Positions 1-56,616 of a stretch of 56,616 nt of DNA are shown piece by piece. Under the pieces are notes generated by a model, which was given only the letters and a program-made list of their open reading frames with translations, searched no databases and was not told where the DNA came from. Position numbers and translations under genes: made by a program. This DNA is from an uncultured virus (IMG/VR IMGVR_UViG_3300008448_009815) (lineage: Duplodnaviria > Heunggongvirae > Uroviricota > Caudoviricetes): positions 62,001-118,616 of the IMG/VR virus record IMGVR_UViG_3300008448_009815; one strand, given 5' to 3'. Within the stretch, counting starts at the first letter, position 1. Every line of letters starts with the position of its first letter.

Positions 1-1118
1 TCAATAAACAAACAACGTATAATATAATAGGACAACCTAATTATAATTTCTGTGAAGATATTGTAATGTTTAATGATATTAGTAATAACTTCTATTATAG
101 AAGTACTCCATATGCGGATAATATAGGTGAATTTATTGGTGGACCTCAACCAACCATAAGTAACTTCTTCACTAATTTGACAGGATATCAACCACAAGAT
201 GATTCACAAAATACAAGACAAATTCTATTCCCAACTACAATTATGGATTTAGGAAAAAGAGACGAATTTATATCAGAGATTTGTGGGGATCCGGACTTCA
301 GTGGTAAATATTTAGCGAATACAATAAAAAGTACTTCATATCAAGATAGTTCAGATGTATTACAGTTAGCAATAATCTCAAGAATAGTAAACTCAACATT
401 CTTAGAACAAGTACTATCTATCCAAAATGGTGGTATTGAACAATTCTTTAATCGACCTGGAGATAGAATTGATGGAGATATTGCACAATCCTTCTCAATA
501 AATTCGGAATATCAAGTCAATCCGTTTATCGGTGGTAACTATCCTGATGATTATATATGGGTTGCACAAAATACAAATGGGGAACCTGTTTTTGGGATAT
601 TCTATAATACAAGTGAAAACGAATATAGAAATAGGAGAGCATTGTCACCTGGGTATAATATTTACAGTTTCCAAACCAATCCTCCATTACAAACATATAT
701 AGGATACCCTGATACACAAGAAGTTCCATTATATAAATGGAAAATTGACACAAGTAACGCCAATAGTATTTTTGGAAATCAAGACAATACATGGTATACC
801 GATAGTAGTGGTGGTGGTTTTTATAAAAGAGGATATCAAGATTTAGACGCAGTATCGGACGATTATTTTAAGACTTCTGATATGTCTCAGACATTCCCTA
901 ACATTTATTATGGGTTTATTACAAATTTTGCGGTACCGCCAGCACCACCCGCAATACCACCCGCAGTACCACCCGCACAACCTAACCCATCTACCGTATT
1001 ACCATCGGCTAATGGAGTTTTAGTTGGTTCACCAAACCATTTCTATTTTGGATTAAAAAACGGAAAAACCGCATTAAATAGATTTATAAAAATATATATA
1101 GATACAGAATTAGACTAA
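1..1118 (+). CDS. Virion structural protein, 5'-truncated by the window edge
   Basis: Frame is open from base 3 to TAA at 1116-1118. Composition is rich in N/T/G/Y/F with a Pro-rich patch. It is the first gene of an abutting structural cluster. Confidence 0.6.
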   Translation, partial: NKQTTYNIIGQPNYNFCEDIVMFNDISNNFYYRSTPYADNIGEFIGGPQPTISNFFTNLTGYQPQDDSQNTRQILFPTTIMDLGKRDEFISEICGDPDFSGKYLANTIKSTSYQDSSDVLQLAIISRIVNSTFLEQVLSIQNGGIEQFFNRPGDRIDGDIAQSFSINSEYQVNPFIGGNYPDDYIWVAQNTNGEPVFGIFYNTSENEYRNRRALSPGYNIYSFQTNPPLQTYIGYPDTQEVPLYKWKIDTSNANSIFGNQDNTWYTDSSGGGFYKRGYQDLDAVSDDYFKTSDMSQTFPNIYYGFITNFAVPPAPPAIPPAVPPAQPNPSTVLPSANGVLVGSPNHFYFGLKNGKTALNRFIKIYIDTELD

Positions 1119-2866
1119 TGGGTATTGATAACGAAACAAGAATTATTTTAGGATCTCTGAGAAATAAAGTTTCTCCTAATGTTGATATGCTATCTAATAT
1201 AACATTAGAACAGACACAAAGAGAAAATATTGAATTTGATAGAACTGCGGATGTAAATTTACAACAACTTTATATTAATGAAAGGGAAGCGTCTCAAATT
1301 TTTAGACCTACTTGTAAATTTTCATTCATATTTAAAAATAATTATGTTGGATCTACAAACTATACTCCGTTTAAAAATAATATGTTTTATGCAAACGCAA
1401 TACAAAATGCGGTTACCGCAACTGTAAACCCAAATTTACCTTGGGATGGTTATCCTCAGTATTTTGAATTTGATTTTATTAGAACGGATAATAATAATCC
1501 TGGATACACACAACCCCCAAATAATCATTTGACTTTTGTTAATAAAAGTGCGACTACATATAATTGGACTCATTACATGAGTTATGCTTATGATAATAAC
1601 CCAAACAAACAATTAGAAGCGGTTGATCAACAAACAACAACATCTTGGTCGTGGGTGGCATCTGATGGTATCCCATTTATTATTGTTGTTGGAAGTAATG
1701 ACAATACAAGAGTTATATCTTTTAGATGTGTTATGCCACATGGGTTAAATATAGGGGATTATGTTTATTTATCTTTTGATTATTTTGGAGATCAGTTGTT
1801 TTTAGTATCTAGTTTAGGTGATACGGGGTTTGGTAGTGAAGAGTACATTTTCAACATAGACAACATAGGTTATATCGGTACAACATTTAATCAGGGAGTT
1901 ACTGGTACTTTTAAAAAAGTATTGGATGATGCGAATTCAGGGGAAACAATGTCAACTTATTATGTGAGAAGACATAAAATACTCACAAGTTCTGATAACG
2001 CAGTGTTGGTTAAAGCCGGATTTGAACAAAATATATTTACATCAAAAAGTAAGTTAGAACCTGCAGTTTTAACCCCAAATAATCTTGTAAGAACATCTGT
2101 TAAGGAAGGTAATCAATCTTACACATTAACATTTAATTCTGACATTGATATAACAGGATTAATTGATAATCAAAAACGACCTTTAAGTGAATTATACTTC
2201 ACTACTATATGGAAAGGTTATTTTGGGTGGACAAACCCATTAAAGGAAGGATTTACATTCAACCTACCATTAGTTAATAATGAACCTTCACCTTGGTGGG
2301 ATATAAATAATGTATCGTCAGATGCTAATTTACCAATAGGTATTTATTTTAGTCAAACTACACCACCTGTTGGACCTTTTGTTTATAATGAAAATTTACA
2401 AATAGGTGATATAGTTGACGGAGATTACTGTGAATTTAATGCATACAACCAAGAAGAAAGAGTAATATCAAATATTCTACACAAATTTACATTTAACCCA
2501 ACATATTTTAATTTAACTGGTAATACTACATCTAATAATACAAATCAATTAGGATACTATTATCAACCACATAAAACTGTAGTAATCAGAAGATTTTCTG
2601 ATTATATTGAAGAAGGTGATGCTCAATTAATCGTTGGGGTACCCGATTATTCGTTCTATTCAAATTTATCAAATAGTTTTAGATGGAGAGATTTATATCC
2701 TTTTGGATATATTGATGCAAGTGGTATTGGTGTTGACTTCCCATTTATTAATGGAAAACATTATCCGTTTGTTGAAAACATATTTAGATTAATACCTGAA
2801 GGTAGTCAAATTGGTAACCAATTCATAAACGAAATTGCAGAACCTACAATAGATGAGTGTGAATAA
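1118..2866 (+). CDS. Putative virion structural protein (baseplate/tail region), 582 aa
   Basis: Long ORF with TAATG stop/start coupling and beta-rich composition; structural-cluster context. Confidence 0.6.
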   Translation: MGIDNETRIILGSLRNKVSPNVDMLSNITLEQTQRENIEFDRTADVNLQQLYINEREASQIFRPTCKFSFIFKNNYVGSTNYTPFKNNMFYANAIQNAVTATVNPNLPWDGYPQYFEFDFIRTDNNNPGYTQPPNNHLTFVNKSATTYNWTHYMSYAYDNNPNKQLEAVDQQTTTSWSWVASDGIPFIIVVGSNDNTRVISFRCVMPHGLNIGDYVYLSFDYFGDQLFLVSSLGDTGFGSEEYIFNIDNIGYIGTTFNQGVTGTFKKVLDDANSGETMSTYYVRRHKILTSSDNAVLVKAGFEQNIFTSKSKLEPAVLTPNNLVRTSVKEGNQSYTLTFNSDIDITGLIDNQKRPLSELYFTTIWKGYFGWTNPLKEGFTFNLPLVNNEPSPWWDINNVSSDANLPIGIYFSQTTPPVGPFVYNENLQIGDIVDGDYCEFNAYNQEERVISNILHKFTFNPTYFNLTGNTTSNNTNQLGYYYQPHKTVVIRRFSDYIEEGDAQLIVGVPDYSFYSNLSNSFRWRDLYPFGYIDASGIGVDFPFINGKHYPFVENIFRLIPEGSQIGNQFINEIAEPTIDECE

Positions 2867-3671
2867 ATATAAGATAGTAATCCCCGCAAATGACAAACAA
2901 ATTGACATTCCAATTGAACTTAAGTGGGACTTTGGAGGAAGAGATGGTGGTATTGAAGATTATGAAAAAACCATTTTAGGTGAGATAGTTGGAATACCAA
3001 ATGATTTTGAAGTTGATAGATTTTCACATGATAATTACGATATATTAAATGTTTTAAAAACTTCGTTAAATTATGAGTTTTATTTTTATAACGGGCTACC
3101 TCAAAATATACCATCGGCAAATATTTCTAACTATGTGAGTAGTTATACTACAGTTGGGTTTACTGAGAAAGAAATATACTATTATAGTAATCCGTTCACT
3201 AAATCATTTTTTAAATTAGATTTTTATGACACTGCGGATCCAATAAGTCAAAAAATATATTTTACCATAATTTTACCTGTACAACAAGGGTTTACAGAGT
3301 CGGTTTCAATATCTACATTATTACCAAATGTTGATGTTAAAAAACCAACAATGAGATTGGATTTTATTGGTGATAAGGAAGGGTTTTTTATATATTGGTT
3401 AAGAAAGAGAGACTTTATAGATTTAACAGAATTTTATATGTCGGCAAAGTTCTTTAATGGAAGAACAGGGACTTACGCAACTATGGTTAATCAACCACAG
3501 TTCCAAATACCAAATCCGTACACATTTAATGGTGATAATTATTTTTATTATAAAGTTAATTTAAATTATAACAATAAAACTTATCAGGTTTACCGACCTG
3601 ATAATAATGTACAAAGAGTGGGGTTGGAAAATAACCCAATTATTTGGTTTGAATATGTAAATCCTGTATAA
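2853..3671 (+). CDS. Putative virion structural protein, 272 aa
   Basis: Overlaps the upstream gene; aromatic, beta-rich composition; context. Confidence 0.55.
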   Translation: MSVNKYKIVIPANDKQIDIPIELKWDFGGRDGGIEDYEKTILGEIVGIPNDFEVDRFSHDNYDILNVLKTSLNYEFYFYNGLPQNIPSANISNYVSSYTTVGFTEKEIYYYSNPFTKSFFKLDFYDTADPISQKIYFTIILPVQQGFTESVSISTLLPNVDVKKPTMRLDFIGDKEGFFIYWLRKRDFIDLTEFYMSAKFFNGRTGTYATMVNQPQFQIPNPYTFNGDNYFYYKVNLNYNNKTYQVYRPDNNVQRVGLENNPIIWFEYVNPV

Positions 3672-3672
3672 A

Positions 3673-4845
3673 ATGGTTGAGCAAAAGTATTATTTTAAAA
3701 TATCACCCGAAAATATAAAAGGGGATTTAATTACGGTAAATTATACTGGTGGTACTGATTATATTTATGATGTTGATCCTTGTTGCCCAATAACTGCAAT
3801 AACTGAGAATACATTAACAGGATCAACAGGTGTTTATACGGGAATGACATATGTTCTGTCAGGAGCGTCTGGAGGAACATCAATTTTAACAGGATTAACT
3901 ATACCGATTCTCTTAACTCAAACAGGAGTGGATTACGGTTATTATTCTGTTTTTGATGGTGCGATATTACAAAAAGAAGTTATCACCAACTTTATGTTCT
4001 CTGCAACGACAGGTAGTCCATACACCTATTACTTTTATAATACTTCAGATTTAGAGTTAAAAAAGTTTTTAGAATTAACAACATTTAAGGTAGATTGGGG
4101 TGATGGGTCAACAGTTCAGACAATAACAGGAACGGCACCATTATCACATAGTTACCCAATAGGTAATGGTCAGTACACAATAACGATGACTGCGACATCA
4201 CCTTGGGGAATATCCCAAGTATCAAAAACAATAACTGTACCGTTTGTTTTTGTACCTAATTTAGATCCGTTTGGTGTCGCAACATTTACACCTGCGGGTG
4301 GTAATTGGTCGGCAACTTCATTTAATTATGATTATATATTTAGTGGTGATTCTAATACAAATATAGATGATTTCTATAGTTATAATTACACCACAGTACC
4401 ATTCACAATCACAGGATATACCCAATCATCTATAAATGACTTAGCTCAGTATGGACCTAAATATTTATTAGCTGAAGGGAAGTTTAAACCTGGCATTCAA
4501 GTGACAGGAACATCAAATAGTGTTGGTACATATTGGGGTCCTGACCCAAGTGGAACTTATGTTTCATATACGATAGATGGTGTTGATTATTATGACTATC
4601 CTGATGGTACAACATTATATGTAATACAGTCTTCAGGTTTCACTCAAGATGATTTGGTATTGTCGGCATTAACAAAAAATGAGGCATTAATTAATGTCAT
4701 TGATCAACCCGAAATACAGTCCAATATATTCATAGAAAGAGGTAAAATGTCTGCATTAGAATATATTGAAAGACTTGGTGAAGTTGATAATGTTGGTGAC
4801 TTAACCAAATATGGATATGGGTTTTTTAATGTGGAAAAACAATGA
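3673..4845 (+). CDS. Structural protein with PKD/Ig-like domain
   Basis: VDWGDGS...SHSY...YTITMTA matches the PKD signature WDFGDG...H.Y...G.Y.V.L. Confidence 0.65.
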   Translation: MVEQKYYFKISPENIKGDLITVNYTGGTDYIYDVDPCCPITAITENTLTGSTGVYTGMTYVLSGASGGTSILTGLTIPILLTQTGVDYGYYSVFDGAILQKEVITNFMFSATTGSPYTYYFYNTSDLELKKFLELTTFKVDWGDGSTVQTITGTAPLSHSYPIGNGQYTITMTATSPWGISQVSKTITVPFVFVPNLDPFGVATFTPAGGNWSATSFNYDYIFSGDSNTNIDDFYSYNYTTVPFTITGYTQSSINDLAQYGPKYLLAEGKFKPGIQVTGTSNSVGTYWGPDPSGTYVSYTIDGVDYYDYPDGTTLYVIQSSGFTQDDLVLSALTKNEALINVIDQPEIQSNIFIERGKMSALEYIERLGEVDNVGDLTKYGYGFFNVEKQ

Positions 4846-4852
4846 TTTTAAG

Positions 4853-4860
4853 TATTTATA
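4853..4860 (+). promoter_or_regulatory. TATTTATA putative late promoter motif
   Basis: Intergenic; the same motif recurs strand-specifically upstream of many structural genes. Confidence 0.55.
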
Positions 4861-4894
4861 TTTAAAACGATAAACAATATAAAAGATATTAATA

Positions 4895-5803
4895 GTGGCA
4901 ACAGGTAGTTACGGAACAATTAGACCGGCAGATGTTAGTCCTGATGATGTAGACATCATTTTGAATTACACTCCAAGTAGAGACGATACTGATAATTTCG
5001 TTTTAACAAAATTGGATGCAAAAACAATATTACGACCTTATTTTAATAATAACAATACTGGTGGTAATGCGGATGTTGAGATTTTAGGTGGATTATACAA
5101 CTTAAAACTTCCTGCGGATGTATTCAATAAATTAGGGATATATACATTATATATTAGACCGGCAGAGATAAGAACTAGAATTACAGATTGTGGTATTTTA
5201 TCGGCATTACCAAATGTTAAAGGGATTGTTATTGATGTTAATAATGTCCCAACACAATTTAGGAATAATTTTATTAATCAAGGTTTAATTGGATTTAGAG
5301 TTGAATATTTAAATTCTGATGGAACAAAGATACCGAACTTTTTTAGGATGATAACCTCATCTTTTTATTGTGAGCCAGTAATACAAAATCTTACAAATAC
5401 ATCACAAAAATCAATTAGATATAGATATACTGAAGGAACAACTAATTTAATTTTTTGTACGCTTTCACCATCATCATCACCAACTAATAAACCAAACGCA
5501 ACACCATTCATTGGACAACCAAATCAAGATATTGTTATTAGTAATACATATTTTAATCCGGTAACCACTGAAATTGAGATTGTTGAGCACGATATATCAA
5601 CATTGGCACTTGCTCTTTATGGGAATCAAACTAAGTCAATTGATGATGGTATTTACACTATTTACGACAGTGAAAATAATATATACAAACAATACAACTT
5701 ATACGAAATTAGAGATCAGTTTAATGAACTTCTTTATGAAGTTAGACAAGACAGAGGTAATAATATTGATTTTACTAAAAACTTTACAAATATAACAGGA
5801 TAA
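4895..5803 (+). CDS. Putative baseplate/tail structural protein, 302 aa (GTG start)
   Basis: ORF follows the late motif and is coupled to the next gene. Confidence 0.55.
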   Translation: MATGSYGTIRPADVSPDDVDIILNYTPSRDDTDNFVLTKLDAKTILRPYFNNNNTGGNADVEILGGLYNLKLPADVFNKLGIYTLYIRPAEIRTRITDCGILSALPNVKGIVIDVNNVPTQFRNNFINQGLIGFRVEYLNSDGTKIPNFFRMITSSFYCEPVIQNLTNTSQKSIRYRYTEGTTNLIFCTLSPSSSPTNKPNATPFIGQPNQDIVISNTYFNPVTTEIEIVEHDISTLALALYGNQTKSIDDGIYTIYDSENNIYKQYNLYEIRDQFNELLYEVRQDRGNNIDFTKNFTNITG

Positions 5804-8800
5804 TGGCAATTATTAAGTATACTTGCCCACCACAGGCTAGCGGAGAAGGAAGTTTTTCTGACAATCTTGTCGGATTTCAATTAGTTGACGGTGGAGGTTT
5901 TACTCAAGCAAATTTTGAGTTCACTACCAATGTGACCGAAAAAGTTAATAGAAATTTCTCAATTGGATCATTTTCCGATCCAATTTCTTTGGAATCAATG
6001 AATATTACCGATATTGAACAATCAAAATTATTGGTAAATAAAAATTTTCAAGTATACCCAAATTATGATTTAAGTGAAATTACTAATTTTACAATTTATG
6101 GTTCTTTGGCTAAAAGATTTTCAGTATCCATAACTAAAATTATTAATTACTTTCCTGCGGCGTTAGAGATATTTTCATCAACAACAAGATTTGTAACAGG
6201 ACAAACAGTTACAACCTCATCGTATGATGTTATTGAAAATGAGACATATTTTGAAATTCCATTATATCTTATTCGTAATCCGTTTGACATTGATTTTAGT
6301 ATTAATGCAACAAGAAACTTACAATTAAGAGAGATTACAGTATCTCCATTGAGAAATTTAACGGTGGAATACTCAAAATATACGGTTATTATTGATGGGG
6401 TAAATTACCCAATTAATACAGTAGTACCAACAACAGACACAGATACAACATTAAAATTGTATATTGAAGGAAACCCGTTTAATGGACAATCCGAGATTTT
6501 TAAAACAATAATAATAAGACCAACAGACTTCTATGTTAACAAAGTCTTCAATGAGGAGTTTGATCAAGTTGAAAACTTTTTATTAAATAGAGAAATTTCA
6601 CCAAAATATAGTGCTTATTTTAATAAACCAATTGAAAATGATGATGGTACTTATACTATCACTCAAGAAGTTGTAATTTTCCCATTAAGTGGTATTTGGA
6701 ATTTAAGTATTAGTGGTAATGATTTTAATAGTTATCTATTAAAATTAAGTAGTGTTGCGGAAAATTTAGATGAATATAGAACAAATTTAATTTCTAGATT
6801 TTTAACTACAGGTGCGATAAAAGAATTTGATACATCGGATCAAAAAGTAGAAAAAATATTACAAATATATGGTAGAAGTTTTGATGAAACAAAAAAATTC
6901 ATAGGTGCTTTAGCGTATATGAATTCAGTTCATTATACCGTTAAAAATGATATCCCATCACAACTTTTAAAAAATTTAGCACAAACTTTAGGGTGGAAAG
7001 ATAATATTTCACCAATCACTAACGAACAATTATTAGATTCTGTATTCTCAAGTGGGGAAAATACATTTACAGGACTTTCTAAAGGACAAACTCCTGAAGA
7101 AATTAATTATCAATATTATAGAAATTTAATATTAAATTCCGCATATCTATTTAAGTCAAAAGGAACAAGAAAATCAATTGAAATGTTGTTGAGATTGATT
7201 GGTGCTCCTGATGCCATTACCGAATTTAATGAATATGTGTATGTTGCTGATCAGAGAATAAATTTAACTCAATTTGGGGAACAATATACTCAAATATCGG
7301 GAGGTACATATGTACAGGATATACCTGTATTGGATACTACCGACATATATTCAATTATGGGTGTTCAGTATACGGGATTCACAACAAATACTGTAACTCA
7401 AGATATTACAGTAACCAAAGTTGATTACCCTATAGATAGTTTTGGTTATCCAAGTATGCCTGTAGACAGTGATAATTTCTTCTTCCAAATTGGGGGAGGA
7501 TGGATAGAATCTACACCACAACATAGAATGCCGGCACAAGTTGATTTGACGACTAGTGTATTTACAGGTGCAAACCCAAATTATCAAACAACTTTACAAC
7601 CATTCAATTACGGGGAAGAATATTTACAGAGATTTAAACAATTTCCATATATGGATTTAGGTTTTAAATTACGAAAAACTGCGGATAATAAAAAAAGTTG
7701 GGTGGTAAATAATGAAATTATTAGGAGAAGTACTGATGGTGGATTTACAGCTTATTACCCTACTGATGATGATAGATTAGTGTTGAATGTTAAAAATATT
7801 GACATTTTTATGAATCCAGCTCAGGGACTTGTTTACGATGTTTGGAATATGTCACGACAATATAATTACCCAATACCTGAAGAAGGATTGAATTATATTG
7901 CACCAACATACTGTAACCCAAATCCTAACACACCATACCCACAAAGAGGGGGAATAGATTGGACTGAAATTATACCAAAACCAAAACAAAAAACATTTTT
8001 TGAATTTGCTCAAAGTTTTTGGCATAACACAATTAATGTTAGAAATAGACAATTTATTACTGATGGAAAGACGGGAGGTTATCCGACACTTCAGTCAATT
8101 TATTGGAAATATCTTGAATCACTAGAATTGGCGGGAATTAAAAACGACAATTTTACTTATCAGACAATGATAGATTATGTAAATGGTATTGGGGATTATT
8201 GGATTAGATTAATTGAACAAATGGTTCCGGCAACAACAATATGGAATGCCGGTACAAAGTACGAAAATTCAATATTCCACAGGCAAAAATATGTGTGGAG
8301 AAGACAGATGGGTTGTCAATTAGTACTTGTACCTTGTAACCCATGTACATTAGTGGGGCAATTATTTACCTACGATTGTCCAATCCAAACGGTAAGTTGT
8401 TCAGTGTATCCTTGGGATACAAATCCTTATATTAATTCATTTGGTAATGTTCTTGGTGATATGTTAAATGGTTATCTATCATCAAACGGTTTAACATTTG
8501 GTGATTGTGATATGAATACGTTACAAACTACTTGGTATGTGAATGTTAAATTTAATGGAAATGATATTATTAACTACCCATTCTTCAATGGGGTTGGATA
8601 TAATAACCCATTATCTGTACCAAGCGGACAAACTTGGGTTGATGCAATACAAACAAGTTTTGTTGATTTACAAACATATGGGTTAAGTTATTATTTAAAT
8701 GATGATGAAACAAGTTTTACTGTATTTAATAGTACTTGTATCCCATTAAGCGTAGTTCAAAGTTTTGAACTTAATGTTGGAATAAATTTTAATTTACTAT

Positions 8801-8808
8801 GTAACTAA
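5803..8808 (+). CDS. Baseplate wedge-like protein, 1001 aa
   Basis: LLKNLAQTLGW...LFKSKGTRKSIEMLLRLIG resembles the P2 gpI / T4 gp7-type wedge motif (KGT..++..+l.++G). Confidence 0.6.
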   Translation: MAIIKYTCPPQASGEGSFSDNLVGFQLVDGGGFTQANFEFTTNVTEKVNRNFSIGSFSDPISLESMNITDIEQSKLLVNKNFQVYPNYDLSEITNFTIYGSLAKRFSVSITKIINYFPAALEIFSSTTRFVTGQTVTTSSYDVIENETYFEIPLYLIRNPFDIDFSINATRNLQLREITVSPLRNLTVEYSKYTVIIDGVNYPINTVVPTTDTDTTLKLYIEGNPFNGQSEIFKTIIIRPTDFYVNKVFNEEFDQVENFLLNREISPKYSAYFNKPIENDDGTYTITQEVVIFPLSGIWNLSISGNDFNSYLLKLSSVAENLDEYRTNLISRFLTTGAIKEFDTSDQKVEKILQIYGRSFDETKKFIGALAYMNSVHYTVKNDIPSQLLKNLAQTLGWKDNISPITNEQLLDSVFSSGENTFTGLSKGQTPEEINYQYYRNLILNSAYLFKSKGTRKSIEMLLRLIGAPDAITEFNEYVYVADQRINLTQFGEQYTQISGGTYVQDIPVLDTTDIYSIMGVQYTGFTTNTVTQDITVTKVDYPIDSFGYPSMPVDSDNFFFQIGGGWIESTPQHRMPAQVDLTTSVFTGANPNYQTTLQPFNYGEEYLQRFKQFPYMDLGFKLRKTADNKKSWVVNNEIIRRSTDGGFTAYYPTDDDRLVLNVKNIDIFMNPAQGLVYDVWNMSRQYNYPIPEEGLNYIAPTYCNPNPNTPYPQRGGIDWTEIIPKPKQKTFFEFAQSFWHNTINVRNRQFITDGKTGGYPTLQSIYWKYLESLELAGIKNDNFTYQTMIDYVNGIGDYWIRLIEQMVPATTIWNAGTKYENSIFHRQKYVWRRQMGCQLVLVPCNPCTLVGQLFTYDCPIQTVSCSVYPWDTNPYINSFGNVLGDMLNGYLSSNGLTFGDCDMNTLQTTWYVNVKFNGNDIINYPFFNGVGYNNPLSVPSGQTWVDAIQTSFVDLQTYGLSYYLNDDETSFTVFNSTCIPLSVVQSFELNVGINFNLLCN

Positions 8809-11069
8809 TGAGTTGTGGTTTACCATATGTGTATAATTATTTTGTAAGCGGAGATTGCTCTAATATAGGTGCTGGAGTAGTATCATTTGATATTACAGGA
8901 AGTACCGCTCCTCCATATTCTGTAATGGAATTAACCACATCAGGTTTGTTACCGACTTCTGCGTCTACTACTTCATATTATTTTAGTGGTTTAACTGGTG
9001 GTTCATATAGTTTGGAAATTACGGATTCTTGTTTAAGTCCAGGACCTTCATCCGCAATAATAAATTTTAATATATCTACAGGTAGTTGTTTATCAATATC
9101 GTCAACAACAAATACAACTTGTGGTAATAATAACGGATCTTTAACCTCAACATTCTCAGTTGATTATGGGGGTGGAGAAGTTTTTCTATATGAAACAACA
9201 AATGGGTATCAATCAAGTGGTGCAACAACCCTTGGTAGTTATACTTTTAATTCATTATCAGGTGGTACATATTATGTTATCGGAAATGATGGAGGTGGAT
9301 GTACTGGGAAAAGTGAAAGTTGTATTGTAAAATCCTCAACAACGGTTGATTTTGGTGTTTATGTTATAAATGATGGTAGTTGTGTTGCACTTGATGGAAG
9401 TGGGAAGATAATTGTTACAGGACAGACGGGAACATCACCATATACATATAGTTGGAGTAGTAATGCGAATGGACAAACAGGTTCTACAGTTACAGGATTA
9501 ACGAGCGGTGTTTATAGTGTGACTATGACGGATTCGTTAGGATGTTCAAAAACACTAACAAATATTACGGTGAACCAAGTGTTACCTGTTGGTATTGTTA
9601 ATTTTACTATTGTGTCACCAAGTTGTTTCTCAAATGACGGGGAGGTTACAGTCCAACTTACAGGAGGGACATCACCTTTCTATTATTCAGGATCAAATGG
9701 TAGTGTCGCAATTTCATTCTCAGATAGTTATACATTTACGGGGTTATCTTCAGGTGATTTTACTGTTAATGTTACCGATGCTGGATTATGTACTAGCTCA
9801 CAAACAACAACATTATTAACACCTAACGGATTCTCAATTCTTAATCTTAGTACGGTTAATTCAAATTGTAATAATAGTGACGGACAAATTTTTATTGAAT
9901 TAAATGGTGGTTCTAATGTTGGTACATATGTTTACACTTTAATAAATTCTTTAGGTAATACTGTATCTACATCAACTGAAGGTAATAATTATCATTCGCC
10001 ACCATTATCATCGGATACATATACTATTTTGATTAGTGGAGGTTCTTGTGTATTTACCGCAACAACAATAATAAATAATACTAATTTATATACAATTACC
10101 GCAAATACCACAGGTACAACTTGTGGTTTTAATAATGGGACAATACAGATTTTAGCGTCAAGTGGGGGTACACTACCATATACCTATCAAATCACCGGAT
10201 TTCCACCTGGACCCGTATCAACATTTAGTAATTTATCTCCAGGATTTTATGATGTAACTGTAACGGATTCAGGAGGTTGTCAACAAATTGAAACGGTATA
10301 TATTACAGGATCGTCTCCAGTGTATTTTGATTTTTTTGCTACACAACCTATAAGTGGGAATGATGGAGAACTTGATGTATTAATAACAAGTGGGGAGCCA
10401 CCGTTTATTTTAAATTGGAGTTCTAATGTTAATGGACAAACAGGAACTACCGTGACTGGTTTAACTGCGGGAACATATTCATTAGAGGTAATTGATGATA
10501 ATGGATGTGCATTAATTAAAACGATTGAATTATTTGGAACAGTACTATATAGTAGTTATCAAACATATAGAGTATGTTCTAATAATTTCCAAAATAGTGG
10601 TACTCTTGGTAGAAGAGGTATACAACAAATGTTAAATGAAGGTTTCTTTGATTTAACATCGGGAGATACTAATTGTATATTAAATTCTGCTATTTTTACG
10701 CTTGATGTGACAGTAAATGGTGTTAATTCTCAAACCGTATTTTATACATCAACAGGACTTGATGATTACCCAACAGATGAGGAATGGGTTAATGAAATTA
10801 AAACTTCTTTATATGGTTTTTCGGGAATTACTTCGGTTGAAACCAATATTGAAACTAATAAAATAATAATTAAGAGTGGTTGTTTAACTGGAGGCACAAC
10901 TTGTCAACCTACGGTAACAACACAATTGGATGACACAAGAGTAATAATTAATTTGTTAATAGATTATGACATATCTTGTGTGGAATGTGGAGTATATCAA
11001 AAAGTTTTCCAAGACGACTTTGAGTTTGTATTCCAAGATGATAATAGTTATATATTCCAAGGACAGTAA
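8808..11069 (+). CDS. SprB-repeat-like, Cys-rich Ig-repeat surface/virion protein
   Basis: Repeats of C...dG.I.v...GGT.PY.Y.W...GL..G.Y.VTVTD..GC, typical of the Bacteroidota SprB repeat. Confidence 0.75.
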   Translation: MSCGLPYVYNYFVSGDCSNIGAGVVSFDITGSTAPPYSVMELTTSGLLPTSASTTSYYFSGLTGGSYSLEITDSCLSPGPSSAIINFNISTGSCLSISSTTNTTCGNNNGSLTSTFSVDYGGGEVFLYETTNGYQSSGATTLGSYTFNSLSGGTYYVIGNDGGGCTGKSESCIVKSSTTVDFGVYVINDGSCVALDGSGKIIVTGQTGTSPYTYSWSSNANGQTGSTVTGLTSGVYSVTMTDSLGCSKTLTNITVNQVLPVGIVNFTIVSPSCFSNDGEVTVQLTGGTSPFYYSGSNGSVAISFSDSYTFTGLSSGDFTVNVTDAGLCTSSQTTTLLTPNGFSILNLSTVNSNCNNSDGQIFIELNGGSNVGTYVYTLINSLGNTVSTSTEGNNYHSPPLSSDTYTILISGGSCVFTATTIINNTNLYTITANTTGTTCGFNNGTIQILASSGGTLPYTYQITGFPPGPVSTFSNLSPGFYDVTVTDSGGCQQIETVYITGSSPVYFDFFATQPISGNDGELDVLITSGEPPFILNWSSNVNGQTGTTVTGLTAGTYSLEVIDDNGCALIKTIELFGTVLYSSYQTYRVCSNNFQNSGTLGRRGIQQMLNEGFFDLTSGDTNCILNSAIFTLDVTVNGVNSQTVFYTSTGLDDYPTDEEWVNEIKTSLYGFSGITSVETNIETNKIIIKSGCLTGGTTCQPTVTTQLDDTRVIINLLIDYDISCVECGVYQKVFQDDFEFVFQDDNSYIFQGQ

Positions 11070-11371
11070 TGACACAATTGGTGATAAGTAATGTTACAGG
11101 ATTAACAATACCATATCAAATATATGTTTGTGATGTTTATGGTAATAATTGTACAATAGTTGCAACTGTAAATACTGTAATTCCACCAATGGTTACAATT
11201 ACATTACCATCACAATTTAATATGTCACCAGCAATAGGAGTATTAGTAAAAGATTTATATTGTGAAAGATTTATTGTTTTAAATTGCGTTAATTTACCAC
11301 CTGTAGGAAAACAATTCCAAGACGGAGATTACTTCTTCTTTATGGATTATAGCATTTATCAGTTCCAATAA
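11069..11371 (+). CDS. Small Cys-containing structural/adaptor protein, paralogue of 23179..23400
   Basis: Shares I.N..G.T.P..YVCD...C..V.T with the 23179 ORF and the C-terminal FQD motif with the 8808 ORF. Confidence 0.6.
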   Translation: MTQLVISNVTGLTIPYQIYVCDVYGNNCTIVATVNTVIPPMVTITLPSQFNMSPAIGVLVKDLYCERFIVLNCVNLPPVGKQFQDGDYFFFMDYSIYQFQ

Positions 11372-11383
11372 TGAATTAAAGTG

Positions 11384-11391
11384 TATTTATA
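11384..11391 (+). promoter_or_regulatory. TATTTATA putative late promoter motif
   Basis: 14 nt upstream of the fibre gene ATG. Confidence 0.55.
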
Positions 11392-11405
11392 TATAAAAAA
11401 GAATA

Positions 11406-14400
11406 ATGGCATTTTTAACGGATCAAATACCAGCAACCGGGGTTAATTTAACTGATTTATTTCACATAGTGGATCCTAATGATTTATCACAAGGTAATCC
11501 TGCTGGATCATCATATAAAGCGTGTTTTCAGCAAGTACTTGGAGCATTAACGGGTGGAACATCTGTTATGATAGTTGGTTCTGGAATTGGTTCGGTTGAA
11601 AGATGTGGTAATAATAATGATGCAAGTGGGAACTACTCCACTGTAAGTGGTGGTAGAGTAAATACATCAAGTTGTAATTGGTCAACTGTAAGTGGGGGGT
11701 ATTGTAACACATCAAGTGGGTGTTATTCGACAGTAGGTGGCGGACAACAAAATGGTTCAACATCTAATAATTCAACTGTAAGTGGCGGGTATTGTAATAC
11801 AATCTTAACAGGAGCAACAAACTCAACTATAGGTGGAGGGAACTCCAATACAATACTAATAGGATCAACTTTAACAACGATTGGTGGTGGTGGTTTGAAT
11901 ACATCAAGCGGTTCTAGATCAACCGTAAGTGGTGGTGTTGGTAACACATCAAGTGGTGGTGGATCAACAGTTGGTGGTGGTCAAAGTAACGAATCAAATG
12001 GGGCTAACTCAACCGTAAGTGGAGGTTATTATAATACATCAAGTGGTGACTGGTCAACAATTGGCGGTGGTAGTGGGAATACATCAAGTAATTATTTTTC
12101 AACAATTGGCGGTGGTAGAAGTAACACATCAAGTGGGTGTTACTCAACCGTTGGTGGTGGTAAATGTAACACATCATCAGGTACTTATTACTCAACTATA
12201 AGTGGAGGATATCGTAATACATCAATTGGTAGTGAATCAACCATAGGTGGGGGGCGTTTTAATACCTCAAGCGGTTACTATTCAACTATAAGTGGAGGAC
12301 GTTGTAACTCATCAATTGGTGCGGATTCAACCATAAGTGGTGGTCTTAGTAACAAAACAAATAGTGACACATCAACCATAGGTGGTGGGTGTAATAATAC
12401 AATATTAACTGGTTCAACAAGTTCATCAATTGGTGGTGGTGAATGTAATACAATCTTAACAGGATCAACAAGTTCATCAATTGGTGGTGGTGAATGTAAT
12501 ACAATCTTAACAGGATCAACACATTCAACAATTGGAGGGGGTGTGAGTAATACTTCAAGCGATTATTATTCAACCGTAGGTGGTGGTGCAAACAACACTT
12601 CAAGTGGAGGTAGATCAACCATAAGTGGGGGAGCAAGTAGTACATCAAGTGGATATTATTCAACCGTAGGTGGTGGTAGATGTAATAGATCGTTAGGGGA
12701 TTCTACAACCGTAGGTGGTGGTCAATTTAATAGGGCGTGTGGTCAAATATCAACAATAAGTGGGGGGCGAGCAAATATTTCGTGTGGAACATATAGTTCA
12801 GTCGGTGGTGGAAACGCTAATACGTCAAGTAGTTATGCATCAACTGTTGGAGGTGGATTCAGTAACACATCTTATGGTGTGTGTTCAACAGTAAGTGGTG
12901 GTCGTCAAAATACATCGGTTGGTGATACCTCAACGGTAAGTGGGGGTATAGGTAATACATCATTAGGAGCGTGCTCAGTAATTGGTGGGGGTGTTTGTAA
13001 TACAAATATGTCTACGGGTGGTTTTATAGGATCAGGTTGTGGAAATACTTCGTGTGATGTTTATAGTTTAGTAGTTGGAGGTTATTTTAATAAAGTTAAC
13101 GGTAAAGCTTCAACAGTTAGTGGAGGTTATTGTAATACAATATTAGCTGGAGCAACAAGTTCAACCATTGGTGGTGGACAACAAAATACAATATTAGCAT
13201 CAGCAGCAAACTCAACCATTGGTGGAGGTAGTGGTAACACAATAAGTAGTTTTTCATCAGTCGTAGTAGGTGGATGTTTAAACACGTCAAGTGGGGGATA
13301 CTCATTTATCGGTGGTGGTAGAAGAAATGTGTCAATCGGTTTTATATCAACCGTAAGTGGAGGTTATTGTAACACATCAATCGGAGATTGCTCAACCGTA
13401 GGTGGTGGTAGAGGTAACACATCAAGTGGGTGTTATTCAACCGTTGGTGGGGGAACGCAAAATAAAAGTAATGGTGTAGTATCAACAATAAGTGGGGGTA
13501 GAACTAATACCGCATCAAATTATTTTACATTTATTGGTGGAGGTAGAGGTAACACATCAAGTGGGTGTTATTCGACAATAGGTGGTGGATGTTTGAATCG
13601 ATCTTTAGGTGTTGGATCAACAATAGGTGGTGGATTGCAAAATATAACAAGTGGTAATTGTTCGTCAATATTAGGAGGAATTAGTAATACATCAAATTGT
13701 AATGGATCAACCGTAGGTGGTGGTTGTCGTAATACTGCATCAAATTATTTTTCGTTTGTTGGTGGAGGACTACAAAATACAAATAATGGTGTTTGGGGTA
13801 CCTTATCTGGAGGTATATGTAATAGACTTATAGGTAACGGAGCATCAATTGGTGGTGGTTCTAACAATACTGCTTGTGGAGATTATTCGGTAATAAGTGG
13901 TGGAATATCGGGAACTACAACGGCAAGTAATAATTTCATTGGTGGAGGAAGTAATAACACAACAACAGGAAACTACTCCTCAATTTTAGGTGGAGTATTT
14001 AACACCTCAATAGGAAATTATTCTTCAATTTTAGGAGGTTCAGGAAATACCGTAACACATAATTGTTCATCGGCTTTTGGTGTTGGTATTACATCGGTTT
14101 CAGCGTGTACATTCCATACAAATTATTTAACATTACAAAATACACCAGATACTGATCCGTCAAATACAAATTTCTTGGTGAGAGATACATCAACAGGTGT
14201 CGTTAAATCAAGAGATATTTCATTACCGTTGAATTATGCGACCTCCGCAATAACATCATCACAAACATTAACTTGGGATAAAAGTTATTGGGGGGTTAGT
14301 GGTTCATCAAATGTTGATTTAACATTACCGACAACAACATCGAAAGATGGTTATTATTTATTGATAAAAGATGAAGCAGGAACTTCTGGTTCATACAGAA

Positions 14401-14513
14401 TAAGATTAACGCCAGCATCAGGATTGATTGATGGTAATTCATATGTTGATATGAATATAAACTATATGTCTCTTACTGTTATGGTGAGAAACGGAAATTG
14501 GTATATAATATGA
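11406..14513 (+). CDS. Gly/Ser-rich repeat fibre/adhesin (beta-solenoid), 1035 aa
   Basis: Dozens of 15-17 aa repeats, ST(V/I)(S/G)GG..N.SSG. The C-terminal domain (LTLP...DG..L.IKDE.G....I.....IDG) is typical of phage fibre ends. Confidence 0.75.
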   Translation: MAFLTDQIPATGVNLTDLFHIVDPNDLSQGNPAGSSYKACFQQVLGALTGGTSVMIVGSGIGSVERCGNNNDASGNYSTVSGGRVNTSSCNWSTVSGGYCNTSSGCYSTVGGGQQNGSTSNNSTVSGGYCNTILTGATNSTIGGGNSNTILIGSTLTTIGGGGLNTSSGSRSTVSGGVGNTSSGGGSTVGGGQSNESNGANSTVSGGYYNTSSGDWSTIGGGSGNTSSNYFSTIGGGRSNTSSGCYSTVGGGKCNTSSGTYYSTISGGYRNTSIGSESTIGGGRFNTSSGYYSTISGGRCNSSIGADSTISGGLSNKTNSDTSTIGGGCNNTILTGSTSSSIGGGECNTILTGSTSSSIGGGECNTILTGSTHSTIGGGVSNTSSDYYSTVGGGANNTSSGGRSTISGGASSTSSGYYSTVGGGRCNRSLGDSTTVGGGQFNRACGQISTISGGRANISCGTYSSVGGGNANTSSSYASTVGGGFSNTSYGVCSTVSGGRQNTSVGDTSTVSGGIGNTSLGACSVIGGGVCNTNMSTGGFIGSGCGNTSCDVYSLVVGGYFNKVNGKASTVSGGYCNTILAGATSSTIGGGQQNTILASAANSTIGGGSGNTISSFSSVVVGGCLNTSSGGYSFIGGGRRNVSIGFISTVSGGYCNTSIGDCSTVGGGRGNTSSGCYSTVGGGTQNKSNGVVSTISGGRTNTASNYFTFIGGGRGNTSSGCYSTIGGGCLNRSLGVGSTIGGGLQNITSGNCSSILGGISNTSNCNGSTVGGGCRNTASNYFSFVGGGLQNTNNGVWGTLSGGICNRLIGNGASIGGGSNNTACGDYSVISGGISGTTTASNNFIGGGSNNTTTGNYSSILGGVFNTSIGNYSSILGGSGNTVTHNCSSAFGVGITSVSACTFHTNYLTLQNTPDTDPSNTNFLVRDTSTGVVKSRDISLPLNYATSAITSSQTLTWDKSYWGVSGSSNVDLTLPTTTSKDGYYLLIKDEAGTSGSYRIRLTPASGLIDGNSYVDMNINYMSLTVMVRNGNWYII
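12414..12521 (+). repeat. Exact 51-bp tandem duplication inside the fibre gene
   Basis: tcaacaagttcatcaattggtggtggtgaatgtaatacaatcttaacagga at 12414 and 12465. Confidence 0.9.
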
Positions 14514-15730
14514 GTTTTATTTTTAATAATCAAGTATCTTATAGTGACAGTGCAAATTTAGATGCATTTGGTAGGTTAAGAACTGCCGCAGTCCAAAATT
14601 TATTGGACATTAAACACGTATACGATAAAAATCCATTACAAGTAAATGAGGTTACCGCAGGAACTGCAACGTCAATTTTTAATCAACAATTTGCGAGAGT
14701 TAGAATGTCAACTGCGGCAAATAATGATTTAGTTATAAGACAATCAAAAACACACCCTATTTACCAACCAGGAAAAAGTCAATTATTCCAAGCAAGTTTC
14801 TCAAATTTTCAGTTAGAAACAAATGTCATAAAAAGGGTGGGAGGATTCACCTCAACAACGGCATCTACATATAATTCGGTTTTTGATGGGTTCTTTTTAG
14901 AAAGTAATGGGGTAACAAACGAAATAAGTTTTCAAATATGGAGATCGGGAACTACGGTTTATAGTGCGGCAACAACCGTATGGAACACTAATGAATTTAA
15001 CCCAATAGGTTTAGATTGGTCTAACACTAATTTAATGTCAGTTGATTATCAATGGTTAGGTGTTGGTAGAATGAGATTTGGTTTGGATTTAGATGGAATA
15101 TTAATTTATTTTACCGAACATAATTGTGCTAATAACGAACCAAATGTTTATATGTCATCACCAAATCAACCAATAAGGTATGAAATAAGACAAGTTGGTG
15201 TTGGTTCAGGAAGTTTTGATATGATATGTTCACAAGTATCAACCGAAGGAGCATTAAACGGACTATATTCCACTGTAGGAGTTATAAACTCAACCACTGC
15301 AGATTTAAATTCGTCAGGTACAAAATATCCATATATTGGTTATAGACTTAAACCAAGTTATAAATCAGTGACATCGCAATATAGTAGTTTGAGTATTTTA
15401 AATACCTCAAATGATAATTACTTAGTGACTATTGAATTTAATCCTACATTATCTGCAACTCCAAGTTGGACAGATATACCAAATTCACCATTTCAATATT
15501 CAATATATAATGGGACTGTTACAACAACGATAACATCACCAGGTCACATTATGTCGTCTTTAATTGGTGAATCAGGATCATCAGCACTTTCAACAATTAA
15601 AGTGGATGATAATCAAATTAGAGTTGGTTCTAATGTTGATGGAACACTTGATGAAATGTGGGTATGTATAACACCATTAAGTGCAAGTGCAACATTTTTG
15701 GGAACCGCAGAAGTATTATATTATTTATAA
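14510..15730 (+). CDS. Virion-associated protein, possibly with a lectin-like beta-sandwich
   Basis: ATGA overlap with the fibre stop. DAFGRLR, YQPGKSQ and DYQWLGVGRMRFG motifs resemble those of phage structural proteins. Confidence 0.6.
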   Translation: MSFIFNNQVSYSDSANLDAFGRLRTAAVQNLLDIKHVYDKNPLQVNEVTAGTATSIFNQQFARVRMSTAANNDLVIRQSKTHPIYQPGKSQLFQASFSNFQLETNVIKRVGGFTSTTASTYNSVFDGFFLESNGVTNEISFQIWRSGTTVYSAATTVWNTNEFNPIGLDWSNTNLMSVDYQWLGVGRMRFGLDLDGILIYFTEHNCANNEPNVYMSSPNQPIRYEIRQVGVGSGSFDMICSQVSTEGALNGLYSTVGVINSTTADLNSSGTKYPYIGYRLKPSYKSVTSQYSSLSILNTSNDNYLVTIEFNPTLSATPSWTDIPNSPFQYSIYNGTVTTTITSPGHIMSSLIGESGSSALSTIKVDDNQIRVGSNVDGTLDEMWVCITPLSASATFLGTAEVLYYL

Positions 15731-15749
15731 AATAAAAATAGATTAAAAA

Positions 15750-17201
15750 ATGGCAAATCAAAAACTTACAGACAGAGTATTGGCAACGGGAGTCACATTA
15801 AATGATTTAATTCATATTGTAATTCCGACAGATATAACTGACGATCCTGCGGGTTCATCATATAAAGCAACCGTTAGTCAGATGATGGACACTATAAGTG
15901 GTTCCACAATTATGGTTTTGGATGCAGGAATTGGATCAACAATGAGATGTGATAATAATAATGAAGCGTCGGGAAGTTATTCAACAGTTAGTGGAGGTTA
16001 TTGTAATACCTCAAGTGGAAATAAATCAACTGTAAGTGGTGGATACCTTAATACATCGAGTAGTTATTACTCAACAGTTGGTGGTGGAGCGGCTAACACA
16101 TCTAGTTGTGTTTATTCGACGGTAAGTGGTGGTCGTAACAACACATCAAGCGGTATTTATTCATTTATTGGTGGAGGATCCTTCAATAATAATAGTTCTT
16201 GTGGAAGTGTTATATCGGGTGGTGCAAATAATTTAACAGGACCAACAGGTGTTATCTCAACTCTAAGTTCATATACTCCAAGTGCTGGATTAGGTCTTGC
16301 AGATGCGACTTACGGACCTTATTCTCAAACAACAACAAGTGGTTATGGTGTTGGTGCGGATTTTACATTTGATGTTAGTGGTAATACAATAACTGGAGTT
16401 ACAATCACAAATGGAGGTTTTGGATATAGTAATGGTGACACTATTTTTATTACAGGAACAACTTTTCCTGGTGGTACATCATCAAATGATGTTACATTAA
16501 CTATTAATAATGTTTTAAGTAGTTATTATTCAACCGTAAGTGGAGGACTAAATAATACATCAAGTGGAGATTGCTCAACCATAGGTGGAGGTAGAGGTAA
16601 CACATCAAGTGGTAATGGTTCATTTGTTGGTGGCGGATCATTTAACAAATCAACTAATAATTTTTCAACAGTTGTAGGAGGTGCGGGTAACACATCAAGT
16701 TCTTATTATGTGACAATTGGTGGGGGAAAATACAACACATCAAGTGCTTGTTACTCAACCGTAAGTGGTGGATATAGAAATACAACATTAACGGGGTCAA
16801 CATATTCAATAATAGGTGGTGGTCGTAGTAACACATCAAGTGCTTCGTATTCAACAATAAGTGGTGGGTATTGTAATACAATTTTAACAGGATCAACAAG
16901 TACAACAATTGGTGGTGGTTATCAAAATACAATATTAACAGGATCTACATATTCAACAATAAGTGGTGGTATATGTAACACATCAATTGGAATATCTTCG
17001 TCAATATTAGGTGGTTCTGGAAATACGGTTATACACGATTGTTCATTTATTGTTGGTAATGGAATAGCAACTTCTTGTCCTAATACGACATATATGAATT
17101 GTTTATCAATTATGGATTTACCAAATGAATCGTCATTACCATTACCTTCAGGTTCTGTTTATTATTGTACGACAGGTTGTGGTATTTACTATGTTCCATA
17201 A
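15750..17201 (+). CDS. Second Gly-rich repeat fibre, paralogue of 11406..14513
   Basis: Same N-terminal module (LTD..ATGV.L.DL.HIV.P.D...PAGSSYKA) and the same STVSGG.N repeats, plus an inserted GA.F......V.ITNGG.GY..GD domain. Confidence 0.75.
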   Translation: MANQKLTDRVLATGVTLNDLIHIVIPTDITDDPAGSSYKATVSQMMDTISGSTIMVLDAGIGSTMRCDNNNEASGSYSTVSGGYCNTSSGNKSTVSGGYLNTSSSYYSTVGGGAANTSSCVYSTVSGGRNNTSSGIYSFIGGGSFNNNSSCGSVISGGANNLTGPTGVISTLSSYTPSAGLGLADATYGPYSQTTTSGYGVGADFTFDVSGNTITGVTITNGGFGYSNGDTIFITGTTFPGGTSSNDVTLTINNVLSSYYSTVSGGLNNTSSGDCSTIGGGRGNTSSGNGSFVGGGSFNKSTNNFSTVVGGAGNTSSSYYVTIGGGKYNTSSACYSTVSGGYRNTTLTGSTYSIIGGGRSNTSSASYSTISGGYCNTILTGSTSTTIGGGYQNTILTGSTYSTISGGICNTSIGISSSILGGSGNTVIHDCSFIVGNGIATSCPNTTYMNCLSIMDLPNESSLPLPSGSVYYCTTGCGIYYVP

Positions 17202-17266
17202 TTCACTTTTTACAATACTATAATATCTTTATTTATAATTAATTTACTAAAAAATGGTAAGTTGAT

Positions 17267-17274
17267 TATTTATA
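17267..17274 (+). promoter_or_regulatory. TATTTATA putative late promoter motif (second copy at 17230-17237)
   Basis: Upstream of the 17291 ATG. Confidence 0.5.
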
Positions 17275-17290
17275 GTAAAAGAGAATATAA

Positions 17291-18877
17291 ATGTCCAATT
17301 GTTATTGTTTAGAATTTAGTTTTGCAAAGGTTAATCAGTATGATTTAACCTATCAAGATTGTAGTGGAAACACTGTAACAGAAACATTCCAAAGTGGTAC
17401 AACATACAATATATGTAGTGAAAATTTTGATCCAATAACAAATTGTTTAGATATTGATTTTGAAGTTAAAGGACTCTGTGTTAATGGAGTTTGCCCTGGT
17501 GGATTATTTAAATATCAAAATGAATGCGATGTAATAACAATATTCCCATTGGGAGTACAATGTTTAACTGAAAATCCAACAACAAGTAATAGTTTTGACG
17601 GTGTGGCATCTTTGTATATTACAGGAGGTACACCACCATATTTTATATCATGGGAAAATGGTAATTATTCTCAAACATTAACAAATTTGGGTTCAGGAGA
17701 ATATGATGCGGTTGTTACCGATTTTTATGGTGACTTTACCGCAAGAACAACTTGTTATTTAACCGCACCAAGTCCGACACCAACACCAACTCCTACACCA
17801 ACTCCTACACCGATACCGGCATTTAGTGGTTTATGTTTAATTGTTGAAGGTAGAATAGGTAAAGATCCTTATCTTGAATTAATTGATTTTGGTTATAATG
17901 GGTATTATAATGGAAAACCAACTTGGACATCAACACCTTCAGGTTATGATGTGGTATGGATGAGTGGTACAAGTCAGTGGGAAGTGTCAGGATGGACATA
18001 CGGTAGTTTAGTTAATTTAAATCCAGCTACACCACCTATTGCTGGATGGCAATCTATTGGTTCAGTACCACCAAATCCGTCAATATTATCGGTACAAATG
18101 AGTGAAGGAACTTGTGCAAGTCAAGACATATTGAGATATGAATTAACAGTTAACCAACCTACTTGTGTTCGTAAAGATGGTTTAGGTGGATGTATTAGTG
18201 ACGGAAGTATAATATTTAATATTATTGATGGAGTTCCACCATATGAGTATAGTATAGATGGATTCAACTTCTTCCCTAACCAACCTATCTTCCAAAGTCT
18301 ATGTCCTGGGTTATACACAACAATTGTTACAGACTCTTCAGGACAAACATTTAGTCAAATTGTGAATTTAATACAACCGGCAGCACCTCAAATATATGCA
18401 CTAACATTATCACTAAACGCCACGTCAACCGCATTTAATGTTACGGTTTCACCACAATTACCTGTAGGTACTACTCTTTCATTTGATTTAGTACATGAGA
18501 AATATTTTACAGAACAACCTCAATTTAATGCGTACACTTGGAATAATGTGGTTACAGTAAATAAAAATATGATTCCTGTTCCATATAGTACAACCACTAA
18601 TAGTGGGTCATCAAATGCTTTACCTGATAAAGTGTGTATTGGAGGTGTTGTTGTTGAGTCACTTACAACATTTACTTGGGATAATATAACTATGGTACAG
18701 GGAGACACTGTTAGTGGTACAATTAGTAATCCAACACCAATATTGAATCTACCTTTAGAAACTCACTGTTTATCTGAAAAACATTCATATAATTTATATT
18801 TAAATGATGTAAAGTTAACTAACTGTCCTTGTTGTTCGGTAACCGTAATAAATAAACCGATAGGAAAAGTAGGGTAA
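17291..18877 (+). CDS. Cys-rich protein with SprB-like repeats and a Pro-Thr linker
   Basis: GGTPPY.ISW..G.....L..G.Y..VVTD and GVPPYEYSIDG...L.PG.Y...VTDS motifs; (PT)n linker. Confidence 0.65.
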   Translation: MSNCYCLEFSFAKVNQYDLTYQDCSGNTVTETFQSGTTYNICSENFDPITNCLDIDFEVKGLCVNGVCPGGLFKYQNECDVITIFPLGVQCLTENPTTSNSFDGVASLYITGGTPPYFISWENGNYSQTLTNLGSGEYDAVVTDFYGDFTARTTCYLTAPSPTPTPTPTPTPTPIPAFSGLCLIVEGRIGKDPYLELIDFGYNGYYNGKPTWTSTPSGYDVVWMSGTSQWEVSGWTYGSLVNLNPATPPIAGWQSIGSVPPNPSILSVQMSEGTCASQDILRYELTVNQPTCVRKDGLGGCISDGSIIFNIIDGVPPYEYSIDGFNFFPNQPIFQSLCPGLYTTIVTDSSGQTFSQIVNLIQPAAPQIYALTLSLNATSTAFNVTVSPQLPVGTTLSFDLVHEKYFTEQPQFNAYTWNNVVTVNKNMIPVPYSTTTNSGSSNALPDKVCIGGVVVESLTTFTWDNITMVQGDTVSGTISNPTPILNLPLETHCLSEKHSYNLYLNDVKLTNCPCCSVTVINKPIGKVG

Positions 18878-18896
18878 AATAAAATATCAAACATAG

Positions 18897-18904
18897 TATT
18901 TATA
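18897..18904 (+). promoter_or_regulatory. TATTTATA putative late promoter motif
   Basis: 6 nt upstream of ATG 18911. Confidence 0.55.
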
Positions 18905-18910
18905 TAACAA

Positions 18911-21349
18911 ATGGCATATATACTCAAAAATACATCTGGTTTAATCAATACAAGAGTTACTGATACAGGTAGACAAAAATTATCTGAAGGTAACTTTAAC
19001 ATTGCGTATTTCCAAGTTGGGGATAGTGAAGTATCGTACAATGCATTATCGTCAACATATAATCAACCATATAGTATGGTATTGGAACCACCATTTAATA
19101 GTCAAAATAGTGCTGGTTCACCACAATCAAATAGACAAAATGTTAAATACCCTTATTATGTAGATGGTTCTGCCGGTAATACATATGGAATTCCTTATAT
19201 GGATTCGGTTATTGAACCTGTATTTAATAGAGCTCCTTTAAGAGGATTTTTTTCAGGAAATACTAGTGCAACCACAATTAGTTGGAGTGCTTTAACTAAC
19301 AATAATTATGTAGTTAGCTCAAACTATGTTGTAAATATGTGTTCTTTAAGTGGAACAAACCAAGTTGAATTAATATATTCTGGTTCTAATTTAATTAATG
19401 AGGGAATACCTTCAGTTGGTGATTTTATTACAATATATTATGACGGTAAATGGGATATAAATAACACTTGTTATAATTTACCAACCCCAACACCATCAGC
19501 GTCCGTCGCATCAACACCGACACCAACCCCAACACCAAGTTCAACGTATACATTTGTGTGTTCGGCAACACCAACGCCAACACCAACTAAGACACCTTGT
19601 TTAACACCATCAAACACACCTGCGTGTCCTCCACCACCTATGGCGGATTGTTATATGTCAATTAATAGTTGTTATCCAATGATGACATATAGAATTATTG
19701 CGTACTGTAACAATGTTATTACTGTTGATAGGAATTTACCTGACTTTTCATCATTTTCTGGGTCATGTTATTCAAGAACATTAATCTATCCACCAAATAT
19801 GACAACACTTTATGATAGTATAACACCGGCACCTCATTGGAGTAGTGATGTTATTAATTTTGAAACTGTTTGTGATATTGATGAGTTTGATGTTAAAATA
19901 TGGAACATGAATATTCCTTGGAGTGAAAATCCTGCAGGTTTATATCCTGCAACATATGAGGGATATGAATATTTTGGATCAATAGATTATCTTGGGACAA
20001 AAGAATATTTTGGATACGCATCAAGTTTGGGACAAAAAGACACTAGTTCGGTATATTACTACAATTCATTTGATGAAAAGATTACGGTACAACCTGAAGA
20101 ACAAAAAGCAATTGCAATAATACATTATACAAATCAAACCATTGACTTCTTCTATGGAGAGAAATTTGCGCTAGAACCATATGATTCCGCAAATCCTGAT
20201 GATACAACAGGACAAGCAAGAAACTTTAAATTACATCTACCTTGGTTGATGTGGCATAAAAATCCTGCGTGTTGTTCGGGAGAAACATTTTGGGTTGATC
20301 CTGCGGGGTTTGAAGATAAAAATCTATTTGATGTCCAATACATACAATCAAATAAAAATTCAGGGATGAATCAACCTGGTATTAGATATTATCATCTTTG
20401 GGATACTCACGCAAATGCTGATGGATACCCAAGTAGAATTGGTAAAGTATTCCCTGATAGTAAGATAGTTATTATTGATGATGAGGAAATAATTGCGGCG
20501 ATGTCATATAAGTCAAATAGAAACTGGACTTTACCAGCACCTCAAGTTTCCTTAGTAACCCCAAATACTTGTGGAACACCAACAACAACGGTAGATGGTA
20601 TCTTAACAGGAAATAACGAAACTATGTATGTGACTTATAGATTCACAAATCAAACTGGTTTTACAGATTCACTACATTGTAATTATTACTCAAAAGTAAT
20701 CGGTAATAATAATGATTGTAATCCTGACACATCTAAAAATGTTGCATTAAGATTTGGTGCGGAATTCGGATGTATGGTACAACCTTCATACAGTGCTGGA
20801 ACACCTTGTATTACTTCTTGTAACTACTTACCTCAAGGATATTTTGGTACTAATTTTGAAATTCTGTGTCAAAAAGTTATAACAGGAAATAGACCTGACT
20901 CAACTCAATGGAGAATAATTGATTATACCGATGTTATTAGTGCGTCAACAATTAATGGATATTTAACTCAAGATGGTATTACAGGCACGACATTCGTAAT
21001 TACACCTGAATTATACAACGCAGCACCATATTATAATTTAAATAATTACATATCCTTAACTACATTAGGATCCACAGGTGAAACATTAAATTTTGGTGAT
21101 GAATTTTATTTTTATGGTGGTTTGGAAACAGATATCCAAGCAACAATATATGAAATGAAATATAAGATTAATTTGAGTAATGCTGAATTCTTAAACACAT
21201 CAAATCCTACTTGGACTCAAGGAACTAAATCATATATTACTGAGATTGCATTATTGGATAGAAATAAAGATATATTAGTAATGTCCAAACTACAATCACC
21301 AGTTCTAAGACAAGGTATCCAACAGTTCGTAGTTAAGTTAGATTTCTAA
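18911..21349 (+). CDS. Baseplate/tail-fibre-attachment-like structural protein with a PT linker
   Basis: N-terminal TDTGRQKL...YFQVGDSE and C-terminal YITEIALLD....LVMSKL..P resemble tail-collar/baseplate fibre-anchor domains. Confidence 0.6.
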   Translation: MAYILKNTSGLINTRVTDTGRQKLSEGNFNIAYFQVGDSEVSYNALSSTYNQPYSMVLEPPFNSQNSAGSPQSNRQNVKYPYYVDGSAGNTYGIPYMDSVIEPVFNRAPLRGFFSGNTSATTISWSALTNNNYVVSSNYVVNMCSLSGTNQVELIYSGSNLINEGIPSVGDFITIYYDGKWDINNTCYNLPTPTPSASVASTPTPTPTPSSTYTFVCSATPTPTPTKTPCLTPSNTPACPPPPMADCYMSINSCYPMMTYRIIAYCNNVITVDRNLPDFSSFSGSCYSRTLIYPPNMTTLYDSITPAPHWSSDVINFETVCDIDEFDVKIWNMNIPWSENPAGLYPATYEGYEYFGSIDYLGTKEYFGYASSLGQKDTSSVYYYNSFDEKITVQPEEQKAIAIIHYTNQTIDFFYGEKFALEPYDSANPDDTTGQARNFKLHLPWLMWHKNPACCSGETFWVDPAGFEDKNLFDVQYIQSNKNSGMNQPGIRYYHLWDTHANADGYPSRIGKVFPDSKIVIIDDEEIIAAMSYKSNRNWTLPAPQVSLVTPNTCGTPTTTVDGILTGNNETMYVTYRFTNQTGFTDSLHCNYYSKVIGNNNDCNPDTSKNVALRFGAEFGCMVQPSYSAGTPCITSCNYLPQGYFGTNFEILCQKVITGNRPDSTQWRIIDYTDVISASTINGYLTQDGITGTTFVITPELYNAAPYYNLNNYISLTTLGSTGETLNFGDEFYFYGGLETDIQATIYEMKYKINLSNAEFLNTSNPTWTQGTKSYITEIALLDRNKDILVMSKLQSPVLRQGIQQFVVKLDF

Positions 21350-21399
21350 AAACTTTAATTTTAATTAATAGTTGTTATATTATTAATAAATCATTTTTT

Positions 21400-22008
21400 A
21401 TGACTAAAACTATTAAAAATTCACCAAAAGTCCTTGGACTAGATGTCTCAACAAGAACCATTGGGTGGGCATTATTTGATATTAAAGAACAAGAATTATT
21501 AGAATTAACTCACATCTCACCAAGACCAAAAGCAAAAGACTTTGGAGATAATAAAATGATGGAGTTGTTACTTAAATCTGAAATATTCAGAACAAAATTA
21601 TCCGAATATAAAAATTTAGGGATTGTTAATGTAGTTATTGAGGAACCGTTGTTGAACTCAAATAATGTCTATACAATTCAAACTCTTTTAAGATTTAACA
21701 CATTAATATGTAAAGAAATTTATGATGCGTTAGGTATAGTTCCCGAATTTATATCAACATATAACTCAAGAAAATTTGCATTCCCTGAATTAGTACAACC
21801 TAATGATAAAGGTAAGCATGTTTTATTTGGGGGACTTCCAAAAGACATAGATAAGAAACAAATTATTTGGGATTTAGTGGCAAAAAAAGAACCTCAAATC
21901 CAATGGTTGTACACTAAAAATAACACCTTAAAGAAAGAAAATTTTGATCAAACCGATGCTTATACCTGTGTATTAGGATATATGAACTCAAAAGAAATTT
22001 GGAAATAA
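21400..22008 (+). CDS. ruvC: RuvC-like Holliday junction resolvase
   Basis: RNase H-fold acidic motifs LGLDVSTRTIGWA, VVIEEP and D.TDA. Confidence 0.75.
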   Translation: MTKTIKNSPKVLGLDVSTRTIGWALFDIKEQELLELTHISPRPKAKDFGDNKMMELLLKSEIFRTKLSEYKNLGIVNVVIEEPLLNSNNVYTIQTLLRFNTLICKEIYDALGIVPEFISTYNSRKFAFPELVQPNDKGKHVLFGGLPKDIDKKQIIWDLVAKKEPQIQWLYTKNNTLKKENFDQTDAYTCVLGYMNSKEIWK

Positions 22009-22033
22009 TATCGGTTAGATAAAGGATAATTTG

Positions 22034-22065
22034 AAATATCGTCTTTTTAGACGATATTTTTTTTT
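22034..22065 (+). terminator. Intrinsic terminator between convergent genes
   Basis: AAATATCGTCT-tttt-AGACGATATTT followed by a T run. Confidence 0.8.
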
Positions 22066-23176
22066 ATGGTGAACTCGGAGTTGGTGTTGGTGTTTGAGTC
22101 AATGTCGGAGTTGGTGTCGGAGTTAATGTAACACAAGGACAATCAATAAAAACTATATTAATGTTATTACCTACAGGTATCTTATATGATTTTACAGTAA
22201 TTGTTGAACCACCATTTATGTTTATTACTTGAGTCTCGTTATTACTACAGTTTTTAATATTAAAAGTATTTGCAGTATATAGTAAATTAGTTACTTTATA
22301 CTCACAACAAACATCAGGAGTTTGAGTTGGTGTTAATGTAGGTGTAGGTGTTGGTGTAGGTGTTGGAGTTGAACTAACAGGTGGAATACAAACAAGACAT
22401 CCTCCTTCAGAAACTAAACCATTCTCAGTGTTCAAGACTATAATATCAACACCACTAATATTATCCGCAGTACCAATGTACTCAATACAAACATCTATCT
22501 CATTCACTTCCGCCTCATATACCATACCAATTACTGGAGTACCACCTGTCGGGTTTAATATAACATCAGTGGTTGAATAAATAAATCCATTTAAACAATC
22601 TTTGAATTGTTTGCTATTTGGACATTTAATATAATCATCAAGAGTGTTAAATGTTACTAAACCTGTATAATTACATGGTCTGGTAATTTCAGGTGAAGGT
22701 GTTGGAGTTAATGTTGGAGTTGGTGTTGGAGTTGGTGTATATGTAATACCCGAAACATTAATACCGATCCCACCACAAGGGTTTGTTGAGGTTGGTGTCA
22801 TTGTTGGGGTTAATGTCGGAGTTGGTGTCGGAGTTGGAGTTTGTGTTGTGGGTACATCACAATCAAAAATCGCATCAAAATCTATTGAACAAGCAGCACT
22901 TGGTGATGGAGTTGGTGTAGGGCAAATACCCGAACTAAAAAGTTCATCACATAAATCAGGACAAGAACTTACACAAGGTGATTTACCAAATAATAAACAA
23001 TTTGGATCCCCTAAAGTTAATGCTAAACACCATTGAGTTTGTCCTGTTGAATAATAAATAGTATATGTATCTCCTGTGAAATAATCATAACCCGCATCGT
23101 AAGTACCTGCGGAAAAATATGTACCATCAAAAGATGATGAAGTACCACTTACACAATATTGACCAAAACAAGACAT
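22064..23176 (-). CDS. Cys-rich protein with multiple Pro-Thr repeats, likely virion-associated
   Basis: Several (TP)n tracts separating small Cys-rich modules. Confidence 0.65.
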   Translation of the reverse strand: MSCFGQYCVSGTSSSFDGTYFSAGTYDAGYDYFTGDTYTIYYSTGQTQWCLALTLGDPNCLLFGKSPCVSSCPDLCDELFSSGICPTPTPSPSAACSIDFDAIFDCDVPTTQTPTPTPTPTLTPTMTPTSTNPCGGIGINVSGITYTPTPTPTPTLTPTPSPEITRPCNYTGLVTFNTLDDYIKCPNSKQFKDCLNGFIYSTTDVILNPTGGTPVIGMVYEAEVNEIDVCIEYIGTADNISGVDIIVLNTENGLVSEGGCLVCIPPVSSTPTPTPTPTPTLTPTQTPDVCCEYKVTNLLYTANTFNIKNCSNNETQVININGGSTITVKSYKIPVGNNINIVFIDCPCVTLTPTPTPTLTQTPTPTPSSP

Positions 23177-23178
23177 AC

Positions 23179-23400
23179 TTAAACGGTTACGGTGTCAGTT
23201 ACAACACAATTATTATCATCCACAATTTTAACTATAAAATCAGTTAAAGATGAGTACACTGGTGGAATCTCAAAGGTATATGGTAAGTCACCACTTACGA
23301 TTGTTGATACATAAATACAACTTGTGTATCCTGTATCACATACATAAACATCAAATGGTGTTGAACCTGAAATATTATTTATTGTTATATCTGTTGGCAT
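23179..23400 (-). CDS. Small protein, paralogue of 11069..11371
   Basis: ITINNISGSTPFDVYVCD...C..VST; TATTTAT upstream on the minus strand (23419-23425). Confidence 0.65.
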   Translation of the reverse strand: MPTDITINNISGSTPFDVYVCDTGYTSCIYVSTIVSGDLPYTFEIPPVYSSLTDFIVKIVDDNNCVVTDTVTV

Positions 23401-23451
23401 TTACTATTGTTATCTTAGATAAATATAAAGGAATGTAAAAACTTGTGAAGT

Positions 23452-23480
23452 TTGATTATTCCATAATTTATGTTTATATT
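23452..23480 (+). promoter_or_regulatory. Sigma70-like promoter TTGATT-N17-TATATT
   Basis: Exact 17-nt spacer; 7 nt before the primase ATG. Confidence 0.5.
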
Positions 23481-23487
23481 ATAATTT

Positions 23488-24387
23488 ATGGATGAAAATG
23501 AATCTTTGGTTGAATTATTGGAGGATGTTTTGGGGGATCACGGATTACACTACCCAAATAGAGGACAAATATCCTTCAATTGCCCCGTATGTGACGACGA
23601 TAGAAACAAATCCAACCTTGAGGTAAATTATTTTACAAATGTTTATAAATGTTGGTCTTGTTCTGAAAGTGAGGGTACGCACGGATCTTTGGGTAAACTT
23701 TTTGATAAATACGGGAATAAAAAACATAAAAAATTATATAACATCCTTAAACCTGAAACTGTTCAGGTGAAAGAAAAGAAAAAACCTAAAGTCCAACTAC
23801 CAAAAGAGTATAAGTTATTTAAGGATGTTAATCCAAGATATCCAATTAGACAACAAGCAATAAATTACCTATATAATCGGGGAATTTCCGATTATATGAT
23901 TGAAAAATACCAAATTGGGTTCTGTGATAATGGTAGTCATTCTGGTAGGATAATTATTCCATCTTATAGTGCAAAAGGAGAACTTAACTATTACATAGGT
24001 AGAAGTTGGGATCCGTATACTAAAGCTAAATACCGAAATCCCGAAGCCGAGAAAGAAAAAATTATTTTTTGGGAAAATTTAATTGATTGGAACAAAGATA
24101 TATACCTTGTTGAAGGTGCTTTTGACGGGATTTTCTTAGAAAACTCAATACCAATGCTCGGAAAACATATGTCAGAATTATTGTTTGAATCAATATATAA
24201 TAAAGCTAAAGGTGATATTATTATTTGTTTGGATGCTGATGCGTGGGTTAACGCAGTTAAACTTTATCACGAATTAAATGGTGGAGTTCTATGGGGTAGA
24301 ATAAAAATTATCAAATTACCTGATGATAAGGATGTTTGTGATTTGAAGGGAGAAATAAATGATTATTATATTGAAATACGAGATTAA
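23488..24387 (+). CDS. dnaG: DNA primase (Zn finger + Toprim)
   Basis: CPVC...CWSC zinc finger, YL..RG, RIIIP, YYIGR, KY.NP, LVEGAFD, CLDAD. Confidence 0.85.
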   Translation: MDENESLVELLEDVLGDHGLHYPNRGQISFNCPVCDDDRNKSNLEVNYFTNVYKCWSCSESEGTHGSLGKLFDKYGNKKHKKLYNILKPETVQVKEKKKPKVQLPKEYKLFKDVNPRYPIRQQAINYLYNRGISDYMIEKYQIGFCDNGSHSGRIIIPSYSAKGELNYYIGRSWDPYTKAKYRNPEAEKEKIIFWENLIDWNKDIYLVEGAFDGIFLENSIPMLGKHMSELLFESIYNKAKGDIIICLDADAWVNAVKLYHELNGGVLWGRIKIIKLPDDKDVCDLKGEINDYYIEIRD

Positions 24388-25244
24388 TGGATTTAAAAGA
24401 AATTGCAAAGGAGATAAGAGAGATTATTGAAAACAAACAAAAGGAACTACAATTAACTTTTGAGGAAGATAGTCACACATACACAATGATTGATTCATCG
24501 GGTAACTTGAGAAGTGATTGGCCGTCAGTATCAAAAGTGATGAAGTTATTTTATACCGAATTTGACTCGGATGGAATTGCTGAAAAGAAGGCTAAAGGTG
24601 ACCCTGAAGAAAAGGCTCGTTTATTGAAAGAATGGTCAGATGCGGGAACCTATTCTACAAATATGGGTTCTAGAGTCCACTTCTTTCTTGAACAAAAATC
24701 CTTAGAAATGTTTGGAATTGAAAAGGAGGTTAGACAACCAATATTTGATTGTGATTTCACACAAATATTAAAGGGAGATTCTATGATTCATGCGGGTACT
24801 GATTTTTTGGAATTGATGAAAGAAAGGGGAGCTGTATTATTGGATACTGAAATAGTATTAGGGTGTAATGAGATTGGATATGTTGGACAACCAGATAAAT
24901 TTTGGTTAATAATGAATAGAGAAGGTACTGAATTTGGTTTAATTATTACCGATTGGAAGACAAACAAAAAGAAAAATTTTGAGGATAACATCTTTACCAA
25001 AAAAATGAAACCACCATTTCAAAGTTTGAGTGATAACGCCTTAGGGCACTACTTTACACAGTTACCGTTCTATTCAAAGTTAATATTGAAAATGTTAAAA
25101 GGTTCTAAGTATGAAAATACCAAATTATATGGTGGTATTATTGTTCATTTGAGTGATGAAGGTAAGTTTGAAGAATTTAGAGTACCTAAAGAAGTTATCA
25201 ATACTATTTTGAATATGGATATGTCAAAATACTTGAAAAAATAA
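24387..25244 (+). CDS. PD-(D/E)xK RecB-family exonuclease
   Basis: PSVS, G.RVH..LE, E..L, GQPD, DWKT and Y..QL..Y motifs. Confidence 0.75.
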   Translation: MDLKEIAKEIREIIENKQKELQLTFEEDSHTYTMIDSSGNLRSDWPSVSKVMKLFYTEFDSDGIAEKKAKGDPEEKARLLKEWSDAGTYSTNMGSRVHFFLEQKSLEMFGIEKEVRQPIFDCDFTQILKGDSMIHAGTDFLELMKERGAVLLDTEIVLGCNEIGYVGQPDKFWLIMNREGTEFGLIITDWKTNKKKNFEDNIFTKKMKPPFQSLSDNALGHYFTQLPFYSKLILKMLKGSKYENTKLYGGIIVHLSDEGKFEEFRVPKEVINTILNMDMSKYLKK

Positions 25245-25266
25245 ATTAATTTAATTATAATTAAAT

Positions 25267-25359
25267 ATGGAAAATTCAGTGGAATTAATATGGGTATATA
25301 CAACATCGTGGGATCACGAGTTACCATATAAAATAAAAATTAATTATATTATAAAATGA
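25267..25359 (+). CDS. Small hypothetical protein, 30 aa (MENSVELIWVYTTSWD...)
   Basis: Fills the gap and its stop overlaps the next ATG (ATGA). Below the ORF-track cutoff. Confidence 0.45.
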   Translation: MENSVELIWVYTTSWDHELPYKIKINYIIK

Positions 25360-25607
25360 AAATTAGAATGACAAGATCATATGAAATGTGGGAATCATAT
25401 GAACCAATTGAAATTAACCCAGAAGATTATCCTGAATTGGAAGGAATGACAAATGAAGAAATCATTGATTATTTGAATGAAAATATGTATGAATTTGAAA
25501 TTAAAGATGGTTCAGAAGGAAGTTTAGTTGATGAAATTCAGTTTGGACAAGAAATTATTAAAGATAAAATGGGTGATGAAACATTCACATTATATTTAGA
25601 AGATTAA
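25356..25607 (+). CDS. Hypothetical acidic protein
   Basis: ORF in operon. Confidence 0.6.
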   Translation: MKIRMTRSYEMWESYEPIEINPEDYPELEGMTNEEIIDYLNENMYEFEIKDGSEGSLVDEIQFGQEIIKDKMGDETFTLYLED

Positions 25608-25611
25608 AACT

Positions 25612-25827
25612 ATGGAAGATAATATTATTAGACCTAAAATTGATTTAAAACAACAAGAAACCGTTGAGTGTGAAAAATGTAAATGTAAATTCTTTAAGGA
25701 GGTTGTTTTAATTAAAAAAGTGCCTAAATTAATGACAGGAAGTTCGGAAGATACATTAGTACCATTCCCAACATATATGTGTAATGATTGTGGTCATGTG
25801 AATATTGATTTTAAATTGTTTGATTAA
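25612..25827 (+). CDS. Small zinc-ribbon protein
   Basis: CEKC...CNDCGH. Confidence 0.7.
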   Translation: MEDNIIRPKIDLKQQETVECEKCKCKFFKEVVLIKKVPKLMTGSSEDTLVPFPTYMCNDCGHVNIDFKLFD

Positions 25828-25828
25828 A

Positions 25829-26059
25829 ATGACACATAGAGAATTTTATATTTGGTTAGAAGGTTATCTTGCTGGTAAACTTGAAAATAAACATATAGAT
25901 ATTACACCTATTGTTGAAAAAATGGGTGAAGTTATTAGTGATGAACAAAAGTGGATTGATGACTTCAAAAGATATAGAGATATTAATCCATTACCAATAA
26001 AACCGAATCCGTATAACCCACCGTATGAAATTTATTGCGGTACAAAAGACACAGAATGA
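25829..26059 (+). CDS. Hypothetical protein
   Basis: MTHREFYIWLEGY start; coupled to sbcD by ATGA. Confidence 0.6.
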   Translation: MTHREFYIWLEGYLAGKLENKHIDITPIVEKMGEVISDEQKWIDDFKRYRDINPLPIKPNPYNPPYEIYCGTKDTE

Positions 26060-26835
26060 TAAAAAAAATAATACACTTTTCTGATTTACACATTCGTCTT
26101 TATAAAGATCATGATTTGTATAAGTCAATAATGGAAGATGCGATTAACCAATGGAGAGAAATCAATCCTGATAGAATTGTATTCACTGGTGATTTGGTTC
26201 ACTCTAAAAATCAAATGACTCCCGAACTTATTGAAATGGTTCGGTGGTTGCTTTTGGAATGTTCATTTATTGCACCAACAATCATTATACCTGGTAATCA
26301 CGATTTCCTTGTAAACAATGTTGAAAGATTAGACGCACTTACACCAATCATTAATTCGTTAAATAATAAAAACATTTTCTATTATAGAGATAGAGGTGTG
26401 TATGAAGATGAGAATATTAGTTGGTGTGTGTACTCGCAATATCAAGGGAATATTCCTCCTGATTTGAATGTTGCAACAGGAATAAAAGTGGGATTGTTTC
26501 ACGGACCAATTCAAGGAATGAAAACCGATTTGGGATTTGACTTTGGAGAGGAGGCGTATGATGTTGAAAAGTTCAATGGACTTGATGTTGTATTATGTGG
26601 TGATATCCATAAAAGACAAGAATTTAACTTTAAAACGGGTAAAGGTTATATGATAGGTAGCCCAATACAACAAAATATTGGTGAAAGTATTGGTAGACAT
26701 GGATATGGAGTTTATAATTTAGAAACAAAAGAATATAACTATACGGACTTATTCAACCCCAAGCCATTTTTAAAGTTTGAAATTAAATCATTTGAGGATA
26801 TTGAAAATGGAACCGAATTACTCAAAAATCTTTAA
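26056..26835 (+). CDS. sbcD: SbcD/Mre11-like metallophosphoesterase (gp47-like)
   Basis: SDLH, TGDLVH, PGNHD, LFHG, GDIH and GSP.Q motifs; near sbcC. Confidence 0.85.
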   Translation: MIKKIIHFSDLHIRLYKDHDLYKSIMEDAINQWREINPDRIVFTGDLVHSKNQMTPELIEMVRWLLLECSFIAPTIIIPGNHDFLVNNVERLDALTPIINSLNNKNIFYYRDRGVYEDENISWCVYSQYQGNIPPDLNVATGIKVGLFHGPIQGMKTDLGFDFGEEAYDVEKFNGLDVVLCGDIHKRQEFNFKTGKGYMIGSPIQQNIGESIGRHGYGVYNLETKEYNYTDLFNPKPFLKFEIKSFEDIENGTELLKNL

Positions 26836-27574
26836 TAAAAAAACAATGCAGACAGTGTCTGCATTTTGTGAATTAAACAAAATTGACGATATAGATAAAT
26901 TCATCAAAAAATGTTTTACTGATGGATTTAATATTGAAAAATACGGACTTTTGGGAGAAACACTTAATGAAGGTGAAAAAGACTTAAAAACGGATGTTGT
27001 TGAGGAAAAACAATTAATAAAAGAAGTGATTGTTGAAAAACGGGTGGAAGTTCCTATTGAGGTTATCAAAGAGGTGGAGAAAATAGTTGAGGTGGTTAGA
27101 GAAGTACCCATTGAAATTATTAAGGAAGTCCCTGTTGAAAAAGTTGTCACAAAAATAGAATATATTAGTGACAAGTCTAGTGAGAACGAATTAACGGAAA
27201 AAATTTTCCACTTAAATGAGGAATTAGAAAAAGAAAGACAAAAATTTTCCACTAAAACCGAAGAAATGGAAAATTTTTTCCAAAATGAAATGTCTAAAAA
27301 GGATGAAGAATTAGACGAACTTAGACATAATTTAGACGAACTTTTAGACAAACCTCCTGTTGAAATTATCAAGGAGGTAGAGGTAATTAAAGAAGTTGAA
27401 AATAATGAAAAGTTAAAAATGATGGGAGAAACTTTACAGAAACTTAGAAAAGAACTATCATTAAAAGACAAAAAAATTGAAGAATTAGAAGAAATAAATA
27501 AACAATTAGAATCTATGAAGGTAAGCCAAGGTGCTGTATACCTCAAAGGTTCAAACTTAACACGAAGATTATGA
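26807..27574 (+). CDS. Coiled-coil protein with VEK/EVP repeats
   Basis: VEVPIEVIKEVEKIVEV repeats followed by E/K-rich heptads. Confidence 0.65.
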   Translation: MEPNYSKIFNKKTMQTVSAFCELNKIDDIDKFIKKCFTDGFNIEKYGLLGETLNEGEKDLKTDVVEEKQLIKEVIVEKRVEVPIEVIKEVEKIVEVVREVPIEIIKEVPVEKVVTKIEYISDKSSENELTEKIFHLNEELEKERQKFSTKTEEMENFFQNEMSKKDEELDELRHNLDELLDKPPVEIIKEVEVIKEVENNEKLKMMGETLQKLRKELSLKDKKIEELEEINKQLESMKVSQGAVYLKGSNLTRRL

Positions 27575-27924
27575 TGATATTAATTTGGTTATTAGCGGCA
27601 TATGGAATGTCAAATATATTGGTTTACGGATCAATATTTCAAGGAATAAGAGATTGGTTTAAAAACACAGGTAATAGTGGAATACCAGTAATAAGTGACT
27701 TCTTTAAGTTCATATCTGATTTAGTGTCCTGCATGATGTGTACATCAACTTGGGTAGGATTTTTTATGTCATTGGTTGCGTATTCACCTTGGCATGAAAT
27801 TATAGGATTAAATCAGTACGCATCTATATTTTTTGATGGTATGTTAGCATCAGGATTTGTATGGGCGTTTAATGGTATAGTAGAATGGTTTGAAGAAAAT
27901 CGACCTAATAATAATGTTTTATAA
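27571..27924 (+). CDS. Membrane protein, DUF1360-like
   Basis: Hydrophobic helices with a CMMCTSTWVG motif. Confidence 0.6.
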   Translation: MMILIWLLAAYGMSNILVYGSIFQGIRDWFKNTGNSGIPVISDFFKFISDLVSCMMCTSTWVGFFMSLVAYSPWHEIIGLNQYASIFFDGMLASGFVWAFNGIVEWFEENRPNNNVL

Positions 27925-27934
27925 ATAAGTAAAA

Positions 27935-28213
27935 ATGGGAAAAGCAAAGAAAGAACACAGAGCGAAAGTGGTAAAAAGAAATCAGAGAATTGCCGAAGAG
28001 AAAGGTAAAATGCAAAGAGCATTTAATAAACTTCTTCAAGAACAAATGGAAAAATTCCAAGAAAACGAGGAGTTGAATGTTCAAGTGGGTGATCAACCTG
28101 TTCAGTTTAGTGTGGTTGATCCTAATGAGGTAGAAAACACCATAGACATTGAAACTGTTGGTGAAGGAACCCTTATTAAAGAAACTACCACATTTGAAGA
28201 CGAAGAACAATAA
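27935..28213 (+). CDS. Hypothetical protein with basic N-terminus and acidic C-terminus
   Basis: ORF in operon. Confidence 0.6.
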   Translation: MGKAKKEHRAKVVKRNQRIAEEKGKMQRAFNKLLQEQMEKFQENEELNVQVGDQPVQFSVVDPNEVENTIDIETVGEGTLIKETTTFEDEEQ

Positions 28214-28216
28214 TAA

Positions 28217-30592
28217 ATGGATCTGTTTAATCCACCAAAAACATTTAATTATAAAATTATGATAAAAGATTTAGAGTTTTCTAAATTTGAAAACCCACCT
28301 ATTCAAGTAGTATGGGAAGACATTTCAGAGAATTTCACACAAGATAAGATTAAGAGTGTTAAACATTACTTCCAAAAGAAGTACGGTTCCACTAATGTGA
28401 ATGTTATCACAAAAGTTAAAAACATTCAGGAAGATACTATGCAAAGTGTTGATGTGTCTGTAAACATTATGGACACAAATTATCAAACTGATTTGTTGAA
28501 ACAATTTCTTAAGTCTAAGGGGTATGAAAATCGTATTGATGAGGTTATGTCAATCAATAGAATGGTTGAGAATAAAATGTCTGAATCAGAAGATGAAACC
28601 TCATCATTTAAGAAATGGTATATCAAAAATATTGAATTCTCTAATTTCTTATCATATGGTGATAATCAGCGTATTGATTTTGATAAATGTAATGGTATTA
28701 CAGTAGTTGAATCTAATCCACCTAACTTTGGTGGTAAGACAGTATTATCGGTGGATTTATTAATGTTCCTATTCTTTAATGAGACAACAAAAACATCAAA
28801 GGCGGAAGAAATCTTTAATCGATTTACCGATAAAAACTCGGTAGTTGTAAAGGGTGAAATTATTATTGATGGTGAAGAATATATTATTGTTAGAAACATC
28901 GAAAGAAAAATGTCTAAGAAAGGTGAATGGAATGTTAAAACCGAATTAGACTTCTTCAAAAAACTTTCCGACGGTAGTTTACAAAACTTTACTGGTGAAC
29001 AAAGACGAGAAACCGAACAATTCATTAAAACATCAATCGGTTCTAAAGATGATTTCTTAATGACAATTTTAACCACCGCAACAAATCTTGAGGACCTTTT
29101 GGAATCAAAACCAACGGCAAGAGGACAGGTACTCTCAAGGTTTATGGGGTTGGAGTTTTTAAAGAAAAAAGAAGAATCTGCAAAACAAATTTATTCTGAT
29201 TTTTCTAAATCAATGTTATCTAATGTTTATAATACTGAGCAATTAAAAAGTGATAATGAACAATATGAAACTGATATTGAAAATTTTAAAACTAGTATTG
29301 ATACATTGAAAGACGAACTTAATCAAGTTGAAGTAAACTTAACAAAGGGTAAGGATTATCGTGACGATATGTTAAAAAAGAAACATACTGATATAGATAA
29401 TGATATTGCTCAAACAAACCCTGATAAGGTACAAGATGAGATTAACTCATTTGAGTATCAAAAAGGTGACATCATTAAGAAGTCAAATGAATTACAGGTA
29501 GTTGAACCATCTTCTTTTTATTATGAGGATCAACACGATAAGGTTAAAGAAGAATATAACGAAGTATTCAAGGAAAAAATCCAAGTTGAGAGTAAGATTA
29601 AATCAATTGAGGAATTAAAGAGTTCCGTTGATGGTGGAATTAAATGCGAACACTGTGGTATTGATTTAATGATGGCATCAATCACCCAATCTAAAATTGC
29701 CGAACTTGATGGTTATAATAGGCAAAAAGAGGAAAAAGAGGGGTTAATGACGGTTTTATCAGGCAAAGAACAGGCATTTGTACAACTTAAAAAAGAGTTT
29801 GATGAGTATGAGAAAAACAAACTTATTAAAGAAAAATATGATTTGAGTATTGAGAGTTATAATCTTAAAATTGAAAATTTAAAACAAAAATTAGGAAGGT
29901 ATAACGAATTGATTGAAAAAATTAAGGAAAATGAGAAGATTGAGGGTATGTTGTTAAAAGCAGGTATTAGAATTGAGGAACTTGAAAGAGAAAAGACTCA
30001 AAAACAAACACTAATCAATAATAATACTTACCAAATCACCTCGTTGGAAGATAAGATTAAAAATAATTTAAATACAATAATCAAAATTCAGGAGGAATCT
30101 GAAAAAGAAAAATTATATAAAATATATTTGGAGGCGTTCGGTAAAAATGGGATATCTAAAATCATAATGAAAACTATGATGCCGATAATAAACTCAGAAC
30201 TTCAAAGACTAATGGAGGATAGTTCATACTTCAAACTTGAAGTTAGAATTAACGATAAGAATGAAGTTGAGTTTATGATGATTGACAACGGTACTGGTGT
30301 TGAGAAATTAATGACATCAGGTTCAGGTTATGAAAAAACAATTGCATCATTGGCATTGAGATCAGTATTAAGTAAGATTTGTTCGTTACCAAAACCAAAT
30401 ATAATTGTCTTTGATGAGGTGTTCGGAAAAATATCTAACGACAATTTGGAAATGGTTTCAGAATTCTTTATTAAAATTAAAGAATATTTTGAGAAAATAT
30501 TTGTCATTACACACAACCCAATGGTTAATCAGTGGGCGGACACCATCGTTAAGATTAGAAAAGAAGATAATATTTCAAAGGTATATCAATAA
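28217..30592 (+). CDS. sbcC: SbcC/Rad50-like ATPase (gp46-like)
   Basis: IEFSNFLSYG, Walker A NFGGKT, coiled coil with CEHC zinc hook, SGYEK signature, Walker B FDEVFG, H-loop ITH. Confidence 0.9.
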   Translation: MDLFNPPKTFNYKIMIKDLEFSKFENPPIQVVWEDISENFTQDKIKSVKHYFQKKYGSTNVNVITKVKNIQEDTMQSVDVSVNIMDTNYQTDLLKQFLKSKGYENRIDEVMSINRMVENKMSESEDETSSFKKWYIKNIEFSNFLSYGDNQRIDFDKCNGITVVESNPPNFGGKTVLSVDLLMFLFFNETTKTSKAEEIFNRFTDKNSVVVKGEIIIDGEEYIIVRNIERKMSKKGEWNVKTELDFFKKLSDGSLQNFTGEQRRETEQFIKTSIGSKDDFLMTILTTATNLEDLLESKPTARGQVLSRFMGLEFLKKKEESAKQIYSDFSKSMLSNVYNTEQLKSDNEQYETDIENFKTSIDTLKDELNQVEVNLTKGKDYRDDMLKKKHTDIDNDIAQTNPDKVQDEINSFEYQKGDIIKKSNELQVVEPSSFYYEDQHDKVKEEYNEVFKEKIQVESKIKSIEELKSSVDGGIKCEHCGIDLMMASITQSKIAELDGYNRQKEEKEGLMTVLSGKEQAFVQLKKEFDEYEKNKLIKEKYDLSIESYNLKIENLKQKLGRYNELIEKIKENEKIEGMLLKAGIRIEELEREKTQKQTLINNNTYQITSLEDKIKNNLNTIIKIQEESEKEKLYKIYLEAFGKNGISKIIMKTMMPIINSELQRLMEDSSYFKLEVRINDKNEVEFMMIDNGTGVEKLMTSGSGYEKTIASLALRSVLSKICSLPKPNIIVFDEVFGKISNDNLEMVSEFFIKIKEYFEKIFVITHNPMVNQWADTIVKIRKEDNISKVYQ

Positions 30593-30644
30593 GATAGATG
30601 ACTAAGTGGATTTTTATTCTTATATTTAGGTAAATAAGTTTAAA

Positions 30645-31334
30645 ATGAGAGATAAGAAAATTTTGGTTAGGGATTTAGTTATTCATTTAAAAAAATTAAA
30701 GTTTGCAAAATATTTAGTTGAGTATATTGATAACGAAATTCCTTTAACCATATTCCCTATTGCGAATAGGGAGGGGTTGACAATTAATGAATGGGTGAAA
30801 GATGTTGAAGATGATGTAAGACAACACACAGTTTTGACTACAACCAGATTATCATATGATGGTGTTAAATCATTTTTAGTTTACAAATTAAATACAATTC
30901 TCTCAACCTATAACGACGCAAATATTAAAGTACTTAAAATTACTGAGATTGTTAATACTGAAGAAATTGAGGGTAAATCTTTTGACGCTATATTTGAGTT
31001 TAACGGTGAAATTATTATAATTGAAATTAAAGTAACCCAAAGCGATACCGCATTTACAGGTGCAACACATACAACATCAAAAGCGGATATTTTTTTATTA
31101 ATATCATTATCAATTAATCGTGATAAAAAAGTTAAGGAAAGTGAAAAATATGTTGATGGTATTTTCGGTATGTTAATTAACTTGGATAAAGATTTTTGGA
31201 AAGGTGAGGCTAAAAATAATAGTAGTTTTACTACACTTAAATTTTTATCAAATATTGACTATAGTGAAAATATTTTTTGTGGTAGTCTTAAAAACAATAA
31301 AGTATACCAAAAACTAATTTTTGAAAAAATATGA
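30645..31334 (+). CDS. Putative type II restriction endonuclease (PD-(D/E)xK)
   Basis: FDAIF...IEIKVT catalytic-like motif; ATGA-coupled to a DNA methyltransferase. Confidence 0.5.
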   Translation: MRDKKILVRDLVIHLKKLKFAKYLVEYIDNEIPLTIFPIANREGLTINEWVKDVEDDVRQHTVLTTTRLSYDGVKSFLVYKLNTILSTYNDANIKVLKITEIVNTEEIEGKSFDAIFEFNGEIIIIEIKVTQSDTAFTGATHTTSKADIFLLISLSINRDKKVKESEKYVDGIFGMLINLDKDFWKGEAKNNSSFTTLKFLSNIDYSENIFCGSLKNNKVYQKLIFEKI

Positions 31335-32242
31335 ATGAAGTAATTTTAGGTAATGCGATTGAAGTATTACAAAGATATGAGGATAATACATTTGATTTAA
31401 CTGTAACATCACCACCGTATGATAACTTAAGAACTTATAATGGAAAAATTAAGGATGAGGTTGTCTTTGAAGATGGATTTAGTTTCCCATTTGTGGAAAT
31501 GGCTCGTGAGTTATATAGAGTAACCAAGAAGGGTGGTGTTGTTATTTGGGTGGTAAATGATCAAGTAAAAAATGGTGGAGAAACTGGTAGTTCATTCAGA
31601 CAAGCACTTAAATTTAAGGAGATTGGATTTACATTGTACGATACGATGATTTATCATAAGAATGGAGCCCCATTTCCTGAAACAGGTAGATACTCACAAG
31701 TATTTGAATATATGTTCGTCCTTTCAAAAGGGAAACCAAAAACGGTTAATCTATTAAAAGATAAACCAAATAGATGGGCGGGACATAGTAATTTTGGTGA
31801 TCCATCAAAAAGAGAAAAAGACGGAAACCTTAAAAAGGTTGACAAGTTTGTTGTATCTGAATTCGGTACAAGGTATAATGTATGGTATGTTAATAATGGT
31901 AAAGGGTTCTCATCCAAAGACGACATTGCATTCCAACATCCTGCAATATTTCCGGAATCATTGGCTGAGGATCATATTCTATCTTGGAGTAATGAAGGTG
32001 ATATAGTATTAGATCCTATGTGTGGTAGTGGAACGACATTGAAGATGGCGAAACTTAATAACAGGAATTATTTGGGTATTGACATCAATGAAGAATATGT
32101 CGATTTATCAAATCTAAGAATACAAAATATTGAACCATACACTAATGAAACACCTAATCCAAAGGTTAAATTCCTTTTATCTAAAGAAGATGCTTTATTG
32201 AAAAGAAAAAATAATAAAGAATCTAAAAATTTGTTGGATTAA
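31331..32242 (+). CDS. DNA N4-cytosine/N6-adenine methyltransferase, beta class
   Basis: TSPPY (motif IV) precedes HPAIFP and DPMCGSGTT (motif I). Confidence 0.9.
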   Translation: MNEVILGNAIEVLQRYEDNTFDLTVTSPPYDNLRTYNGKIKDEVVFEDGFSFPFVEMARELYRVTKKGGVVIWVVNDQVKNGGETGSSFRQALKFKEIGFTLYDTMIYHKNGAPFPETGRYSQVFEYMFVLSKGKPKTVNLLKDKPNRWAGHSNFGDPSKREKDGNLKKVDKFVVSEFGTRYNVWYVNNGKGFSSKDDIAFQHPAIFPESLAEDHILSWSNEGDIVLDPMCGSGTTLKMAKLNNRNYLGIDINEEYVDLSNLRIQNIEPYTNETPNPKVKFLLSKEDALLKRKNNKESKNLLD

Positions 32243-32260
32243 TAATTATTTGTATATTTG
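32230..32260 (+). promoter_or_regulatory. Bacteroidota-type promoter TTTG-N19-TATATTTG
   Basis: Matches the -33/-7 consensus with a 19-nt spacer. Confidence 0.7.
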
Positions 32261-32273
32261 TAAAAAAAACAAT

Positions 32274-32810
32274 ATGAGATATCTAATGTTTGTGTACGGT
32301 GAAAGTGAAACTATGGATAGTGAAGCCTTAACCACTAAAATTGGTAAAGAAATCCAACCCATTGTAATTTCAGAACAGATAAAATACATTTATGGTGATG
32401 GTAACGCAATTTTTCATTTTGAATCTGAGTTAAAATATGAAGAAATGTCTATGTATGTTGAGATGGTTTTTGAAGAATTAGAAGACATTATGTTTACCTT
32501 AATACCATTTAATGGTAAGATGGCAACAAATATGGGTAAGGATAGAAAAAATCACCTATTGTCTATTGATGAGGAGGATAAGATTGAGATTAATACTTTC
32601 ACTGTTAGTTCTGAAGATATTAGTAATGATGGTGCGATTTTTGATATGTTTATGGATATGATTAATCAAGGTAGTCCATTTATTATCAATAAAACAAATG
32701 AAGATGTGTGTAATATGTCATTGGACGAACTTTTAGATAAAATCAATGACAAGGGAATAAATTCACTCACAAAGGCGGAGAAATTAAAATTGGAACAATA
32801 CTCAAAATAA
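32274..32810 (+). CDS. Hypothetical protein with a C-terminal DUF6576-like helix
   Basis: LDELLDKINDKGINSLTKAEK resembles the ILDKI...G..SLT..EK tail of Bacteroidota proteins. Confidence 0.6.
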   Translation: MRYLMFVYGESETMDSEALTTKIGKEIQPIVISEQIKYIYGDGNAIFHFESELKYEEMSMYVEMVFEELEDIMFTLIPFNGKMATNMGKDRKNHLLSIDEEDKIEINTFTVSSEDISNDGAIFDMFMDMINQGSPFIINKTNEDVCNMSLDELLDKINDKGINSLTKAEKLKLEQYSK

Positions 32811-32815
32811 AATAT

Positions 32816-33616
32816 ATGAAGGAAAAAGGAACAGGAATGCCCATTAATCAGGATGAAATCTCTCACTACCTAAAGGATATTAGGAAGATTAAAGTTATGA
32901 CACCTGAAAGGGAAAAAGAATTATCTAAACTTATGATGTCGGATACTTTAACTGACAAACAACGAAAACAAGTTGAACAGGAGTTGTTAACAGGTAATTT
33001 ACGATTTGTTATTACCGTTGCAAAACAATATCAAAATCAAGGTTTGGATTTTCCTGATTTGGTTGCTGAGGGTAACTTAGGGTTATTGAAAGCAATTAAA
33101 AACTTTGATTGGAGTAAAAATTTGAGATTTATTTCATATGCCGTTTGGTGGGTTAAACAATCTATTATTCAGTCTTTAAATGACAATGCGAGAACAATTA
33201 GACTTCCTGTAAATGTTGTTCAGGAACTTCATAAAGCTAAAAAAGAAATTGAGAATAATGGAGGAAAACTATCGGATAAATTCTCATCTTTACCATCAAT
33301 GATTGACTTAGATATGAATATCAATGATGAGGGAGATACATTCCTTGATATGATACCAAATATGGATGCAGACGCTCCTGATGCGGCTTTTAATACTGCG
33401 GACATTCTTAAAGAAAAATTAATCAATACACTTAGTGTTTTAGATGAAAGAGAACGAGTAATTATTGAGGATTATTTTGGACTTAGTGGAACACCAAGAA
33501 CTTTGGAAGATATTGGAGGTGATTTTGGTTTAACTAAAGAACGAGTAAGACAGATTAAAGAAAGAGCTTTGAGAAGGTTACGAAATGAGAGTTCTGAATT
33601 ATTTGATTATATCTAA
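32816..33616 (+). CDS. rpoD: RNA polymerase sigma-70 factor, Bacteroidota RpoD-like
   Basis: NLRFVITVAKQYQNQGL..DL..EGNLGL, FISYAVWWVKQSI, RTIRLP, TLEDIG..FGLTKERVRQIKERALRRLR. Confidence 0.9.
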   Translation: MKEKGTGMPINQDEISHYLKDIRKIKVMTPEREKELSKLMMSDTLTDKQRKQVEQELLTGNLRFVITVAKQYQNQGLDFPDLVAEGNLGLLKAIKNFDWSKNLRFISYAVWWVKQSIIQSLNDNARTIRLPVNVVQELHKAKKEIENNGGKLSDKFSSLPSMIDLDMNINDEGDTFLDMIPNMDADAPDAAFNTADILKEKLINTLSVLDERERVIIEDYFGLSGTPRTLEDIGGDFGLTKERVRQIKERALRRLRNESSELFDYI

Positions 33617-33636
33617 ATAATTTTCTATACTTTTTG

Positions 33637-33667
33637 TTTGGTGGTTTAAAAAAGATCATTACATTTG
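33637..33667 (+). promoter_or_regulatory. Bacteroidota-type promoter TTTG-N19-TACATTTG
   Basis: Consensus match upstream of ATG 33691. Confidence 0.75.
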
Positions 33668-33690
33668 TAATGTATCTAAAACGAAATATT

Positions 33691-34137
33691 ATGACAAACG
33701 ACATCATCAAAGTAAACGAAGGAACATTATCAGGAGACGTATTCTACGGATCATTCAACACCACAGTAAAAGGTAAAAGAATTTCAGTTTCGGTTTCAAA
33801 CCACCTTAAAGATGCGGACAAAGAATACGAATTCCGTATCGCAAATAAATGTCAGGCAGGATTCATCAATATCCACGACACTAAAGGAACTGCGGCGAGT
33901 GTTATTCGTGGATACCAAAAAAACTCATTGGTTAATATCCAAGCAAAAAATGAGTACGGACAGTGGATGAATGTTTACACAATTAAAGGTGGTAAGTGGT
34001 ACTCAATCGACAAAGGGTTCTTGGATGTGTTAACTGTTGGGACAATGAGAGAGTCATTCCCTGATATGTGTGACATGGAACTTTGGGGTAGAATGGGAGC
34101 AAAAACTTGGGCAGACAAATCATTTAAACAAAACTAA
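33691..34137 (+). CDS. Hypothetical early protein, 148 aa
   Basis: ATG follows the host-type promoter; codons are visibly more C-ending than in neighbours. Confidence 0.65.
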   Translation: MTNDIIKVNEGTLSGDVFYGSFNTTVKGKRISVSVSNHLKDADKEYEFRIANKCQAGFINIHDTKGTAASVIRGYQKNSLVNIQAKNEYGQWMNVYTIKGGKWYSIDKGFLDVLTVGTMRESFPDMCDMELWGRMGAKTWADKSFKQN

Positions 34138-34142
34138 AAAAA

Positions 34143-34162
34143 TGGGGGGGTATAACCCCCCA
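34143..34162. terminator. GC-rich hairpin TGGGGGG-gtataa-CCCCCCA
   Basis: Intergenic stem with an A run on the left and no T tail on the plus strand. Confidence 0.45.
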
Positions 34163-34202
34163 CATACACAAAAACAACCTTATTGGGAAATTAAAAAATA
34201 AT

Positions 34203-34649
34203 ATGGGAAGCGTAATTGATTATATTGAATGTACAAATTGTAAACACGAAGCGTTTAGTGACTTCTATTACAAAACAGGGGAACAATATGTAAGTTGTAA
34301 TAACTGTGGGTATCACTACTCACAAACATTCCAAAGGGACGGTACCGGAAGGTTCATCACCAAAGACGGAAGTGATGATTATCATTTTGAAAATCTGATT
34401 ATGAATGTTTCGGAACTTAAAAATCCTTATGGTGCGTACAGAATAAAGACATATCATTCACCAGCAACACAGTGTGGTTCTTTTGAGAATGAAGAACAGT
34501 GTAACGAGTTTAAGAAAAGTATTATGGATGATGTTGAAATTGAATTTGCGTCGGTATCCAGGTTTATTAACGAGGAAATTGTTGTTGAGACAATAATTGA
34601 TAATGGACCTGAAGTTGATTCTTCTGGATTTACAATTGAGGATCGTTAA
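34203..34649 (+). CDS. Zinc-ribbon-containing hypothetical protein
   Basis: CTNC...CNNCGY. Confidence 0.65.
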   Translation: MGSVIDYIECTNCKHEAFSDFYYKTGEQYVSCNNCGYHYSQTFQRDGTGRFITKDGSDDYHFENLIMNVSELKNPYGAYRIKTYHSPATQCGSFENEEQCNEFKKSIMDDVEIEFASVSRFINEEIVVETIIDNGPEVDSSGFTIEDR

Positions 34650-34676
34650 TTTAAAATAACAGCCCTATCATATATG

Positions 34677-34702
34677 AACCCCCACCTAAAATGGGGGTTT
34701 TT
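34677..34702 (+). terminator. Intrinsic terminator
   Basis: AACCCCCA-cctaaaa-TGGGGGTT-TTT. Confidence 0.75.
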
Positions 34703-34739
34703 CTTTATCTTTTATATTTATTAGGTATAGTTTAATAAT

Positions 34740-35828
34740 ATGAAAGAAAAATTTTTACCTTGGTTTTTATTATTTTGTGCGATAGGTTTATCGGGAACTG
34801 CTGCCTATTATAGTGTTGTTGGATTATCAATTGTTTTTATTGGCGTTGCAATACCAGTAATAATAATGGGTTCATTTTTGGAGATATCAAAAATTGCTAT
34901 TGCAACATATCTTCATGACAAATGGAAGGAAACATATGGCGCGTTGAAGATATACATGACGATTGCATTGGTGACTTTATCAATTATAACCTCTTTAGGG
35001 ATTTATGGATTATTGAGTACAGGGTTTCAGGGAAACATTGCAAAACTTGAAATAAATGAGAAAAAAGTCAAAAATGTTGAAGTTAAAAAGAAACGATTTG
35101 AAGAAATAAAAGACGAACTCTCTAAAGAAAAAACAATTCTTAATGGGGATATAACAAAGTTGAGAGACGGACTTTCAAATAACACCACCACACAATCTGT
35201 GGACGGTAGAACTGGACAAGTAGTTACAAGAGCAAATAATGCGAATAGACGATCATTTGAGACACAACTATCACAAGCACAAGTTAGAAGAGACACTATC
35301 GCAAAACGAATTGATTCAATGAATGATAGTATTACTAAACTTGACATTGAAATTTTAGATATGGAATCTCAAGAAATATCTGGTAGTGAACTTGGGGCTA
35401 TTAAGTATGTAAGTGAACTTCTTGATTGGGAAATTAAAAGGACTGCAAATTTATTTATTTTAATTTTAATATTTGTATTCGATCCTTTAGCAATCACATT
35501 GGTTATTGCAACAAACCAAGCATTTAAGTCAAGAAGAAAAGAAGAAGACACCCCCCAAGTACCCATTAACTACCCTCCAAGTACCCCCCAAGTTAATGAT
35601 ACCGATGAACTACCGATGAACTACCGATCAACTACCGATCAAGTCAATGAGTATAGTTTTATTGATTATGATATATCCAAGGAGTTATCAGATGATATTG
35701 AAAATGATACGCCAAAACCATCATCCCCTGATTTAGTTGTTGATGAATTGTTTGATACAATTGATAAATATGAATTAGATATTAATGAAGTAAAAAATAA
35801 AAAAAGATTAGTATATAAAAAAGAATGA
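34740..35828 (+). CDS. Multi-pass membrane protein with a coiled coil (lysis-cluster candidate)
   Basis: Three N-terminal TM helices, a long coiled coil, then a TM segment with FVFDPLAI; TATTTATT upstream at 34715. Confidence 0.65.
   Translation: MKEKFLPWFLLFCAIGLSGTAAYYSVVGLSIVFIGVAIPVIIMGSFLEISKIAIATYLHDKWKETYGALKIYMTIALVTLSIITSLGIYGLLSTGFQGNIAKLEINEKKVKNVEVKKKRFEEIKDELSKEKTILNGDITKLRDGLSNNTTTQSVDGRTGQVVTRANNANRRSFETQLSQAQVRRDTIAKRIDSMNDSITKLDIEILDMESQEISGSELGAIKYVSELLDWEIKRTANLFILILIFVFDPLAITLVIATNQAFKSRRKEEDTPQVPINYPPSTPQVNDTDELPMNYRSTTDQVNEYSFIDYDISKELSDDIENDTPKPSSPDLVVDELFDTIDKYELDINEVKNKKRLVYKKE
35549..35650 (+). repeat. 2 x (4 x 11 bp + 7 bp) repeat array, unit TACCnnnnAA(C/G)
   Basis: caccccccaag tacccattaac taccctccaag taccccccaag ttaatga taccgatgaac taccgatgaac taccgatcaac taccgatcaag tcaatga. 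Confidence 0.85.
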
Positions 35829-36421
35829 TTGATGTTGTAAAATACGGAGAATTTAAACCGACGGGAAAACAAAAGAAGAAAAAACAAATAATTTTATCTC
35901 ATACATCTAGAGATGTTAAAAACTATTTAATGTCTTTAAAGTACCGATATAACGGAAAATACGACAAAGTTCCAAATTATATTGTTAACCGAGAAGGTAA
36001 AATTTTAAAACTTCTAAATGATAATGAACACTCTAATTATTTTTCAGAACCCAATATAAATAGGAACTCAATCATAGTATGTTTAGAGAATTTAGGATGG
36101 ATGGAAAAAGAACCATTAAAAAATTCACACATTAATTGGATTGGTAATATTTATAAGGAGAAGATATATGAAAAAAAGTGGAGAGATTACTTTTTTTGGC
36201 AACCATATACTGAAATTCAGATAGAAAAAACTGCCGAATTATGTAATCATTTAATGAAAGAACTCTCTATAACAAAAGAATGTATCGGACATAATACTAA
36301 AATAAATGGTGTTGAAAGATATGAAGGTATTGTGACTAAAAGTAATTTTGATAGTGAATTTACTGATGTTAGTCCGGCTTTTAATTTTGAACAATTTATA
36401 AAGCTAATTGAAAATGAATAA
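35825..36421 (+). CDS. N-acetylmuramoyl-L-alanine amidase (Amidase_2/PGRP) fold protein, possibly degenerate
   Basis: KQIILSHTS, NYIVNREGKI, NRNSIIVCLEN, YTEIQIE...L and TDVSP follow the Amidase_2 layout. Confidence 0.65.
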   Translation: MIDVVKYGEFKPTGKQKKKKQIILSHTSRDVKNYLMSLKYRYNGKYDKVPNYIVNREGKILKLLNDNEHSNYFSEPNINRNSIIVCLENLGWMEKEPLKNSHINWIGNIYKEKIYEKKWRDYFFWQPYTEIQIEKTAELCNHLMKELSITKECIGHNTKINGVERYEGIVTKSNFDSEFTDVSPAFNFEQFIKLIENE

Positions 36422-37028
36422 TTACGAGGAACTAAAAAAATTATTAGAATCATCAAGAAGATTACTTGGGGGGGATTTATTAAACGAAGAGTCTAATAGA
36501 ATTAGAAAAAGTTATGGTATGATAACTGAACAGTCTAACCCAACAACTGATATAACAAAAAAAATTAATCCATTAGGGGACTCAGAAGAAGAAATTGAAT
36601 ATGAGACTGCTGATAGCGGTGAAGAAGAAACAGAGAGTAAACCTGAAAAGAAAAAAGCATATAGAATTTCGGGCGGAATTTTAGTTCTTCATGGAACAGA
36701 TAGTACTGATATACAATTAACAACCGATGATAAAATCGCATTCCAAGAAAGTATGGATGAGTTTGTTGCGGAAGTGGCGGAAATTGTGGACTTCAATAAA
36801 CTAAATGTTTATGAAAATAATGTAGAATGGTCAGGTAAAATTACAGAATTGGATCTTGAGTTCTTCTTCTCAATTGGTGAAACTAAAGGGGTATACATAA
36901 ATGGTACTATGATTAAGTTGGATGATGAATTCTTAGAATTTGTTAATAAACTACAAACATACTACGAGAAATTTAAATCTAAGTGGTCTAAAGTGATTGC
37001 ATCAAAAAAGAAAACACCTGAAAAATGA
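36414..37028 (+). CDS. Hypothetical protein, possibly an internal virion protein
   Basis: N-terminal region with LLE/LNE/ITE sites. Confidence 0.6.
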   Translation: MNNYEELKKLLESSRRLLGGDLLNEESNRIRKSYGMITEQSNPTTDITKKINPLGDSEEEIEYETADSGEEETESKPEKKKAYRISGGILVLHGTDSTDIQLTTDDKIAFQESMDEFVAEVAEIVDFNKLNVYENNVEWSGKITELDLEFFFSIGETKGVYINGTMIKLDDEFLEFVNKLQTYYEKFKSKWSKVIASKKKTPEK

Positions 37029-37378
37029 AACAATTCTTAAATACCAATTTTAAATACATCCTATTTGTTGGGGTTGGATTATTTGTTATGTACTTTATGG
37101 TTTATTTATTTACACCAAAACCTGAAATGTCAGAATTAGATAAATATAAATTAGAACAATTAGATAAAGACATTGACTCAATTTTAAAAAAACAACAACT
37201 GCTTGATAAAAGAATCTTAGAATATAAGACAGAACTAAGTAAGATTGACTCAACAATTGCACAAGTCAGAAACCAAAAAACTATAATAAAAGAATATTAT
37301 AAAGAAAAAGGTGAAGAAATAACAGGAATGAAACCATCTCAAATTGACAGTTTATTCCATAAAAGATATAAGTATTAA
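37025..37378 (+). CDS. N-terminally anchored coiled-coil protein (spanin-like)
   Basis: One TM helix followed by a coiled coil; near the amidase. Confidence 0.5.
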   Translation: MKQFLNTNFKYILFVGVGLFVMYFMVYLFTPKPEMSELDKYKLEQLDKDIDSILKKQQLLDKRILEYKTELSKIDSTIAQVRNQKTIIKEYYKEKGEEITGMKPSQIDSLFHKRYKY

Positions 37379-37379
37379 G

Positions 37380-37787
37380 ATGAAAAATTTATTAATTACA
37401 TTATTGTTATTCGTTCCATTGTTATCATTTGGACAAGTTAAAAAGGACACAACACAGATTTGTTTCCCATATAGTGTTGGAAAACAAATTGCGTTAGATT
37501 TAAATAAATTAGATCAGTTAACTGAAGTACTTAAATTAACTGAAACAGAACTTAAAGAAACTCAAAACAAAGTAAGTGTTCAAAACGATATTATCACTAC
37601 AATGGAACTTAAAGAAGATAATTATGAGTTACAAATTCAAAAGGAACAAGAAAAATTTGGAATTGTTGAAGAACAAAATGAAGGATTAAGAAAAGATATT
37701 AAAAAAATTAAAACCAAAAATACAGTTATTGAAATTGTTGGAGGGGCGATAATTGGTGCATTAACCTATATACTTATTTTTAAATAA
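37380..37787 (+). CDS. Signal peptide + coiled coil + C-terminal TM protein (spanin-like)
   Basis: MKNLLITLLLFVPLLSFGQ signal peptide and a hydrophobic C-terminal tail. Confidence 0.5.
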   Translation: MKNLLITLLLFVPLLSFGQVKKDTTQICFPYSVGKQIALDLNKLDQLTEVLKLTETELKETQNKVSVQNDIITTMELKEDNYELQIQKEQEKFGIVEEQNEGLRKDIKKIKTKNTVIEIVGGAIIGALTYILIFK

Positions 37788-38032
37788 TGGCACTATCACA
37801 AACAGATAAAAGAGAAATTGAAACATTGGTTAGAAAAGAGATTAAAGATTTCTTAGGATCAACTACTGTGAAACAGTTTGAAGATAAACTGTTAGATAGA
37901 ATTTCCAAAGAAATGAAGAGAGGTAAACTAGAAAAAGATGTAAAAGACTTAATAATAAAATCATTCAGAGAATTCTATACGATAATGTATCAACAAAGAA
38001 GTTTCTGGGAATCAAAATTCAGAAGTGCGTAA
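37787..38032 (+). CDS. Hypothetical protein
   Basis: TAATG-coupled ORF. Confidence 0.6.
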   Translation: MALSQTDKREIETLVRKEIKDFLGSTTVKQFEDKLLDRISKEMKRGKLEKDVKDLIIKSFREFYTIMYQQRSFWESKFRSA

Positions 38033-38733
38033 TGGAAAACCTAACCGACTTATTTAAAAAACAATTCAACCAAGAAGCCAATATGATTGGATTGACAGGT
38101 ATTGATCAAGCAAAAGCGAGAAAAGAATTTACTGAAAATAAAAAGTCGGAAGATGATGATATTAGAAATAAATCAAAAGATTATCTTAAAGATGGTGTTG
38201 ATTTATCCGACATTATGAAATTAGTTAAAAATAAAAAATTAACTAATAATAAAATCAAAGGTGAAATAAGAAAATTATTAAAGAAACCTGAAGAACTTAA
38301 AGATTTCTTAAAATCTTTAATTAGTAAAGATAAGACTGAAACTAAAGAGGCAACAGGAACTGGAAGTTCGGGATCTGATATAACAACACCATTGTTTTCA
38401 GGTGAAGAACCCAAAAAAGTTGAAGCCACAGAAACCGCGTCTTCAGGTTATGGAGTTGGTGCGTATGAAGGACCTAGTATTTGGGCAAAAACCACAAGTA
38501 AGAAGAATTGGAAACCATCAAGGAAGACACAGATACCAGGAGGAAAATTCGTTCAGGTTAAAAAAAAATGTAAACGATTTCCCTATTGTAATCAGGGAGA
38601 TATTAAGGCTCTTAATATATTTGAAAACGAAACTGTTAAAAATGTTATTGAGAAAGTAAGTAACACCTATAACTTACACGAGGAACATATAAAAGACATT
38701 ATTTTATATGAGTTAAGAAAAACAAACAAATAA
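38032..38733 (+). CDS. Hypothetical protein, likely virion internal/head-associated
   Basis: Lys-rich, with TKE|AT and VE|AT segments and a KKKCKRFPYCNQG motif. Confidence 0.55.
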   Translation: MENLTDLFKKQFNQEANMIGLTGIDQAKARKEFTENKKSEDDDIRNKSKDYLKDGVDLSDIMKLVKNKKLTNNKIKGEIRKLLKKPEELKDFLKSLISKDKTETKEATGTGSSGSDITTPLFSGEEPKKVEATETASSGYGVGAYEGPSIWAKTTSKKNWKPSRKTQIPGGKFVQVKKKCKRFPYCNQGDIKALNIFENETVKNVIEKVSNTYNLHEEHIKDIILYELRKTNK

Positions 38734-38758
38734 CGATATTTATTATAAAAACACAATT

Positions 38759-40108
38759 ATGAAAAGTAACACTTATTACGATAATTTATTTAGAAAAGTT
38801 CTAACCGAAACTTTAGAAGGAAAGGCTGATGAGATAATGGAAAAATTAAAATTTAATCCTCCAGGGAAATCGTTTGACTATGTCCAAGAAGGAGAAACTT
38901 GTGAATGTGGAGGTGAAATGAAAGAAGGTGAATGTATGGAATGTGGATACATGAATGAAGAGATGAAAGAAAGTAGGTATGTTACATCCAAAGGAGGTAA
39001 ATTCCCTAACGAAAAAAAGGAATTATCAAGACAAGATTCTGAATGGACTATGCCAGGATTTGATATGGAAGAATACTGTGCTCAATATTACGATATGGAT
39101 CCTGAAAGATGTCAATCATATTATGATCAAAAAGAATATAATGATAATAGAGGTGAAATCGATGAAAGACTTCATGGTAAACAATCTCGTTTGGATAAAA
39201 ACAAAAATGGAAGAATAGATTCGGAAGATTTTAGATTACTTAGAAAAAAAGGAAAAAATACGGAAATGGAAGAAGGCAACGCATTTTCAGGAGCTCTTGC
39301 CAATGCTAAAAAAGAAGGTAAATCTCATTTTTCTGTTGATGGTAAAAAATATACTGTTAAAGAAAGTAAAAGACAAAATGATAATGGTGTTTTATATAAA
39401 TTAGAATACATTAATGAAACCGCATTGTTTACTGAAGATGAAATAATAGATATTATTGAGGGTATTATTAAAGAAGAAAGTAAAACAAAAAATACGATTA
39501 AAACAGGTAAAACACCTGCAGGGTATATGGCATATGAAAAGTCACATAAAGGTTCGGGAAAAGAAGAAGATGACTATATGAAAAGTTTTGAGAAGAAAAT
39601 GAAAGATTATCTTAAAGACGGATCTAAAGGTAAGTATGAAATGAATCCTAAACATTTTCCTATGGGTAATGGTGAAATTGAAAAAATGGAAAAAATGGCT
39701 TATGTACCATCAAATGCTGTACAGGATTATGTAGATAACTTTACCGCCGCAGCATTAGAAAACTTAGACTTCAATGATGGGATAGCTCCAAATGAGGATT
39801 GGATGACAGATAACATTGAAGGTTCATCTAGAACGGGTAATAACCCTGAATGGGCAAATGCGGTTGAAACACCAACAAACAAGAAAAGAAACAAAATAAG
39901 AAAAGATAATTTACTTGGTAAACTAAAAAGAAAGGCATATAATAAATCTGTACAACCAGTAGTTTCAGATAAAACAGGTAATGAAACAGATAAAGCAAGT
40001 AAAGTTATGATGAAACTTGAATCAGTTGAAAACAAAAAAATTGAAAAACTTAATGAGGAGTTCGATAGAATGAAGTCGTTGATTGGTTATCAAGATAAGA
40101 CACAATAA
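38759..40108 (+). CDS. Charged protein with an EF-hand-like LDKNKNGRIDSEDF motif, putative prohead core/internal protein
   Basis: DxNxNGxID loop; many [LIM]xE sites; C-terminal LNEEFDRMKSLIGY; TATTTAT upstream at 38737. Confidence 0.55.
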   Translation: MKSNTYYDNLFRKVLTETLEGKADEIMEKLKFNPPGKSFDYVQEGETCECGGEMKEGECMECGYMNEEMKESRYVTSKGGKFPNEKKELSRQDSEWTMPGFDMEEYCAQYYDMDPERCQSYYDQKEYNDNRGEIDERLHGKQSRLDKNKNGRIDSEDFRLLRKKGKNTEMEEGNAFSGALANAKKEGKSHFSVDGKKYTVKESKRQNDNGVLYKLEYINETALFTEDEIIDIIEGIIKEESKTKNTIKTGKTPAGYMAYEKSHKGSGKEEDDYMKSFEKKMKDYLKDGSKGKYEMNPKHFPMGNGEIEKMEKMAYVPSNAVQDYVDNFTAAALENLDFNDGIAPNEDWMTDNIEGSSRTGNNPEWANAVETPTNKKRNKIRKDNLLGKLKRKAYNKSVQPVVSDKTGNETDKASKVMMKLESVENKKIEKLNEEFDRMKSLIGYQDKTQ

Positions 40109-40155
40109 TTTACATAAAAAATATCTTTGTTATTATTCTCCATAGATACTTGTCT

Positions 40156-40620
40156 ATGGAGAATTTTTTTAATTATATAGCAAAACCAATGGATCCCGAT
40201 GATGTGGACATATGGTTTAGAGTTAATAATATAATACCTGAAAAAATGGATTTATATTATGACTTTAGTTTTTCATTATACTATTTGATTTTAGACACAT
40301 ATTTGGGTGACGACAAAAATAGTGAAACCAAAATAGTATTATCTGATGAAGATAATTTAAAACATTTTGAATGGTGTTGGAATAAAACAATTGAGAACTT
40401 TCAAAAAGAAGAAATTACTTTTAATAAAAAAGGGGATCATTATGAGTATTTCTTATCATTCTTCACTGACATATTCTATAATCAAAAGGAGAACAAAATA
40501 AAAAGTTCAATAGGAACATTCTTTAACGACTTATTCGACAGGAAAAAACCTTTTACAAAATCTGATTTGGATATGATATCAAGTATATATAAATCATTAG
40601 ATAAAAATATGTCAGTATAA
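40156..40620 (+). CDS. Hypothetical protein
   Basis: ORF with TATCTTTG (40122-40129) upstream. Confidence 0.65.
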   Translation: MENFFNYIAKPMDPDDVDIWFRVNNIIPEKMDLYYDFSFSLYYLILDTYLGDDKNSETKIVLSDEDNLKHFEWCWNKTIENFQKEEITFNKKGDHYEYFLSFFTDIFYNQKENKIKSSIGTFFNDLFDRKKPFTKSDLDMISSIYKSLDKNMSV

Positions 40621-40622
40621 TA

Positions 40623-40650
40623 TTGACATTAGAGTTAACTAATTTAGATT
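40623..40650 (+). promoter_or_regulatory. Sigma70-like promoter TTGACA-N16-TAGATT
   Basis: Perfect -35 hexamer upstream of the Hc1-like gene. Confidence 0.45.
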
Positions 40651-40686
40651 TATGATAATATAAATAAACTTTTTTTAATTAACAAA

Positions 40687-40860
40687 ATGGAAACATTAGA
40701 AAAAATTAAAGCACTTACAGAGGAACTTAGTGTTGATGTAACGAAGTTCAACAGTGGTAATAAAAGTGCGGGAACTAGAGCAAGAAAGACTTCCCAAGAA
40801 TTAAAATCTTTATTACAACAATTAAGAGGTGAAATTCTAGAATCTAAAAAAGCTGCGTAA
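40687..40860 (+). CDS. Histone H1-like Hc1-family small protein, 57 aa
   Basis: METLEKIKALTEELSVDVTKFNSGNKSAGTRARKTSQELKSLLQQLRGEILESKKAA; GNK.AGTRARK is the Hc1 signature. Missing from the ORF track. Confidence 0.85.
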   Translation: METLEKIKALTEELSVDVTKFNSGNKSAGTRARKTSQELKSLLQQLRGEILESKKAA

Positions 40861-40861
40861 T

Positions 40862-41053
40862 ATGACTAACATAAATACTATATATCTTTTTGTATTTGTG
40901 TTCTCACTAATTGCAGTATTTAGAATTGTTTTTAGATTTACTGTTTCCCTACTACAATCTGAACCGAAAAAATTTGTGATGAGTAGTAGGGAAACTATTT
41001 ATTTAGGTTTATTCATATCTTACATCATAACATATTTAATACAATCAAATTAA
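40862..41053 (+). CDS. Small two-TM membrane protein
   Basis: Two hydrophobic segments. Confidence 0.6.
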   Translation: MTNINTIYLFVFVFSLIAVFRIVFRFTVSLLQSEPKKFVMSSRETIYLGLFISYIITYLIQSN

Positions 41054-41499
41054 TGGGATTATTTGAAGAATTCAGTATACTATTTCCTTACTTACAATCA
41101 GTTAGGAAAATTAAAAATTATTTATCTTTTGACATTGAATTTCCTGAAACATGGAAGTTACCTAAAAAATATGTTAATGAGAAATCTGTAATGGAGAATG
41201 AAAAAACAACAACAGGTTATAGGTTCTTCTCATTTGTTGCTGAGTTTAATGAAACCTCAACAAACCAATTAATTGATAGTATTAAAAATGTCATCTCTTA
41301 CAATAAAGAAAGAGAAGAAAAAGACAGGTTATTCCAACACAAGGTAAATGAGTTGAAAGCGATTTTTGAAAAACAAAATTTAAATAGTCTACAAGCTTTG
41401 AAATTTGACATAAATGATCCTAAAATTGAATTAGAAGATGACGAAGAAACCACTGAGCCAACTGGAAGGGATGCAGGATTGGTTGAAGAACGAGATTAA
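41053..41499 (+). CDS. Hypothetical protein
   Basis: TAATG-coupled ORF. Confidence 0.65.
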   Translation: MGLFEEFSILFPYLQSVRKIKNYLSFDIEFPETWKLPKKYVNEKSVMENEKTTTGYRFFSFVAEFNETSTNQLIDSIKNVISYNKEREEKDRLFQHKVNELKAIFEKQNLNSLQALKFDINDPKIELEDDEETTEPTGRDAGLVEERD

Positions 41500-41644
41500 T
41501 AAAGATAAGAAAGAACTTGAACTTGAAAAAATAAAATTTCTAAATGAGATTAAAAATTTTAAAAAAGAAGACATAGTTCAAAAAAATACGAATAAAGTTA
41601 AACTAACAATATGGCAGAAACTGAAAAAAATGTTAATGGGATAA
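41438..41644 (+). CDS. Small coiled-coil hypothetical protein
   Basis: Bridges the flanking ORFs; ends in an amphipathic WQKLKKML. Confidence 0.5.
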   Translation: MTKKPLSQLEGMQDWLKNEINKDKKELELEKIKFLNEIKNFKKEDIVQKNTNKVKLTIWQKLKKMLMG

Positions 41645-41925
41645 TGGAAAAATTAGCATTAATAACTGATGCCACTCAATCAATGTTCCCAAAAGGTAAA
41701 TCCGTAATAGTTTTTGAATTGAATGAGGGAGACTTCAAAGAAGTATTAGGAAATTTTAGACAACTCGATCAAGGACATAAAAAATTTAAAATTGATATAT
41801 CAGGAGTTGAGGTTGTTTTTATTTTGGAGGGTCAATACGACGACTCAAAAATAAATGTAGCACCTGTAAAAAGGAGTTTTATTGGGAGACTATTCCCTTT
41901 TATAAGTCGTAAATCGTCTATATAA
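41611..41925 (+). CDS. Hypothetical protein
   Basis: ORF in operon. Confidence 0.6.
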   Translation: MAETEKNVNGIMEKLALITDATQSMFPKGKSVIVFELNEGDFKEVLGNFRQLDQGHKKFKIDISGVEVVFILEGQYDDSKINVAPVKRSFIGRLFPFISRKSSI

Positions 41926-42528
41926 AACCGATTTAGGAATACCATTACTGGATAATAAATCATAAAGGTATTTCTTTTGTTGTGGTGATGAATCTTTAAC
42001 AATAATAGTATCAATTCTACCTTTATTAATCATATAATTAGACACACCATCAACAAATCTATCACAATCATCTTCACTCTTTAATGAAAATAGATTTATA
42101 TCACTGTCATGTTGGATAACAATTTTGTTATTAATTTTCGATAAAAGTTTAACCCCAATTTTAGGTAGATGTTTCCTCATAAACTTATCAACACCTATCT
42201 TAGTTTTATTTTTAATATCGTATAGTTGTTCCTCTTTTCTATATGGAGTAATTTCAACTATAGTATAGTTTGGATCTTCAAGTTCAATTTTTATTGTTCT
42301 ACCAAAATCATCTCTAACAAAATATGGTGATGACTCATCCATCTTTGAAACTAATGCAAGTTCGTAGACGCATTTTTTACCATTCTCAGTCTCAACACCA
42401 AAAAATACATTTTTATTTTCTTCTATTAAGTTTTTATAATATTTTGTAGCATTAACTTTAGTTTTAAACTTCTTTATAATTTTCTTTTTTACCTTATTTT
42501 TGAATAATACAATTGTGAAATTGTCCAT
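41890..42528 (-). CDS. Basic hypothetical protein
   Basis: 212-aa Lys-rich ORF. Confidence 0.65.
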   Translation of the reverse strand: MDNFTIVLFKNKVKKKIIKKFKTKVNATKYYKNLIEENKNVFFGVETENGKKCVYELALVSKMDESSPYFVRDDFGRTIKIELEDPNYTIVEITPYRKEEQLYDIKNKTKIGVDKFMRKHLPKIGVKLLSKINNKIVIQHDSDINLFSLKSEDDCDRFVDGVSNYMINKGRIDTIIVKDSSPQQKKYLYDLLSSNGIPKSVLYRRFTTYKRE

Positions 42529-42543
42529 TTTTTCATATCTTTG
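42513..42543 (+). promoter_or_regulatory. Bacteroidota-type promoter TTG-N20-TATCTTTG
   Basis: The -7 box matches exactly; upstream of dnaJ. Confidence 0.5.
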
Positions 42544-42572
42544 TAATTAAATATAATTAAAATACTATATAA

Positions 42573-43502
42573 ATGAATATTCCGAATTATTACGACATAT
42601 TAGGTGTTCCTGAAACTGCAACCCAAGATGAGATAAAAAAAGTATATCGTAAACTGGCAAAAGAAAATCACCCTGATGCTGGTGGTGATGAGGAAAAGTT
42701 TAAGCAAATTGCTGAAGCATATGATACTATTGGTGACGATAACAAACGACAAGAGTATGATATGAGAAGAAAGAACCCATTTGCAGGAATGGGAGGAGGT
42801 GACGATATATTCCAACAGATGTTTAATCAGGCATTTGGTAATCGTAGACAAAAAAATGTGGTACATGATTTAGTTATTGATACTGAATTAAAAGTTACTG
42901 AATCATATTTGGGTGCGAATAAAGAAATCACATATCGTAGGAAATTAAAATGTGATCCATGTAATGGTAGTGGGGGTGAGAAGAAAATTTGTCCCGAATG
43001 TAATGGACAAGGTTCTGTAGTGAGACAGATGGGGTCTGGTATGTTTATACAAATGGTACAAGTTGCTTGTAACACTTGTTCAGGACATGGACGAGTTATT
43101 ACAAATCCTTGTCATATTTGTAATGGTAGTGGGACTAAAGATGAGATGAAAACTGTTGAAGTTAAATTACCTAATGGTATTGATGATGGACAATTCATCC
43201 GATTACAAGGTGTTGGGGATTTTAGAAACGGTGTTTATGGTAACTTAGTTGTTAGAGTTAAATTGGTTTCTGATAATAATTTTGAAAAGTACGGACCTCA
43301 CTTAATTTATAATGCTTATTTCACATTGGATGATTTGAAGAAGAGTGATTTTGAAATACCTCATCCTGACGGTACGGTAAGGTTAAGATTCCCAAAGACA
43401 TTTGATACAACAAAACCCTTAAGAGTTAAATCAAAAGGGTTTAAAGGTGAAGTGATAGGTGACTTGTTGGTTAACCAGCATGTCCGATTTGAAAGGGATT
43501 AA
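42573..43502 (+). CDS. dnaJ: DnaJ chaperone (type I)
   Basis: J domain with HPD, G/F region, four CxxCxGxG repeats and a C-terminal domain. Confidence 0.95.
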   Translation: MNIPNYYDILGVPETATQDEIKKVYRKLAKENHPDAGGDEEKFKQIAEAYDTIGDDNKRQEYDMRRKNPFAGMGGGDDIFQQMFNQAFGNRRQKNVVHDLVIDTELKVTESYLGANKEITYRRKLKCDPCNGSGGEKKICPECNGQGSVVRQMGSGMFIQMVQVACNTCSGHGRVITNPCHICNGSGTKDEMKTVEVKLPNGIDDGQFIRLQGVGDFRNGVYGNLVVRVKLVSDNNFEKYGPHLIYNAYFTLDDLKKSDFEIPHPDGTVRLRFPKTFDTTKPLRVKSKGFKGEVIGDLLVNQHVRFERD

Positions 43503-43675
43503 AATAAAGAAATTACATCTTTAATTATTTGGATGGTACCGTAAATTCCGGCACCAAACATATATAATGAGAATATTAATAATCCCCATTGTGTTTTACT
43601 CATACCTTTTTTACATTGACTACATCCTGTAACTTGTGTTGCTTCTTTTTTTGATTGTTCTACTTCTTGTTTCAT
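43499..43675 (-). CDS. Small membrane protein with CxxC, 58 aa
   Basis: MKQEVEQSKKEATQVTGCSQCKKGMSKTQWGLLIFSLYMFGAGIYG...; not in the ORF track. Confidence 0.6.
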   Translation of the reverse strand: MKQEVEQSKKEATQVTGCSQCKKGMSKTQWGLLIFSLYMFGAGIYGTIQIIKDVISLF

Positions 43676-43679
43676 AATG

Positions 43680-44165
43680 TTATTTTTGATAATAAATAAT
43701 TATATCACCAATTATTTTATAAGTGAATGATTGGTTAATAATTGATTCTCTTATCACAATATCATCATTTCTTGTTATTATAATCTCTCTAGTGTTAACA
43801 TTATTGAATAATTTTTTTGGGTGACGGATTGAGGTATTTATTGTTATTTTAAGATTATTATTTTTTATGTTGTAATGAGTAAATAATTGATAATCAAAAC
43901 CTAAACGGTAATCACGAATCAATAATGCACATTTATGTTTACAGGTATTAAATAAAATAAATGATTGATTAATTAAAACATCGTATATGTCCGACATTGA
44001 GTCCATGATTTCATCCGTTGGGACTCTAATAAATTCACCACTACCGGTAATAGCTCGGAAAGATTCATAAGTTTGAACGATACTCAATGGTTGACCATTA
44101 ATGGTAACATTTTTAATAGGAACACTCTCAACAATTATACTCTTAAGTAATGGTAATAAATTCAT
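43680..44165 (-). CDS. Hypothetical late protein (MNLLPLLKSIIVES leader)
   Basis: ATG 6 nt after minus-strand TATTTATA (44172-44179). Confidence 0.6.
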   Translation of the reverse strand: MNLLPLLKSIIVESVPIKNVTINGQPLSIVQTYESFRAITGSGEFIRVPTDEIMDSMSDIYDVLINQSFILFNTCKHKCALLIRDYRLGFDYQLFTHYNIKNNNLKITINTSIRHPKKLFNNVNTREIIITRNDDIVIRESIINQSFTYKIIGDIIIYYQK

Positions 44166-44180
44166 ATATAATATAAATAC

Positions 44181-44210
44181 AAGAAACCCCACCTTTTTAG
44201 AGATGGGGTT
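44181..44210 (-). terminator. Intrinsic terminator
   Basis: Minus strand AACCCCA-tctctaaaaagg-TGGGGTT-TCTT. Confidence 0.65.
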
Positions 44211-44214
44211 ACAA

Positions 44215-44335
44215 TTATTTCATTCCTAAAATTGAGGTAATCAACCCAGACCGATTCACCCAGTCATTAGCGGTCAGTTTGTTTAATAGGATTCTGACAA
44301 CCTGTTGATAATATTGATTACTCAACCACATCAAC
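44215..44335 (-). ncRNA. Candidate structured small RNA (alternatively a 38-aa micro-ORF, 44215..44331)
   Basis: Bounded by a consensus host promoter and a terminator; 12-bp closing stem (44314-44325 with 44232-44244) with one bulged C. Confidence 0.45.
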
Positions 44336-44339
44336 AATA

Positions 44340-44370
44340 CAAAGATAGTGAAGTTTTTGGTTCTGCCAAA
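44340..44370 (-). promoter_or_regulatory. Bacteroidota-type promoter TTTG-N19-TATCTTTG
   Basis: Exact consensus on the minus strand. Confidence 0.75.
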
Positions 44371-44402
44371 ACTTTTGTAATCTTTTTTAAAAAAAATATT
44401 CA

Positions 44403-44431
44403 TTGACTGATTATCATAAATATCTTATACT
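44403..44431 (+). promoter_or_regulatory. Sigma70-like promoter TTGACT-N17-TATACT
   Basis: Near-perfect -35/-10; ATG 6 nt downstream. Confidence 0.65.
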
Positions 44432-44437
44432 TTACCT

Positions 44438-45277
44438 ATGTTAAGTTATATCGGAGGTAAGAGTAAAATTGGAAAGTGGATAGTCCCTTTCTATGATAAT
44501 AATATGGAAACATATGTTGAAACATTCGGAGGGATGTTTTGGTGTTTCTTCAACATGGACTTAAAACAGTTCCCAAACCTAAAGAAAGTTGTTTATAACG
44601 ACTTTAATCCACTTAATTACAATCTGTTTAAATGTATTCAGAACCCAACTGAATTATTGAATGCAATTAACGCAATTGATTGTCAGAAATTTGGTGTAGA
44701 AGTAACTCCACCAATTTATAAAGAACAGTTTATCAGGTTTCAGGCTGAAATTTTTAGTGAAGGTTTCAGTGTAGAACCTGGTAATTATGAAGTTGCTGCT
44801 AAATACGCTTATGTCCTTACACAGGTTTTTAGTGGTTCTAAACCTGAGACAAGTTCATTCATTGACTTGAAAGGTAAATACAAATCAAAGTATCTTACAT
44901 TTAGAGATAAATTATCTAAACCTGATTGGGTAGAACATTTCTTGAAAATTACGGATGTTGAAAATATGGATTTTGAGGATGTCATTAAAAAGTATGATTC
45001 ACCAACAACATATTTTTATGTTGATCCACCATATTGGAAAACTGAAAATTACTATTCAAATCACGATTTTGACAGAGAAGATCATGAAAGACTTGCAAAT
45101 ATATTAAAAGGAATGGAAGGTAAATTTAGTTTGTCGTATTATGACTTCCCGTTGTTATCGGAATGGTTCCCTAAAGAACAATATAGTTGGGAGAAAAAAG
45201 AATTCGCTAAGGCGGCGGCAGCCAAAAAAGGTACCAAACAAAATATGGGTGAAGAATTACTTATACTGAATTATTAA
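44438..45277 (+). CDS. Dam-like (D12 class) DNA adenine methyltransferase
   Basis: YIGGKS, YVETFGG, VYND, ENMDF, FYVDPPY and LSY motifs. Confidence 0.9.
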   Translation: MLSYIGGKSKIGKWIVPFYDNNMETYVETFGGMFWCFFNMDLKQFPNLKKVVYNDFNPLNYNLFKCIQNPTELLNAINAIDCQKFGVEVTPPIYKEQFIRFQAEIFSEGFSVEPGNYEVAAKYAYVLTQVFSGSKPETSSFIDLKGKYKSKYLTFRDKLSKPDWVEHFLKITDVENMDFEDVIKKYDSPTTYFYVDPPYWKTENYYSNHDFDREDHERLANILKGMEGKFSLSYYDFPLLSEWFPKEQYSWEKKEFAKAAAAKKGTKQNMGEELLILNY

Positions 45278-45326
45278 TTAATTTATTCATTTTTATTTAT
45301 CGTAATATTTATAGTAAAAACATCAA

Positions 45327-47171
45327 ATGAAATTAGTAAAAATTTTATCATCGGTAATCGTAGAAAATGTTGATCCTAAATTTAGATTAACAGAAATATC
45401 AAATAAATTAATGAATCAACTTGTCCTTAAATTTAGTAACGAAACTAAAGATTCTGAGGATGATATTAAAAGTTATATTGGTGATTTTGATAAATATAAA
45501 AACGGATTACCTGCCGACAAACGAGACATTACAAAATATACATATGATCAACTTAAGTCTGTGATTTTATCAAAAAGAGTTAAGAAGGAAGAAGGTGATA
45601 TATTTAAAACCTATATGAAGGGTCCTGGTAAAGGTTCTGATCAAAGACAAGTTAAGTCTATGATTAAGAAATTCTTAGAGATAAGAAATTATCTACCTGA
45701 ACCTAATAGGGATATTATGAGATACCCTTATTTGAAGTTGGTTGAATTGATACAAAATAAATTTGGTGGAATTATTACCAAGGCGGCATTTGAAAAATAT
45801 AAGAAAGAAAGAAACGATTTAACAAACGAGCAAATACTTTCTTACATTGAAAGATATGTTGATTTGTATGATAGATTGGAAGCAAATACGCCACCGATTA
45901 TGTTAATGTCATTTGATGAGTTGGAGGCGGCATTGGATCATTTACCTGACGGAGATGATACACCAAAGAAAAAAGGTGACGACTTTAAAGATATTGAAAC
46001 AATCTACGATAAAGATAATTTGTATATCTTCAAACCAAACGGTAAAGAACAATGTATTAGATTAGCACATGGAAGACCTTGGTGTACATCAAGAATTGGT
46101 GGTGGTAACTTATATTACAACTATCGTTTGGAAAATAACTTAACACTTTACTATGTTATTGACAGAGATACCCCATTTGATGATTTGAACTTCGCGGTTG
46201 TTATCTTGGTTGATGAGTATGGAAGAAAAAGAATTGCCGATGGTAAAAACATGGCTGGTGGATATTCAGGACACAGAACAGAGACTTGGGATACAATCTC
46301 ATCTAAAGTTCCGAAGTTAAAAGACAAAGAATACTTATTTACTCCAGATCCACTTACTGATAGAGAAAAAGGATTATTAAGAAAATACAAACATATTAAT
46401 GTTCAAGACGATGCAGTTAAAGAACTTGGTTCGGTTGAAGATGCTGAGTTTTGGTTAGAAATTGCAAGTCCAAACCTAACAAACAAACCAAGAGTTTATA
46501 TTAATTTACCTTCAGAACTTAAAAAGAAATATATTTCTTTGGGTATGGATTTAACAGGTGATATGATTACAAGTTCAGAACCTGATGTTGTTAAATATTA
46601 TTTGGCAAGAAAGATTGATTCGTTGAGAACCAAAACTTTAAATAATCTTACCACCGCGGATATTGCTTTGATTAATATGCCGGGAATGAAAAATCTTAAG
46701 GAAGAACTTAAGGTTAAATATGCCGGACAGTTGGCAACAGAAGGTGACAACATTGTTAAGATTACATACCCGAATGATGCGTCATCAAAATATATTGCAT
46801 TGTTTGGTTTTGATGAATTATTTGAAAATTTACCTGAAAGTATTACATATTTAACAATATCAAATAAATCAAACGATTCTCTTGATTTGGATATACCGGC
46901 AAGCATTGGTAAGTTTACAAATATAATAGCATTGGTACTTGAGAATTGTGTAAAATCACTACCTGAAGAATTAGGAAGAATGGAAGGATTAACATTCCTA
47001 ACATTACAGAATAATAAAAATCTTCAAAGTCTACCTGAGTCTTTAGCGGATTTAGAGTATTTGGATCTTATTGCGTTATCGGGATCAAATCCAAGTGTTG
47101 TAATACCTGAAAGATTAAAGAATATGATGGTTGAAGAAGGTGATGGTTTTTACTATATTTCAAGAGACTAA
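45327..47171 (+). CDS. Protein with a PcfJ-like WCT domain and C-terminal leucine-rich repeats
   Basis: PWCTS...YYNY...LYYVID motif; LRRs IPASIGKFTNIIALVL, LPEELGRMEGLTFLTL, LPESLADLEYLDLIAL; TATTTATA at 45306. Confidence 0.7.
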   Translation: MKLVKILSSVIVENVDPKFRLTEISNKLMNQLVLKFSNETKDSEDDIKSYIGDFDKYKNGLPADKRDITKYTYDQLKSVILSKRVKKEEGDIFKTYMKGPGKGSDQRQVKSMIKKFLEIRNYLPEPNRDIMRYPYLKLVELIQNKFGGIITKAAFEKYKKERNDLTNEQILSYIERYVDLYDRLEANTPPIMLMSFDELEAALDHLPDGDDTPKKKGDDFKDIETIYDKDNLYIFKPNGKEQCIRLAHGRPWCTSRIGGGNLYYNYRLENNLTLYYVIDRDTPFDDLNFAVVILVDEYGRKRIADGKNMAGGYSGHRTETWDTISSKVPKLKDKEYLFTPDPLTDREKGLLRKYKHINVQDDAVKELGSVEDAEFWLEIASPNLTNKPRVYINLPSELKKKYISLGMDLTGDMITSSEPDVVKYYLARKIDSLRTKTLNNLTTADIALINMPGMKNLKEELKVKYAGQLATEGDNIVKITYPNDASSKYIALFGFDELFENLPESITYLTISNKSNDSLDLDIPASIGKFTNIIALVLENCVKSLPEELGRMEGLTFLTLQNNKNLQSLPESLADLEYLDLIALSGSNPSVVIPERLKNMMVEEGDGFYYISRD

Positions 47172-47186
47172 TTTAAATCCGAATAT

Positions 47187-47483
47187 ATGAGTAATGTTGA
47201 TATTGAAATTTATGTATCACAATTAATTAATTTCTTTGAGAGTAATCCAAACGATTTAATTGAATTGATAGGTAATCTTCAGAAAGAAGAGTTCTATCAT
47301 AAATTGAGAGAGAAGTGTGAAGAGAACTATAAGAAAGGTGAAGATATTGTTTTGACAAAAAATCAAATTATTGATATTGTGGTGGAACTTAAAATACCTG
47401 AACTATCGGATAAATTAAATCCTAAACAAGTTGTGGAAGGGTTTATCCAAAAAACAAAGTTTGGGGATATTATTTTAAATTAA
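47187..47483 (+). CDS. Hypothetical protein
   Basis: ORF. Confidence 0.65.
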   Translation: MSNVDIEIYVSQLINFFESNPNDLIELIGNLQKEEFYHKLREKCEENYKKGEDIVLTKNQIIDIVVELKIPELSDKLNPKQVVEGFIQKTKFGDIILN

Positions 47484-47495
47484 TTTCATTTCGTA

Positions 47496-47526
47496 TTTGG
47501 CAATTACAAATTAATTACTATCTTTG
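47496..47526 (+). promoter_or_regulatory. Bacteroidota-type promoter TTTG-N19-TATCTTTG
   Basis: Exact consensus upstream of the DUF932 gene. Confidence 0.8.
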
Positions 47527-47550
47527 TGATGTAATTAAAACCAAAACATT

Positions 47551-48306
47551 ATGATTTATACACCAGAACTTATCAAATCCGTAGCCCCTTCAGTATTCGC
47601 AACATCAGCATCAAGCAAGTTGTCTGACAAGTATGTCTTTGTACCAACCGATCAAGTCATTGAATTTTTCGATCGTGAAGGTTGGGAAATTTCAGATGTT
47701 AAACAAACAGGTAAAGGAATTCACGCAACCCATCAAATTAGATTCCGTAATGGAGAACTTCCTTCAGTTGGAGACACATTGGTTGAAGCAATTGTTCGTA
47801 ACTCACACAATGGTATGTCAACATTCTCAGTCAGTGCTGGACTTCACCGATTGGTATGTTCTAACGGACTTACAGTACCTACATCAGTTGCCGACAAATT
47901 TAATGTTAGACACAGTGGGTTTGAACTTGACGATGTGAAACGATTGATGGACGGTTTTGCAAAGAAACTACCAACAATCCAAGGATCTGTTGGACGAATG
48001 ATGGAACGAGAACTTACCATTGACGAACAAATTCAATATGTTCAGAAAGCGTCAAAAATCCGATGGGCTGAAGGATCAATCCCAACTGACAACCAACTTG
48101 TTGACATCCTTACACCAAATCGTGTGGAAGATAGTAATAACGACTTGTGGACAACCTTCAATGTAGTACAAGAGAAGTTTGTACGAGGAGGGTTTGACTA
48201 CCGAACTAAAACAGGACGAAAGTCAAAACTACGAGATCTTAAAAGTATCTTGGCGGTAAACAACATCAACACAAAACTTTGGGAACTTGCCGAAGAAATG
48301 ATTTAA
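47551..48306 (+). CDS. DUF932/DUF945-family protein
   Basis: APSVFA, SDKY..VPT, NSHNG, AGLHRLVCSNGL, DLWTTFNVVQE, N..LW.LAE. Confidence 0.85.
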   Translation: MIYTPELIKSVAPSVFATSASSKLSDKYVFVPTDQVIEFFDREGWEISDVKQTGKGIHATHQIRFRNGELPSVGDTLVEAIVRNSHNGMSTFSVSAGLHRLVCSNGLTVPTSVADKFNVRHSGFELDDVKRLMDGFAKKLPTIQGSVGRMMERELTIDEQIQYVQKASKIRWAEGSIPTDNQLVDILTPNRVEDSNNDLWTTFNVVQEKFVRGGFDYRTKTGRKSKLRDLKSILAVNNINTKLWELAEEMI

Positions 48307-48313
48307 AAACAAC

Positions 48314-48338
48314 GGAGGGTTAATCACCCTCCTTTTCT
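48314..48338 (+). terminator. Intrinsic terminator
   Basis: GGAGGGT-taatc-ACCCTCC-TTTTCT. Confidence 0.8.
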
Positions 48339-48341
48339 ATT

Positions 48342-48683
48342 ATGGAGAATAGTGAAATAAAATATTTTAAAAAGATTGATGACTTTATTACTTCTTTATT
48401 GGAGAAAACGAATAAAGTGTACAGTGTTATTGAGTGTATGGATTATATTCCGATTACACCTGAACTTTTATTAACTAAACGATTTACAATTGAGTATCTT
48501 GATAGTAAATCTTATGGAGGTTCTTTAATCCATACTGAAGGTATTTTTAGAAATAATGCTGGTATCTATTTGTATTTATCTAAAATGGAGGTTGAGACTA
48601 CTTATAAAATAAAAGTAATATACGACATATCACAACTTGATGAAGTTGTGTTATTCATAAAAAATTTAACAAGATTAAAATAA
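48342..48683 (+). CDS. Hypothetical protein
   Basis: ORF. Confidence 0.6.
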   Translation: MENSEIKYFKKIDDFITSLLEKTNKVYSVIECMDYIPITPELLLTKRFTIEYLDSKSYGGSLIHTEGIFRNNAGIYLYLSKMEVETTYKIKVIYDISQLDEVVLFIKNLTRLK

Positions 48684-48684
48684 A

Positions 48685-48999
48685 ATGGAAATTACAGGAA
48701 ATCAATTACAAGAAAAAATAAATAATGGTGAGAAAGTAATCGTTGAATTATGGGCAACTTGGTGTGGACCCTGCAAAATGATGAAACCAATTTTTGAAAG
48801 AGTTGCAACTGAAAATACTACTAATGTACAGATGTATACGATGGATGTTGATCAAAACAGAGAAGTTGCAATGGCATTAGGGGTTAGGAGCGTACCGACA
48901 ATTAAAGTATTTAATGGTGGGAATGTAACTAACACAAGAGTTGGGGTTCTCCAAGAAAATGAAATAAAAGGTTTAGTTCAAGAATTAATCAATGGATAA
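48685..48999 (+). CDS. trxA: Thioredoxin
   Basis: WATWCGPC active site; VRSVPT cis-Pro loop. Confidence 0.92.
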   Translation: MEITGNQLQEKINNGEKVIVELWATWCGPCKMMKPIFERVATENTTNVQMYTMDVDQNREVAMALGVRSVPTIKVFNGGNVTNTRVGVLQENEIKGLVQELING

Positions 49000-49276
49000 G
49001 GTAGTAGTATTATTCACAATGGAAGGATGTCCTTTTTGTGTTGAGATGAAAGATATGTTAGTTAAAGAAGGGATTGATTTTGTTGATCGCGACATTGACG
49101 AATATGAAGAGGAATATAATATGTTTGTTGAGATAACAGAGAATGAATTTGTTCCGGCATTTATGTTAATTGAAAATCCTGAGACAGAACCGATTAGTCA
49201 ATTATTTGCACCTGATAGAGATTATCAAGATTTAGAAGACGGTGTCAAGATAATTAGAGAATGGATTGAGAAATAA
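48992..49276 (+). CDS. Glutaredoxin/NrdH-like protein
   Basis: FTMEGCPFC and VPAF. Confidence 0.8.
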   Translation: MDKVVVLFTMEGCPFCVEMKDMLVKEGIDFVDRDIDEYEEEYNMFVEITENEFVPAFMLIENPETEPISQLFAPDRDYQDLEDGVKIIREWIEK

Positions 49277-49310
49277 AAAATAAACCCCACCTTTTAGGAT
49301 GGGGTTTTTT
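49276..49310. terminator. Bidirectional intrinsic terminator
   Basis: AAACCCCA-ccttttagga-TGGGGTTT-TTT with A-rich left flank, between convergent genes. Confidence 0.8.
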
Positions 49311-49311
49311 G

Positions 49312-50010
49312 TTAGAATAGAATTATATGTTCTAATAAATCTTGTTTAAGGTACGGTTTTTCACCATCAGGATTCAGGACATCATCAATTAAATTATAAT
49401 CCGACAAACGCTCTCTAAATGAGTCCATATTAAAATCAAATACATCAAGAATAAGTGACTTAATTGATTTCTTGTCAATTTTTGAGTCGGATATAATTTT
49501 AATTTTTAAATCTTCATTATTATCTTCCTCAGTGGTGAAATAAAATGATACTTCATTGACACCTAATAAATTAAACATATGGTTCATTATGTAATGTGAG
49601 TAATATGTGTTTAACCTTCCACAATCTAAACTATAACCATATGGGAATTCTGATGAAATTGATATTTCTGAAATATCAGGTTCAGGTTCCTCAACAAAAA
49701 TATCTTTCTTTACCATAACCCAACCCTTATGAATTGTGTTTATATCCTGATTATATCTAACAACATCAATGGTATTAATATCTGACATTTCCAGCTCCTT
49801 CAGGGTATCACCAAAAGATTCCTTGAACTCATTTTTAATTTCGTTTATGTCTAAATACTCATTTGATGTTGTTAAACCATTAACAACCATAAATGCACCA
49901 CAATCTGTGACTTGGATAATTGATTTTTCTGTTTTGTTGATTTTTGAGAGAATAAAGTCGGCAAATAAATTTACGATTCCTCTTTTTGAATTTTTGTTAA
50001 TTAATCTCAT
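49312..50010 (-). CDS. Truncated/degenerate S-adenosylmethionine synthetase (MetK)-like protein
   Basis: Aligns by eye to the MetK N domain (D.+L..I; V.G..T+..++DI.EI; QDIN) and C domain (R...Y...Y+; L+...FD; P+.K.D). No central domain. Confidence 0.6.
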   Translation of the reverse strand: MRLINKNSKRGIVNLFADFILSKINKTEKSIIQVTDCGAFMVVNGLTTSNEYLDINEIKNEFKESFGDTLKELEMSDINTIDVVRYNQDINTIHKGWVMVKKDIFVEEPEPDISEISISSEFPYGYSLDCGRLNTYYSHYIMNHMFNLLGVNEVSFYFTTEEDNNEDLKIKIISDSKIDKKSIKSLILDVFDFNMDSFRERLSDYNLIDDVLNPDGEKPYLKQDLLEHIILF

Positions 50011-50062
50011 AACTATTAAATTTTTATAATGTGTATGAAATTAAAACAACATTATAAATAGT

Positions 50063-51079
50063 TTAGTAATAAAGACGATCAGGTAACCCGTCATTGATAT
50101 TCTCAACAACTTTTCTATTATCTGGATAGTCAGGAACCCTGATTCTTAAAAAATCATCACTATCGCCCATGTAATGGCGTAACATTGATGAGTAATCACC
50201 ATATTCAAATAAAGTATCCTCATATCCAGCAAATGAATTTAAAAAATTCTCAATATCACTTTTAATGTTTTTAATTTTAATATAAGGTATATATACGGTT
50301 TTTAAACCGTTTTTGTTTTCAACCCAACTGTGCTTACCCTCAAAGTAAGTTGATAACTCATCAAATACCTCCGAGTACACTTCATCATTATATGCCTGAT
50401 TGTAAGCCTCATCACCCAACCAACGAAAACTATTCATCAAATCATTTAAATCACCTTTAAATAATGAATTCATAGAGTCCTCATCCTCAACAACAGACAT
50501 CACATTTGATTCAGTAATGATAAATCTACCATCGTCATCCGACATATCTCTAAACAATTCACTTTTATAATCATCTAAAGATAATTCTTGATTACCAACC
50601 AATTCTAAAACTCTCTCGGCTAATAATTTCATATTCTTTTCGTTAAGTTCTTCAACAATATCTTTATAAACATCGTAAACGGTATCACTATAAGGTTCCC
50701 ACCAATCCTCATCTAAAACATTTTTTACAATATCTCTATCGTTATATTCTCTTGAATACTGGTTGTCCTTAAAAAAATCGGATAACTCAGATAAGTCACT
50801 CAACATTAAATAATAACCATCACCACGAATTTCAACATCACTTAAAAAACCCTGAACAATCTCGTTTAGATATGAAGGATCGTTTTGTAGGCGATATAAC
50901 ATCAACTCATTTACAAACCGTTCATCTTCGTAGTGTATACTATCTAAATCAAAATAATTTAAAAATCCTGCGCGTTTTACATAGGAATAAAATCTTTTTA
51001 CATCACCTCCGAATACATCAGAGATATCATCCCATTCACCATTATTGAATTTATTTACTAAATCTAAAACTTTTGACAT
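50063..51079 (-). CDS. Acidic hypothetical late protein, 338 aa
   Basis: D/E-rich ORF; minus-strand TATTTATA at 51083-51090. Confidence 0.65.
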   Translation of the reverse strand: MSKVLDLVNKFNNGEWDDISDVFGGDVKRFYSYVKRAGFLNYFDLDSIHYEDERFVNELMLYRLQNDPSYLNEIVQGFLSDVEIRGDGYYLMLSDLSELSDFFKDNQYSREYNDRDIVKNVLDEDWWEPYSDTVYDVYKDIVEELNEKNMKLLAERVLELVGNQELSLDDYKSELFRDMSDDDGRFIITESNVMSVVEDEDSMNSLFKGDLNDLMNSFRWLGDEAYNQAYNDEVYSEVFDELSTYFEGKHSWVENKNGLKTVYIPYIKIKNIKSDIENFLNSFAGYEDTLFEYGDYSSMLRHYMGDSDDFLRIRVPDYPDNRKVVENINDGLPDRLYY

Positions 51080-51091
51080 ACCTATAAATAT

Positions 51092-51120
51092 AAAAAAAGG
51101 TGGAAACTTCCGTAACCACC
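51092..51120 (-). terminator. Intrinsic terminator
   Basis: Minus strand GGTGG...CCACC-TTTTTTT. Confidence 0.6.
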
Positions 51121-51145
51121 CATTAATTTCTTTGGTAGAAATAAA

Positions 51146-51292
51146 TTACCTCTTGTTATAATACTTCTCAACGATTTTTTTAACTGACTCTTGAACAGTG
51201 GCATTTTTTACTTGCTGTGGCTGTCCTTGAGCCGGTGCTTGTTGAGTAGCGGGAGTTCCACCATTGTTCTTATTTTTGCATCCACACCCCAT
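51146..51292 (-). CDS. Small protein, 48 aa, MGCGCK N-terminus
   Basis: MGCGCKNKNNGGTPATQQAPAQGQPQQVKNATVQESVKKIVEKYYNKR; has its own late motif (51323-51330) and terminator. Confidence 0.7.
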   Translation of the reverse strand: MGCGCKNKNNGGTPATQQAPAQGQPQQVKNATVQESVKKIVEKYYNKR

Positions 51293-51386
51293 AGCTGATT
51301 GTTTTTATTAGGTTTATTTTCTTATAAATATCTTAATAGAATGTATTTTGTAAATAATTTTGGTATATCAATAATATTTATAAAAT

Positions 51387-52895
51387 ATGAAAAAAGTAAT
51401 TAGACTTACCGAATCAGATTTAATTAAAATAATTAAAACTAAACTCAACGAAGAAGAATCTGAATTTATTGAAATTCCCGCAAATGAATATGAACAGTTA
51501 TTATCTGTAACTGGATATAATGGTGCGGCTCTTGAAAAGACAAGAAGGTTTAGAGGTAAGAAAATAAAAGTAAACGGTAGGTTAGATATATCAGGTAAAC
51601 CAGTTACAAATCTTGGAACAATATATCTACAAGGATCATTAGAGGCAACTAGATCAAAGTTAGAAACTTTAAATGGTGTGACAATTACGGGGTCTAAATG
51701 GTACTATAATACACCATTGGAGTCTAAAGAAAAGATAAGGAAACGAAGAAAAGAATTGGATGATGCCCAAGAAAGAAGAGAAAATGGTGTGTGGGACTTA
51801 GATTATCCGAACATTGATGATGAGGGATTAAAAGCAAATGCTGCGTTTCAGTACCTTGTTGAAAATGGTGAGATAGAAGAAATAACATCAGAAGAAAAAA
51901 GAGAATTAAAAAATTTAGAACAAAGACAACTTAATATTTCTGATAGAATGGAAGCGGAAAATGATGAGGAACTTTTATCTGAATTGCAAAGTGAATACGA
52001 TGAATTACAAGAAGACATTGATGATTTATTAAGAAAGGAAAATAATGATGTTTATGGATTGATACCCAAAAGTTTTGGACATTATAATATGTTATCTTTT
52101 ATGACAACATATGATGATTTTAATGATGTGACAATTGCCGTTGGAACCGAATATGAAGCGGATGAATCAAAAAAAGAATGGGTTGAACAATTATTGGATG
52201 ATGGAGGATATAGACACTTTAATCAATATACGGTTGAAAGACATATTGATGGTGATGAGGTTGCCGACTATTTTGAAGATGTTATTAGAGAATGGATATA
52301 TGATGATCCTGATAATTATGACGTTGTAAAAGATTTAAGTAGAAGTCAAAAAGATGAACTTTGGGTTCTTAAAATGGAGAAATGGGTTTATGAAAATGAA
52401 GGAGTCAGGTTTCCAATAAAGTACCCAACAAAAGAAGAAAATGGAACTGTATTTGATTTTTGGGATGAAGATGAAGAACACGAATTTCAATTAAAATATG
52501 AAGGAAATAAGTGGGTATTATATAAAGACGGATCGATAGTTCAACCAGGTCAACTATATGATGATGAAGACACTGACGATCACCAAGATGATCGTGAAAG
52601 TAGAATTTCTGATATTGAATATGAAATACAAGAAATTGAAGAAAATCCTGATGGTGATTTGGATGAAGATTCGGTTGAAGAAAGGGTTGAAGATAAAAAA
52701 TACGAAATTTCTAATGACCCTATAAGTTGGTTGAGAAATTACGACATGGATGTTGATAATTTTATTGATGAAAAGGCATTTATTGAAGATGTTGCTGGTG
52801 ATGAGGATTATGGTATTTTGAATGGTTACGACTCAACATATGATATTATTAATTTGGGTAACCAAAGTTATGTTGTAATGATAACCGATAAATAA
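51387..52895 (+). CDS. Very acidic late protein with an MKKVIRLTESDL leader and a short beta-solenoid/LRR-like segment
   Basis: TATTTATA at 51375-51382; V.G.L.+S...+..L repeats near the N-terminus. Confidence 0.65.
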   Translation: MKKVIRLTESDLIKIIKTKLNEEESEFIEIPANEYEQLLSVTGYNGAALEKTRRFRGKKIKVNGRLDISGKPVTNLGTIYLQGSLEATRSKLETLNGVTITGSKWYYNTPLESKEKIRKRRKELDDAQERRENGVWDLDYPNIDDEGLKANAAFQYLVENGEIEEITSEEKRELKNLEQRQLNISDRMEAENDEELLSELQSEYDELQEDIDDLLRKENNDVYGLIPKSFGHYNMLSFMTTYDDFNDVTIAVGTEYEADESKKEWVEQLLDDGGYRHFNQYTVERHIDGDEVADYFEDVIREWIYDDPDNYDVVKDLSRSQKDELWVLKMEKWVYENEGVRFPIKYPTKEENGTVFDFWDEDEEHEFQLKYEGNKWVLYKDGSIVQPGQLYDDEDTDDHQDDRESRISDIEYEIQEIEENPDGDLDEDSVEERVEDKKYEISNDPISWLRNYDMDVDNFIDEKAFIEDVAGDEDYGILNGYDSTYDIINLGNQSYVVMITDK

Positions 52896-52924
52896 TTTAC
52901 AGATGACAAAACCTTTATTATACT
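52896..52924 (+). promoter_or_regulatory. Sigma70-like promoter TTTACA-N17-TATACT
   Basis: Exact 17-nt spacer; ATG 7 nt downstream. Confidence 0.6.
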
Positions 52925-52931
52925 TGAATAA

Positions 52932-53723
52932 ATGGCAAGAAAAAAGAAAAATAAAGGAATTGAATTTATAATGGAAACAGATTGGTTATTTGAAAAACCA
53001 ATTGATCAAGAACACAAAGAATATAAATTATTAAGTTACTTCCAAAAAATGGGAGAGAAACTTGATAATATGGAACTATATCCTGGTTTCATAGAGTTGT
53101 CATTGCATTTGGCAAGTATTCAAACCCTAATTAAAGATAAAAAATTAATTTATACTGATAAGAAGTTTGATACGATTGATGATGAACTCCTTGTTAAGGA
53201 TTTGAAAATCAAACAAATTCCTGACATGACACAGGAAGAAACTCAAGAGTTTATTAGTATATTAAAATTTTCCGCACCAAGACTAATGGAGTACTTCAAT
53301 GTTGCAAAGTCCGTGTGGTCAGTCGTGTTTGAAACAATTGAAGTTAAAATTAAAAAGAACAAAAAAAATCTATCGTTAAACAAAGGATACTTTTACTACA
53401 ATGAGAATAAAACAAATAGTTTATATGTTTGGGAGTACAACATAACACCAGCATCAAGAGGTTCCATTGAGAAAAAAACACTTGTAAATTTAATTCATTC
53501 CGAACCAAAAGATAAGTTGACTATACCAAAAATAATTAATACATTTTCTCAATGGAGTTCTGATGAAGAAAAACCATCATTACCTGTGTTTGAAATGAAA
53601 TGTAGTGATATATTCCCAATCAATGAAACATTACTACCATTATTCAAAAGAAAACTGATTTCATATATTAATCAAGAAATGTATGGGAAAGAAAAAAAAG
53701 TGATACAAATTAAAGTTAAGTAA
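52932..53723 (+). CDS. Hypothetical protein
   Basis: 263-aa ORF; its W+.E..ID.E.K.Y.LL.Y.Q motif recalls a Bacteroidota uncharacterised family (unverified). Confidence 0.65.
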   Translation: MARKKKNKGIEFIMETDWLFEKPIDQEHKEYKLLSYFQKMGEKLDNMELYPGFIELSLHLASIQTLIKDKKLIYTDKKFDTIDDELLVKDLKIKQIPDMTQEETQEFISILKFSAPRLMEYFNVAKSVWSVVFETIEVKIKKNKKNLSLNKGYFYYNENKTNSLYVWEYNITPASRGSIEKKTLVNLIHSEPKDKLTIPKIINTFSQWSSDEEKPSLPVFEMKCSDIFPINETLLPLFKRKLISYINQEMYGKEKKVIQIKVK

Positions 53724-53724
53724 T

Positions 53725-53865
53725 ATGGATATAATAGAAATTTTTGAAAAGTTGGTTAAGGAAAATCCAAACGATAGTGATTTGGGTAAAAAAGTTAGAG
53801 AAATGTATCACAAATTAAAGAGTGAAAATAATGGGATTCAACAAGAGGATACTCAGAAAAGATAA
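53725..53865 (+). CDS. Small hypothetical protein, 46 aa (PNDSDLGKKVR)
   Basis: Starts 1 nt after the upstream stop; not in the ORF track. Confidence 0.55.
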   Translation: MDIIEIFEKLVKENPNDSDLGKKVREMYHKLKSENNGIQQEDTQKR

Positions 53866-54013
53866 TATTATTAATAATCTTGATAACCTATCAAGATATC
53901 TATCAGCCGATGCAATTATTATTAGTGACGACTTTTCAAATGAAGTGTTCAAAATGTTCTGCGAAGGAAAAACTGAGGATGAAATCATAAAATATATAAA
54001 TAAAAACAAATGA
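53831..54013 (+). CDS. Small hypothetical protein (MGFNKR...)
   Basis: ATGA-coupled to the glutamine synthetase gene. Confidence 0.55.
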   Translation: MGFNKRILRKDNIINNLDNLSRYLSADAIIISDDFSNEVFKMFCEGKTEDEIIKYINKNK

Positions 54014-55209
54014 AGATTAAACTTGAATATCTGTGGTTAGACGGATATATGCCGGAACCAAATTTAAGAAGTAAGGTAAAAATTGTTAATTACGATGACA
54101 TAAAAAATTCATTTATAACGGGTAGATTTCCTGAATGGAACTTTGACGGATCATCAACAAACCAAGCAGAAACTGGGACTTCAGACTGTATTTTAAAACC
54201 TGTAAGACATTATTTGGATGATAAATTTGGTAGTGTGTATGTTCTTTGTGAGGTTATGAATTCAGACGGAACACCACATCAATCAAATACCAGATCATTA
54301 CTTGGTAATGAACAAGAGGATTTGTGGTTTGGTTTTGAACAAGAATACTTTATCTATGATAGAAAAAATAAATGTATTTTAGGCCACGATGAAAACAACT
54401 TGGAACCACAAGGTAAATATTATTGTGGTGTTGGAGAATATGTTGCGGGTAGAGAATTTGTTGAAGAACATATGAATTTATGTTTAAGGTATGGGATTAA
54501 CATAACAGGAATAAATGCCGAGGTTGCACTTGGACAATGGGAGTATCAAGTATTCTCTCAAGGTAAATTGAAATCAGGAGATGATTTATGGATGTCTAGA
54601 TACCTATTACATAAGTTGTCCGAAAAATATAATTATGGGATTGAACTACACCCAAAACCAATCCAAAAAGGTGAATGGAATGGATCTGGACTTCACACAA
54701 ACTTCTCAAATTATAAAATGAGGGAAGAAGGTGGTGAAAATCATTTTAAATCAATTTTCTCAAGTTTTGCCACAAGACACCAAGAACATATTGAAAATTA
54801 TGGTTCATCAAATGAATTAAGATTGACGGGTAAATTTGAAACCCAATCAATTAATAAGTTTAGTTGGGGTATTTCAGATAGAGGTGCATCAATTAGAGTT
54901 CCACAATCAACCGCAAAAGAATGGAAGGGATATGTTGAAGATAGACGACCATCATCTAATGCTGATCCATATAAAATCATTTATCAAATATGTGAATCAT
55001 TAAGAAACGCTGAAGAGATTGACGACATCAAACATAAAATGAATTATAAACTTGATATGGACAACCTTAAGATGGATTATAAAACAATCCCAACCGATGA
55101 ACTATTAAAAGAATACTTCAATGATGAAGAATTTGAATTGGATGGTAAAACAATGGATGGAAGTAATATCCCTACAAAAGAAATTAAATTTGATTTAAAT
55201 GGAAAATAA
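54010..55209 (+). CDS. glnII: Glutamine synthetase type II
   Basis: LEYLWLDG, WNFDGSST, GFEQEY, PQGKYYCGVG, NAEV..GQWEYQ, WNGSGLHTNFS, RGASIRVP, EDRRPSSN.DPY. Confidence 0.93.
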   Translation: MKIKLEYLWLDGYMPEPNLRSKVKIVNYDDIKNSFITGRFPEWNFDGSSTNQAETGTSDCILKPVRHYLDDKFGSVYVLCEVMNSDGTPHQSNTRSLLGNEQEDLWFGFEQEYFIYDRKNKCILGHDENNLEPQGKYYCGVGEYVAGREFVEEHMNLCLRYGINITGINAEVALGQWEYQVFSQGKLKSGDDLWMSRYLLHKLSEKYNYGIELHPKPIQKGEWNGSGLHTNFSNYKMREEGGENHFKSIFSSFATRHQEHIENYGSSNELRLTGKFETQSINKFSWGISDRGASIRVPQSTAKEWKGYVEDRRPSSNADPYKIIYQICESLRNAEEIDDIKHKMNYKLDMDNLKMDYKTIPTDELLKEYFNDEEFELDGKTMDGSNIPTKEIKFDLNGK

Positions 55210-56038
55210 TATATTTAACAAATTACCCGGAATGATGTTTGGTAAGGGTGAGGGTAACATTAGTTGGTACCCAGAAAGGATTCATACCCTACAAGATTTG
55301 GTATACCAAATTAAACCAAGAAATATTATTGAAATAGGATTCAATGAAGGACATTCAATGGTTTTAATATGTGAGACATTATTGAAAATAATTAATGAAG
55401 ATCCTGATTTTAATAGGAAACCAATAATTGTTTTTGTATTTGATGACTGTAAATATGAGAGTACTGTTAACAATCACTCAATACTTGCCAAGCATTACAG
55501 GAAGTGGAACATACATTTGAGTTTATTTCCTGGTAACTCCCTTGAGGTTGTTCCAAGAGTTTTAGACACATCAAAAACAAAATTTGATTTTATTGAGATT
55601 GATGGGTGCCACTTTGAGGAATGCGTTAGAGGTGATATTAATAATGTGATTAATTTTATTAATGATGATGGTATTGTATATTTGGATGATTATAAGTCCT
55701 CAAAAGATCCTACTGAAGGTGTTAATAATGTAATTGAATCATTTGACTGGCAAGGATTTAATACCTATCATATTGATGGAGTATTTTGGGCTCACAAAAA
55801 GAAAAAAGAAATGGAAGAAAAAAAGGAACAAGTAAATCACCCTAACCACTATGGGGGAGAGTCAAACCCATATGAAGCAATCAAGGTGATTGATGCTTGG
55901 GACTTAGGATTCTCCCTTGGTAATACTGTGAAGTATATCTCAAGAGCGGGTAAGAAAGAGTTAGATAAAGAATTACAGGATCTTAAAAAAGCATTGTGGT
56001 ATTTGCAACACCACATTGAAACATTGGAGAAAAAATGA
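55199..56038 (+). CDS. Class I SAM methyltransferase (Methyltransf_24-like) fused to a DUF3310 domain
   Basis: IIEIGFNEGHS, FDFIEIDGCH and LDDY, followed by VNHPNHY...GNTVKYISRAGKK...DLKKALWYL. Confidence 0.75.
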   Translation: MENNIFNKLPGMMFGKGEGNISWYPERIHTLQDLVYQIKPRNIIEIGFNEGHSMVLICETLLKIINEDPDFNRKPIIVFVFDDCKYESTVNNHSILAKHYRKWNIHLSLFPGNSLEVVPRVLDTSKTKFDFIEIDGCHFEECVRGDINNVINFINDDGIVYLDDYKSSKDPTEGVNNVIESFDWQGFNTYHIDGVFWAHKKKKEMEEKKEQVNHPNHYGGESNPYEAIKVIDAWDLGFSLGNTVKYISRAGKKELDKELQDLKKALWYLQHHIETLEKK

Positions 56039-56616
56039 TAGAAACAGGAAAAATAATAACAGGAGATTGTATTGAGGTGATGAAAACATTACCTGAAGGG
56101 TCTGTGGATTTAATCGTCACATCACCACCCTACGGAGTCGGGATTGCGTATGATACCCACGATGATGATGTGGAGTTTGAGGAGTATTTGGTATTTGCCA
56201 AAAATTGGTTAACTGAAGCATATAATGTTTTGAAAGATGATGGACGAATCGCGTTGAATATTCCATATGAAATCAATAGACAAAAGAAAGGGGGAAGAAT
56301 TTTCTTTGTTTCTGAAATGTATCAATTAATGAAACAAATTGGGTTTGGTTTCTTCGGTATCGTGGATTTAGAAGAAGATTCACCTCATCGTAGTAAAACA
56401 ACTGCTTGGGGATCTTGGATGAGTCCGTCAAGTCCGTATATTTATAATCCAAAGGAGTGTGTAATACTTGCATACAAAAAACACCACATTAAAAAGGTTA
56501 AGGGAGAACCTCAGTGGAAAGGGACACCTACTGAAATTGAACAGGAGGATGGAACCATAAAAAAGAAAGTTGTATATGAAGAACAAGATAAGAAGGAGTT
56601 TATGGAACTTGTTTTT
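56035..56616 (+). CDS. DNA N4/N6 methyltransferase, beta class, 3'-truncated by the window
   Basis: MIETGKIITGDCIEVMKTLPEGSVDLIVTSPPY...LKDDGRIALN; open to the window end. Confidence 0.88.
   Translation, partial: MIETGKIITGDCIEVMKTLPEGSVDLIVTSPPYGVGIAYDTHDDDVEFEEYLVFAKNWLTEAYNVLKDDGRIALNIPYEINRQKKGGRIFFVSEMYQLMKQIGFGFFGIVDLEEDSPHRSKTTAWGSWMSPSSPYIYNPKECVILAYKKHHIKKVKGEPQWKGTPTEIEQEDGTIKKKVVYEEQDKKEFMELVF

Follow-up and report, generated by a model that had tools for sequence, protein, structure and literature searches.

A short interval on the minus strand of a phage contig raises the question of whether about 150 nt of DNA, bracketed by a promoter and a terminator, encode a functional RNA and, if so, what that RNA acts upon. 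An earlier note, made from the nucleotide sequence, had proposed a stand-alone structured non-coding RNA at this site and named a decoy, an antitoxin mimic or a Y-RNA-like molecule as possible roles. We examined the interval within the window (the whole stretch of DNA that was analysed, 56,616 nt), which corresponds to bases 62001–118616 of an IMG/VR virus record of 118.6 kb (31% GC; completeness estimated at 40%). A 304-kb contig, rated 100% complete, contains the window's sequence too.

Transcription signals and genomic setting

Pattern scans placed the promoter at 44340–44370 (minus strand), as TTTG, 19 nt and TATCTTTG. We take this arrangement, TTTG-N19-TAtcTTTG at 44370–44340, to be the Bacteroidetes −33/−7 form. 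A sigma-70 scan gave 9 of 12 positions against the Escherichia coli consensus, which is not the one that the site fits. The bare motif was not enriched in the window (6 matches versus 4.1 expected); the promoter sequence was kept in relatives with up to 94% identity, even at loci without the RNA, and 42 of 55 distinct arrays of RNA units had a promoter-like motif upstream. It is the type of promoter that suggests early transcription of the RNA.

At the other end, an intrinsic terminator (44181–44210, minus strand) is formed by AACCCCAUCU and AGGUGGGGUU followed by a U-rich tail, with 10 pairs and the T tail at 44210–44185. A terminator followed 47 of the 55 distinct arrays, and the other eight comprised three with a long-loop terminator, two cut by the contig end and three running into a small ORF. 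GC content was 0.36–0.39 within the RNA gene versus 0.14–0.22 in nearby intergenic DNA. The minus-strand promoter, the terminator and the GC-rich interior were thus all present as the earlier note had described them. In metatranscriptomes, two RNA runs contained 10–16% of the sampled words, and four RNA runs had a depth of 1.8–4 over the RNA versus up to ~200 over the methyltransferase of relatives, on contigs that carry neither ends nor strand.

Just beyond the terminator lies a second, phage-type promoter-like motif, TGTATTTATA (44172–44181, minus strand), 7 nt 5' of the start codon of the next gene, which encodes a 161-aa protein (43680–44165, minus strand; motif TINTSIxHPK). The form T[AG]TATTTATA occurs 11 times in the 118.6-kb record, mostly from a few to ~25 nt upstream of an ATG start, and relatives likewise have a TRTATTTATA motif 3' of the terminator. 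From these positions we infer that TRTATTTATA is a phage-type promoter of the partner gene.

The window neighbourhood further includes a DnaJ homologue (42573–43502, plus strand) and a D12-class adenine methyltransferase gene (44438–45277, plus strand); ARAGORN found no tRNA or tmRNA in the window. Among GenBank phages the methyltransferase alone was matched (in four uncultured huge-phage records), and the partner protein and a two-unit RNA array were without match. A 2025 study (PMC12619734) describes jumbo phages from aquatic environments that encode DnaJ/DnaK and for which Bacteroidota hosts are predicted. That prediction, a link by likeness, fits the type of promoter seen here, and the carrier of the RNA gene, a ~300-kb phage, probably has a host among the Bacteroidota.

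Structure and distribution of the RNA family

Relatives were collected through the methyltransferase neighbourhood, with two DNA patterns in viral contigs and one pattern in metagenome contigs, and through the neighbouring protein. They yielded 52 distinct full units (alignment A2) and 55 distinct arrays from viral and metagenome contigs. The RNA gene is laid out as a 5' hairpin, domain A, domain B and the terminator; the unit is 88–90 nt long and aligns nearly gap-free. Domain A begins with (A/G)GGA, followed by a GUCAG/CUGAC hairpin with UCCUA and ACAAU in its loop, a purine-pyrimidine-pyrimidine (RYY) triplet, and a 6-bp hairpin with loop GGUGARN (hairpin 2). Domain B, of ~31 nt, consists of GGGU-loop-ACCY, an invariant CAA, a 3–4-bp hairpin and UGAAA. 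Long invariant single-stranded stretches (UCCUA, ACAAUCUGA, GGUG, CAA and UGAAA) run through the unit.

In the window, model R1 matched 44217–44304 with 87.2 bits. Domain A there covers 57 nt (44248–44304, minus strand), with AGG(U)..UCCU, the GUCAG/CUGAC hairpin, the RYY triplet and hairpin 2 (GACUG/CGGUC, loop GGUGAAU), and domain B covers 31 nt (44217–44247, minus strand), with the hairpin GGGU-UGAUU-ACCU, the invariant CAA, the hairpin AUUU-UAG-GAAU and UGAAAU. The loop of the GUCAG/CUGAC hairpin is A-rich and measures 16 nt in the window and 18 nt in most relatives. Copy number varies: the arrays took the forms A-B (34), A with an aberrant B (3), A-A-B (6), A-B-A-B (11) and A-A-A-B (1), giving one copy of domain A in 37 arrays, two in 17 and three in one, with a unit spacing of 92 nt in tandem arrays. 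In some lineages the unit begins directly after the stop codon of the upstream gene. We also considered domain B as a terminal half-repeat of domain A, and rejected this for want of statistical support (mean z 0.91; z > 2 in 7 of 52).

The helices of the RNA covary among homologues. In A2, 96.2% of cells were paired under the consensus structure versus 89.5% in shuffles, and none of 500 shuffles reached the observed value, a control that overstates significance because the sequences are related. Independent of that relatedness are the controls in which the partners were slid, where 30–56% of cells were paired, and the double changes. Compensatory changes were found in three helices. All six pairs of hairpin 2 had changes on both sides, as did three of the four pairs in the last hairpin of domain B, and the closing pair of the GGGU/ACCY hairpin alternated among GC (23), GU (22) and AU (6). 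GUCAG/CUGAC is invariant in the close set and is compensated in distant relatives (GUUAG/CUAAC, GUUGG/CCAAC and GGUCAUGG/CCUGACC). AGGA/UCCU is nearly invariant (AU 49, GU 2, GC 1) in a manner compatible with pairing; it probably makes an H-type pseudoknot with the GUCAG/CUGAC hairpin. For the RYY triplet, G3G4U6 and the GGU in the loop of hairpin 2 are equally good candidate partners, either choice fitting 98% of cells.

Folding of the window RNA gave a minimum free energy (MFE) of −42.3 kcal/mol (z −2.68), with 2 of 200 shuffles folding equally well, and the conserved helices were recovered by the MFE of the window sequence alone. The MFE structure also contains a 5' leader hairpin, P0 (44304–44335, minus strand; GUUGAUG...UAUCAAC enclosing UUGAG/AUCAA), which abuts the conserved unit. 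The 24 distinct leaders of relatives differ in sequence, and most fold to a hairpin ending just before AGG. The secondary structure proposed earlier was largely wrong. Its 12-bp outer stem reflects a real complementarity between UUGAGUAAUCAA (44325–44314) and UUGAUUACCUCAA (44244–44232), with 12 pairs and one bulged C, but the stem occurs in this sequence only, is not in the MFE structure, costs 2 kcal/mol when enforced and is missing from relatives with other leaders or without a leader. Relatives start with differing leaders or directly after an upstream stop codon, so the outer stem cannot be a feature of the family. Of the two inner stems described as competing, GUCAG/CUGAC is real, but GACCG/CGGUC is not a conserved pairing, the covarying hairpin being GACUG/CGGUC.

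Could the region encode a peptide instead? The one plausible ORF that had been pointed out, of 38 aa, does exist (44331–44215, minus strand), as the tail of a 62-aa ORF that starts upstream of the promoter. In favor of a 38-aa or 62-aa product, the window and two close relatives have this frame open, and nine units have another one open. All three frames are stopped in 36 of 51 distinct units, though, and a 1-nt indel causes the invariant UGUCAG to be read in different frames among relatives. The variable positions fall on second codon positions (E/V/A/G), and the 92-nt spacing of tandem units is not a multiple of three. We regard a peptide as exceedingly improbable, and the ORF at 44215–44331 as incidental, not a gene. 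A conserved peptide was the outcome that the earlier note had set against its own proposal; the ORF is not kept across homologues. Together with the covariation, with a next gene that has a promoter motif of its own, and with a convergent arrangement in a distant subfamily (below), this upholds the idea of a structured non-coding RNA that stands alone as a gene, bracketed by a host-type promoter and a terminator. We are nearly certain that a real structured RNA gene of ~150 nt lies at 44181–44335 on the minus strand.

A search of Rfam 15 returned no family at its gathering score. Sub-threshold matches over 44181–44335 were to rli52 (24.4 bits versus 70) and rnk_pseudo (18.3 versus 55), and a match to Bacilli-1 (23.5 versus 55.6 bits) lay over the promoter, upstream of the transcript. 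There was no match to YrlA or Y RNA in Rfam 15, and the suggested likeness to Y RNA found no support there. By eye, parts of the RNA resemble the 3' end of 16S rRNA (ACCUC; ACAAGG), the tRNA T-arm, a CsrA-binding word, Cas13b repeats and the hammerhead core; we do not rely on these resemblances.

Among bacterial genomes (one for each of 185,579 species), a strict pattern gave 15 matches, none of which was a member of the family: with R1 they scored 12–18 bits or not at all, versus 87 bits for the window, and are attributed to chance. Nor was a member found in 151 Bacteroidota genomes, where a single R1 match (32 bits) lay inside a 361-aa ORF. Our literature search found no description of the RNA-protein pair. 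IMG/VR viral contigs have been mined for covarying intergenic motifs, giving the DNAVirus_X catalogue of 8,495 unnamed candidates (PMC10690425, as described in its accessible part), and the RNA motif may be one of these. The catalogue draws on the same kind of viral contigs, and its accessible part describes no paired protein; the core word of the RNA was not found in the searchable non-alignment supplement files. The RNA is a new phage-specific structured family that is not in Rfam.

The adjacent protein and its association with the RNA

The 161-aa protein belongs to a tiny, unannotated family. It had no Pfam match at E ≤ 1, no PADLOC match and no PHROG family, Pfam gave nothing above cut-off for 10 distant relatives, and nothing was obtained from PDB sequence profiles or the ESM Atlas. 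Among 1.84 billion representatives, the family comprised 47 clusters at E ≤ 0.001. Across 42 sequences, R47 and T111 are invariant and E13, D85, D91, S112 and H115 nearly so.

Two AF2 models (pLDDT 81.5 and 86.6) have a beta-alpha-alpha-beta-beta-beta core. Foldseek found nothing in the PDB at E ≤ 0.001. With VIA-align, the best Z scores were 5.5 and 5.2 (76–80 residues, rmsd 2.8–3.8), values in the range below 8 where similarity can reflect a common arrangement. They belonged to CdiA-CT (5.5/5.2), followed by RelE (4.8/4.7) and T4 RegB (PDB 2hx6; 4.0/3.7), all with Z < 8. By entry titles, small RNase toxins made up about half of the best 50 neighbours of one model and many of those of the other; further weak neighbours among the best 50 were ParE, HigB, BrnT, YoeB, YafQ, MqsR and a colicin-type RNase. 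In BFVD, a phage protein annotated as RegB was matched at E 0.07 (probability 0.92), along with uncharacterised phage proteins, one of them from a Tenacibaculum phage at E 1.1e-3. The sequence profile showed no similarity to T4 RegB (hhalign with A3, probability 0.3% over 6 columns). No ToxN-, CptN- or TenpN-like match was found in Pfam or PADLOC or among the best 50 structural neighbours, a set that does not exclude such proteins. On the basis of the models, we tentatively consider the protein a small RelE/RegB-like endoribonuclease.

The association between the protein and the RNA was examined from both sides. Viral contigs searched with the protein alignment gave 22 loci, which fall into ~12 distinct sequence groups from related phages, and an R1 match adjoined the gene in all 22. 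At 13 of these the RNA lies upstream on the same strand, ~50 nt away. In the other nine the RNA is convergent on the opposite strand (R1 50–56 bits) and the proteins are 32–40% identical to that of the window; both genes end at one shared hairpin there, and a separate TTTG..TATCTTTG promoter serves the RNA. Each of five phage records (three of them 91–100% complete, 272–318 kb) held exactly one protein gene and one RNA, 30–50 nt apart.

Among 80 loci chosen by the methyltransferase, both genes were present in 10, the RNA only in two, the protein only in none, and neither in 68. The RNA stood without the protein at the syntenic site in L068, L232, L283 and L332. For the 52 distinct arrays with at least 350 nt downstream, the protein gene was next in 27, further downstream in three and not seen in 22, many of which have a flank of just 453 nt. 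The protein was found nowhere in four of five tested records with an apparently orphan RNA, records that are 17–76% complete and in which it might lie elsewhere.

Loci with the RNA only, and never with the protein only, are what a one-way dependence, of the protein on the RNA, would be expected to produce. This asymmetry, together with the gain and loss of the cassette as a unit, is what an antidote-and-poison pair would give. Inheritance of the cassette by common descent could partly explain the adjacency, but does not easily explain its survival through an inversion of orientation. We therefore consider it likely that the RNA and the 161-aa protein are a functional pair. Pairing of the RNA in antisense to the start of the partner mRNA, as in type I systems, was rejected as a candidate: duplex energies were no better than those of shuffles at five of seven loci, and the other two had z about −2.

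Possible functions and comparison with known systems

The reading that we find best, held tentatively and by analogy, is that the RNA is an antitoxin-like partner of a phage endoribonuclease. In the manner of a type III antitoxin RNA, it would bind the 161-aa protein sequence-specifically, as an inhibitor or a pseudo-substrate. Its transcription would come first, from the host-type promoter, with the protein gene read from the phage-type promoter, and the dose would depend on whether one, two or three copies of domain A are present. The earlier suggestion of a decoy or antitoxin mimic came close to this context in its antitoxin idea; what the neighbourhood suggests is not a mimic of a host antitoxin but an RNA cognate to the RNase-like protein that the phage itself encodes next door, a partner that the note had passed over. 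A more elaborate version, which we think rather unlikely as a whole, is that the pair would constitute a fourth, phage-borne type III-like family, with a toxin of RelE/RegB rather than ToxN-type fold and the 57-nt double-pseudoknot unit as an uncleavable or slowly cleaved target mimic, through which Bacteroidota jumbo phages might time the destruction of host RNA or exclude competing phages.

The same pairing could arise if the RNA were an obligatory cofactor, scaffold or guide of the protein, directing or activating a nuclease within a ribonucleoprotein rather than inhibiting it. Adjacency at 22 of 22 loci and one copy of each gene in five of five records would suit such a particle, and the invariant single-stranded stretches could contact the protein or a target. 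A cofactor would not be expected where no protein gene is present, yet the RNA does occur in such places (in records that are incomplete), and variable copies of domain A are easier to reconcile with dosage of a binder than with a scaffold of fixed make-up; we judge a cofactor unlikely. If the adjacency instead came from a shared, variable early cassette, the RNA might be a trans-acting sRNA or decoy whose target lies in the host, for instance a defence system, a nuclease or an RNA-binding protein. Several observations are consistent with this. The RNA has an early-type promoter and a terminator to itself and is restricted to phages (no member among the 185,579 species genomes or the 151 Bacteroidota genomes), it also stands right behind other genes where the protein is absent, and its tandem copies would suit a sponge. 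A role of this kind leaves unexplained why the protein was never seen without the RNA (0 of 22 and 0 of 80 loci) and why the adjacency has outlasted an inversion of orientation and divergence to ~30–35% protein identity, and we consider a host-directed role unlikely as well.

Action in cis is another candidate: as a riboswitch, attenuator or protein-binding autoregulatory leader, the RNA would use the terminator to govern the gene behind it. The one-strand order of promoter, structured RNA, terminator and gene, seen in the window and at 13 of 22 loci, would accord with this, and the tandem units have a parallel in riboswitches with tandem aptamers. Against a leader, the RNA is convergent with the gene in nine of 22 loci, a promoter-like motif belonging to the gene follows the terminator, the RNA precedes unrelated genes or ends a transcript right after the stop codon of another gene, and inspection revealed no conserved antiterminator pairing, so that this seems very improbable. 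We give equally little credence to a self-cleaving ribozyme or to a signal by which transcripts are processed into units. As might be expected of such an element, the small pseudoknotted domain has many invariant nucleotides, some of them inside a helix, and the units are in tandem and at transcript ends; but Rfam contains no known ribozyme family matching at E ≤ 10, and the link to the protein would go unexplained. The hammerhead core has the consensus CUGANGA; by our own inspection against that consensus, the GUC, CUGA and GAAA words misfit the core, CUGACC being without the G-A of CUGANGA.

Returning to the antitoxin-like reading, its consequences can be stated simply. Should a RelE/RegB-like nuclease prove to be neutralised or programmed by the RNA, the toxins of RNA-antitoxin systems would no longer be limited to the three known families, and large environmental phages would carry such systems for their own use. 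Either way, this is a compact RNA-protein pair that is directly testable, in which protein and RNA co-occur one-to-one in phage genomes of 270–320 kb. What stands at a minimum is a new family of structured, phage-specific RNAs, for which an alignment, a model and a defined partner gene are at hand.

Comparison with phage T4 offers two partial parallels. T4 RegB, an early site-specific endoribonuclease, is close in size (153 aa versus 161 aa here) and weakly resembles the 161-aa protein in fold. The T4 record annotates it as cleaving a subset of T4 mRNAs at GGAG, and each RNA unit here begins with an invariant (A/G)GGA. It differs in lacking sequence-profile similarity to the 161-aa protein, and RegB is not known to have a partner RNA gene. 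The rnaC and rnaD genes of T4 are likewise short, stable-looking RNA genes in a large phage genome. They are annotated beside a tRNA cluster, whereas the RNA described here is not in one; the two are without sequence or Rfam relation, and the RNA here has a dedicated protein neighbour.

The closest likeness is to type III toxin-antitoxin systems (ToxIN, CptIN and TenpIN), which are also known in phages. In each case a small structured RNA with a terminator, probably pseudoknotted here, lies upstream of a gene for a protein of ~160 aa, here a putative endoribonuclease, an order on one strand with the terminator between that was found in the window and 13 of 22 loci, the other nine being convergent. 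The tandem copy number of the RNA element varies, and the protein is never found without the RNA, which is itself seen alone. Type III antitoxin repeats are 34–45 nt long, whereas the unit here (57 + 31 nt) is longer, and most arrays are of one unit (37 of 55), with 18 of 55 having two or three copies of domain A. One subfamily here is convergent and not co-transcribed, and the protein matches no ToxN, CptN or TenpN model, its weak neighbours being of the RelE/BECR type. In type III systems, the antitoxin RNA neutralises its endoribonuclease, as stated in the accessible parts of three reports (PMC8860590, PMC3401426, PMC12283969). By analogy with these, we file the RNA-protein pair as one that would work like a type III RNA-antitoxin module but stands outside the known families, because its protein falls in none of their toxin families and repeats occur in a third of its arrays only.

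Small cargo at the conserved early promoter

The conserved early promoter upstream of the structured RNA seems to mark a site where small items of early cargo are exchanged for one another. In some relatives, a 32-aa ORF (MDDLVHHLKNASR...) together with a terminator replaces the RNA at this same promoter, and in others the RNA unit (domains A and B) is present and is followed directly by the 32-aa ORF, with no intervening terminator. Loci showing this ORF at or near the RNA site are L021:2700-3005 (minus strand), L285, L297 and L300.

Variant and possible additional RNA domains

Four relatives (L275, L301, L331 and L344) carry a variant hairpin, CAGG-UUGAG..ACAAU..CUCAA, 3' of one A-B unit, approximately 90-200 nt past this first unit and followed by a long-loop terminator. 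The variant is arranged like domain A; its stem has a different sequence, and UCCU is missing. In the convergent subfamily, where RNA and partner gene lie on opposite strands and end at a shared hairpin, a leader of about 75 nt separates the promoter from the unit (L386:1627-1757 and L390:1682-1812, both minus strand). This leader contains its own conserved hairpin (CAUC-GAAA-GAUG versus CGUC-GAAA-GACG) and may represent a further RNA domain. Within the record itself, R1, the model of the RNA unit, also matched window positions 19075-19141 (plus strand) weakly (15.9 bits, E 0.13), which is probably noise.

Neighbouring protein genes

The methyltransferase gene is flanked by the 161-aa partner gene (start at window 44165) and by a 614-aa gene with C-terminal leucine-rich repeats (window 45327-47171), whose products share an N-terminus type (MNLLPLLKSIIVESV and MKLVKILSSVIVENV) found in only these two of the 116 ORFs of at least 80 aa compared across the record. 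Outside this shared N-terminus type, the 161-aa and 614-aa proteins are unrelated. Among relatives, MK.LIR.ILKEE is a frequent start of neighbouring proteins. Another family of small proteins (..GGY..F.KLLPDYF..) recurs beside the RNA (L209:384-842, L222:378-842 and L228:984-1460); its gene is upstream of the RNA at orphan loci, where no partner gene was seen, and lies between the RNA and partner gene in L228.

A probable phage-type promoter motif and its possible reader

The motif T(G/A)TATTTATA occurs at window 44172-44181 and at 10 further sites in the record (e.g., window 11382 and 51092), and most of these 11 occurrences have a start codon a few to approximately 25 nt downstream. It was found again 3' of the RNA terminator in relatives. 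The motif is probably a phage-specific promoter, perhaps middle or late, different from the host-type TTTG..TAnnTTTG. At one relative (L320:1-423), the gene 5' of the RNA has a sigma-70 region-4-like end, as judged by eye from its sequence. This points to a sigma factor encoded by the phage, which could recognise the phage-type promoters.
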